43,905 nucleotides of DNA from Acidobacteriota bacterium (GCA_022567475.1 JADFGZ010000002.1:1-43905); one strand, 5' to 3'; shown: positions 1 to 43,905, counted from the first letter of the stretch. Program-made: numbers and translations. Notes: a model not told the origin generated them from the sequence alone.

Positions 1-1
1 A

Positions 2-586
2 GTGTCCTGCATCGACATCGGCTGCCACGAGGGCTTCTACTCGATAGCAATGGCCAGGAAGGGGATCAAGCGGGTGGTCGGGGTCGATGTGCGGGAGAGC
101 AATCTGCAGAAGGCGCGGTTCGTGGCCGAGGCCCTCGGGTTTCCGCAAATCTCCTTCCGGCAAGGCAACTGCGAGCGGCTGTCGGTGGAAGAGACCGGCC
201 AATACGACCTGACCCTTTTTCTGGGCGTGCTCTATCACCTGGAGAACCCGATGCTCTGCCTGCGGAACGTCAGCGCCATGACCAAGGAGCTTTGTATCGT
301 CGAGACGCAGGTGATCGACGAGGTGGAGGGCGAGACCGAATGGGGCGCGAGGGAGTGGACGCGGCCCTACCAGGGCGTGCTCGCGGCGGTCGATGAGTCC
401 GACGAGTTCTACGCCGACATCGCCGAGACGGGCGGCACCCCGCTGGCCCTGTGTCCTTCGCCGAAGGCGCTCGAGTTTATGCTGAAGCAGGCAGGTTTCC
501 GTAGGACCGAGATTGTGCCGCCTCCGCCCGGCGCCTACGAACAGCACCAGCGCGGCAAGCGCGTCGTCTGCGCCGCGTATAAGTGA
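2..586 (+). CDS. Class I SAM-dependent methyltransferase (CmoB/DUF1698-like), 5'-truncated by the window edge
   Basis: SAM motif I (CIDIGCHEGF), acidic motif II (VVGVD) and YDLTLFLGVLYH; the frame is open from the window start. Confidence 0.75.
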   Translation: MSCIDIGCHEGFYSIAMARKGIKRVVGVDVRESNLQKARFVAEALGFPQISFRQGNCERLSVEETGQYDLTLFLGVLYHLENPMLCLRNVSAMTKELCIVETQVIDEVEGETEWGAREWTRPYQGVLAAVDESDEFYADIAETGGTPLALCPSPKALEFMLKQAGFRRTEIVPPPPGAYEQHQRGKRVVCAAYK

Positions 587-588
587 GG

Positions 589-664
589 ACGGTAAGAATC
601 CGGTGCAGCTTCAAAAAAACGGACACCCTTCCGGTTAAAAACAAATCCACTTGGAAGCGCGTCC
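589..664 (-). terminator. Rho-independent terminator of the MBL-fold gene; copy 1 of a 76-bp direct repeat
   Basis: Imperfect stem GGACACCCTTCC...GGAAGCGCGTCC next to an A7 run (U-tract on the minus strand), just after the stop at 667. Confidence 0.65.
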
Positions 665-666
665 AT

Positions 667-1401
667 TTAAGGCTCTTGATCCAGAATGCCCGCCAGCTCG
701 CGCAGCAACGCGGCGCCGTCACCGCGATAAGCGCTCCCATGCTGACAGGCAAGCGTGGTGGGCTTCAGCGCGGCTAACCGTTCCAGAATCGTTCTTGTGT
801 TGGTCGCGTGTGCGTAGTAATCCATGGCCTTGCGCATGCCTTCGCTGGCCGACAGGACTTCCGATTCAGTCAACGGCGGCGTGTCCGCACCAGGCTGCGT
901 GAATAGATCGCCGCAGAGCAGCGTTTGGGAGCTTTTGTCAAACAACACGCCGCAGTCCCAGCCGTGTGGCACGTGAGGTGTGTAGATCCATTGCAGCGTC
1001 TTACTGCCAATAGAGAACTCTTCGCCATCGGCCAAGCCGCGCGGCGGCCTGTCGGCTTGGTCCTCCAGTGACGTCAGCACGCCGACCTGGCTGGCAAACG
1101 GCACCGCCAGCGGGGCAGCGGCAAGAAACTCATTCATCGCACCCGATTCGTCGCCCTCAAAGTGCGAGTAACCGACATGACGGATGCTCTTGAGTGGAAC
1201 CACCTTCGAGATGGCTTCGGAGACGAAGGGAAACCATCGTCGCCACCCCGTGTGGAACACCACCGGTTCGTCGTCGACAATCAGGTATTGACTGAGGTTA
1301 AAACCTCCGGGGATGGCGTCTACGCGCAGCGGCGTATTGATGCGATAGATACCCGCCGCGACTTCGTCAATCCTTGTTCCAGTATGTGAGTTCGTAATCA
1401 T
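667..1401 (-). CDS. Di-iron metallo-beta-lactamase-fold protein (FprA N-terminal / ODP-like), no flavodoxin domain
   Basis: Motifs SHFEGDE, TPHVPH, GDLF and QHG; ATG at 1401 preceded by AAGGAGG, so a shorter start than the ORF track. Confidence 0.8.
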   Translation of the reverse strand: MITNSHTGTRIDEVAAGIYRINTPLRVDAIPGGFNLSQYLIVDDEPVVFHTGWRRWFPFVSEAISKVVPLKSIRHVGYSHFEGDESGAMNEFLAAAPLAVPFASQVGVLTSLEDQADRPPRGLADGEEFSIGSKTLQWIYTPHVPHGWDCGVLFDKSSQTLLCGDLFTQPGADTPPLTESEVLSASEGMRKAMDYYAHATNTRTILERLAALKPTTLACQHGSAYRGDGAALLRELAGILDQEP

Positions 1402-1710
1402 GTATGCGTCCTCCTTCGGCCTGGGGTGGTACACCTCGCTCTTGCCCTCAGCCGATAAGCACAAGGCTTTCGTAAGAGTCCAATCGAGTTCCGGCAGATA
1501 AGGGCATTGAGGCGTCGAACGATTGTACCCTATTGATGTGTGGCGCACGCCGGATTCCACCTGGGAATCGGGCTGATCAGAATGTGGTCTGTCGACTTCG
1601 CGGGCCGAGGTTGGTTGTGGGAAGGCGGTTCGGGTTCAATTGCGGTCGGATGACGGCGGACTCGGAAACGATGCGCCGCAGTTCTATCCCATCACAGTGG
1701 TTGAGAAAAT

Positions 1711-1786
1711 ACGGTAAGATTCCGGTGCAGGTTCAAAAAAAAGGACGCCCTTCCGGTGAAAAACAAATCCACTCGGAAGTGCGTCC
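1711..1786 (-). terminator. Rho-independent terminator of the boxB-like/ferredoxin operon; copy 2 of the 76-bp direct repeat
   Basis: Stem GGACGCCCTTCCG...CGGAAGTGCGTCC with an A8 run; 69/76 identical to 589-664. Confidence 0.75.
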
Positions 1787-1833
1787 GCTTTAATACTCTA
1801 TCTCTAAAGGCTCCAGCTCTAACGGAGAAGTTC

Positions 1834-2169
1834 CTAGAAAATCCCGGCGTCCAGCAACTGGTAGATCATCCCCTCCAGGACCTTGTCCACCTTGCCGGTC
1901 AGCGGCGTGACGGTCTCCCCCTGTTTCAGGTGTTTCTCCACAATTTCGTCGGCGTCTTTTTCCTGGACGCCTCCGTACCACACCTTGTCCGGGTAGACGA
2001 CCACGTGGGGACCTTCGTGGCAGCTGCCGAAGCACATGTAGGAGCGCAACTCCACGTCGCCGCAACCGTCCTCTTGGAGGTGATTCTGGATCCGGTCCAT
2101 CACCTTTCCGGCCCCGCGAGCCCGGCAATCGACGTTCATGCAGACGAAAACGTATCGCTTGTCAGCCAA
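1834..2169 (-). CDS. Thioredoxin-like [2Fe-2S] ferredoxin
   Basis: C10-X4-C15...C46-X3-C50 followed by GPHVVVYPDKVWY; starts 21 bp after the boxB-like stop. Confidence 0.85.
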   Translation of the reverse strand: MADKRYVFVCMNVDCRARGAGKVMDRIQNHLQEDGCGDVELRSYMCFGSCHEGPHVVVYPDKVWYGGVQEKDADEIVEKHLKQGETVTPLTGKVDKVLEGMIYQLLDAGIF

Positions 2170-2190
2170 GAAACCACCTCTGCTGGAAAC

Positions 2191-3315
2191 CTACATTTTC
2201 TGTTTAGGGTCTATAATCCAGCCCTTTTCTTTCTCCATGCCGATCAAGAAATCGTCGTCGGCGTCGGTCGGAAGGACCTCTTGCAGGTGCTTCTCATACG
2301 CTTCCTGCGAGAGCAGCTCGCCGGTCACGCTGTAGGTCTTGCCGGCGTATTCCCCAATGCTTCTGCGGAACTTCTCGTCGGGCATCCGCAGCTTCGGCTG
2401 GTCCGCAGGGATGTTCTTGTTGAGCGAGTCCACGATAGCGCCCACCTCTTTCAAGTACTGGGAGCGGGACAGCTCATTCAACTTGTCCATATTGGGCCCA
2501 TCGTCAAACAGATGCTCGTCGTAGCGGCCTTTCAATCCCCACTCATAGGCCCAGTGCGCCGAGGAGGACCCGTCCTGGCCGAACAGGTCGGCGCCGGTCG
2601 AGAGCCACTTGTCGAAGTACTTCTGGATAAGGGAAATGGGAATCTTTCCGGCTTTCACGATGCGCATCAGGCCCGTATTGCCGGTCAGCATGTGGAAGGC
2701 TTCCTCCTGCAGCATGGGGCGCACGCTGCGGGCCAGCGGAGCAAAGGCGCTGCGGCTGAGCATGTTGAGCTGGTACTTGCCGTCGCGATCGATAAAATCC
2801 GTGTAGGTGAAGAAATCCAGCCAGCAACGGACCGGTTCATTGAAGGCGCCGAGCAGGCGCGAGTGGGCCGAGGCCCGCCGCTCCAGCAGCCTCTGGGCTT
2901 GCTTTTTACCCGAGTCCCCAAAGTGGGTCACCAGCAGGTAGGCCATCTGCCATCCATGCCGCATCTCTTCCCGGTTGACCCGGATCATGCTTTCCAGGTC
3001 ATACTGGGTCGGGGCCCTTTCGAGCAGGTTCTTCTGCTGCTCGACCGAGGCAAACTCGGTGTCCCCTTGGAACTCGATCAGGTGCGCCAGGGAGTCGCGA
3101 ATCCGCTGGTCCGGGACGTCGAGCAACCTCTCCCATTTCGGGTTGCCGGCATAGTGCCCGAACTCAATCTCGTCGCTCTCGAGCTCTCCCAGCTTCGTCT
3201 CAAATACATAATCCTCGCCGATCAGCTTGGTCGGATAACCGATGTCGTCGCGCCACTGGTGAAAAACATCCACCCAGTCATCAAAATTGCGCAGCCTGGG
3301 TCCCTTAACTGCCAT
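2191..3315 (-). CDS. BoxB/PaaA-family di-iron aryl-CoA epoxidase subunit (short BoxB-like)
   Basis: Carboxylate di-iron motifs QGDTEFASVEQQ, EEMRH, DRDGKYQL and EEAFH plus LGAFN, all typical of BoxB; AGGAG RBS upstream. Confidence 0.85.
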   Translation of the reverse strand: MAVKGPRLRNFDDWVDVFHQWRDDIGYPTKLIGEDYVFETKLGELESDEIEFGHYAGNPKWERLLDVPDQRIRDSLAHLIEFQGDTEFASVEQQKNLLERAPTQYDLESMIRVNREEMRHGWQMAYLLVTHFGDSGKKQAQRLLERRASAHSRLLGAFNEPVRCWLDFFTYTDFIDRDGKYQLNMLSRSAFAPLARSVRPMLQEEAFHMLTGNTGLMRIVKAGKIPISLIQKYFDKWLSTGADLFGQDGSSSAHWAYEWGLKGRYDEHLFDDGPNMDKLNELSRSQYLKEVGAIVDSLNKNIPADQPKLRMPDEKFRRSIGEYAGKTYSVTGELLSQEAYEKHLQEVLPTDADDDFLIGMEKEKGWIIDPKQKM

Positions 3316-3413
3316 TGCCTTACTCCTTACCCGGGCTACACCCGGCGTCTTTGTTGAAATAGTCGATGATTATCGCTCGCCTAAAATTCGCTTCTCTCCG
3401 GCTGGAACCTTCC

Positions 3414-3485
3414 TGCACTGCCAGCCGTCCTCCAAGTTTGCATTTTATTGCTCTTTTATTTTTTTTGCAAGAGAAATATAATGCA
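3414..3485. promoter_or_regulatory. AT-rich promoter region with TGCA boxes, candidate BoxR/BzdR-type operators
   Basis: TGCA-TTTTAT-TGCT (3439-3452), AGAA-ATATAA-TGCA (3472-3485), extra TGCA at 3414 and 3466. Confidence 0.45.
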
Positions 3486-3599
3486 TATCGGAAGGTCCTG
3501 TGGACGAGCACGAAACCGACGGGTTTCTGGAAACCAGGGTCCGGCGAATCCGCAGCCTGCGGATAAAGGCCGGCAGAAATTAACGCCAGCGCCGCCGGT

Positions 3600-4454
3600 T
3601 TACCGCTGCGGAAAGCGAGAGGCCTCGGGGAAATTTCCGGCTTCGAGCGCATATTTCCCCCGCCGATTGTTCCATCGAATCCTCAGCAGGTCCATAAACA
3701 TGCGCGCGCTGTCCCGCAGCATGTGCACCGTGCTGCCCTCGCAATGCGCCCAGTGGACGGGAACCTCCAGAACGCGATACCCGAATTTCCGCGCCAGGTA
3801 GAGAACCTCCACGTCAAACCCGAAGCCGGAAATCCTCTGGCGGGCGAAGATGGTTTCGGCGGCCTGCCGGCGGAAGGCCTTGAAGCCGCACTGCGTGTCC
3901 CTGAAATTGAGCCCTGCGATGCTGCGGGTCCAGAAATTGAACAGCCTTCCGGCAGCTTCCCGAATGCGGGACTGGCGCTGGCTGATCCACTCCGGACGCA
4001 GCCCGCGGGAGCCAAAAGCGACGTCGTAACCGTTCTTCAGAGGTTCGAGCAGCCGTTCCGCCTCCGCGATGGGGGCGGAGAGGTCGGCATCGGTGAACAG
4101 GATGTATTCCCCGCGCGCGTTCAGCATGCCGTTGCGCACGGCTGCCCCTTTCCCGAAGTTTGTGGGATGCCGCAGCAAGCGCACCTCCGGCGATTCCCGG
4201 CAGACGCGCTGGACCAGTTCAGCCGTATCGTCGGTGGAGCCATCATCCACCACCAGCACCTCAAAAGCTTCCGAACGCGACTGCAAAAGGTTGAGCACCG
4301 CCTGCAACGTGGCGGGAAGCCGGGCGGATTCGTTGTGAGCCGGGATCACCACGCTGAGAACAACCTCCGAAGAGCGTCCCGGCGCGCTGGTGGAGCCGGC
4401 TGCTGCCGCGCCCGGTTGCTCCTGATGATTTAGATGATTCAAGCGTTCTCCCAT
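3600..4454 (-). CDS. GT2 glycosyltransferase (dolichyl-phosphate beta-glucosyltransferase-like)
   Basis: SVVIPAHNE, VVDDGSTD, NFGKGAAVR, FTDADLS and DTQCGFKAF; start uncertain (ATG at 4454 overlaps the pcm end). Confidence 0.88.
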   Translation of the reverse strand: MGERLNHLNHQEQPGAAAAGSTSAPGRSSEVVLSVVIPAHNESARLPATLQAVLNLLQSRSEAFEVLVVDDGSTDDTAELVQRVCRESPEVRLLRHPTNFGKGAAVRNGMLNARGEYILFTDADLSAPIAEAERLLEPLKNGYDVAFGSRGLRPEWISQRQSRIREAAGRLFNFWTRSIAGLNFRDTQCGFKAFRRQAAETIFARQRISGFGFDVEVLYLARKFGYRVLEVPVHWAHCEGSTVHMLRDSARMFMDLLRIRWNNRRGKYALEAGNFPEASRFPQR

Positions 4455-5164
4455 CCGTGCCTTCCCTTTAACGGAACGAAGCGGCAGTGCCCCAGGACGC
4501 GGGACACCGGCTTCCCCTGGCATTTGCGGACCTGCCGGAACTCCTGTTGATCGAGGCTTCCCACGGGAATCACCAGGCGGCCGCCTTCCACCAGTTGTTC
4601 GAGGAAGCAGTCCGGAACCCGGGGCGCTGCCGCGGCCACCAGGATGCCATCGTAAGGCGCCGCCGGAGGATATCCCTCGCTGCCATCGCCATGGAGCAAG
4701 ACGACCGTATCACCACCGGTTACACCCAGGCGCTCCAGACGCTCCCCGGCCAAACGAAACAGCTCCGGATCGCGCTCCATGGTGTAAACGCGCGCTGCCA
4801 AACGGGCGAGGATCGCCGCCTGATACCCGGAGCCGGTGCCGACCTCGAGCACGCGCTCGGTTCCCCTCAGCTCCAGGGCCTCCGTCATGGCGGCCACCAT
4901 GTAAGGCTGCGAGATGGTCTGCCCCTGGCCGATGGAGACGGGATGGTCTTCGTAGGCTATCCGTCTGTGCTCGGACGGCACGTATTCGTGCCGGGGGACC
5001 TCGCCCATGGCCTGCAACACCCGCTCATCACGAATCCTGCGGCGGCGGAGTTGCCGGGCGACCATTGCCTGGCGTTGCTCCGCCGCCCACTCCAGCGTAG
5101 GAGCAAAGCTGGCCGCCTTGCCTCCATTGCCCTTCGCTGGCCGGATGGAGGAGAAAAACTTCAT
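4439..5164 (-). CDS. pcm: Protein-L-isoaspartate O-methyltransferase
   Basis: VPRHEYV, QTISQPYMVA, VLEVGTGSGYQAA, APYDGI, GGRLVIPVG and CRFVPL. Confidence 0.95.
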   Translation of the reverse strand: MKFFSSIRPAKGNGGKAASFAPTLEWAAEQRQAMVARQLRRRRIRDERVLQAMGEVPRHEYVPSEHRRIAYEDHPVSIGQGQTISQPYMVAAMTEALELRGTERVLEVGTGSGYQAAILARLAARVYTMERDPELFRLAGERLERLGVTGGDTVVLLHGDGSEGYPPAAPYDGILVAAAAPRVPDCFLEQLVEGGRLVIPVGSLDQQEFRQVRKCQGKPVSRVLGHCRFVPLKGRHGWENA

Positions 5165-5338
5165 CGCTGAAAAGTTTACTCCAAACGGGGGGAAGTTTTC
5201 TCCAAACCGGCGGCTATGGTCACAGAGGGACGGGAGAAAATCAGAAGACAGCAGCCGGAGTTCCTAACCCGCCGCATTCGGCAATTGGGAACCCCTGCCG
5301 CCTGATTCCGCGATGCCGAATTCCGTTATAATGGTTCT

Positions 5339-6361
5339 GTGGCATCAGAGAACCTGGAAAGATATTCCCGGCAGGTCTTGTATCGCGGCATCGGCGAGGC
5401 GGGCCAGCGGAAGCTATTAGCCTCGCGGGTTGCCATCGTAGGATGCGGGGCGCTCGGCAGCCATCAGGCCTCCCTGCTGGTCCGCGCCGGCGTGGGAGAG
5501 ATGGTCCTCATCGACCGCGACTACGTGGAGGAGAGCAACCTGCAACGCCAGACGCTTTTCGAAGAACGCGATGCTGCCGAATGCCTCCCCAAGGCGGTGG
5601 CGGCGGAAGCTCACCTGAAACGAGCCAACTCCGGCGTCAAGGTGCAAGGCATCGTGGCCGACCTGACGGCGGAGAACGCAACCGAACTTCTGCAAGGGAT
5701 CGACGTGCTGCTCGACGGCACCGACAACTTTGAGACGCGCTACCTGTTAAACGACCTCAGCCTGCAAAACGGCGTGCCCTGGGTCTATGGCGCGGCTGTC
5801 GGCAGCTACGGCGTGACGCTGACCATCGTTCCGGGCCACGGCCCGTGCCTCGCCTGCCTGTTTCCAGAGCCGCCCTCCGGGATGCAGGCCACATGCGACA
5901 CCGACGGAATTCTCTGCTCTGCCGCCTCCGCCGTTGCTTCCCTTCAGGTGGCCGAGGCTTTGAAGCTGCTGGTTGGCGACCGTGCCGCCCTGCACGGCAA
6001 GCTGATCTCGTTCGACGTCTGGGAGAACAGCTTCCAGGCCGTTGACCCCGGCCCGCCCGCGGAGGGTTGCCGCGCATGCCAGCGGAAGGACTTCGTCTAC
6101 CTCGCCGGGAGCGGCTCGCCTCATATCACGCTGTGCGGCCGCAACTCGGTGCAGATCCATGAACGCAAGCGGCCCCTGGATTTTGCGGAGCTTGAGAGAA
6201 AGCTGAAGCCGCACGGCGCGGTGCGCTTCAATCCCTATGTCTTCCAATTCTCACTCGCCCCGTATGAGATGACGATCTTCCCCGACGGCCGGGCTATTAT
6301 TAAAGGCACCACCGACACGGGAATCGCGCGCAGCCTTTATGCCCGCTATATCGGCAGTTGA
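5339..6361 (+). CDS. ThiF/MoeB-family adenylyltransferase
   Basis: RYSRQ, GCGALG, DRDYVEESNLQRQ, DGTDNFETR and two CxxC motifs. Confidence 0.9.
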   Translation: MASENLERYSRQVLYRGIGEAGQRKLLASRVAIVGCGALGSHQASLLVRAGVGEMVLIDRDYVEESNLQRQTLFEERDAAECLPKAVAAEAHLKRANSGVKVQGIVADLTAENATELLQGIDVLLDGTDNFETRYLLNDLSLQNGVPWVYGAAVGSYGVTLTIVPGHGPCLACLFPEPPSGMQATCDTDGILCSAASAVASLQVAEALKLLVGDRAALHGKLISFDVWENSFQAVDPGPPAEGCRACQRKDFVYLAGSGSPHITLCGRNSVQIHERKRPLDFAELERKLKPHGAVRFNPYVFQFSLAPYEMTIFPDGRAIIKGTTDTGIARSLYARYIGS

Positions 6362-6432
6362 GCAAGCTCTCTGGGGCGGGCCCGATCGCGCTACACATGC
6401 CGGCGGCGGCCCTCGGTATATCGGAGCATGAA

Positions 6433-7317
6433 ATGTTAGTCACCTTGCAAAAAAAACGGCCCGACTGGCTCCGGACCAAGTTTCCCGGCGGCCCCAACTA
6501 TCACGAGTTGAAGGTTCTGAAGAACCGCCTTCGCCTCCACACGGTCTGCGAGAGCGCGCGCTGCCCCAACATCGGCGAATGCTGGGAGCAACGCACCGCC
6601 ACGTTTATGATCCTGGGAGACGTCTGCACGCGCCGTTGCGGCTTCTGCGCGGTGCCGAAAGGCGCTCCGCTGCCGGTGGACGACCAGGAGCCGGAGCGGG
6701 TGGCGCAGGCGGTGGACCATCTCGGCCTGCAATACGCCGTGGTGACCTCGGTCAACCGGGACGACCGCAAAGACGGCGGCGCAGAATTTTTTGCCCGGAC
6801 CATCCTGGCGATCCGCCGCATCCGGCCCGAGTGCAAAGTAGAGGTGCTGATCCCGGACTTCCAAGGCTCGCGCCCGGCGCTGGAGACGGTGCTCGCGGCG
6901 CGTCCCGACGTGCTCAGCCATAATATGGAGACCGTTCCGCGACTCTACCGGCAGGTGCGCCCGGGAGCGCGCTACGAGCAATCCCTCAACCTGCTCCGCA
7001 GCGTGGGGGAAATCGACCCGCGCATCATCGCCAAGTCCGGAATGATGCTGGGCCTGGGAGAGGAACCGCACGAAGTGCTGGCCGCCATGCGCGACCTCCG
7101 CGACCACGATTGCCGCATACTCACCCTGGGCCAATACCTGCGGCCTACGGTCAACCACCTCCCCATCATCCGTTACTATCCCCCCGAGGAGTTTGCGGAG
7201 TTGAAACGCGAAGGGGAACGGATGGGCTTCCGGCACGTGGAGGCCGGACCGCTGGTCCGCAGCTCCTATCACGCCCGCAACCAACTGGATGCCGCAGGCG
7301 AAACTCTGCCGGCCTAG
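6433..7317 (+). CDS. lipA: Lipoyl synthase
   Basis: CX4CX5C (CESARCPNIGEC), radical-SAM CX3CX2C (CTRRCGFC) and C-terminal RSSY; ATG at 6433 after GGAG is the likely start. Confidence 0.96.
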   Translation: MLVTLQKKRPDWLRTKFPGGPNYHELKVLKNRLRLHTVCESARCPNIGECWEQRTATFMILGDVCTRRCGFCAVPKGAPLPVDDQEPERVAQAVDHLGLQYAVVTSVNRDDRKDGGAEFFARTILAIRRIRPECKVEVLIPDFQGSRPALETVLAARPDVLSHNMETVPRLYRQVRPGARYEQSLNLLRSVGEIDPRIIAKSGMMLGLGEEPHEVLAAMRDLRDHDCRILTLGQYLRPTVNHLPIIRYYPPEEFAELKREGERMGFRHVEAGPLVRSSYHARNQLDAAGETLPA

Positions 7318-7477
7318 AAGTGCATGCCGGAAATATAAACCGGATCACGGAGAAGGCCTTCCGACAGCTTTGCCCAGCCATTGGCGGGGTCTTCACTTCC
7401 TCTTGGACCATGCTCTGCTTTACAGCCCCAGGGGCTTGTTGTAATATCGGGCGTTAGCCTGCCGGGGGTGGCCCCTA

Positions 7478-8179
7478 TTGGAGCCGGCCACAGAAATCAT
7501 GTCCAGGACGGAAAGCCAGCTTCGCCGCCAGATCGCCGAGGTTGGCAGGTGGCTGCACCAGAAGAACTTCCTGGCCGCCACGGACGGCAACATCTCGGCG
7601 CGCTTGCAGGACGGGCGGGTTCTGGTGACCCCGGCGAACGCCAGCAAGGGGATGCTCCGTCCCCAGGACATGGTTTTGGTCGATATGCAGGGGAACAAGA
7701 TTGCAGGCCGGGGGAACGCTTCCTCCGAGCTGCCCATGCACCTGCTGATCTACCACCGGCGTCCTGATGTCGGTGGGATCGTCCACGCCCATCCGCCCGC
7801 GGCCACCGGCTACGCCGTGGCGGGAATTGCACTGGACAAAGCCGTCCTTCCAGAGGTGGTGGTTTCGCTGGGACGCGTGCCCCTCGCGCGGTACGCAACG
7901 CCCGGCAGCCCTGCGCTTAACAAGGCGCTCCGGAACTTGGTTTCCCAATACAACGCCATCCTCCTGGCCAATCACGGCGTGGTCACCTTCGGGAAAGACC
8001 TGCTTCGGGCGTTCTTCCACATGGAGACCGTGGAACAGTTTGCCCGCATCTCGCTGGTTGCGAAATTATTGGGAAGGCAGGCGCTGCTCTCCAAACAGGA
8101 GGCGGAGAAACTGCGGGCCCTCCGGCCCCCGCATAAGAAAAGCCGCCAGCGGCCGCAAAGCCGGGACAGGAAGCCCTGA
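7478..8179 (+). CDS. Class II aldolase/adducin-family protein (FucA-like)
   Basis: DGNISAR, SSELPMH, VHAHPP and LLANHG; the start may be the ATG at 7499. Confidence 0.9.
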   Translation: MEPATEIMSRTESQLRRQIAEVGRWLHQKNFLAATDGNISARLQDGRVLVTPANASKGMLRPQDMVLVDMQGNKIAGRGNASSELPMHLLIYHRRPDVGGIVHAHPPAATGYAVAGIALDKAVLPEVVVSLGRVPLARYATPGSPALNKALRNLVSQYNAILLANHGVVTFGKDLLRAFFHMETVEQFARISLVAKLLGRQALLSKQEAEKLRALRPPHKKSRQRPQSRDRKP

Positions 8180-8249
8180 AAAGCAGAGCCCTGCAAAACA
8201 GAGACAAAACTCCGCTGCGGTCGAGCGGCGGAATCAGATTTTAGAGAGG

Positions 8250-9248
8250 ATGGAACAGCTTAAAGATATGTCAACAGGATTAAAGAAGATTTTCGGAGAA
8301 TCGGAGCGGATTGTCGTGCTTGCCGCCGACCACAGATATTTCGGCGTCGTCGCCGGCCTGGAAAAACCCGGCGAGGTGCTTTCCCCGCTCCTCGATTATG
8401 TGGACGTGCTGATGACCGATCCCGGCGTTCTGCGCCATGCGTTCAAAGGCAGAGTGAACCTGCCGGTGATGCTGCGCGCCTCCGGATGCTCCACCACCAT
8501 GAACGTCCCCGTGCCCGGCTATCTCCAGGAGCCAGCCAAGCTCGCCTACCAGCAACGCACCGGCAAGGATTTCGACAAGGCCTACCAGGAATACAAAGCA
8601 AAAATAGACTCCGGAACGGCCACGGGCGAAGATTTTGACGAGTTCCAGCTTCTCGACAGCGTCGTGAACGTTCCCGACACCATCGCCAATGAAAGGCTGA
8701 TCCTGCAGGCCGAAGACGTGCAAAAAGAAGGGGGGGCGGGCGCCGCCGTCTCGGTTTACTTGAAGACGGAACACCAGTCGCAGACGCTCGACAATCTGGC
8801 CAGCATGTCGCGCGCGGCCCGGAAGATCGATCTTCCCATACTCGGCGTTGTGGCCGTGGGAACCGCGCTGGGATATCTGGAGAAAGACTCCGACTTCCTG
8901 ACGCGGGCCGGAGCCATCCTGGTGGCGCACGGCGCCGACATCATCAAGACCTATAATTGCGGAAAGGGGTTTGAGCGGGTGATCGAGGCCGCCGGCGTTC
9001 CCGTCATCGTGGCAGGCGGCAAGATGCCCAAGGGCGTGGATGAAACCAAAGACAGCCTGGAGCTGGCCTACGACTCCATCCAGAAAGGCGCCAAGGGGAT
9101 CGACTTCGGGCGGCGCGTTTGGAGACACAAGCAGCCGGTAGCCATGATACGGGCGTTGCGGGCGGTGATCCATGACGGCATGCAACCCAAGGAAGCCTAT
9201 CAATTGTTTCAGGAGTTGAAGAGGAGTAAAAAGGGGAGCAAAGGATGA
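8250..9248 (+). CDS. LsrF/DhnA-type class I aldolase/thiolase with a ~55-aa internal insertion
   Basis: LAADHRYF, PVMLRASG, GADIIKTY (catalytic Lys), VPVIVAGG and GIDFGR match the LsrF pattern; the N-terminal extension in the ORF track overlaps the previous gene and is ignored. Confidence 0.8.
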   Translation: MEQLKDMSTGLKKIFGESERIVVLAADHRYFGVVAGLEKPGEVLSPLLDYVDVLMTDPGVLRHAFKGRVNLPVMLRASGCSTTMNVPVPGYLQEPAKLAYQQRTGKDFDKAYQEYKAKIDSGTATGEDFDEFQLLDSVVNVPDTIANERLILQAEDVQKEGGAGAAVSVYLKTEHQSQTLDNLASMSRAARKIDLPILGVVAVGTALGYLEKDSDFLTRAGAILVAHGADIIKTYNCGKGFERVIEAAGVPVIVAGGKMPKGVDETKDSLELAYDSIQKGAKGIDFGRRVWRHKQPVAMIRALRAVIHDGMQPKEAYQLFQELKRSKKGSKG

Positions 9249-10276
9249 CCATTCCTGAGACGATGAAGCTCGGCCTGTACTTCAGCAACGAGGACGTGCA
9301 GGTGGAGCAAAGGCCGGTGCCCGAAATCGGCCAGAACGAGGTCCTGGTGGAGGTCGCCGCATGCGGCATCTGCGGCAGCGACACCATGCGGTGGTATCGC
9401 GAGCCGGGCACGCGGGAGAAAGGCGGCATCAATACGGGGCATGAAATCGCAGGCCGCATCGTTCAGGCGGGCGAGTCGGTCCGCAATTTCAAAACCGGCG
9501 ACCGGGTCGTCGTCTCCCACCATTTCCCCTGCCTGCAATGCGTCCCGTGCCAGGACGGAAACGAGACGGCATGCGAGGAAATGCACCGGAAGCACATCGA
9601 GCCGGGCGGCTTTTCGCAATACGTCCGGCTCTTTGATCCATGCATCGAGAAAGGATTGTTTGCTCTGCCCGACAGCATGACCTTCGAGCAGGGCTCCTTT
9701 GTCGAGCCGCTCGCCTGCGTTGTGCGCGGCGTGCGAAAGACCGCTCCGATTGAATCCCGCACCGTGCTGGTGCTGGGAAGCGGCCTGGCGGGCTTGCTCC
9801 ACATCAAGCTGGCCCGCGCGCTCGGCGCCGGCAGAATTTACGCCGTCGATACCAACCAAAAACGGCTGGAGGCTGCCTCACAAAACGGCGCGGATGAAAT
9901 GATTTGCGCTACGGACAAACTGCCGCGCGCCGACCGCGTTTTTGTCTGCACCGGATCGCAAAAGGCCGCAGAAAGCGCGCTCGATTGCGTGAACCTCGGC
10001 GGGCACATCCTGTTTTTTGCCGCCGACGGCCCGGATAAAAAACTGCTGATCCCGCTGACCAAATTCTGGACCACGCAGCCTTCCCTCAGCTTCAGCTATG
10101 GAGCCGCGCCGCGCGACATGAAGGAAGCGATGGAGCTGATTCGCAGCGGAAAGGTCACCGTCGATGGCTTGGTCACACACCGGTTCGGAATCGATCAAAT
10201 CGCCCAGGCGTTCGACCTGGTGGCGAATCCCAGGGATAATTCTCTGAAGGTGATTATCGAACCGAACCGGCGGTGA
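9245..10276 (+). CDS. Zn-dependent alcohol/polyol dehydrogenase (MDR family)
   Basis: CGICGSD, GHE, structural Zn motif CxxCxxCx7C, EPLACV and GSGLAG; ATGA overlap with the upstream gene. Confidence 0.92.
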   Translation: MTIPETMKLGLYFSNEDVQVEQRPVPEIGQNEVLVEVAACGICGSDTMRWYREPGTREKGGINTGHEIAGRIVQAGESVRNFKTGDRVVVSHHFPCLQCVPCQDGNETACEEMHRKHIEPGGFSQYVRLFDPCIEKGLFALPDSMTFEQGSFVEPLACVVRGVRKTAPIESRTVLVLGSGLAGLLHIKLARALGAGRIYAVDTNQKRLEAASQNGADEMICATDKLPRADRVFVCTGSQKAAESALDCVNLGGHILFFAADGPDKKLLIPLTKFWTTQPSLSFSYGAAPRDMKEAMELIRSGKVTVDGLVTHRFGIDQIAQAFDLVANPRDNSLKVIIEPNRR

Positions 10277-11133
10277 CACCGCCTGCATCGCCGCCGAAGA
10301 TTTCACCAAATTCCATATCTCTTTCCGATTTTCTGTTCCCGCTAGAGAGGGATCACTTGCGGTACAACATCGTGACGCTCCAAGAAAAGCCGGAGCTAGC
10401 AGAACAAATCCTGCTCCTAAATCGCGCCGCATGGCCAAAGTTTTTGCTCCATGCTAATACTCTTCACTGGAATTCCCTTTACACGACTTTCACCGAATTT
10501 CAACTTGTGCTTTGCGATTTGTACGGTAACGTCATCGCTGTCGGACACACGATTCCACTTGTCTGGGACGGGAACCCGGCGAGCCTTCCTATGAACTTCG
10601 ACGATCTCTTGGAGCGGGCGATCATCTGCCACCAGCGCGGGCACAACGCTACTACACTGTCGGCGCTCGGGGCTGTCGTCGCACCAAGCCACCGAAGGCA
10701 AGGGCTCAGCGGCGCAATCCTGCGCGAGATGATAAAGCTTGCAACCCAACGCCGCCTCAATGACCTAATTGCCCCCGTTCGCCCCACCATGAAAGATCAA
10801 TATCCGCTAATCCCCATCGAACGCTACGTCGAATGGAAACGGCCGGATGGTTCGCCCTTCGATTTCTGGCTCCGCGTTCACTGGAGATTGGGCGGCGTCC
10901 AATTGCAGGTTGCTCCGGAGGCGATGCGCGTACAGGGCAGCGTGGCAGAATGGGAGGAGTGGACCGGAATGGAGTTTCCGGAGAGCGGCCGGTACGTGGT
11001 CCCCGGCGCTCTACAGCCCGTCTCCATTGACCGGGATAAGGACTGTGGCCTCTACTGCGACCCCAACGTTTGGGTGCGACATCCGATCTCCAAAATCGAT
11101 ACAGGAAATCCCAACACCCAGGCAGAACGGTAA
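10273..11133 (+). CDS. GNAT-fold N-acetyltransferase-like protein
   Basis: VAPSHRRQGLS acetyl-CoA-binding motif, APVRP, PFDFWLRVHWRLG and EWEEWT; start uncertain. Confidence 0.7.
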   Translation: MTPPASPPKISPNSISLSDFLFPLERDHLRYNIVTLQEKPELAEQILLLNRAAWPKFLLHANTLHWNSLYTTFTEFQLVLCDLYGNVIAVGHTIPLVWDGNPASLPMNFDDLLERAIICHQRGHNATTLSALGAVVAPSHRRQGLSGAILREMIKLATQRRLNDLIAPVRPTMKDQYPLIPIERYVEWKRPDGSPFDFWLRVHWRLGGVQLQVAPEAMRVQGSVAEWEEWTGMEFPESGRYVVPGALQPVSIDRDKDCGLYCDPNVWVRHPISKIDTGNPNTQAER

Positions 11134-11157
11134 GCAAAGGGCCTCGTACCGTCAGGC

Positions 11158-12726
11158 TTACAGCCTTCGTTCAACGGCGGGAAAATTTTCCCAGACTTTA
11201 ACGCCGCAGAAATGGCTGCCCTCGGTGCAGACCGGGTAAGCGTTGCCTTTCCGCACCACGCAGGGAGGTCCGATGTAGCGGGCCAGGCGGGGATGCACAC
11301 GGCGCACCTGCTCCAACTCTTCCATCGAAGCCCGGTAGATCTCCTCCTGAGCGTTGAAGCAGGTCCGCATGGTCCATTTGTGGATCAGGTGCAGCAGGCT
11401 GCCGCTTTCCACCATCCGGACGCTGACGGCGTTGGGAAGAACATAGATCGCCACCGACGGCGGCACGCCCAGCTCCAGCAGCCGGTTCTTGGCGCTCCAT
11501 GCTTCCTCCATCGCCTGCTGGTAGATTCCCTCCACCTCCGGGTTTCCAGCGATCAGGCCGGGAGTGATGTAGTCCGGCTCCGGACAGTCGGTGGCCGCGA
11601 GCAGCGGGCGCGAGGCAGGCACCATCCGGTGCCGCTGGTCTTGGGAGTCCGCCGTGTGGCTTAGTTTCTTGAGGAAGGTGTAGGAGACGTGATGCAGTGC
11701 CCGCATCATGGGCGAGTGGACGGCCAAGTCCAGCGTCTCGAGGCGATACCGGTTGTGCGCCGGATTCAGCAACTGTTCGAGCGCCTGATCGTCGTCCATC
11801 TGCCGTTGACTCAAGCCCAGCAGGTAGCGGAAGGAGCGCGCCACGATTGACTCCGCATCGGGCGAAGCCGAGATCATCCGCGAGGTCATATTGCCCAGCT
11901 CGCGGTCAAATTCCCGGCGTGCCTGGGCGGCCTCGGAAGCTCCGGCGCCGGCAACGAGCCGGGTCTCGGGAATTTGCTCCTCCTCCAGGGGACCGTCTCC
12001 GATGCGCTCAAAAAACTGCGGGTCAATTTCTTTTACCCGTTCCACCATCTGGTCGATGACCATGCCGGTCTCATAGGGGGTGTCCCCGGAGTTGCGCATC
12101 CGGTAGAGCCGGTGCAGAACCACGCCCGAGAGGGTGTGAACCATCGAAGTAAAAGCGGCGACCGGCAGAACGTAACGGGCCACCTCGATGGCTTTTTTCT
12201 CCACCTGCCGGTCAATGCGCTGGCGGCGTTTTTCCGCGCTCTGCGGGCCGATCTTCCACACCTCGTAGAGCGCCTCCCGCGTGCGTCCGGCAAGCTTCCC
12301 GGAGAGCAAACGGTAAAACTCCCAGGCACGCTCCACGGCGCGCATGTACACGCCCTGCGCCTCCCTGGCCAGGGGCGGAATAAAGGCCCGCGCCTGGTCC
12401 AGGCGCACGTAGCGCTGGCTGGACTGCTCCGAGTTATAAAACGGATGGCTGTGCAGAAAGTTCCACACAAACTGGCGGGAGACGTTCTCCAGGCCGAACT
12501 CGAAGTGGGCGTGCTGAAAGACGGTGTGGTGGCCGCCGTTGAAGGTGGCGGAGCCGATGGTGAGGCGCTGTTTCTCGGTGATCTCATCCGGCGAGATCAC
12601 CCGGGTTGAATAGCAACTCCGCGCCGCGGCGATGGCGGAATCAAAAGGCCGGTCCAAGTAGTTTCGCAGCGTGACCCGGGGCTCGGTCGTCACCACAAAC
12701 TGCCGCGCCGCGTTCGCAACATCCAT
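11158..12726 (-). CDS. thyX: FAD-dependent thymidylate synthase with two tandem Thy1 domains
   Basis: GHHTVFQHAHFEF, EQSSQRYV and EVARYVLP in domain 1; QRHR, YVLPNA and RTCFNAQEEI in domain 2. Confidence 0.88.
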   Translation of the reverse strand: MDVANAARQFVVTTEPRVTLRNYLDRPFDSAIAAARSCYSTRVISPDEITEKQRLTIGSATFNGGHHTVFQHAHFEFGLENVSRQFVWNFLHSHPFYNSEQSSQRYVRLDQARAFIPPLAREAQGVYMRAVERAWEFYRLLSGKLAGRTREALYEVWKIGPQSAEKRRQRIDRQVEKKAIEVARYVLPVAAFTSMVHTLSGVVLHRLYRMRNSGDTPYETGMVIDQMVERVKEIDPQFFERIGDGPLEEEQIPETRLVAGAGASEAAQARREFDRELGNMTSRMISASPDAESIVARSFRYLLGLSQRQMDDDQALEQLLNPAHNRYRLETLDLAVHSPMMRALHHVSYTFLKKLSHTADSQDQRHRMVPASRPLLAATDCPEPDYITPGLIAGNPEVEGIYQQAMEEAWSAKNRLLELGVPPSVAIYVLPNAVSVRMVESGSLLHLIHKWTMRTCFNAQEEIYRASMEELEQVRRVHPRLARYIGPPCVVRKGNAYPVCTEGSHFCGVKVWENFPAVERRL

Positions 12727-12797
12727 GGCGTGATTCTACCCGATGCGCAGGAACAAAAAAAGGGGAGGATTCGTGAGGGAGAAATTCTTGCAGGCGT

Positions 12798-13052
12798 CTA
12801 GGAAGCCGTTTCCGCCACGACAGTGGTCTCTTTCCCGGCGCCCGTGCTCCGCTTGCTGCCATACTTCCTGTTGAAACGCTCCACCCGGCCGGCGGTGTCC
12901 ACCAACCGCTGCTTGCCGGTAAAGAACGGATGACAGTTGGAACAAATCTCCAGGCGGAGGTCCCCCTGGCGCGTGGAACGGGTCTTGAAGGTGTTCCCGC
13001 AGGCGCAGGAGACTGACACTTCATAGTATTCCGGATGGATGTCGCTTTTCAT
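12798..13052 (-). CDS. rpmE: 50S ribosomal protein L31 (Zn-binding type)
   Basis: [25 protein letters not shown] and DTAGRVERF. Confidence 0.97.
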
Positions 13053-13288
13053 CGTCTTCCTTATCTTCCTGTGTGCACTAACCTTTATGCACTAACGTGG
13101 CAAGTAGTATACAGCATTTGATCTCGCGCCCGCAATTGCGAATCGCGGAATTTGGGCAACTCCTCCACCGTAAAACTGACCTGTAAAAAAACCCGCCTCG
13201 AAGAGACTAAAGTCACTGCGCTCGTATCCAGGAGGCGTTAGTTTTGGGACGGAAGAAGTTTTACTACCTTTTAAGGAGGCCAAGCAAA

Positions 13289-14035
13289 ATGCCCACTACA
13301 CGTGAAACCATCGGCAACGAAACCCTCGTCAGCGCGATCGTACGGTCGTATCCCGCCTCGGTCCGCGTCTTTCAAGAATATGGAATAGACTTCTGCTGCG
13401 GAGGAAGCAAACCGCTTTCGGAAGCTTGCCGGGAGAAGGACGTTTCCATCGACCGGTTGCTGGCTGACGTAGAGAAAGCCCGGCGGCCGCCCGAAGGCGC
13501 CGGGACCCGCGACTGGAACGCGGGGCCCCTGGGTGAATTGATCGATCATATCCTGGATACACATCACGCCTATCTCAGGACGGAGTTGCCTCGCCTGGCA
13601 CGGATGCTTGCCCAGGTGATCGAGAAGCATGGCGAAAAGCATTCAGAATCTCTTCCCGCCCTGGATGAGACCTATACAGGACTCAAGAAGGAGCTGACCG
13701 ACCACATGTGGAAGGAAGAAAACGTGCTTTTTCCTCTTGTCAAGGAGCTCGAACGGACCCAAAGCTCCGGCTCGGGCGCAGGGCCGCAGAGAATGCCGGT
13801 GAGCGCCCCCATTATGGTCATGGAACAGGAGCACGAGGCGGCGGCGGCCGCCATGCGCAAGATGCGTCGCCTGACCGGGGACTACACACCGCCCGAGGAC
13901 GCCTGCAACACCTACCGGGCGCTTCTCGATGGCCTCCAGCGGTTCGAGGCGGATACTCACCAGCACATTCACCTGGAGAACAACATCCTGTTCCCGAAGG
14001 CCATCGAGCTGCAAGAATCGCTCTCCGGCCCGTAG
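13289..14035 (+). CDS. ric: Iron-sulfur cluster repair di-iron protein (Ric/ScdA/YtfE)
   Basis: DFCCGG, HHAYLR, HMWKEE, MEQEH and HIHLENNILFP; AAGGAGG RBS before the ATG at 13289. Confidence 0.95.
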   Translation: MPTTRETIGNETLVSAIVRSYPASVRVFQEYGIDFCCGGSKPLSEACREKDVSIDRLLADVEKARRPPEGAGTRDWNAGPLGELIDHILDTHHAYLRTELPRLARMLAQVIEKHGEKHSESLPALDETYTGLKKELTDHMWKEENVLFPLVKELERTQSSGSGAGPQRMPVSAPIMVMEQEHEAAAAAMRKMRRLTGDYTPPEDACNTYRALLDGLQRFEADTHQHIHLENNILFPKAIELQESLSGP

Positions 14036-14115
14036 GCATTCTGTCCGACACACGAGGCGGTACGGTGAAACAACGGTGGAACAGCGGAGATGAGCGGTTA
14101 CGGAAAACCCGGAAG

Positions 14116-14145
14116 TTGACGCCTTCACCGGGCGGCCACTATAAT
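14116..14145 (+). promoter_or_regulatory. sigma70-type promoter upstream of lysS
   Basis: TTGACG-N18-TATAAT. Confidence 0.6.
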
Positions 14146-14280
14146 CTGGTTTTTCAAACCAATCCGCTGTTTCCACCGGGCCTCCATTGCAAGCACACAA
14201 ACTGCAAGGGCAGGCCAGCACAGAGGGAGCCGCTTCCGAGCCTCTCCCACCAGCAGGAAAACACCGGCAAGGAAATAATG

Positions 14281-14417
14281 GGAAGTGGGTCAGTTTCCGT
14301 TCGGCACGGCGTCACAGGATTTGTCAGGGCACGGTTATGACGGAGCCCCCAGCGCGCCGCTGTCAGCGTGCTGGGGTGTCTTGAACCGTTCCCTGACGTT
14401 GAAACTGACCCACTACC
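14281..14417. mobile_element. 137-bp MITE with 17-bp terminal inverted repeats and an 8-bp target-site duplication
   Basis: Left end GGAAGTGGGTCAGTTTC, right end GAAACTGACCCACTACC (16/17 inverted match); AAATAATG directly flanks both ends (14273-14280 and 14418-14425). Confidence 0.85.
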
Positions 14418-14432
14418 AAATAATGGTGCAGC

Positions 14433-15971
14433 TTGTCCTTTGACCTCGAGCTTTTCGAACAACGCCGCCAGAAGCTGCAACAGATTGAAGCTTTGGGCCA
14501 CGAGGCCTATCCCCACCGTTTTGCCTACACCCACACCCTGGAGCAGATCACCGCTGCCTATTCGGAAAAGACCGCCGAAGAGTTGACGAGCGAGAAACCC
14601 TCGGTGCGCATCTGCGGGCGAATGCAATCCATCCGCGGACACGGCAAGGCCGGCTTCGCCGACTTGGTCCAGGGCGGCCAGCGGCTGCAAATCTACGTTC
14701 GCAAGGATGCGCTGGGCGACAACGGCTTTGCGCTCTACCGGCTGCTGGACCTGGGGGACTTGGTCGGCGCAGAGGGTTATTTGTTTCGCACCAAAACCGG
14801 GGAACTCTCTCTCCACGCTACCACCGTGTCGCTGCTGGCCAAGGCGATGCTGCCCCTGCCGGAAAAATGGCACGGGCTGCAGGACGTAGAGGCACGCTAC
14901 CGCCAGCGCTATCTGGACCTGATTGCCAACCCGGAGGTGCGGCGCGTTTTTGCAGCACGGAGCCGTCTGGTGCGGGCGTTGCGGGAAGCCCTGGAGCGGC
15001 GCGGCTACATGGAGGTGGAGACGCCCATGATGCAGCCGATGGCCGGCGGAGCCACGGCGCATCCCTTCCGCACCCATCACAACGCCTTGAACCTGGACCT
15101 CTACCTGCGCATCGCGCCGGAGCTTTATTTGAAGCGCCTGGTGGTGGGAGGCTTCGACCGCGTCTATGAAATCAACCGGAACTTCCGCAATGAAGGAATC
15201 TCCACGCAGCACAACCCGGAGTTCACCATGCTGGAGTTCTATCAGGCCTACAGCGACTACAACGACCTGATGGAGATGACCGAGAAACTGCTGCCGGAGG
15301 TGGCCGAGGCGACCTGCGGGACGACCACCCTCAGCTACGGCGAGCACACCATCGACCTGTCGCGATTCTCCCGTTTCACCCTGCGGGAGGCCATCCGGGA
15401 GTTCTGGCCGGAAGAATCATCCCGGCCAACTCTGGAAGACTTCTCCGACCCGCAGCGGACCGGTGCGGCCATCGAGGCATGGAACCGTCTGCAAGGAGAG
15501 CATGACCGCCTCGTCATTCCGGCGGGCACATCGCAGGGGGCCACGCTGGCGCATCTGTTTGAAACCGTCTGCGAGCGAAAGCTGATCCAGCCGACGCTGA
15601 TCTATGAATTCCCCGTGGAGGTTTCGCCGCTCGCCAAAAGCAAGAAGGATGAGCCGGGATGGGTGGAGCGCTTTGAGCTCTTCGTGGCGGGGATGGAGAT
15701 CGCCAACGCCTACAGCGAGCTGAACGATCCGGAGGAGCAGCGGCGGCGCTTTGAATTGCAGGCCGCGCTGAAAGAGAAGGGCGACCGGGAAGCCCATGTA
15801 ATGGATGAAGACTACATCCGCTGCCTCAGCTACGGCATGCCGCCCACGGCCGGGGAAGGAATCGGGATCGACCGCCTGGTGATGATCCTGACCGGCTCCC
15901 GCTCCATCCGCGACGTGATCCTGTTCCCTTTGTTGCGACCCGAAAGCTCGCCGGCTCCGGCGGCGGAGTGA
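14433..15971 (+). CDS. lysS: Lysine--tRNA ligase (class II)
   Basis: [34 protein letters not shown] and [15 protein letters not shown]. Confidence 0.98.
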
Positions 15972-16138
15972 ACCGGGCGGCGGGAACCTCTCCGAAGCGC
16001 CTGCCTTGCAAAATCTTTCCCGGGCGAACCATTCCAGGCATCCCCAAAAATCTCATACGAACACCGATCATCCGGCTTCTTGCCTTAAAATAGGGCAGGC
16101 GGAAAATCCAACTCAATGCCTGTGCCGCGGGGTGAATC

Positions 16139-17176
16139 ATGTCCGTTGATTGGGATGATTATCTGAATACTCCAGCAGGCTCCTACTGCGAGTGTCACCG
16201 GCAATGCCAGGATTGCTTCCAGCACGAGCTGAAAAATTTGCAACGCATCATTCAGCACAGAAAGCCGCAAGTCGTCGCCTGCCTGGGCGCCGGCGTGCTG
16301 AACGACATTCCCTACCGGACGCTGGTCCTCTCCGGCGCGACCGTCCATTTGGTGGACTGGCTGCCCGGCTCGCTCGAAAGCGGGATCGATCAATCCATTA
16401 TGACCAGCGACGAAGCCGGGGAGCCGCAATGCGTTTACTGCGATCAGCAGGTAAGCTGCCCGGAGGCCTACTGCGCCGGATATCGCAAAGCGAAGACGCT
16501 GCCTGCGCCTGTTTGCGACGCCTTCGTGCCCCTTCCGGGTAACCCTCTCCGTTGTGCCGCGTTCCGCAGCAGCGAGCGTCCCACGCTTCACTGCGAAGAC
16601 GTCACCTCAGGCTACGGTTCCGCATTCGCTCGCGGCGTGCTGGACCAACTGCGGGGCGTCCGTTCCTGGAGGCAGGCCTTCGGAAGGGGAAAAGCTTTGG
16701 CCGAGCGGGTCAGAGGACGGCACACGCCCCTCAACATTCCCGCTGGCAGCGCGCAATTGGTGACCTCCTCGCTGCTGTTGTCCCAATTTGAACACGAACC
16801 TTACGATTATTTTTCCCGCCGAGCCGCCGATCTGCTGGGCCCGCCGAAGGAAGCGGAAGAAAAGAGTCTTTCGCCGATGATGGATAAGCTGCGGACGACG
16901 CTGCTGCTGAATCAAGTCGAGGGGCACTGCGAAGCCATCAAGCGAATCCTGCATCCAGAGGGTTTGTGTTATATGTCGTTCGAGATGTTTCACTACGGCA
17001 CACCCAACGGCCGGTGGTTTCTGATCAACGCAATGCACCGGGCTATGGAAGTCGTGGGAAATCACTTTCATTTTAATTTCAACCTCCTGGAGGACCGGGA
17101 TCTCGCTACCCGCTTCGAGGTCGGCGGCACCCCCTCGATTGTGTTTCATTTCATCCTGGAGCCGAAAGAGGCCTAG
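16139..17176 (+). CDS. Hypothetical Cys-rich protein with a SAM-methyltransferase-like Rossmann motif
   Basis: 345-aa ORF co-oriented with its neighbours; VVACLGAG then VHLVD; 14 Cys. Confidence 0.65.
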   Translation: MSVDWDDYLNTPAGSYCECHRQCQDCFQHELKNLQRIIQHRKPQVVACLGAGVLNDIPYRTLVLSGATVHLVDWLPGSLESGIDQSIMTSDEAGEPQCVYCDQQVSCPEAYCAGYRKAKTLPAPVCDAFVPLPGNPLRCAAFRSSERPTLHCEDVTSGYGSAFARGVLDQLRGVRSWRQAFGRGKALAERVRGRHTPLNIPAGSAQLVTSSLLLSQFEHEPYDYFSRRAADLLGPPKEAEEKSLSPMMDKLRTTLLLNQVEGHCEAIKRILHPEGLCYMSFEMFHYGTPNGRWFLINAMHRAMEVVGNHFHFNFNLLEDRDLATRFEVGGTPSIVFHFILEPKEA

Positions 17177-17401
17177 CCCACGCCTAGGACAAAAAGCCTG
17201 TTCATTAGAACCCCTCTTCCATGGCCTGCGCCGTAACACCCGCAACGCTTTCCTCCGGGACTAAATCGCCCCTGCTAAGCCCGGGACAATCCGTTGATGA
17301 CAATCTTTGTTCACCTCATGGACTTCCAGCAAAAGAGAAGGCTCGTCGTTCAGCTTTTGCCCTAAAATAGGATTGGAGAAAAAATCCCTTCGATCCGATG
17401 A

Positions 17402-18655
17402 ATGAATAGAGAGGAAAGCTTGGGTTTTGAATTTTTTGTGGCCCTGCGCTACCTCCGCGCCAGGCGGAAGATTGCGGTCATTTCCGTAATCACCGCAGTC
17501 TCCATGCTGGGCATCGCCGCCGGGGTCATGTCCCTGGTGGTCGCGCTGGCCGTCACCAACGGGCTGCGGCAAGAATGGCAGGGACGGCTGCTGGGCGCCA
17601 CCGCCCATGTGAGCCTGCAAAGGGTCGAGGGCAACGGAATCCGCCAGTGGCGGCCGCTGCTGCAGAAGCTTTCCGGCACGCCCGGGGTGGTGGCTTCCGC
17701 TCCGGCCTTGTACGGAACGGTGCTGGCATCGCGGGCCAACCGCTCCAGCCAGATGATCTTGAAAGGAGTGGACCCGGAGGTGGAGTCGCAAGTGGGCACT
17801 CTGTTAGGCAGCGTCCGGGAAGGATCGGCGGAGGCGTTGAACGCTCCGGCGGAGCCCGGCAGTCAGCCGCCTGTGGTGATTGGAAAACGCATGGCGGACT
17901 CGCTCGGCGCTTCCCCCGGGGACAGCATCTTGCTGACCAGCCCGCAGGGGCACCTGACGCCCTTCGGCATGGTTCCACGGTACCGTCACTTTGAAGTTGT
18001 GGGAGTGTTCGATTCCGGCTTCTATGAATTTGACTCCAGTTGGGCTTTCACCAACCTAAAGGAGGCTCAGCAAGTGCTGGGGCTGGACGATGTGATCTCG
18101 GTGATGGAGTTCAAAATCGCGGATATTTATCAGGCTCCGGCGGTGGCGGAAACGCTTCGGCGCATGGCCGGCAACGGGTTTTTCGGCAGCCACTGGATGG
18201 AGCAAAACCGGGCCCTGTTCAGCGCCTTGAAGCTGGAGAAAACCGTGGCGGTCATCGTCATCGGATTGATTGTCTTCGTGGCGGCTTTGAACATCCTGAT
18301 CGCTTTGGTGATGATGGTGATGGAAAAATACCGGGACATCGCCATCCTGGTTTCCATGGGCGCGCAACGGAAGCAGATTCGCAATATCTTTCTGCTCCAG
18401 GGCATGATGATCGGCGCGGCCGGAACCGCGCTGGGTTTGGCCGGGGGGTATCTGCTCTCCTGGCTGGGCAGCCGCTATCATCTGATCCCGCTCGACCCGA
18501 ATATCTATGACATCAGTTACCTGCCTTTCGATGCTAGAATCGTGGACGGAGTTTGGGTGGCGGGGGTGGCCCTGTTGATCAGCTTTTTGGCCACGCTCTA
18601 CCCGGCGCGCAACGCCACTTCCATCGCTCCGGCGGAGGCTCTGCGTTATGAATGA
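17402..18655 (+). CDS. lolE: Lipoprotein-releasing ABC transporter permease (LolC/E family)
   Basis: FVALRYL, VGVFDSGFYEFD, DIAILVSMGA, ATLYPA and AEALRYE. Confidence 0.9.
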   Translation: MNREESLGFEFFVALRYLRARRKIAVISVITAVSMLGIAAGVMSLVVALAVTNGLRQEWQGRLLGATAHVSLQRVEGNGIRQWRPLLQKLSGTPGVVASAPALYGTVLASRANRSSQMILKGVDPEVESQVGTLLGSVREGSAEALNAPAEPGSQPPVVIGKRMADSLGASPGDSILLTSPQGHLTPFGMVPRYRHFEVVGVFDSGFYEFDSSWAFTNLKEAQQVLGLDDVISVMEFKIADIYQAPAVAETLRRMAGNGFFGSHWMEQNRALFSALKLEKTVAVIVIGLIVFVAALNILIALVMMVMEKYRDIAILVSMGAQRKQIRNIFLLQGMMIGAAGTALGLAGGYLLSWLGSRYHLIPLDPNIYDISYLPFDARIVDGVWVAGVALLISFLATLYPARNATSIAPAEALRYE

Positions 18656-18748
18656 TTTCGTCCTTGCCCTCGCCGGATGGAATTCTTCGCAGCGCTCCGC
18701 AGATGCCGAGGCTGGAATGCAAGACGGGAAAATGGATCGGGTGGAGGC

Positions 18749-19519
18749 ATGACCCGGACCCGGCAGAAAGGCGGAAACGTTTCCACGGGAACCGGCATCC
18801 AAGAAGTTGAGCAAACTGCGAAATTGAGCACACTGTTACGAGCCGAAAACCTGACGAAAGCGTTCCGCTCCGGAAAGTCGGATTTGATGGTTTTGGAGAA
18901 CCTGCAGTTGGAGGTAGAGGCCGGCGAAATGGTGGCCATCGTAGGAGAGTCCGGCAGCGGAAAAAGCACGCTGCTGCACATCCTGGGCGCGCTGGACAAG
19001 CCATCTGCCGGTGAGGTATACTTCGATGGAAAGCAGTACTCGGAGCTTTCCGAGAACGAATTGGGAAGCTTGCGAAACCACAATTTTGGTTTCGTATGGC
19101 AGTTGCGCTCCCTGCTGCTGGAGTTCACGGCGCGCGAAAACGTCGCCATGCCGTTGCGGATTCGGGGCGTGGAGAGCAAAGAGGCTGCGGAACGCGCTGA
19201 AGGATGGCTGGAACGCGTGGGTTTGAAAGACCGGGCAACCCACCGTGCCGGAGAGCTTTCCGGAGGCGAGCAGCAACGCGCCGTTTTAGCCCGGGCGCTG
19301 GTGGGTGAGCCGAAAGTGCTGATGGCCGACGAACCGACCGGCAACCTGGATGCAAGAACCGGTGAAATGACCATGCAATTACTGGGAAGCTTGCATCAGG
19401 AATTCCATATGACGACGGTGCTGGTCACGCACAACATGGGCTTTGCCCGGCGTTGTGACCGGGTGTTGAGGCTGGAAAACGGCAGGCTGGAAGCCGTTTC
19501 CTTTTCCGAAACGATCTGA
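18749..19519 (+). CDS. lolD: Lipoprotein-releasing ABC transporter ATP-binding protein
   Basis: GESGSGKST, LSGGEQQR and ADEPTGNLD; follows lolE; start uncertain. Confidence 0.88.
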   Translation: MTRTRQKGGNVSTGTGIQEVEQTAKLSTLLRAENLTKAFRSGKSDLMVLENLQLEVEAGEMVAIVGESGSGKSTLLHILGALDKPSAGEVYFDGKQYSELSENELGSLRNHNFGFVWQLRSLLLEFTARENVAMPLRIRGVESKEAAERAEGWLERVGLKDRATHRAGELSGGEQQRAVLARALVGEPKVLMADEPTGNLDARTGEMTMQLLGSLHQEFHMTTVLVTHNMGFARRCDRVLRLENGRLEAVSFSETI

Positions 19520-19564
19520 TCCCCCGGCCAGCCTCGGAACGGCTGGCACAGTAGGAAAGGTCAC

Positions 19565-22009
19565 ATGTTCGAACGGTACACGGAAAAAGCCAGACGCGTA
19601 ATATTTTTTGCCCGCTACGAGGCCAGCCAGTTCGGCAGCCCGTACATCGAGTCCGAGCACCTGCTTCTGGGCCTGTTGCGCGAGGACAAGTCGCTGACCA
19701 ACCGGTTCCTGCGCTCTCACGCTTCCATCGAATCCATCCGCAAACAGATCGAGGGACACACCACCATCCGGGAAAAGGTTTCCACCTCCGTGGACCTTCC
19801 CCTGAGCCATGAGAGCAAGCGGATTCTGGCATACGCCGCCGAAGAAGCCGAGCGGCTTTCCCACCGCCACATCGGCACCGAGCATCTGCTGCTCGGCCTG
19901 CTGCGCGAAGAGAAATGCTTCGCAGCCGAGATATTGCGCGAGCGCGGCTTGCGCCTTTCCACCATCCGGGAGGAACTGGTCCGCTCGCAGTCGGAGAAAG
20001 TTTCCACCTCGCGTCCCAAAGAAAGCTCCTTGCTGGCCGAGTTCAGCCGTGACCTGACGCAGGCCGCGATGGACAACGTTCTGGATCCGCTCGTCGGCCG
20101 GGAGAATGAGCTGGAGCGGATGGTTCAGATTTTGTGCCGCCGCACCAAGAACAACCCCGTGCTGATCGGCGAGCCCGGAGTGGGAAAGACCGCCATTGTG
20201 GAAGGGCTGGCGCAGCGGATTGCCGACGGCGAGGTGCCTTCGTTCCTTGCCGAAAAGCGCATCCTGGCGCTCGACCTCTCCTTGATTGTGGCCGGCACAA
20301 AATACCGGGGGCAGTTCGAAGAGCGGTTGAAGACCATCATGAAGGAGTTGATGGAGAACGCCAACGCCATCATCTTCATCGACGAATTGCACACGCTGGT
20401 GGGCGCAGGCTCCGCCGAGGGGTCGCTCGACGCCGCCAATATCCTGAAGCCTGCCCTCTCGCGGGGCGAAATTCAGTGCATCGGCGCCACCACACCGGCC
20501 GAGTTCCGCAAATCCATCGAAAAAGACCGCTCTCTCGAGCGGCGATTCCAGACGATTAAAGTCCCGCCGCCGACCGAAGAGGAAGCCGTCACCATCCTGT
20601 TTGGCATCAAGGACCGCTACGAAAAATTCCACGCGGTCACTTATACCGACGAGGCTCTGCACGCCTCCGTTTACAACTCCAACCGGTACATCCCGGACCG
20701 CTTCCTGCCGGATAAGGCCATCGACCTGATTGACGAGGCCGGAGCGAGGGTGAAGCTGCGCCAAACCACTCTGCCGGATGAGCTGGTCGACATTCAGAAG
20801 CGCATCAAGTTCATTGTCCACCGGATGGAGAACGCCATCGCCAGCCACGAATTTGAGAAGGCGCGTTTTTACAGCGATGAAGAGCGCAAGGAACGGGAAA
20901 ACCTGCGGGCCCTGCGCGAGAAATACCAACTGGATGAATCCTCCAGCGGCACCGTGGGCAAAGAGGATATCGAGGACGTGGTAGCCCGGTGGACGGGAAT
21001 CCCGGTCACCGCCCTCAAGGAAGAGGAGTTGACCAAGCTGCTGCGCATTGAGGAGGAACTCCACAAGCGCGTCATCAGCCAGGAAAAGGCGATCTCGGCG
21101 CTGGCCCGCGCGGTCCGGCGTGCCCGCGCCGGTTTGAAGAATCCGGCGCGCCCGGTCGGCTCGTTCCTGTTTCTGGGTCCGACCGGCGTGGGAAAAACAG
21201 AGGTCGCACGGTCTCTGGCCAAATTCCTCTTCGGAACCGAAAAGGCTTTGATCCGCTTCGACATGTCCGAGTACATGGAAAAGCACGCCGTCTCCAAGCT
21301 GATCGGGTCTCCTCCGGGATACATCGGCTACGAGGAAGGCGGCCAGTTAACGGAACGGGTGAAGCGCACCCCGTATTCCATCATCCTGCTGGATGAAATC
21401 GAGAAGGCTCATCCGGATATTTACAGCATCCTGTTGCAGGTTTACGAGGACGGCCAGCTCACCGACGGGCTGGGCAACACGGTGGATTTCAAGAACACGA
21501 TTATCATCATGACCTCCAATATCGGCGCCCGCTTCCTGGAAAAGCGGAGCCAGATGGGCTTCCAGCCGCCGTCTCCGGAAAGCATGTCGGCCCAGATGGA
21601 GGAGTTGGTGCGGGCCGAAGTCAAACGGGTCTTCAATCCGGAATTCCTCAACCGCCTGGACGAGATCATTCTGTTCAGTTCCTTGACGGATGAGGACCTG
21701 ATCCAGGTGATTCAGTTGATGGTGAGCCAGATCAATGAAAGCCTGGCTAACAAAGAGATCAGCATCACGCTTTCCCCGCAGGCTGAGCGGTGGATTCTGG
21801 AAAAGACCTGCCAGGACCGCTCCTACGGGGCAAGACCCCTGCGGCGCGCCCTGCAAAGGTACATTGAAGATCCACTGTCGGAAGCGTTGATTCAGGGTGT
21901 CCTCACGCGCCCGGCTTTCCTGGAAATCTTTCTGGAAGGCGAAGGGCTTTACTACCGTCCCGTGGACAGCACCGCGGAGCCTACACCCCTGTTCGTGACA
22001 CAGGTTTGA
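19565..22009 (+). CDS. clpC: ATP-dependent Clp protease ATP-binding subunit (ClpC type)
   Basis: Two Clp_N repeats (EHLLLGLL), Walker A motifs GEPGVGKT and GPTGVGKT, short UVR-like middle domain. Confidence 0.93.
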
Positions 22010-22267
22010 GGCGACAACGCCGGATCAGCGGCCTGGACCGGAGGCCCGGACCGGTAGTCCGAACGGTGGCATGTTGTCGCGGCCTTTTCTTTCCTTCCAA
22101 GTTTTGCTATAAAAGCATAGGGAGATATGCTTGATCCCCGCAACCAAATGGTGGAGTGGGGGTTTATTTTATAGGAATGGCAGGGGTCCATTACGCCCAG
22201 GGCAGGCGGTGATTTTTTTTCGCTGACGGGTTCCCTGCGGCGGGCTACTGGCATCTTATCTTTTGTT

Positions 22268-25096
22268 ATGAACCGGTTCTTCCCCCATCGGCAATGGCTG
22301 CTTTCGCGGGCTGTCCTGTTTTTGATTCTGCTGCTGAGTCTCCAGGCCGGCGGTGCCCTGGCCCAGACTGAATCCGGAGAAGTGATTGAGGACGTTCTCT
22401 TCCGGGGCAACCGGCGTGTGCCCACCGCCACGATGCGCGTCCGCATCTTCACCAAACCCGGCGATCCCTACAATGTCAACGCTCTCCGCCGGGACTTCAT
22501 GGCTTTGTACAACACCGGTTTTTTTGACGACATCGTGCTCCGGGTCGAGGACGGGGCCGAGGGAAAGATCGTCATCTTCGAGGTCACGGAGAAACCCATG
22601 ATCCGCAGCATCGAATACAAGGGCAACAACTCCGTGACGCACTCGGACATCCTGGACCGTTTCAAAGAACGGAGGGTCGGGCTGACCGTAGAGAGCCGCT
22701 TTGACCCCACCCGCATCAAGCGCGCCGAAGTTGTCCTGAAACAACTGCTGGCGGAACGAGGCCGCCAGTACGCCACCGTCACAGTCGATACGAAAACCAT
22801 TCCGCCTTCCTCGGTGGCTTTGACGTTCACCATCGACGAAGGGCCCAAGGTGAAAATCGGCAGGATCGATTTTGAGGGCAATACGGTGCTTTCCCGCCGG
22901 AAGCTGGTCCGCGCCATGAGGAACTCCCGGCCCATCGGAATTCCCCACAGCTTCATCCTGGAAAGCCTGTTCAGCAAAACATACGACCGGAACAAGCTGG
23001 ATGAGGATATGGAAGGGCTGCGGGCGGCCTATCAAAACGAAGGCTACTTCCGGGTTCTGGTCAACGATCCGATGGTGGAAACCCGTGAAACGCCGGCAAA
23101 ACGGGGCGTGCCCATCCCCGTTCTCAACATGCTGCCGATTCCGGGCATCAAGCGAAGCAAACCAGGACGCAAGGTGGATATCACCGTTCCGCTGGTCGAG
23201 GGAGAGCGCTACACGCTGGGAGAGATGACCTTCGAGGGCGTGGAAGTGTTCACCCAACCGGAGAGGGTGCTCCGCCCGATGTTCACCATGGAACAAGGGG
23301 ATATGTTTGACGTTTCCAAAATTCGCGAAGGCCTGGAAAGCATGCGCAAGCTCTACGGGGAGTTCGGTTACATCAACTTCGTGGCCAGTCCCGAAACTTT
23401 GATTGATGACGTGAACCGCGAGATTGACATGGTGTTCAACGTCGAGGAGGACAAGCAATTCCTGGTGCGCCGGATCGACTTTACGGGAAACACCACCACC
23501 CGCGACAAGGTCATCCGGAGGGAATTGATGCTGACCGAAGGTTCCATGTTCAACAGCCGTCTGTGGGAGCTGAGCCTTTTGCGGCTGAATCAGCTGGACT
23601 ACTTTGAAAAGCTGGAGCCGGCCGATTCGGACGTGCAGCCCGACAACCGCACCGGAACCGTGGACCTTCACCTGGCCGTCAAGGAGAAGGGAAAGAACGC
23701 CATCGGTTTTACCGGAGGCGTGAGCGGGCTGTCGGGAAGCTTTGTGGGTTTCAGCTACCAGACCAACAACTTTATGGGGCTGGGTGAAACCCTTACTTTT
23801 AACGCGCAGTTTGGCAGCTTGGAGCGCAATCTGCTGCTGGGGCTCACCCACCCCTATGCATTCGACCGTCCTCTCCAGGTCGGCTTCACGCTATTCTCCC
23901 GCCGCTTTAACTTCGACGAAGCCCAGCAGGCGTCTATCTTCTCCGGCCAGGACGTACGGCCCATCTTTGCCTTGCTGGGGAACGATAACATCCAGAGGTA
24001 TCGCCAGACCAGCGTCGGCTTCACCTCCTTCGCCAGCTATCCGCTGCGCAACCGTTTTTCCCGCGTGGGACTGACCTACAGCTACGACTCCAGCAGCATC
24101 ACCACCTTCAGCGAGGCTTCCCGGCGGCTGTTTGAGGATATCAACTTCAATGGAATAGGCGGGGCCAATTCGTTGGAGGGGATTCGCACCAGCAAAATTA
24201 TCCCCACCTTTACCTACAACACGGTCGATCACCCGATAACCCCGTCGCGCGGCAAGAGTTTCTTTGCCAGCCTGGAGCTGGCGGGACTCGGCGGCAACGT
24301 CCGCACGTACCGGCCTACCGTCGACTTCAAATGGTTTCGTCCCATGTCGGAGGGATTCCGGCCACGGGTCTTCGCCATGCACCTGCTCGGTTCCACTATG
24401 AGCGGTTATGGAGGGCGCGTGCTTCCGCCCTTTACGCGCTTCTATACCGGCGGGGAAACCGACATTCGCGGCTTTGACTTTTTTACGATCAGCCCGGTCG
24501 CCTTCATTCCCGACATCGCCGCAGTGCCTGTCCTCAACACCGATGGCACGCCACGAACCACCACCAGCTTGGATCAACTGGGCCTGGAAAACCAGGCGAC
24601 GCAAACCATGCTGGTCCCCGTGAACCGGACGACCTTCCCCGGCGGCGACACCAAACTCGTTGCGAACTTCGAGTACCGCATCCCGTTGTTCGGCCCGGTC
24701 TCGCTGGCTCCCTTTCTGGACGCTGGCTATAACATCGCCTGGAGGCGGTCGCAATTGTCGCTGACCGACCGGCGACTGGCAGAACTGCAAAGCCAGTTCC
24801 CCAGCACCGATTTCAAACAACGATTGGACCTGGCGGCGGACACCAACAATCAGTTGAGAGCCTCGACGGGGATCGAACTGCAGGTGATCCTGCCGGTTGT
24901 GAACGCCCCCTTCCGAATCTACTGGGCCCGCAATATATCCCGGCTCACAACGTTTATATTCCCCACGCCCCTGGTGGAGCGCGCCTTCTTCCCCAATGAA
25001 GCCAGCTTCACCAACGCTGTGAACGCTTTCGGCACGCCGCTTCCTTTTAACGAACCTAAAAGCACCTTCCGCTTTACCGTCGGCCGCACCTTCTAG
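22268..25096 (+). CDS. bamA: Outer membrane protein assembly factor BamA
   Basis: Signal peptide, POTRA repeats (GNTTTRDKVIRRE), NFMGLGE, IRGF loop motif and C-terminal Phe. Confidence 0.95.
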   Translation: MNRFFPHRQWLLSRAVLFLILLLSLQAGGALAQTESGEVIEDVLFRGNRRVPTATMRVRIFTKPGDPYNVNALRRDFMALYNTGFFDDIVLRVEDGAEGKIVIFEVTEKPMIRSIEYKGNNSVTHSDILDRFKERRVGLTVESRFDPTRIKRAEVVLKQLLAERGRQYATVTVDTKTIPPSSVALTFTIDEGPKVKIGRIDFEGNTVLSRRKLVRAMRNSRPIGIPHSFILESLFSKTYDRNKLDEDMEGLRAAYQNEGYFRVLVNDPMVETRETPAKRGVPIPVLNMLPIPGIKRSKPGRKVDITVPLVEGERYTLGEMTFEGVEVFTQPERVLRPMFTMEQGDMFDVSKIREGLESMRKLYGEFGYINFVASPETLIDDVNREIDMVFNVEEDKQFLVRRIDFTGNTTTRDKVIRRELMLTEGSMFNSRLWELSLLRLNQLDYFEKLEPADSDVQPDNRTGTVDLHLAVKEKGKNAIGFTGGVSGLSGSFVGFSYQTNNFMGLGETLTFNAQFGSLERNLLLGLTHPYAFDRPLQVGFTLFSRRFNFDEAQQASIFSGQDVRPIFALLGNDNIQRYRQTSVGFTSFASYPLRNRFSRVGLTYSYDSSSITTFSEASRRLFEDINFNGIGGANSLEGIRTSKIIPTFTYNTVDHPITPSRGKSFFASLELAGLGGNVRTYRPTVDFKWFRPMSEGFRPRVFAMHLLGSTMSGYGGRVLPPFTRFYTGGETDIRGFDFFTISPVAFIPDIAAVPVLNTDGTPRTTTSLDQLGLENQATQTMLVPVNRTTFPGGDTKLVANFEYRIPLFGPVSLAPFLDAGYNIAWRRSQLSLTDRRLAELQSQFPSTDFKQRLDLAADTNNQLRASTGIELQVILPVVNAPFRIYWARNISRLTTFIFPTPLVERAFFPNEASFTNAVNAFGTPLPFNEPKSTFRFTVGRTF

Positions 25097-25154
25097 ATCG
25101 TTTTCAGGGTTGGTGTAAAGATAGGTTGTTGGTGAATCCATCCGAGCCGCGAGA

Positions 25155-25275
25155 GCCTGCCCCGAGCCAAGTCGAGGGGTGAGGGAGCGGACAATCCAGC
25201 CTTGCTTGCCCGCTTGGGGTTTGGTGTCCGCTTGCTGATCCCTCGGCTTTTCCCTCGGCTTCGCTCGGGACAGGC
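25155..25275. repeat. REP-like inverted repeat pair forming a long hairpin between convergent genes
   Basis: GCCTGCCCCGAGCCAAGTCGAGGG (25155-25178) vs CCCTCGGCTTCGCTCGGGACAGGC (25252-25275), 21/24 inverted match; inner pair AGCGGACA/TGTCCGCT. Confidence 0.7.
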
Positions 25276-25290
25276 GCGCGCGGCCCTAGA

Positions 25291-26298
25291 CTATACAGCG
25301 CTATGACGTTGCTTCTGGCTGGATTGGTTTGGTCCGTTGGCCGCCGTCTGAATCTGCACCAGACCCTTGGCAATCGTATGTTGGACACCCTCGGGCAGGT
25401 CCTGTTGCCGGTGAGGGGAACAGGAAAGATCCGCGTAGTCATCTCCCACGGGACAGACCTCCATGCAGCGCATGCAACCCGTAAAAGCCCCCTGCCGCAA
25501 GATGGCCATGTTATGCCAAATCTTGCGGGTGGTGGAGCTGAAGATTTTTCCTTGCAGTTGCTCGGCGGTCTGGGACTGCAACAGCGCTTTGAGATGCTCC
25601 ACATAGAAAAAAACTCCGGCAGGCTGTGAGCTGCGGGCGCAGGCGCGTCTATCGAGTCCCCGGTATTGCGAGAGCGGCGCACCCTGGAGGGCCTCGCGTG
25701 GAATAGCTTGCTCCGGACAGATCGCAGCACAGCGCCCGCATTCTTCCAGACCCGGGCAAAGCTCTTCTTTTACCGGTTCATCTGCCAGTTCATTCAGCAG
25801 GTCATCCGTTCCGGGCTTCCAGTCGGTCATCATCCCGGCCAGGAAAACGCGCGGGCCGAACTGCGGCGTCAAAAGCATCTGGTTGAGCCCGAGCGTGCCC
25901 AGTCCCGCCTCCACCGCAGCCAGCCGTAAAAAAGTGGAGCTCTGGCCGGCCGGCGTGTTGTCCTCCGGGAAAGTGGTTTTGAAGTCCAACAGCAGGGAAG
26001 GAACCGTCACCGCCAGGTAGTCCGCTCCCTCCAGCCAATAGCCCAACTCGCCCACGGCTTCCTCCAGGCTGCGATGAATGAGTCCCGCATTCTGTTGCTG
26101 GTGGATGGTGCGCGACCGCGCGCCCGCAACACCTCGGGGAATTTTCTTGCCGAAAACCAGAAACGTATCCAGGAACTCGCTCATGCGCGAAGGCCGCATC
26201 TGCGCCGGCAGCTTGTGATCGAGCCTTTGGCGGGTGGTGACCCCGGTCAAATCAATCCCCAGCTCCCGGGCCTTCGTGACCAGCTCCTGCCGCTCCAC
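25291..26298 (-). CDS. QueG/RdhA-like cobalamin- and 2x[4Fe-4S]-dependent reductase, paralog 3
   Basis: AAVEAGLGTLG...TPQFGPRVFL...TD; CPGLEECGRCAAICP; C-X54-CMRCMEVCP. Confidence 0.8.
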   Translation of the reverse strand: MERQELVTKARELGIDLTGVTTRQRLDHKLPAQMRPSRMSEFLDTFLVFGKKIPRGVAGARSRTIHQQQNAGLIHRSLEEAVGELGYWLEGADYLAVTVPSLLLDFKTTFPEDNTPAGQSSTFLRLAAVEAGLGTLGLNQMLLTPQFGPRVFLAGMMTDWKPGTDDLLNELADEPVKEELCPGLEECGRCAAICPEQAIPREALQGAPLSQYRGLDRRACARSSQPAGVFFYVEHLKALLQSQTAEQLQGKIFSSTTRKIWHNMAILRQGAFTGCMRCMEVCPVGDDYADLSCSPHRQQDLPEGVQHTIAKGLVQIQTAANGPNQSSQKQRHSAV

Positions 26299-26301
26299 GC
26301 G

Positions 26302-27333
26302 TTACTCCTTTCCCGGCTGGGGGACCGGTTTCTGGCGGGTTGCTGAAAACTCCAGCACGTCCACAAAATCCTTGTCCCGTTCGTAATTCGATTGGCGCTC
26401 GGCGGGCGGGCCCAGGTAGATCATCGTGACCAGCTTCTCCGTGAACTTCCGGCGTATTTGTCCCGGAGGAATGTCAAACTTTCGGTACGGAATTTTGATG
26501 ATCTTGCGAAAGTCCTTTGCGCCCGGCGGGCAGACGTAAAAACACTCGAAGCAAGCGGCGAAGGCGCCCTCCTTGTTGTTGACCGACTGCCAGAAGTCTT
26601 GCCAATACGTGTTGGCCATCATCTTCTCGATCTCCACCGGCGGATCAGCCTTGATGAGCTTCTCGATGTTCAGATAGAGCGGCTTGATCCCGATGCGTTC
26701 CGCTCCCGAGGCGCAATTGCGCTTGTTGAGGTTGCGGTATTCGGTGATGTGCGCGCCGCGCCGGGCTTCCAGCGGGATAGCCTGGGTGGGACAGATCACG
26801 GCACAGCGGCCGCAACTCATCCCCGGACAGAGATGCTTGTCGGGCGGCAACGGCGAATCAGGCGGCAACTCCAGATCGGTCATCACCACCCCGATGTAAA
26901 CCCGCGGACCGTAATCGGGGGTCAAGAAATTCAACTCCAAACCCACCGTCCCAATCCCGGCCTGTTCGGCCACCCACTTGAAGTCGAGCGGCCCGGCAGG
27001 GCTTCGTTGCAACTCCATATCGGCCGACTCCGGCGGAATGGGAATCCCCACATATCCCCGGCTCTCCAGCCACTCCACCAGGTCAAACGAAATCCGTTCG
27101 ATGTGGTCGATGGCCAGGTGGGAATTCATGGATTGCAAGGGCAGGTCCCGCGTGGCAAACGATCCGGTCAGCATGTGCTTGACAAAAACCAGCAGGCTGC
27201 CCATGCCTTCGCAAACCATAGAAGGTTTCTGGAGGTTCGGCACCAACTTCTCATAGGCTTCCGCCGAAACCACTCCCAGCGAATCCGCGCCGATTGCAGC
27301 GGCATACTGTTTCAATTCTTCCTTGAGTTCCAC
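26302..27333 (-). CDS. QueG/RdhA-like cobalamin- and 2x[4Fe-4S]-dependent reductase, paralog 2
   Basis: KWVAEQAGIGTVG...TPDYGPRVYI...TD; CPGMSCGRCAVICP; C-X53-CFECFYVCP. Confidence 0.8.
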   Translation of the reverse strand: MELKEELKQYAAAIGADSLGVVSAEAYEKLVPNLQKPSMVCEGMGSLLVFVKHMLTGSFATRDLPLQSMNSHLAIDHIERISFDLVEWLESRGYVGIPIPPESADMELQRSPAGPLDFKWVAEQAGIGTVGLELNFLTPDYGPRVYIGVVMTDLELPPDSPLPPDKHLCPGMSCGRCAVICPTQAIPLEARRGAHITEYRNLNKRNCASGAERIGIKPLYLNIEKLIKADPPVEIEKMMANTYWQDFWQSVNNKEGAFAACFECFYVCPPGAKDFRKIIKIPYRKFDIPPGQIRRKFTEKLVTMIYLGPPAERQSNYERDKDFVDVLEFSATRQKPVPQPGKE

Positions 27334-27351
27334 TGAGTTCCCTTCCCCGCG

Positions 27352-28329
27352 CTATTGTTTGCGGCTTTTCTGAGACGGTGCATGCTCGATCTGGACGAAG
27401 CCGTCTGCCACGGAGCGGCTTACCCCGCCGGGCAAATCCTGCTGGCGGTGAGGAGACCGCTGCACCCGTTCGTAGTCCTCGCCCGCCGGGCAGACCTGAA
27501 CGCATTCGGCGCACCCCGTGAAAGCGCCTTCCTTCACCATGATCATCGTTTGCCACAGCTCCCCGGTGGTCCGCTGTTTGACGGCGTTCCACAGAGCCTC
27601 GGCGCCCCCGGTTCGCTTTCCAAAAACCTGCTCCAGGTGCGAGAGGAAGGTGGACGCTCCGTAAGGTTGAGCGCTCCGCGCACAGGCCGTGGCGTCCAGC
27701 CGGCGGACCTGGGCCAGCGATGCCCCGAGCGGGGCCCGGCGCGGGATAGCATCCTCCGGACAAACAGCCGCGCAGCGGCCACACTCTTCAAGGCCCGGAC
27801 ACAATTCCTGGTCGAGAGGAGCATCCGGCTCCCATTCCTGGTCTGCCAGGACGCCGCCCAGGAACATTCGCGGCCCATATTCGGGCGTCAATACCATTTG
27901 GTTGAGCCCCCATGTCCCCATCCCGGAGGCCACGGCAGCGGCGCGCAGGACCCGTGAGCCTTGCCCCGCCGGGCAAAGGCCGGTGCTGTCGTCCTGATCG
28001 AAATCGATGCTCAGCGAGGAGAGGACCATAGCCCTGGCCCCCCGCCTCTCCAGATGATCCACCAGACGCATGCAGCTCTCGTCGATTCGCTTGAGGATTC
28101 TTCCGGCCCAAAACTGTTTGGTGCCCAGGTGGCGCGCCCACCCAATTCCCGCAGGTGACTTCATGGCCACGACAACCAGCGTGCGCAACTCTTCGGAAAT
28201 GCGGGAAGGATGCTGGGACGCCGGCAGTTCCTCAGCCAGGCTGGCGACCGAGCAAACACGGATTAACGGAAACCCCAGGCTTCCCGCAACCTGCTTCAAC
28301 TGTTCCTTGCTGAGTACCGTCTCCGGCAC
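27352..28329 (-). CDS. QueG/RdhA-like cobalamin- and 2x[4Fe-4S]-dependent reductase, paralog 1
   Basis: AAVASGMGTWG...TPEYGPRMFL...AD; CPGLEECGRCAAVCP; C-X56-CAECVQVCP. Confidence 0.8.
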   Translation of the reverse strand: MPETVLSKEQLKQVAGSLGFPLIRVCSVASLAEELPASQHPSRISEELRTLVVVAMKSPAGIGWARHLGTKQFWAGRILKRIDESCMRLVDHLERRGARAMVLSSLSIDFDQDDSTGLCPAGQGSRVLRAAAVASGMGTWGLNQMVLTPEYGPRMFLGGVLADQEWEPDAPLDQELCPGLEECGRCAAVCPEDAIPRRAPLGASLAQVRRLDATACARSAQPYGASTFLSHLEQVFGKRTGGAEALWNAVKQRTTGELWQTMIMVKEGAFTGCAECVQVCPAGEDYERVQRSPHRQQDLPGGVSRSVADGFVQIEHAPSQKSRKQ

Positions 28330-28414
28330 AATTCCCCTGCTGAATCCCTATGGCATCGCTGCGCTGTTCTGAGAGAAAACCGAATAAGGCGCGCTGCGGC
28401 CTTTTCAATTTTCT

Positions 28415-28448
28415 ATTCTAGCATCGCCGCGTAGCAATACATATGCCG
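28415..28448 (-). promoter_or_regulatory. Candidate promoter(s) of the triple reductase operon: sigma54 -24/-12 site and/or extended -10
   Basis: Minus strand CGGCATATGTATTGCT (GG-N10-GC, 28433-28448) and TGCTAGAAT (28415-28423). Confidence 0.4.
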
Positions 28449-28602
28449 GCGCACGCGCGGACGGTGTGTTCAGTCCACGGGGAAGACCTGCCCAGATGAA
28501 CGATGAACGCGGCGACGGTCGCTCTGGCCTGCCGAGATCACTGCTTGTTTATGCAAAATATGCAAGGAGGACGCTACACCGGGGCGCTCAACACGAATTG
28601 TA

Positions 28603-31518
<2,916 letters not shown>

Positions 31519-31530
31519 GCGTATATCCTG

Positions 31531-31589
31531 ATGTTCGTAACATGTTTGGAACCATCTTCGTAACGATGTTCGTAACGAAGGTCAGTAAC
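31531..31589. repeat. Degenerate 11-12-bp tandem repeat, about 5 units, consensus ATGTTCGTAAC(G)
   Basis: Contiguous units ATGTTCGTAAC / ATGTTTGGAACC / ATCTTCGTAACG / ATGTTCGTAACG / AAGGTCAGTAAC. Confidence 0.75.
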
Positions 31590-31736
31590 AAGGTCCCACC
31601 CGGACCTATCCAACAACCCCAGGCTACCTACTCCCCTCTACATTTATTCGACATTTAGCAGCAAAAGTTGAGCATATCTCGCGTGGCAGAATACCCGAGA
31701 TTCAGCACGCGCTGCCCGCCGGCAGCCAACCGTCGG

Positions 31737-31765
31737 TTGACAATCCTATTTTCGGTCGATAGGAT
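31737..31765 (+). promoter_or_regulatory. sigma70 promoter with an overlapping palindromic operator candidate
   Basis: TTGACA-N17-TAGGAT; inverted repeat ATCCTAT-N9-ATAGGAT (31743-31765). Confidence 0.6.
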
Positions 31766-31809
31766 GAATACATTCTTTTTCAGGTTCGGCCGCAGGGGGG
31801 AGTGAGAGG

Positions 31810-33141
31810 TTGACCACAGAATCGGAATTTTCTTATCTTCACACCATCTATATGTCTATTGTTCAGAAGGAAATGGGGCATCCTGCGCCTCTTCCGGAGC
31901 AGGTGCAGGAGGTTCTGAACAAGACCGATTCCGCCTCCCCTTCCCAACCCGTGAGCGAACCGGGGCAGCAATGGCTCGGGCTGCTGGACATGGCGGTCCA
32001 GCCGCAACCTCTGCGCAGTTACCTGAAAGAGCATGATGTTGGCGAGCCGGCGCTGCAGGCGATGATCCGGTTTTTGGTTGCCAAGAAATCTCACTCGCAG
32101 GCCGACCGCGACAAAGTGGACTGGCTGGTGACCCACCTGTTCAAAGTGCGCGAGGAACAGAGCAATAACCTCACCGGCTGGGTCAAGTCCGCGATGGAGG
32201 ATATCCTGAAAGGAATCGACTTCTCGCCGCTGAGCGCGGATGCCCAGGCGTCGATGGCGGAGATCCCCGCCTTGCTGGACGAGGTGAGATACTTTGAAAG
32301 TTTCAGCCAGATCACCGATTCCCGCATCATCCAGCGGGGCCGGGAGCTGAAGAATCAGTTTGGAGAGGAATTTTTTCACCCGGATGTATTGACCCCGATT
32401 GTCAATTACAACCTCTTGTTCGGGAAAATCTTTCACGCGATGCTGCAAGAGACCATGCAGAAGGTCCACGATTTGGCCCGCAGCCAGCCGAACAGCAACA
32501 CCCCCGACGCCGCCGAATTGCTCCGCAGCGATTACCGCTCTACAGCCGACGCCTTCCGCCAGTTGACGGAACTGGGCCGGGAGCAGGAGTCAAAGAAAAC
32601 GGCGGCGAATGCTCGGGCCGGCTCGGCTCAGACGGATTCCGGCAAGTCTGCCGTCGAATGGGAACGGCAGATGAAGAACCTGGGCGTGGATCCCGCCATC
32701 CAGGCCGCACACCTCAGAAACCGGATGCAAGAGCTTACCGTGCGGCTTCGGGCCAAGCAAACCGTAACCTCCATCCCGATGTTTGGGAGGCCGCTGGCCC
32801 TCAACGACTGGGAATCGAGCGCCTTCCGAACCGAATATGCGGAATCGGAGCAGACGTTCCGGGTGGAATTCGCTCGCAGCCTGTGTCACACCATCAGCAT
32901 CATTTCTCGCGTTCAGGAGGAACTGAACTCTTACCGCGAGAAGAAAAATACGGAATACCTGTGGAAGAAACACTACGACGCGCTGCTCTATCTGCTGTAC
33001 GAAGGACGGCGGCACAAGGATACTTTGGCGCGGCTTTCCTCCGTCAGCCAGCAGAAAGGCTTGCTGGAAAAATCCAAGCAGTTGCTCTTGACCGCCGAAA
33101 AACTGGAAACCACCTTGTCTGAGGTGGCGGCCATCTTTTAG
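31810..33141 (+). CDS. Hypothetical protein, probably largely alpha-helical
   Basis: 443-aa ORF with GC3-biased codons, its own promoter and a GGGAG RBS-like sequence; no recognisable motif. Confidence 0.75.
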
Positions 33142-33157
33142 GAGTTTGCGAGTGAAA

Positions 33158-33186
33158 TTGACGCCGTTCTCCAGCCCGATTACAAT
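33158..33186 (+). promoter_or_regulatory. sigma70 promoter of guaB
   Basis: TTGACG-N17-TACAAT. Confidence 0.65.
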
Positions 33187-33214
33187 GGACTCACTCAGCG
33201 GGAATGAGCAATCC

Positions 33215-34678
33215 ATGGGAGGCATATCTTTTCTGGAAGGTTTGACGTTCGACGATCTCCTGCTGCTTCCGGGCCGGTCCGAGGTCTTGCCGGCCGACGT
33301 GGACACCTGCACCTCGCTGACCCGCAACATCCAGTTGAAAATCCCGATTCTGAGCGCGGCGATGGACACCGTGACCGAATCCCGCTTGGCCATCGCCATC
33401 GCCCAGCAAGGAGGCCTCGGCTTCATCCACCGGAATATGTCCATCGAACAGCAGGTTCTGGAAGTGGACAAAGTGAAGCGCAGCGAAAGCGGAATGATTG
33501 TGGACCCGGTGACCATGTCTCCCGAGAACAAAATCGCGGAAGCTTTGGACGTCATGCGCCGCTATAAGATTTCCGGTGTTCCCATCACAAAGAACCGGAA
33601 ATTGGTGGGCATCCTGACCAACCGCGATCTCCGGTTTGAGACCCGGCTGGAGTTGCCCATCGGCGAGGTGATGACCAAGGACAAGCTGTTTACGGCCCCC
33701 GTCGGAACGACGCTGGAAGAAGCCGAGCTGCTGCTGCAAAAACACAGGGTGGAAAAGCTTCCCGTGGTGGATCAGGAGAACAACCTTTGCGGGCTGATCA
33801 CCGTGAAGGATATTCAGAAAAAGCGCCGGTATCCCTTTGCCGCCAAGGACGAAAAAGGCCGCCTGCGCGTAGGCGCGGCGCTCGGAGCAACCGGGGATTT
33901 CCTGGAGCGCGCGCAGGAGTTGGCGCGAGCCAAGGTGGACCTTTTGGCGGTGGACACGGCGCACGCCCACTCCGTCCGCGTCCTGGAAGCCGTTCGGGTT
34001 TTGCGGAAAGCGCTTCCGCAAGTGGACTTGGTGGCCGGAAACGTGGCCACCTTCGAGGGCGCCTGCGAGTTGGTCCGCCTGGATGTGGACGCCATCAAAG
34101 TGGGGATTGGGCCCGGCTCCATCTGCACTACGCGCGTGGTGACCGGCGCCGGAGTTCCGCAGATTACCGCCATTGTCGAATGCCGCCGGGCTTTGCGGGA
34201 CACCGGGGTTCCGCTGATTGCCGACGGCGGCATCAAATACTCCGGCGACGTCACGAAAGCGCTCGCCACCGGCGCCAGCACAGTGATGATCGGCAATCTG
34301 CTTGCCGGGTGCGACGAAAGCCCGGGCGAATTCGTCTTGTACCAGGGACGCACGTTCAAGGCATACCGCGGAATGGGTTCCATAGGAGCGATGGGGTCCG
34401 GCGGATCGGACCGCTACAGCCAGGAAAACCAGACCCGCCCCGACAAACTGATTCCGGAGGGAATTGAAGGAAGAGTTCCCTACAAAGGGCCTCTGGAGGC
34501 CATGGTGCTGCAATTAGTAGGAGGCTTGAAATCCGGAATGGGTTATTGCGGCGCCGCTAATCTGGAAGAATTGCAATCCAAGGCCCGCTTTGTTCGCGTC
34601 TCTTCTGCCGGGCTGCGCGAAGGGCACGTGCACGACGTGATCATCACAAAGGAAGCCCCCAACTACCGCCTCGAGTAA
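33215..34678 (+). CDS. guaB: IMP dehydrogenase
   Basis: [17 protein letters not shown] pair, [11 protein letters not shown] and YRGMGS; start placed at the ATG downstream of the promoter. Confidence 0.97.
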
Positions 34679-34943
34679 TCCCGCCAGACTCGCTGATACA
34701 CTGATGGTCTTCTCTCCTGCTGGGGGAAACTGCATCCAGAAGCAGCTACAGCATTTCCCCCGGACGTGTAGAGTTCCGGCAGCCACGGTGCGCCAGCGTC
34801 CCCGCTGGACCATTGGGCCGCCAGAGCCTGCCGAGGGGATGGCGGCGCTACATTCTATGTATCAACAGGGGGAAATGCGCTAAATTCTGCGTTGTTTCAG
34901 GGAAAGGATTCAGGGAAGAGGGGGTAAGTCAGGCGGGCTACGG

Positions 34944-35348
34944 TCAGGCTTTTTCTTTCTTTTTCTTTTTCGCAGGAGCTTTTTCTTTGAGTTCGCTGCC
35001 GACCAGTTCCACCAGCGCCATGTCGGCGCCGTCGCCGGCTCGCCAACCCACGCGGGTGATCCGCACATAACCGCCATTCTGCTGGGCGAAACGGGCCGAA
35101 AGACTGTCAAACAATTTTTTCACAGAGACCGGAGTCATCAGGAAAGCAGCCGCCTGGCGGCGCGCATGGAGCGACTCCGCCTTGCCCAGCGTAATCATCT
35201 TCTCAGCAAGCGGACGCAGCGCCTTGGCCTTGACCACCGTGGTCACGATGCGTTCCCGCTCAAGCAATGAAGTCACCAGATTGCGCAACAAAGCCTTGCG
35301 ATGGCTCGTGTTTCTTCCCAGTTTCCATCCTGCCTTGAGATGTCGCAT
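34944..35348 (-). CDS. rplQ: 50S ribosomal protein L17
   Basis: MRHLK...LGR..SHRKA and GGYVRI; follows rpoA. Confidence 0.97.
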
Positions 35349-35467
35349 CCTCAGCCCTTCCTGCCCGCTATCCTGAACCGTCCGCTCGCTCCCGCCAACA
35401 TCCTGCGCCCTCTCTGCGCTGCCAAACCCGCAGGAACCCTCCGGCCCGGGCGGGGAGACCGGCCTGC

Positions 35468-36466
35468 CTATTGCTCGGAAACCGGTGAAGCCGGAATCAG
35501 GAACCCTTTTTCGTCCAATTTCATTCCCAACCCCAGGCCCATCGTATGCAGAATCTCCTTGATCTCGTTCAGCGATTTGCGGCCAAAATTCTTGGTTCGC
35601 AACATCTCCGATTCCGATTTCTGGACCAGTTCCCCGATGGTCTGAATGCTGGCGTTCTTCAAACAGTTATAGGAGCGCACCGACAGCTCCAACTCTTCCA
35701 CCGAGCGGTTCAAATTCTCATTGTGAATCTCAAGACTTTTCTCCGCCACTTCCTCGAAGTCTACGGGTTTCTCTTCAAAGTTGATGAAGATCGCCATATG
35801 GTCCTTCATCAGCTTGGCGCCCAGCCCGACGGCATCCTGCGGGGAAATAGTCCCATTCGTCCAAACCTTCAAGATCAGCTTGTCGTAATCGGTCATCTGA
35901 CCCAGGCGGGCCGCCTCCACCTGATAATTGACCTTGCGCACCGGCGAATGAACCGAGTCGACGGGGATATAGCCGATGGCCAGGTCCTCATCAAAATTTT
36001 TGTCCGCGCTGACGTAGCCCCGGCCATGCCGGAGGCGCATCTCCATTTGCAGCCGGCCGCCGTCGCCGACGGTTGCCAGGTATACGTCCGGGTTCAGGAT
36101 CTCCACGTCCCCATCGGCCTGAATCTGGGAGGAGAGGATGCGACCGGGCTTATCTCCCGTCAGCGTGATGGTCTTGGGGCCTTCCCCATTCAACCGGAAC
36201 GGCACTTGTTTCAGGTTGAGAATAATATCGGTGGCGTCTTCCACCACTCCGGGAATCGATGAAAACTCGTGCAGGACTCCTTCGATCTTGACGGCAGTGA
36301 TCGCCGCGCCTTCAATCGACGACAACAACACGCGACGAAGAGCGTTTCCAATCGTGGTGCCGAATCCGCGCTCAAACGGCTGGGCGGAAAATTCGCCGAA
36401 ATCGGCAGTCAAGGTTTCCAAACTGCAAGCCAAACGCTTTGGTTTCTGAAAACCCTTCCATAACAT
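35468..36466 (-). CDS. rpoA: RNA polymerase subunit alpha
   Basis: [33 protein letters not shown] and [10 protein letters not shown]. Confidence 0.99.
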
Positions 36467-36546
36467 CGCTTTCCTCCAAAATGACCGAGCAGCGTAGCGT
36501 CTGCGGCGGGTCCTGCTGCCTCAGGCGTACGGGGGGTGCCGATTCT

Positions 36547-37176
36547 CTATTTAGAATAAAGTTCTACAATCATTTGTTCCTGGACCGGGAGCGCAATATC
36601 CTGCCGCTGCGGGAGGGCCAGTATCTTGGCCTTCAGGTTTTCCCTGTCCACGTCGATCCATGCGGGGACGGATTGGTGCGCCGTCGATTCACGGTTGGCC
36701 AGCAGGCAAGGATTCTCCCGGCTTTTCGAACGCACTTCCACGGCATCGCCCGGCTTCACCAAATACGAAGGGATCGTCACCTTCCGGCCGTTTACCTGGA
36801 AATGGCCGTGTCGCACGCTCTGCCGCGCTTGCGCCCGGGAAACTCCCAGGCCCATCCGGTAGACGACGTTGTCGAGCCTGCGCTCCAGAAATTGCAGCAG
36901 CAATTCTCCGGTGATTCCTTTGCGGACGGCCGCTTTTTCAAAGTAACGGCGAAACTGCTTCTCCAGGACTCCGTAGATCCGCCGCACCTTCTGTTTTTCC
37001 CGGAGCTGCAAGCCGTAGCCGAGCATCCGGGGCCGGCGGCGTTTTCCGTGCTGGCCCGGGGGGAAGTTGCGCCGGTCGATGGCGCACTTGTCCGTGTGAC
37101 ACCGCTCTCCCTTGAGAAACAACTTCTCGCCCTCGCGCCGGCATAGCCGGCACACCGCACCTCGATATCTAGCCAA
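36547..37176 (-). CDS. rpsD: 30S ribosomal protein S4
   Basis: [22 protein letters not shown] and [11 protein letters not shown]. Confidence 0.98.
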
Positions 37177-37275
37177 TCTTCCTCCTCAACCGGTCAGCCT
37201 GAATCAAACCGAATCGCTCCAAGAAACTCTTTCTCCCAAAGCAGGCGTGCCTGCCGCCAGCACCGTTTCGCCCTC

Positions 37276-37683
37276 TTATACGCGCCTCTTCTTCGGAGGA
37301 CGGCAACCGTTGTGCGGAATGGGCGTCACATCCTTGATGCCTTTGACCTCCAAACCCACCACCGCGAGCGCGCGGATGGCGGACTCCCGCCCCGAACCGG
37401 GGCCTTTCACCCGGACCTCGACGCTCCGCATGCCGTGGTCGCGGGCGCTATTGGCCGCGTGCTGGGCGGCCTGTTGGGCGGCAAACGGAGTTCCCTTCCG
37501 GGACCCTCGAAAGCCCAGCGACCCTGCGCTCGACCAAGAAATCACGTTTCCATTCAGATCAGAGATCGTAACCACCGTATTGTTAAAGGTGGCCTGGATG
37601 TGCACGATCCCGCTGGAAATGTGCTTCTTCTCTCGCTTCTTAAAAGCTTTCTTTTTCCCCTGCTTTCCGGGTGCCTTTGCCAT
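37276..37683 (-). CDS. rpsK: 30S ribosomal protein S11
   Basis: [16 protein letters not shown] and [18 protein letters not shown]. Confidence 0.98.
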
Positions 37684-37765
37684 CTATCCTCTGATCCTCC
37701 AAAAACCGCGCGGTTTCGCAACGTTGTCCGCCCGGAGATTCTCAACTTCTCCTCACGGTTGTGCC

Positions 37766-38152
37766 CTAGGTTTTCGCCGCAGACTTCTTCTTAATCGCGA
37801 TCGTTCCTTTTCGCGGCCCCTTGCGGGTTCGGGCGTTGGTGTGGGTCCGTTGGCCGCGGACAGGCAAATTGCGGCGATGGCGCAGGCCCCGGTAGGAGCC
37901 GACCTCGATCAACCGGCGGATATTCATGGAAATTTCCTTCCGCAGATCTCCCTCGATGGCGCCTTCCTCTTCCAAAATCTTCCGGATCCGGCCTACCTCA
38001 TCCTCGGTCAAATCCCGCACTTTCGTATCCGGATTGATATCCGCTCTCCGTAAAATCGAATTGGACCGTGCCCGGCCAATCCCGTAGATATAGGTCAGGC
38101 CGATCTCAGACCGCTTGGAGGGGGGTAAATCCACTCCGGCTATGCGTGCCAT
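37766..38152 (-). CDS. rpsM: 30S ribosomal protein S13
   Basis: [10 protein letters not shown] and [18 protein letters not shown]. Confidence 0.98.
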
Positions 38153-38246
38153 TTTTCCTCCTGGGAGCCGCGCAGCAGCCTGACGCCGGCCTGCCGCCGC
38201 TCTCCCGCGCTGCCTGTTTCTTTCCCGGCGAAAAGCAAATTCACCT

Positions 38247-38360
38247 TCATCCCTGGCGTTGTTTGTGCTTCAAGTTCACACAGATCACCCGAACCACCCT
38301 CTTGCGGCGGATGATCTTGCACTTGGCGCAAATTTTTTTAACCGATGCTCGTACTTTCAT
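38247..38360 (-). CDS. rpmJ: 50S ribosomal protein L36
   Basis: [14 protein letters not shown]...KHKQRQG, 37 aa from the ATG at 38360. Confidence 0.97.
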
Positions 38361-38440
38361 GCCCAGATTCTTCCTGCCTTGCCGGCGGCATCCGCGCAAA
38401 ATGCGTATTCTGTTTCCAGCGCGGCTCGCCGGGGCGGCCC

Positions 38441-39190
38441 TCAGGGTTTCGTCAGGATCCACGGGCCGTTGCTGGTCACGACGACGCAGTGTTCAAAGTG
38501 CGCCGAATAGCTGCCGTCTTCGGTCACGGCAGTCCACTTGTCTTCCAATACCCGCGCTTCCGCTTTTCCCGCGTTCACCATGGGCTCAATCGCCAGCACC
38601 ATTCCCTCTTTCAAGCGCGGTCCGCGGCCTGGAGTTCCATAGTTGGGCACCTTCGGATCCTCATGGAGACGGCTGCCGATCCCATGTCCCACAAAGTCGC
38701 GCACCACCGAGTAACCGTGAGGCTCCACGTATTGCTGCACCGCGGCCGAAACATCGCCTAAATGCACATCCGGCCGGACATGATCGATTGCCTCATACAG
38801 AGACTCTTCGGTCACACGCAGCAGTTTTTCCAATTCCGGCGAAATGGTTCCCACGGGCACCGTTACGGCCGAGTCGCTGTAGTAGCCTTCCGTCTTGACC
38901 CCCACGTCGATCTTCACGATGTCCCCTTCTTTCAAAATCCTTTGGGGGGAAGGGATTCCGTGCACGATTTCATTGTTGATGGAGGTGCACAAGATGCAAG
39001 GATAGTTATACAGTCCCTTAAAAGCCGGCTCCACCGCATGTTCGGCGAGCTTTTCCTCGGCCAGCTTCTCCAAATCATAGGTGGAAATTCCCGGCGCGAC
39101 CCGTGCGCGCAATTCATCCAAAAGCTCCCACACGAACACCCCTCCCCGGCGCATCTTTTCCAGCTCCAGCGGTGACTTGCAAATAATCAT
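38441..39190 (-). CDS. map: Methionine aminopeptidase type I
   Basis: VHGIP, GDIVKID, GHGIG, IEPM and SAHFEH. Confidence 0.97.
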
Positions 39191-39867
39191 GAAGCGTTCA
39201 AAATGCGATGGATCGCTCCCGTGATCCTTCCCGGGGCTTGGTCCGCATCCACCTCATAGAAACGGCCTTCGTTTCTGTAAAAAGCGATCAGCGGCGCCGT
39301 TTGGGTTTCGTAAGCGGAAAGGCGCTCGCGAATTGCCGCCTCGCGGTCATCCGGCCTCTGCTGCAGGGAAGCTCCATCCGCGTCGCAAATACCTGGTTGG
39401 GCGGGAGGTTGCAAACTCAGGTTATAAATCCGGTTGCACACCGGGCAGATTCTTCGGCCTGAGAGACGTTCAACCACAGTATTATAACCCAGGCGCAAAT
39501 GGATCACAACCGGAGCTCCGGACCCCTTCTGCTTTAGAATTCCCTTGAGCGCCTCTGCCTGGGCTAATGTTCGGGGATAGCCGTCTAGAAGGAATCCTCT
39601 GCCGCAATCGTCCCGGCTGATCCGCTCCTGGACCATCTCGTTCACCACGTCATCGCCCACCAGCCCCCCCGAATCCATTGTGGCCTTGGCCTTCAATCCC
39701 AGAGGCGTTTTCCTCTCCGCGTTTTCCCGGAACATATCTCCCGTGGAGATGTGCGGGACCCCCAACTGTTTTACAATTTCCCTGGCCTGCGTTCCCTTCC
39801 CGGCTCCCGGAGGGCCCAGAAAAACCAAAGGACCCGGAGACGAGTCGGATCTCTTCTGCCGTACCAT
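39187..39867 (-). CDS. adk: Adenylate kinase
   Basis: GPPGAGKGTQA, HISTGDMFR, LDGYPR and a Zn-type LID (CPVC...CDAD). Confidence 0.97.
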   Translation of the reverse strand: MVRQKRSDSSPGPLVFLGPPGAGKGTQAREIVKQLGVPHISTGDMFRENAERKTPLGLKAKATMDSGGLVGDDVVNEMVQERISRDDCGRGFLLDGYPRTLAQAEALKGILKQKGSGAPVVIHLRLGYNTVVERLSGRRICPVCNRIYNLSLQPPAQPGICDADGASLQQRPDDREAAIRERLSAYETQTAPLIAFYRNEGRFYEVDADQAPGRITGAIHRILNAS

Positions 39868-40012
39868 GAGATCTCATTTCCCGGAGGCGACAATCCCGGG
39901 TGAATCACTCGGGACCGCCCGGAGGTTAGGCGCATCGCGCGCGTTTTCCCTAACCCACCACTACCAACTCATCCGCAGTATTGCCTTCCGGAAAGCCACC
40001 CCGAGGCTCCCC

Positions 40013-40456
40013 TCAGGAAGCAATCACCTCTGCCCGCCCTCCGGCCTTGGTGATCTTTTCCCTGGCCGCCCGGCTGAAAAAATGAGCCGAGACGCTGATC
40101 TTGCCTTTCAAATCCCCCTCGCCCAGCACCTTGAGACCGGCGTAGAGTTTTTTGATTATCCCGCGCTGCAACAGAATCTCGGGAGAAACTTCCTTTTCCG
40201 CCAAGGGAGCGATCTGCTTCAGATTCACAATGGCAAAACGCTTCCTGAAAATATTCCGAAACCCCCGCTTGGGCAGCCGCCGCTGCAAGGGCATCTGCCC
40301 GCCCTCGAAACCGCGTTTCCTGTGGCTCCCCGAGCGGGAACGCTGCCCCTTGTGCCCGCGGGCGGAGGTTTTGCCGTGCCCGCTGCCCATACCCCGGCCT
40401 ACACGCTTGCGAGCGTGCGTTTGTCCGCGCGGCACTGACAGCGAACTCAAATTCAT
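40013..40456 (-). CDS. rplO: 50S ribosomal protein L15
   Basis: RVGRGMGSGHGKT and GFEGGQMPLQRRLPKRGF. Confidence 0.98.
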   Translation of the reverse strand: MNLSSLSVPRGQTHARKRVGRGMGSGHGKTSARGHKGQRSRSGSHRKRGFEGGQMPLQRRLPKRGFRNIFRKRFAIVNLKQIAPLAEKEVSPEILLQRGIIKKLYAGLKVLGEGDLKGKISVSAHFFSRAAREKITKAGGRAEVIAS

Positions 40457-40477
40457 CCGATCCTCCCCAAAACCCTA

Positions 40478-40669
40478 CTACTCCACAATCCGAACCAGGT
40501 GGGACACTTTGAAAATCATCCCCCGAATGGAGTCATCGTCGGGCCGCTCGACCACCTGCTGAAGCTTCCGGAAGCCCAATCCGCGCAGCACCAGTTTCTG
40601 TTTCTTGGGAAACCCGATCCCGCTGCGCACCCATTGGATACGGATTGTTTTCGTTTGCTTTTTGGCCAT
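40478..40669 (-). CDS. rpmD: 50S ribosomal protein L30
   Basis: RSGIG, LGFRK and RGMIFKVSHLV; lies before rplO. Confidence 0.95.
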   Translation of the reverse strand: MAKKQTKTIRIQWVRSGIGFPKKQKLVLRGLGFRKLQQVVERPDDDSIRGMIFKVSHLVRIVE

Positions 40670-40895
40670 CCGTTATCTCCCGCGTCCATCTCCCACAGCA
40701 ACCTTCGGCACCCTGTCTCTCACACCTTGTCGCCGCTGACGCTGCTCAGTTTGCCCGAATTTGGGACCCTAGTTTAAGACCCGGGTCTGGGCTTGGCTCG
40801 GGCCCGAGCGGCAATCATGCCCGTGCAGCCATCCCGCCGTCATCAGCCCTGCCTGACAGGCGACTCAGGCTCACATCCCGGAGGAAGACGCCGGG

Positions 40896-41411
40896 CTAGC
40901 GTTCTTGTGCCGGGCGCTCTTGCGACCCGGACGGCGAGCTGGCCGCCGGCTTGCGCGCCCGGAGCTCCATGAGACCTACCATGGTGGCCTTGACAACGTT
41001 GTGCGGGTTGGTCGTACCCAGCGACTTCGTAAAAACATTTTGAATCCCGGCTGACTGCAGCACGGCCCGCACGGGGCCGCCGGCTATTACCCCGGTCCCC
41101 TCCGGAGCCGGTTTCAAGAGCACGGCGCCGGCGCCGAAGTGACCCACGACTTGATGGGGAATGGTGGTGTTGAACAGATTAATTTTCTTCAAGTTCTTCT
41201 TCGCAACCTCGATCCCCTTCCGAATCGCAGACGGAACGTCTTTGGCTTTCCCCATTCCGATGCCCACAATCCCCTGATCCGGGTCGCCGACCACCACCAG
41301 CGCGCTAAAACTCATGTTCTTGCCGCCCTTGACGACCTTGGTCACCCGGTTGATGGAAACCACCTGGTCTTTCAGTTGGAGAGTGGCCGGGTCAATCCGT
41401 TTGCTTTCCAA
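40896..41411 (-). CDS. rpsE: 30S ribosomal protein S5
   Basis: RVTKVVKGG and [12 protein letters not shown]. Confidence 0.97.
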
Positions 41412-41421
41412 ACTTCCTCCC

Positions 41422-41784
41422 TTAAAATTTCAGTCCGGCTTCCCGGGCGGCATCCGCCAGAGCCTTCACGCGGCCATGGTAACGATACCCGGCCCGGTCA
41501 AAAGCCACCTGGGTAATCCCCTTCTCGACGGCCCGTCCGGCGATCAATTTTCCCGTTTCGCGGGCAGCTGCAATATTTCCGCCGTCCTTCAGCGGAAAAC
41601 CTTTCTCTGCAGAACTGGCAGCGGCCAAGGTGCAACCCCTTCTGTCGTCGATGATCTGAACATAAACGTGCTTGAGCGAACGGAAGACATTCAAGCGGGG
41701 CCGCGCAACTGTCCCCCCGATTTTTTTTCGGATCTTGCGATGAATTTTCTTCCGCGCTTCGTTCCGTCGAACTTGCGTGAACAT
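41422..41784 (-). CDS. rplR: 50S ribosomal protein L18
   Basis: PRLNVFRS and [26 protein letters not shown]. Confidence 0.97.
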
Positions 41785-41818
41785 AATCTAAAACCTGCTC
41801 CGCAGCAGCCCGGGCGGG

Positions 41819-42364
41819 TTATTTCGCGCTGGCGCTAGCCCCGGTCTTGCCTACCTTCTTGCGCAGCACCTCGCCCGCATACCGAATGCCCTTGTTTTTG
41901 TATGGGTCCGGCTTCCTGAGGGAACGGATATCGGCGGCGACCTGTCCCACTTTCTGCTTGTCAATGCCGTTCACAGAAAGCCGGGTTTGCCGCTCCACCG
42001 AAACCTGAATCCCTTCCGGAATCGGAAATTCAACGGGGTGGGAGTATCCCAGGGCGAACAGCAGCATTTTGTCCTTCAACTCAGCCCGGTAGCCGATGCC
42101 CACAATCTCCAAATCCTTCTGAAAACCTTTCGTCACCCCCGTCACGGAGTTGGCCAGCAGGCTGCGGATCAGCCCGTGCTTGGCGGCAAAGGAGTCATTC
42201 CGCCGAAGCGTGACTAATTGATTGTCGTGTTTCTCCACATGGATTCCATCGGGCAGGTTCAGGACGAGCTTTCCTTTAGGACCCTTCACCTCGACGGCAC
42301 GCTCCGCAATGCTCACCTGCACATCGGGCAGCAACGGAATCGGTTTCCTTCCAATACGCGACAT
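41819..42364 (-). CDS. rplF: 50S ribosomal protein L6
   Basis: MSRIGRKPI, GYSHP and PDPYKNKGIRY. Confidence 0.98.
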   Translation of the reverse strand: MSRIGRKPIPLLPDVQVSIAERAVEVKGPKGKLVLNLPDGIHVEKHDNQLVTLRRNDSFAAKHGLIRSLLANSVTGVTKGFQKDLEIVGIGYRAELKDKMLLFALGYSHPVEFPIPEGIQVSVERQTRLSVNGIDKQKVGQVAADIRSLRKPDPYKNKGIRYAGEVLRKKVGKTGASASAK

Positions 42365-42428
42365 CGAAAAACCCCTCGGTATGATCGGCCTGTGCAGCAG
42401 CCGCCGTTCCGCATCCGCGGCAGCGGCG

Positions 42429-42827
42429 CTACCAAACCTCTAACAAAACCTCGCCGCCCACGCCTGCTTTGCGCGCCCGTTTCCCGGTCATCACTCCCTT
42501 GGGAGTGGTAAGAATCGAATTACCCAGCCCGCCCAGAACGGCGTGGATCTCCGAACGAGAAGCGTAGACTCTCCGTCCGGGGCGTGAAATCCGCACCAGG
42601 GTGGAGATCGCCGGCCCCTGGCCGGCGGAATATTTCAAACCAATCCGCAACGTCTTCTTGCGGTTCTCCTCCACCACCTTGTAGCTGGAGAGATAACCTT
42701 CCTCTTTCAGAACCCGGGCAACCTCCGCCTTCAAACGCGAGGACGGCATTCCCACCCTCGGGTGACGGCTTCGGATCGCGTTGCGGATCCGGGTCAGCAT
42801 GTCGGCAATTGGGTCCGTAGTATTCAT
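42429..42827 (-). CDS. rpsH: 30S ribosomal protein S8
   Basis: [20 protein letters not shown] and GVGGEVL. Confidence 0.98.
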
Positions 42828-42865
42828 AAATGCTCTCGCCTGTACCGGCTATTCTCCGGCAGAGA

Positions 42866-43051
42866 TCACCAACTCGATTTGCGGACGCCCGGTATTTCGC
42901 CCTGCAGCGCCAGCGACCGAAAACACAACCGGCAGATCCCAAACTTCCGCAAAAAGGCGCGCGGCCGTCCGCACAGCTTGCAGCGGTTGTGCTGGCGAAC
43001 CGCAAACTTCGGCTTCTTGCGAGCCTTCGCGATGCTCGATGTTCGTGCCAT
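42866..43051 (-). CDS. rpsZ: 30S ribosomal protein S14, type Z
   Basis: 61 aa, RCKLCGR...CRLCFR...IPGVRKSSW. Confidence 0.95.
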
Positions 43052-43082
43052 TATTTCCTATTCTCTCTCCGCCGGCCCGGCT

Positions 43083-43622
43083 TCAAGGCCGGAACGGAAC
43101 TCCGAGATAGCGCAGCAGCGACCGCGCCTCCTGGTCGGATTTCGCGCCCGTCACGAGCGTAATGTTCATTCCCCGGATCTTGTCCACCTTGGAGTAATCG
43201 ATTTCCGGAAAGATCAACTGATCCCGGATTCCAATGGTGTAGTTTCCCCGCCCGTCAAACGCCTTGGTGGAAAGACCCCGGAAGTCCCTGACACGGGGCA
43301 GCACGATATTGAGCAGGCGGTCCAGGAACTCATACATCCGCCGGCCCCGCAGCGTGACCGAGCAACCGATGGGCACGCCCTGCCGCAGCTTGAAGGCTGC
43401 AATCGACTTCCGGGCCCGGTTCACAATCGGTTTCTGCCCGGTAATGCGGGTCAAATCCTGCGTGGCCCCGTCGAGCAGCTTGATGTTCTGCGTAGCTTCG
43501 CCCACACCTATATTCACTACAACCTTTCGCAACTTCGGGATGGCCATCGGGTTGGGGTATGCGAACTCCTTTTGCATGGCGGGTGCAATTTCTTTCCGGT
43601 ATCTTTCAAGCAGTCGGCTCAT
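43083..43622 (-). CDS. rplE: 50S ribosomal protein L5
   Basis: [24 protein letters not shown] and FDGRGNY. Confidence 0.98.
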
Positions 43623-43663
43623 GAAATTTCCTTAGCGATCTCCTCTAGGCTGCCCGCTTCCCA

Positions 43664-43905
43664 TCATTGGTCCAGCGTATTGCCGCATTTCCGGCAGGTC
43701 CGAACCTTCTTCCCGTCCGGCAATTTCTGCAAGCGGACGCGGACGGGGCCGCAAGAGGGGCAAAGCAGCATCACATTGGAACGATGGATCGGCGTTTCCC
43801 GCTCCACGATGCCTCCCTTGACGTTCTTCTGCGGATTCGGACGCGTGTGGCGCTTTACCACTTGAACGTGCTCCACCAGAACCCGGTTGCGGGCCAGGTC
43901 CAGGC
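43664..43905 (-). CDS. rplX: 50S ribosomal protein L24, 5'-truncated by the window edge
   Basis: [22 protein letters not shown] and KVRTC; lies before rplE. Confidence 0.93.

What the first reader, a model, noticed from the sequence alone, without database searches (positions are those of the whole stretch)
25291..28329. Operon of three tandem QueG/reductive-dehalogenase-like paralogs: candidate new cobalamin-dependent reductase system
Seen: three co-oriented 325-343 aa ORFs spaced 18 and 3 bp apart. Each carries AxxAG(L/I/M)GxxG...TPx(Y/F)GPR...D and eight Cys in two ferredoxin-type motifs. Paralogs 1 and 3 share CPGLEECGRCAA, ACARSxQP, GAFTGC and SPHRQQDLP; paralog 2 is more diverged. No twin-arginine signal, no RdhB-like membrane anchor gene and no fused reductase domain are visible. 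Known: this architecture belongs to the QueG/RdhA cobalamin superfamily; QueG is normally single-copy with a VDTxP motif that is absent here, and respiratory RdhA has a TAT signal and rdhB. Inference: a cytoplasmic B12-dependent reductase of unknown substrate (epoxide, organohalide or another C-X bond), working as a heteromer or as a set of specificities.
Basis: partly seen in the sequence, partly recalled or inferred. Interest (0 to 1): 0.8.

Follow-up and report, generated by a model that had tools for sequence, protein, structure and literature searches.

The report
Conserved three-subunit QueG/RdhA-like reductase cassette
Three neighbouring genes encode diverged relatives of vitamin-B12/iron-sulfur reductases that travel together as a fixed three-gene cassette across many bacterial phyla and probably form one three-part enzyme whose substrate is still unknown.

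Summary
Three co-oriented minus-strand ORFs (325, 343 and 335 aa; gaps of 18 and 3 bp) each carry the QueG/RdhA core motif and eight conserved Cys. They are not QueG: they score 29-48 bits against a cut-off of 200, D-Y-H aligns to R-x-L, there is no HEAT domain, and a true queG lies elsewhere in the genome. They are not respiratory RdhA either: 24-43 bits against 160, no TAT signal, no rdhB. The par1 model matches QueG, PceA and NpRdhA about equally (Z 16.7-17.6).

This is not a local duplication. The par1-par2-par3 order recurs in 27 of 55 fetched loci from seven phyla. par2 and par3 each form a clade (par1 is unresolved next to par3), with the same three subgroups in each set. Sister lineages have doublets, fused doublets and 727-813 aa multi-module proteins. 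A complex model supports par2 binding both par1 and par3 (score 0.93, best control 0.41).

My best reading is a cytoplasmic heterotrimeric corrinoid/[4Fe-4S] reductase. Acyl- or aryl-CoA ligases lie in 16 of 55 loci, and 4-hydroxybenzoyl-CoA-reductase-like genes in three (a fourth has another Mo-hydroxylase type). That points, weakly, to an organic (aromatic) acid or its CoA thioester as substrate. Corrinoid binding and chemistry are untested. I found no description in print.

The parts
27352..28329 (-). par1: first gene, 325 aa, QueG/RdhA-superfamily subunit of the 'PAGQGS-loop' type
   Evidence: ORF. NCBIfam RDH 43.4 bits and QueG 41.8 bits, both far below cut-off. AF2 model pLDDT 94.1, pTM 0.92. 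Z 17.6/17.5/16.9 to PceA, QueG and NpRdhA. Orthologues up to 96% identical.
26302..27333 (-). par2: second gene, 343 aa, the divergent subunit with its own invariant residues and a conserved C-terminal extension
   Evidence: ORF. QueG 47.6 bits and RDH 41.0 bits. Own clade at 100*. Orthologues 46-69% identical. A 6-residue deletion after D109 and group-specific invariants. AF2 pLDDT 90.9. In the complex model it contacts both other chains.
25291..26298 (-). par3: third gene, 335 aa, sister type of par1
   Evidence: ORF. QueG 28.8 bits and RDH 24.4 bits. Own clade at 99*. Orthologues 41-59% identical.
27868..27936 (-). par1 core motif A-x-x-S-G-M-G...TPEYGPR (residues 132-154). This is the stretch that aligns to the cobalamin-domain core of QueG and PceA. 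The par2 equivalent is 26902-26970 and the par3 equivalent is 25849-25917.
   Evidence: phmmer and hmmsearch alignments to 5d08, 5d6s, 8q4h and 4uqu. HHalign. Motif positions.
27757..27801 (-). par1 first Fe-S motif Cx5CxxCxxxCP (C177, C183, C186, C190). par2: 26788-26829. par3: 25714-25758.
   Evidence: All Cys kept in 27 of 27 orthologues per group. Aligned to the first Cys motif of QueG and PceA.
27487..27513 (-). par1 second Fe-S motif CxxCxxxCP (C273, C276, C280), completed by the isolated C216. par2: 26527-26553. par3: 25450-25476.
   Evidence: Aligned to QueG's second motif. QueG's ligand scheme is given in PMC4646009, section 23.
28330..28602 (-). 273-bp upstream intergenic region, presumably holding the promoter. 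No riboswitch was found.
   Evidence: Coordinates, sequence. 0 Rfam matches in the window. 0 sigma-70-like sites.
25130..25290 (.). 3' boundary: a dispersed palindromic repeat between the convergent par3 and bamA, possibly acting as a terminator
   Evidence: 56 matches in the own genome. Hairpin of -89.5 kcal/mol, z -5.31. Excess depth and loose ends in DNA runs.

Best explanation
The three genes encode the subunits of one cytoplasmic enzyme. It is a heterotrimer of three anciently diverged paralogues of the class III cobalamin enzymes (the QueG / reductive dehalogenase / CblC fold).

Each subunit keeps a nitroreductase-like core followed by a ferredoxin insert, with eight Cys for two [4Fe-4S] clusters. 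That gives up to six clusters and, by inference, up to three base-off corrinoids per complex. By analogy with QueG and RdhA, electrons from an external low-potential donor would pass through the two clusters to the cobalt. The reduced cobalt would then remove a substituent from the substrate by breaking a C-O or C-X bond.

par1 and par3 share one active-site loop (P-[AG]-G-Q-G-S). par2 has a different, equally conserved set of polar residues, so the subunits are specialised and not redundant. The model's contacts suggest a head-to-tail ring.

The substrate is most likely an organic, probably aromatic, carboxylic acid or its CoA thioester. In other genomes the cassette or its two-gene sister sits beside aryl- or acyl-CoA ligases, and in three loci beside 4-hydroxybenzoyl-CoA-reductase-like genes.

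Shown here: homology, fold, the Cys ligands, conservation of the cassette as a unit, and its distinction from QueG and respiratory RdhA. Inferred: the complex, corrinoid binding, the electron path and the substrate class.
For: SUPERFAMILY. Sequence matches to QueG and PceA chains at E 7e-7 to 7e-6, and 1.7e-13 with the family profile. HHalign against 16 true QueGs gives probability 99.3%, E 1.5e-20, over 215 columns.

FOLD. For the par1 model (pLDDT 94.1), one search gives:
- 8q4h_A: Z 17.6, rmsd 3.3, 235 aligned
- 5d6s_A (QueG): Z 17.5, rmsd 3.2, 207 aligned
- 6zxu_A (NpRdhA): Z 16.9, rmsd 3.0, 226 aligned
- 4ur3_A (PceA): Z 16.7, rmsd 3.3, 223 aligned
- MMACHC: Z 10.4
- FMN nitroreductases: about 5

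CYS LIGANDS. All eight are kept in 27 of 27 orthologues of each paralogue. They map one-to-one onto QueG's two-cluster scheme.

CASSETTE. Ordered par1-par2-par3 in 27 of 55 loci, plus 4 with split or ambiguous hits. The record titles and tree labels name Acidobacteriota, Myxococcota, Binatota, Chloroflexota, Gemmatimonadota, Pseudomonadota and Hydrogenedentota.

TREE (quick IQ-TREE, 87 rows). Triplet clade 97*, par2 100*, par3 99*, par1+par3 99*. The same three subgroups appear in each sub-tree.

COUPLING. Stop and start share coordinates in other loci, for example L016 and L017.

FUSIONS. P0123 (670 aa) and P0128 (678 aa) join a dblA-type N-half to a dblB-type C-half, in gene order. 26 proteins of 727-813 aa carry an N-terminal and a C-terminal module.

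COMPLEX MODEL. Score 0.93, best of 3 controls 0.41. The mark was reached by 58 of 80 solved complexes and 2 of 110 mismatched pairs. Runs agree in at least 92% of their contacts, and the partner's pLDDT is at least 85. My own alignments and three chains were used, so the calibration holds only roughly. par2 touches par1 (59-81, 243-264, 288-294) and par3 (38-43, 79-107, 157-159, 228-241, 263-271).

SPECIALISED SUBUNITS. Group-specific invariants. par2 also folds confidently (pLDDT 90.9).

CORRINOID SUPPLY IS PLAUSIBLE. The genome has QueG (363.9 bits), MetH (1681.4 bits) and CbiB (192.6 bits).

CONTEXT.
- PaaK-like ligase in 7 and another AMP-binding ligase in 9 of 55 loci (named).
- Directly downstream in L016: 4-HBCR-like alpha (824.6 bits against 544 for the next family), beta and gamma. 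L023 shows gamma and the start of alpha. L044 alpha scores 711.5 bits.
- 4HBT thioesterase in L024, enoyl-CoA hydratase in 4 loci, ferredoxin in 3.
- The doublet locus L064 reads MarR, dblA, dblB, luciferase-like monooxygenase, CoA ligase.
Against: - Corrinoid binding is not shown. No tool here could place a corrinoid or give model coordinates.
- QueG's D-Y-H, which holds the Tyr reported as shared by all class III enzymes (PMC4646009), aligns to R-x-L. I found no conserved Tyr at that place.
- The column aligned to QueG's catalytic Asp is Gly in the window's own par1.
- TM-scores to solved members are only 0.40-0.48.
- The context is partial. 39 of 55 loci show no ligase with my queries, including all of the roughly 14 Multivorans/Holophagales-type loci.
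- In this window the neighbours are a histidine kinase and bamA.
- The 4-HBCR-like orthologue (>=56% identity) is in only 9 of 27 triplet genomes. It is also in 13 of 40 relatives that lack the triplet. In this genome it is unlinked, on contig C103.
- PceA is a solved homodimer, so part of the complex score may come from likeness to solved structures. The control keeping par1 and par2 still scored 0.41.
- The ring closure (par3 to par1) was not reported by the tool.
- The tree is the quick version, and par1 is not resolved as one clade.
- Expression is not shown.
Confidence: 0.55

Rival explanations
1. Catabolic reductive dehalogenase. The trimer removes halogens from halogenated aromatic acids such as brominated or chlorinated 4-hydroxybenzoates or phenylacetates. 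The product is then activated by the CoA ligase and dehydroxylated by the 4-HBCR-like enzyme. This is a specific version of the main reading.
For: The fold is as close to NpRdhA and PceA as to QueG (Z 16.7-17.6). The RDH model is the best NCBIfam hit for par1 (43.4 bits). 6zy1 is NpRdhA bound to 3-bromo-4-hydroxybenzoic acid (title), and removing the halogen from such an acid would leave 4-hydroxybenzoate, which feeds a 4-HBCR route. 4-HBCR-like genes lie directly downstream in L016 and L023, and beside the cassette in L044. The locus recurs in marine-sediment metagenomes: 18 runs with at least half its words, about 9 studies.
Against: RDH scores of 24-43 bits are far below the 160 cut-off, and Pfam's dehalogenase family did not appear even at E<=1. 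No proton-donor Tyr was identified. The link to 4-HBCR-like genes is loose. Nothing here speaks to halogens directly.
Confidence: 0.15
2. Epoxide or other C-O reductase working on CoA thioesters. This would be QueG-like chemistry applied to ring epoxides such as epoxyphenylacetyl-CoA or epoxybenzoyl-CoA, or a reductive dehydroxylation or demethoxylation of an aryl-CoA.
For: QueG is the best sequence and profile match. PaaK-like ligases lie directly upstream in L016, L019 and L023, among others. A PaaA-like gene is in L034 (60.7 bits against a 280 cut-off). An enoyl-CoA hydratase is in 4 loci.
Against: QueG's D-Y-H is not conserved, and the Asp-aligned column is variable. The PaaA-like match is weak and seen in one locus. 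No ring-oxygenase set accompanies the cassette.
Confidence: 0.12
3. Three independent isoenzymes with different substrate ranges that happen to be kept in one operon, without forming a complex.
For: Organohalide respirers are reported to carry several rdhA genes (passage of PMC12219181). Each paralogue keeps all eight Cys and its own conserved residues.
Against: Fixed gene order in 27 of 55 loci over seven phyla. The same subgroups in all three sub-trees. Overlapping stops and starts. Fused two-module and 727-813 aa multi-module relatives. Complex model 0.93 against a best control of 0.41 (58 of 80 solved and 2 of 110 mismatched pairs reach the mark). No listed locus holds par2 alone.
Confidence: 0.1
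4. The family has lost the corrinoid. It would be an Fe-S protein, possibly with a flavin or another cofactor, that only carries electrons, for example to the neighbouring Mo-hydroxylase or monooxygenase, or that uses different chemistry.
For: Corrinoid binding is untested. D-Y-H and its Tyr are missing at the aligned place. The core is a nitroreductase-type fold, which binds FMN in other families (rows 35-50). Public sources name the proteins 'ferredoxin'.
Against: Z is about 17 to corrinoid enzymes, about 10 to CblC and about 5 to FMN nitroreductases. The stretch best conserved with QueG and PceA is the core of the cobalamin domain, not only the Fe-S motifs. About 170 residues of strongly conserved core per subunit would be an odd cost for a plain electron carrier.
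Confidence: 0.12
5. Extra QueG copies acting on tRNA, or a CblC-like enzyme that processes corrinoids themselves.
For: Some sources auto-annotate relatives as 'epoxyqueuosine reductase QueG'. The CblC fold match has Z 10.4.
Against: A true QueG exists in this genome (363.9 bits) and in 29 of 31 genomes of the relatives set, this genome included. The triplet was not found in the 40 relatives searched. There is no HEAT domain, no D-Y-H, and scores are 29-48 bits against 200. No cobalamin-pathway gene was seen beside the cassette in the loci annotated.
Confidence: 0.04

Closest known systems
Epoxyqueuosine reductase QueG (TIGR00276; PDB 5d08, 5d6s)
   Same: The N-terminal 'l-k-e-l-A-x-e-l-G-x-D-l-v-G' start, the nitroreductase-like core with the A-x-x-A-G-x-G...T-P-e-x-G stretch, and the same eight-Cys two-cluster topology. 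It is cytoplasmic. It is the best sequence and profile match, with Z 17.5, rmsd 3.2, 207 aligned.
   Different: Scores of 29-48 bits against a 200 cut-off. D-Y-H aligns to R-x-L, and there is a 5-residue 'tPAGQ' insertion at the catalytic loop. No C-terminal HEAT repeat domain. The first Cys spacing is x5 or x4 where QueG has x2. QueG is a monomer (PMC4646009) and a single gene, whereas this is a three-gene cassette. This genome has its own QueG.
Respiratory reductive dehalogenase RdhA/PceA (TIGR02486; PDB 4uqu, 8q4h)
   Same: The same core and Fe-S insert: Z 17.6 (8q4h_A, rmsd 3.3, 235 aligned) and 16.7 (4ur3_A, rmsd 3.3, 223 aligned). It is oligomeric: PceA is drawn as a dimer in PMC4646009 (Fig. 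7 legend).
   Different: 24-43 bits against a 160 cut-off. No TAT signal, no rdhB, about 100-150 residues shorter, and hetero- not homo-oligomeric.
Catabolic reductive dehalogenase NpRdhA/BhbA (PDB 4ras, 6zy1)
   Same: Cytoplasmic and acting on an aromatic acid. It contains a second, vestigial cobalamin-binding core in one chain (passage of PMC12219181), so more than one module of this fold packs together. Z 16.9, rmsd 3.0, 226 aligned.
   Different: NpRdhA is a single chain of about 700 aa, in some members fused to an NAD(P)H reductase domain. Here there are three separate full modules, each with its own eight Cys and no reductase domain.
CblC / MMACHC B12-processing enzyme (PDB 3sc0, 9mrs)
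   Same: The same nitroreductase-like corrinoid-binding core: Z 10.4, rmsd 4.0, 177 aligned.
   Different: CblC has no ferredoxin insert, and the corrinoid is its substrate, not its cofactor (PMC4646009 discussion).

Membership tests
QueG (epoxyqueuosine reductase, TIGR00276) | Score at or above the curated cut-off of the equivalog model (200 bits) | tested here: not met
   41.8, 47.6 and 28.8 bits, matching only about 70 residues. The genome's true QueG scores 363.9 bits.
QueG (epoxyqueuosine reductase, TIGR00276) | Strictly conserved D-Y-H active-site motif (PMC4646009) | tested here: not met
   D-Y-H is invariant in 16 of 16 true QueGs. HHalign places it over the family's R-x-L. The string is absent from all three proteins.
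QueG (epoxyqueuosine reductase, TIGR00276) | Catalytic Asp in the V-D-T-x-P loop | tested here: inconclusive
   VDT.P is absent. HHalign aligns the Asp to family position 117: D/E in 25 of 27 par1 and 22 of 27 par2, but Tyr in 16 of 27 par3. In the window it reads Gly in par1, Glu in par2 and Asp in par3. An ungapped extension of the HMMER alignment would put it on a Gly instead. The loop alignment is uncertain.
QueG (epoxyqueuosine reductase, TIGR00276) | C-terminal HEAT-repeat domain (residues 258-372 in the S. thermophilus enzyme) | tested here: not met
   Structural alignment ends at chain residue 250-254. HHalign covers only columns 1-243 of 334. The proteins end about 45-60 residues after the last Cys.
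Respiratory reductive dehalogenase RdhA (TIGR02486) | Score at or above the curated cut-off (160.35 bits) | tested here: not met
   43.4, 41.0 and 24.4 bits. No Pfam dehalogenase family at E<=1.
Respiratory reductive dehalogenase RdhA (TIGR02486) | Twin-arginine signal peptide | tested here: not met
   No RR in the first 40 residues and no [ST]RRxF[LIVM]. The fold starts at residue 8 or residue 3.
Respiratory reductive dehalogenase RdhA (TIGR02486) | Adjacent rdhB membrane-anchor gene | tested here: not met
   The flanks are a hybrid histidine kinase and bamA. No small membrane gene lies within or between the three ORFs.
Catabolic RdhA (NpRdhA/BhbA type) | One long chain with a vestigial second cobalamin core, often with a C-terminal NAD(P)H reductase domain | tested here: not met
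   325-343 aa with only Fer4-type Pfam families. The match covers only chain residues 340-648 of NpRdhA.
Class III cobalamin enzymes (QueG/RdhA superfamily) | Nitroreductase-like core followed by a ferredoxin insert | tested here: met
   Z 16.7-17.6 to QueG, PceA and NpRdhA over 207-235 residues at rmsd 3.0-3.3. HHalign probability 99.3%.
Class III cobalamin enzymes (QueG/RdhA superfamily) | Eight Cys ligating two [4Fe-4S] clusters in the crossed 3+1 / 1+3 scheme | tested here: met
   C177, C183, C186, C190, C216, C273, C276 and C280 are conserved in all three proteins and in 27 of 27 orthologues per group. Both motifs align to those of QueG. The scheme is in PMC4646009, section 23. The clusters themselves are inferred.
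Class III cobalamin enzymes (QueG/RdhA superfamily) | Base-off corrinoid bound in the core | not testable with these tools
Only the conservation of the core stretch and the genome's use of corrinoids bear on it.
Class III cobalamin enzymes (QueG/RdhA superfamily) | Tyr above the corrin, shared by QueG, PceA and NpRdhA (PMC4646009) | tested here: inconclusive
   The QueG Tyr column aligns to a non-aromatic, variable column. Group-specific invariant Tyr residues exist elsewhere (par2 Y156, Y254 and Y278; par3 Y91), but their place in space could not be checked.

The most novel reading that the evidence does not exclude
A fourth functional branch of the class III B12 enzymes. It would be a ring-shaped heterotrimer with three corrinoid sites and six [4Fe-4S] clusters, in which two kinds of active site (par1/par3 type and par2 type) cooperate. 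The chemistry would be something not yet known for cobalamin, on aryl-CoA or aromatic-acid substrates. One example would be an ATP-independent removal of ring substituents that feeds the benzoyl-CoA pathway. The cassette appears to spread between phyla as a mobile three-gene unit and is common in marine sediments.
Probability: 0.12. Interest if true: 0.9.

Novelty: new variant of a known kind. Interest (0 to 1): 0.68.

Why it matters
Three activities of class III cobalamin enzymes come up in what I read: tRNA epoxide reduction, respiratory dehalogenation and catabolic dehalogenation. All three come from single catalytic polypeptides. A widespread cassette of three co-evolving paralogues would add a new quaternary design to this enzyme class, and probably a new substrate class.

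The family holds 73 representatives at E<=1e-30. Its members are annotated only as 'hypothetical', 'ferredoxin' or, wrongly, 'QueG'. The mislabel matters for genome surveys that count QueG or RdhA-like genes to infer B12 dependence or dehalogenation potential.

If the aromatic-acid/CoA link holds, the enzyme would be a missing step in peripheral aromatic catabolism in sediments and soils. It would also be a candidate for bioremediation chemistry.

The case is directly testable: three small soluble proteins, with clear predictions for co-purification, cobalt content and substrate screening.

Tried and rejected
- Cobalamin riboswitch or any RNA family: 0 Rfam matches in the window.
- Promoter scan: 0 sigma-70-like sites. 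7 terminator-like sites against 4.4 expected, which is uninformative.
- Earlier scan notes: nothing for this sequence.
- Literature: six searches found no description of a three-gene QueG/RdhA-like cassette. The 'novel clade' of PMC12219181 has N-terminal TM helices, TAT signals and rdhB, so it is a different group (passages).
- ESM Atlas for par2: only 'hypothetical protein', 'ferredoxin' or 'epoxyqueuosine reductase family protein' clusters.
- Expression: no RNA holder listed. Two runs labelled metatranscriptomic (RNA is the tool's guess) gave short contigs over parts of par3 and par1, and one contig bridging the par1/par2 junction (27066-27543), 95-98% alike. I do not count this as evidence of transcription.
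- Obligate partnership with the 4-HBCR-like enzyme: rejected. The orthologue is in 9 of 27 triplet genomes and in 13 of 40 relatives without the triplet.
- A universally conserved neighbour: none. The largest non-family clusters cover 10 or fewer of 56 sources.
- Recent vertical origin: the triplet was not found in the 2 same-genus, 11 same-family and 27 same-class genomes searched. The only three matches were 33-35% identical hits in 459-486 aa frames.
- Mapping QueG's catalytic Asp by ungapped extension of the HMMER alignment gave a Gly. HHalign gave a mostly acidic column. I left this as inconclusive.
- My greedy ORF caller produced some spurious long ORFs in these GC-rich loci (for example a 624-aa frame across par1 and par2 of L015). 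Neighbour calls therefore rest on Pfam/NCBIfam hits and tblastn only.
- Two rows were dropped from the par2 alignment (L027, L037) and one from the par3 alignment (L043), because my coordinates ran through a stop. L038 and L047 were left out of the three alignments by choice.

Full report
1. THE OBSERVATION

One search lists three minus-strand ORFs at the stated coordinates:
- par1, 27352-28329, 325 aa
- par2, 26302-27333, 343 aa
- par3, 25291-26298, 335 aa

The gaps between them are 18 and 3 bp. All three start with GTG behind an SD-like sequence, and par3's AAGGAG overlaps the end of par2. par1 and par3 are 48% identical; par1 and par2 are 33% identical.

The first motif is Cx5CxxCxxxCP (Cx4 in par2), not the canonical ferredoxin spacing. 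There is no twin-arginine motif and no TM-grade hydrophobic segment; the highest Kyte-Doolittle 19-mer mean is 1.57.

Pfam finds only Fer4-type families. The flanking genes are a hybrid histidine kinase (CHASE-HisKA-HATPase, two receiver domains, Hpt; 28603-31518, same strand) and a convergent bamA (22268-25096).

2. WHAT FAMILY IT IS

NCBIfam gives QueG (TIGR00276) 28.8-47.6 bits against a cut-off of 200, and RDH (TIGR02486) 24.4-43.4 bits against 160.35. In both cases the match covers only about 70 residues: the core stretch and the first Fe-S motif.

Against PDB sequences, par1 matches QueG (5d08, 5d6s; E about 7e-7) and PceA (8q4h, 4uqu; E 4e-6 to 7e-6). A family profile raises this to 1.7e-13.

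The AF2 model of par1 is confident: pLDDT 94.1, pTM 0.92, from 91 sequences. Foldseek puts QueG first (E 4e-8, TM 0.48), then PceA and NpRdhA. VIA-align gives a tie at the top:

| Chain | Enzyme | Z | rmsd | aligned |
|---|---|---|---|---|
| 8q4h_A | PceA | 17.6 | 3.3 | 235 |
| 5d6s_A | QueG | 17.5 | 3.2 | 207 |
| 6zxu_A | NpRdhA | 16.9 | 3.0 | 226 |
| 4ur3_A | PceA | 16.7 | 3.3 | 223 |
| 9mrs_B | MMACHC/CblC | 10.4 | 4.0 | 177 |
| several | FMN nitroreductases | about 5 | | |

par2 also folds confidently (pLDDT 90.9). So the proteins belong to the class III cobalamin-enzyme fold, about equally far from each characterised branch.

3. NOT QueG AND NOT RESPIRATORY RdhA

The genome has a true QueG on contig C26 (363.9 bits). 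QueG is over the cut-off in 29 of 31 genomes of the relatives set, this genome included.

I aligned 16 of those QueGs. D-Y-H and the D-T-x-P of the 'VDT.P' loop are invariant in them. HHalign of the triplet family against them gives probability 99.3% and E 1.5e-20 over 215 columns, but covers only QueG columns 1-243 of 334. The structural match likewise ends at QueG residue 250-254. The HEAT-repeat domain (residues 258-372 in PMC4646009, section 23) therefore has no counterpart.

D-Y-H aligns to R-x-L. The catalytic Asp aligns to family position 117, next to a 5-residue insertion ('tPAGQ'). That column is D/E in 25 of 27 par1 and 22 of 27 par2 orthologues, and Tyr in 16 of 27 par3. In the window it reads Gly, Glu and Asp for par1, par2 and par3. 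An ungapped reading of the HMMER alignment would put the Asp on a Gly instead. I fixed the chain-to-native offset at 27 from the paper's Cys184-Gly-Asp-Cys187. I leave this feature as inconclusive.

The respiratory RdhA features are all absent: model score, TAT signal and rdhB.

4. NOT A LOCAL DUPLICATION: AN OLD, MOBILE CASSETTE

Of the 120 best homologues listed out of 176, 95 are par1-like, 25 are par3-like and none is par2-like.

A scan of one genome per species returned 55 loci. They break down as follows:
- The ordered triplet par1-par2-par3 is in 27 loci.
- A three-gene arrangement with split or ambiguous hits is in 4 more (L020, L034, L039, L041).
- A two-gene form is in 16.
- Single or cut copies are in 8.

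The triplet loci come from records labelled Acidobacteriota (several orders), Myxococcota/'Deltaproteobacteria', Binatota, Chloroflexota, Gemmatimonadota, Pseudomonadota (Burkholderiales) and Hydrogenedentota.

The triplet was not found in the 40 relatives of the window's genome that I searched: 2 same genus, 11 same family, 27 same class.

I built a quick maximum-likelihood tree (87 rows). I kept 18 triplets out of 27 to reduce near-duplicates, and added 10 doublets, 7 representatives, two split fusions and two outgroup rows. The result:
- The triplet clade has support 97*, par2 100*, par3 99*, and par1+par3 99*. par1 itself is not resolved as one clade.
- The same three subgroups recur inside each sub-tree.
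- Records labelled Myxococcota (L016) and Binatota (L023) are almost identical in all three genes.

So the cassette is inherited and transferred as a unit. The true QueG sits on a branch of length 3.18. The careful tree search did not finish, so these supports are SH-aLRT values from the short search.

5. EVIDENCE THAT THE THREE PROTEINS WORK TOGETHER

(a) The gene order is fixed, and in many loci the stop of one gene shares coordinates with the start of the next.

(b) All eight Cys are kept in 27 of 27 orthologues of every paralogue, while each group has its own invariant residues. par1 and par3 share P-[AG]-G-Q-G-S, R129 and Q221-P222. par2 has a 6-residue deletion after D109 and its own invariant set: H57, W92, E106, D127, K129, W130, E133, R222, Y254, F274-E275 and Y278 (par1 numbering). 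It also has a conserved C-terminal extension. par2 is therefore specialised and not decaying.

(c) The exhaustive representative search found 4426 proteins at E<=1e-3, 952 at E<=1e-10 and 73 at E<=1e-30. Among the 147 newly listed ones:
- P0123 (670 aa) and P0128 (678 aa) hold two full modules. Their N-halves group with the upstream doublet gene and their C-halves with the downstream one.
- 26 proteins of 727-813 aa hold a clear N-terminal and a clear C-terminal module.
- A weak middle match appears in 2 of these by my HMM (P0160, P0202), and a Pfam QueG_DUF1730 match lies near residue 327 in both examined (P0154, P0160). A third, degenerate module is possible but not shown.

(d) The complex model (par1, par3 and par2 residues 1-330, with par2 as the partner) scored 0.93 against a best control of 0.41; two partner-replaced controls scored 0.00. 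The mark was reached by 58 of 80 solved complexes and 2 of 110 mismatched pairs. Runs agree in at least 92% of contacts, and the partner's pLDDT is at least 85. My own alignments and three chains were used, so the calibration holds only roughly.

In that model par2 touches both partners. par1 contributes residues 59-81, 243-264 and 288-294. par3 contributes 38-43, 79-107, 157-159, 228-241 and 263-271. par2 uses both kinds of surface. This head-to-tail pattern suggests a ring, but the par3-par1 contact was not reported. PceA is a solved homodimer, so part of the score may reflect likeness to known structures.

6. WHAT IT MAY ACT ON

No neighbour is universal. With tblastn of named neighbours over all 55 loci I found:
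- a PaaK-like ligase in 7 loci
- another AMP-binding ligase in 9 loci
- an enoyl-CoA hydratase in 4 loci
- a ferredoxin in 3 loci
- Liv-type ABC ATPases in 13 loci, mostly doublet loci
- none of these in the roughly 14 Multivorans/Holophagales-type loci

The PaaK-like genes lie directly upstream and divergent in L016, L019 and L023. They score 226-257 bits against a cut-off of 646, so they are relatives of phenylacetate-CoA ligase, not PaaK itself.

Directly downstream of par3 in L016 lie the three subunits of a molybdenum hydroxylase whose best model is 4-hydroxybenzoyl-CoA reductase:
- alpha: 824.6 bits, against 544 for xanthine dehydrogenase XdhA; cut-off 994.55
- beta: 260 bits; cut-off 404.55
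- gamma: 179 bits, narrowly second to a glyceraldehyde-dehydrogenase gamma model (185.5 bits)

L023 shows gamma and the start of alpha before its contig ends. L044 has an alpha at 711.5 bits. L034's hydroxylase is of another type. L024 has a 4HBT thioesterase just downstream. The doublet locus L064 reads MarR, dblA, dblB, luciferase-like monooxygenase, CoA ligase.

The window's own genome has an orthologue of the L016 alpha (59% identity) and beta (51%) at the edge of contig C103, plus three PaaK-like genes, all unlinked to the triplet.

The link is loose. The alpha orthologue (>=56% identity) is in 9 of 27 triplet genomes, and in 13 of 40 relatives without the triplet. I read this as a shared metabolic setting, carboxylic and probably aromatic acids handled as CoA thioesters, and not as a fixed partnership.

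7. COFACTOR

Corrinoid binding could not be tested. What speaks for it:
- the rank order of fold matches: corrinoid enzymes well above FMN nitroreductases
- the stretch best conserved with QueG and PceA is the core of the cobalamin domain
- the genome uses and handles corrinoids: QueG, MetH at 1681.4 bits and CbiB at 192.6 bits

What speaks against it: the missing D-Y-H and its Tyr at the aligned place.

8. OCCURRENCE AND EXPRESSION

18 DNA runs from about 9 studies, mostly labelled marine sediment, hold at least half of the locus's sampled words. No RNA holder is on record, and the laid 'RNA?' contigs are not evidence of transcription.

9. COMPARISON WITH WHAT IS KNOWN, AND NOVELTY

It works like a class III cobalamin/[4Fe-4S] reductase. 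It is not a member of QueG, respiratory RdhA or the NpRdhA type; the membership table gives the tests.

Six full-text searches found no description of it. Public names are 'hypothetical protein', 'ferredoxin' or an automatic 'epoxyqueuosine reductase QueG'. The 'novel clade' of PMC12219181 is a different, membrane-anchored group (passages); that paper's supplements were not opened.

I rate it a new variant of a known kind: a new, widespread, three-subunit branch of a known enzyme class.

10. VERDICT

My confidence in each level of the reading:

| Claim | Confidence |
|---|---|
| Conserved three-gene cassette of this superfamily | above 0.9 |
| Heteromeric complex | about 0.7 |
| Corrinoid dependence | about 0.65 |
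| Aromatic or organic acid, or its CoA ester, as substrate | about 0.35 |
| The combined statement | 0.55 |

Noticed in passing
window 25130-25290: The intergenic stretch between bamA and par3 is a dispersed palindromic repeat. It has 56 matches across many contigs of the own genome. It folds into a long hairpin of -89.5 kcal/mol, z -5.31. DNA runs show 7- to 20-fold excess depth there and many loose ends. It looks REP/MITE-like and may act as a two-way terminator.
   Followed up: partly
window 28603-31518 (-): Directly upstream of the cassette, on the same strand, lies a 971-aa hybrid histidine kinase (CHASE, HisKA, HATPase, two receiver domains, Hpt). No kinase is conserved beside the cassette in other loci, so a regulatory link is unsupported.
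   Followed up: partly
G000:C103:34-3533 (L070): The own genome has 4-hydroxybenzoyl-CoA-reductase-like alpha (795.7 bits) and beta genes at the very edge of a contig. The gamma subunit and whatever precedes it are cut off. They are orthologous (59% and 51%) to the genes that follow the cassette in L016.
   Followed up: partly
G000:C420:4781-5341 and G000:C387:683-1006 (L004, L007, L009): There are two further QueG-like genes in the genome: a 456-aa frame (50.5 bits to the QueG model) and a 323-aa frame (36.9 bits). Neither is QueG, and neither is part of the triplet. Relatives G022, G030 and G038 have 459-486 aa frames of similar kind.
   Followed up: no
P0154, P0160 and 24 more (727-813 aa): This is a distant group of long proteins with an N-terminal and a C-terminal module of this fold. 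The middle part of about 250-300 residues shows weak matches to a third module in a few cases. One source names one of them 'epoxyqueuosine reductase QueG'.
   Followed up: partly
L047:7124-9276 and L047:12733-14105: In a Bryobacterales record, par2 and par3 are separated by about 2.1 kb, unlike every other triplet. IS21 IstB-like and Mu-transposase-like genes lie downstream. This may be an insertion into the cassette.
   Followed up: no
L020:8966-9672: In one Candidatus Multivorans record, par2 appears as two adjacent hits (8966-9307 and 9310-9672). That suggests a frameshift, a stop or an assembly error.
   Followed up: no
L044:5984-7231: In a Rhodospirillales record with a two-gene form next to 4-HBCR-like genes, the next gene is of the URO-D family. 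From memory, not from a call, that family also includes corrinoid-dependent methyltransferases. It is seen in one locus only.
   Followed up: no
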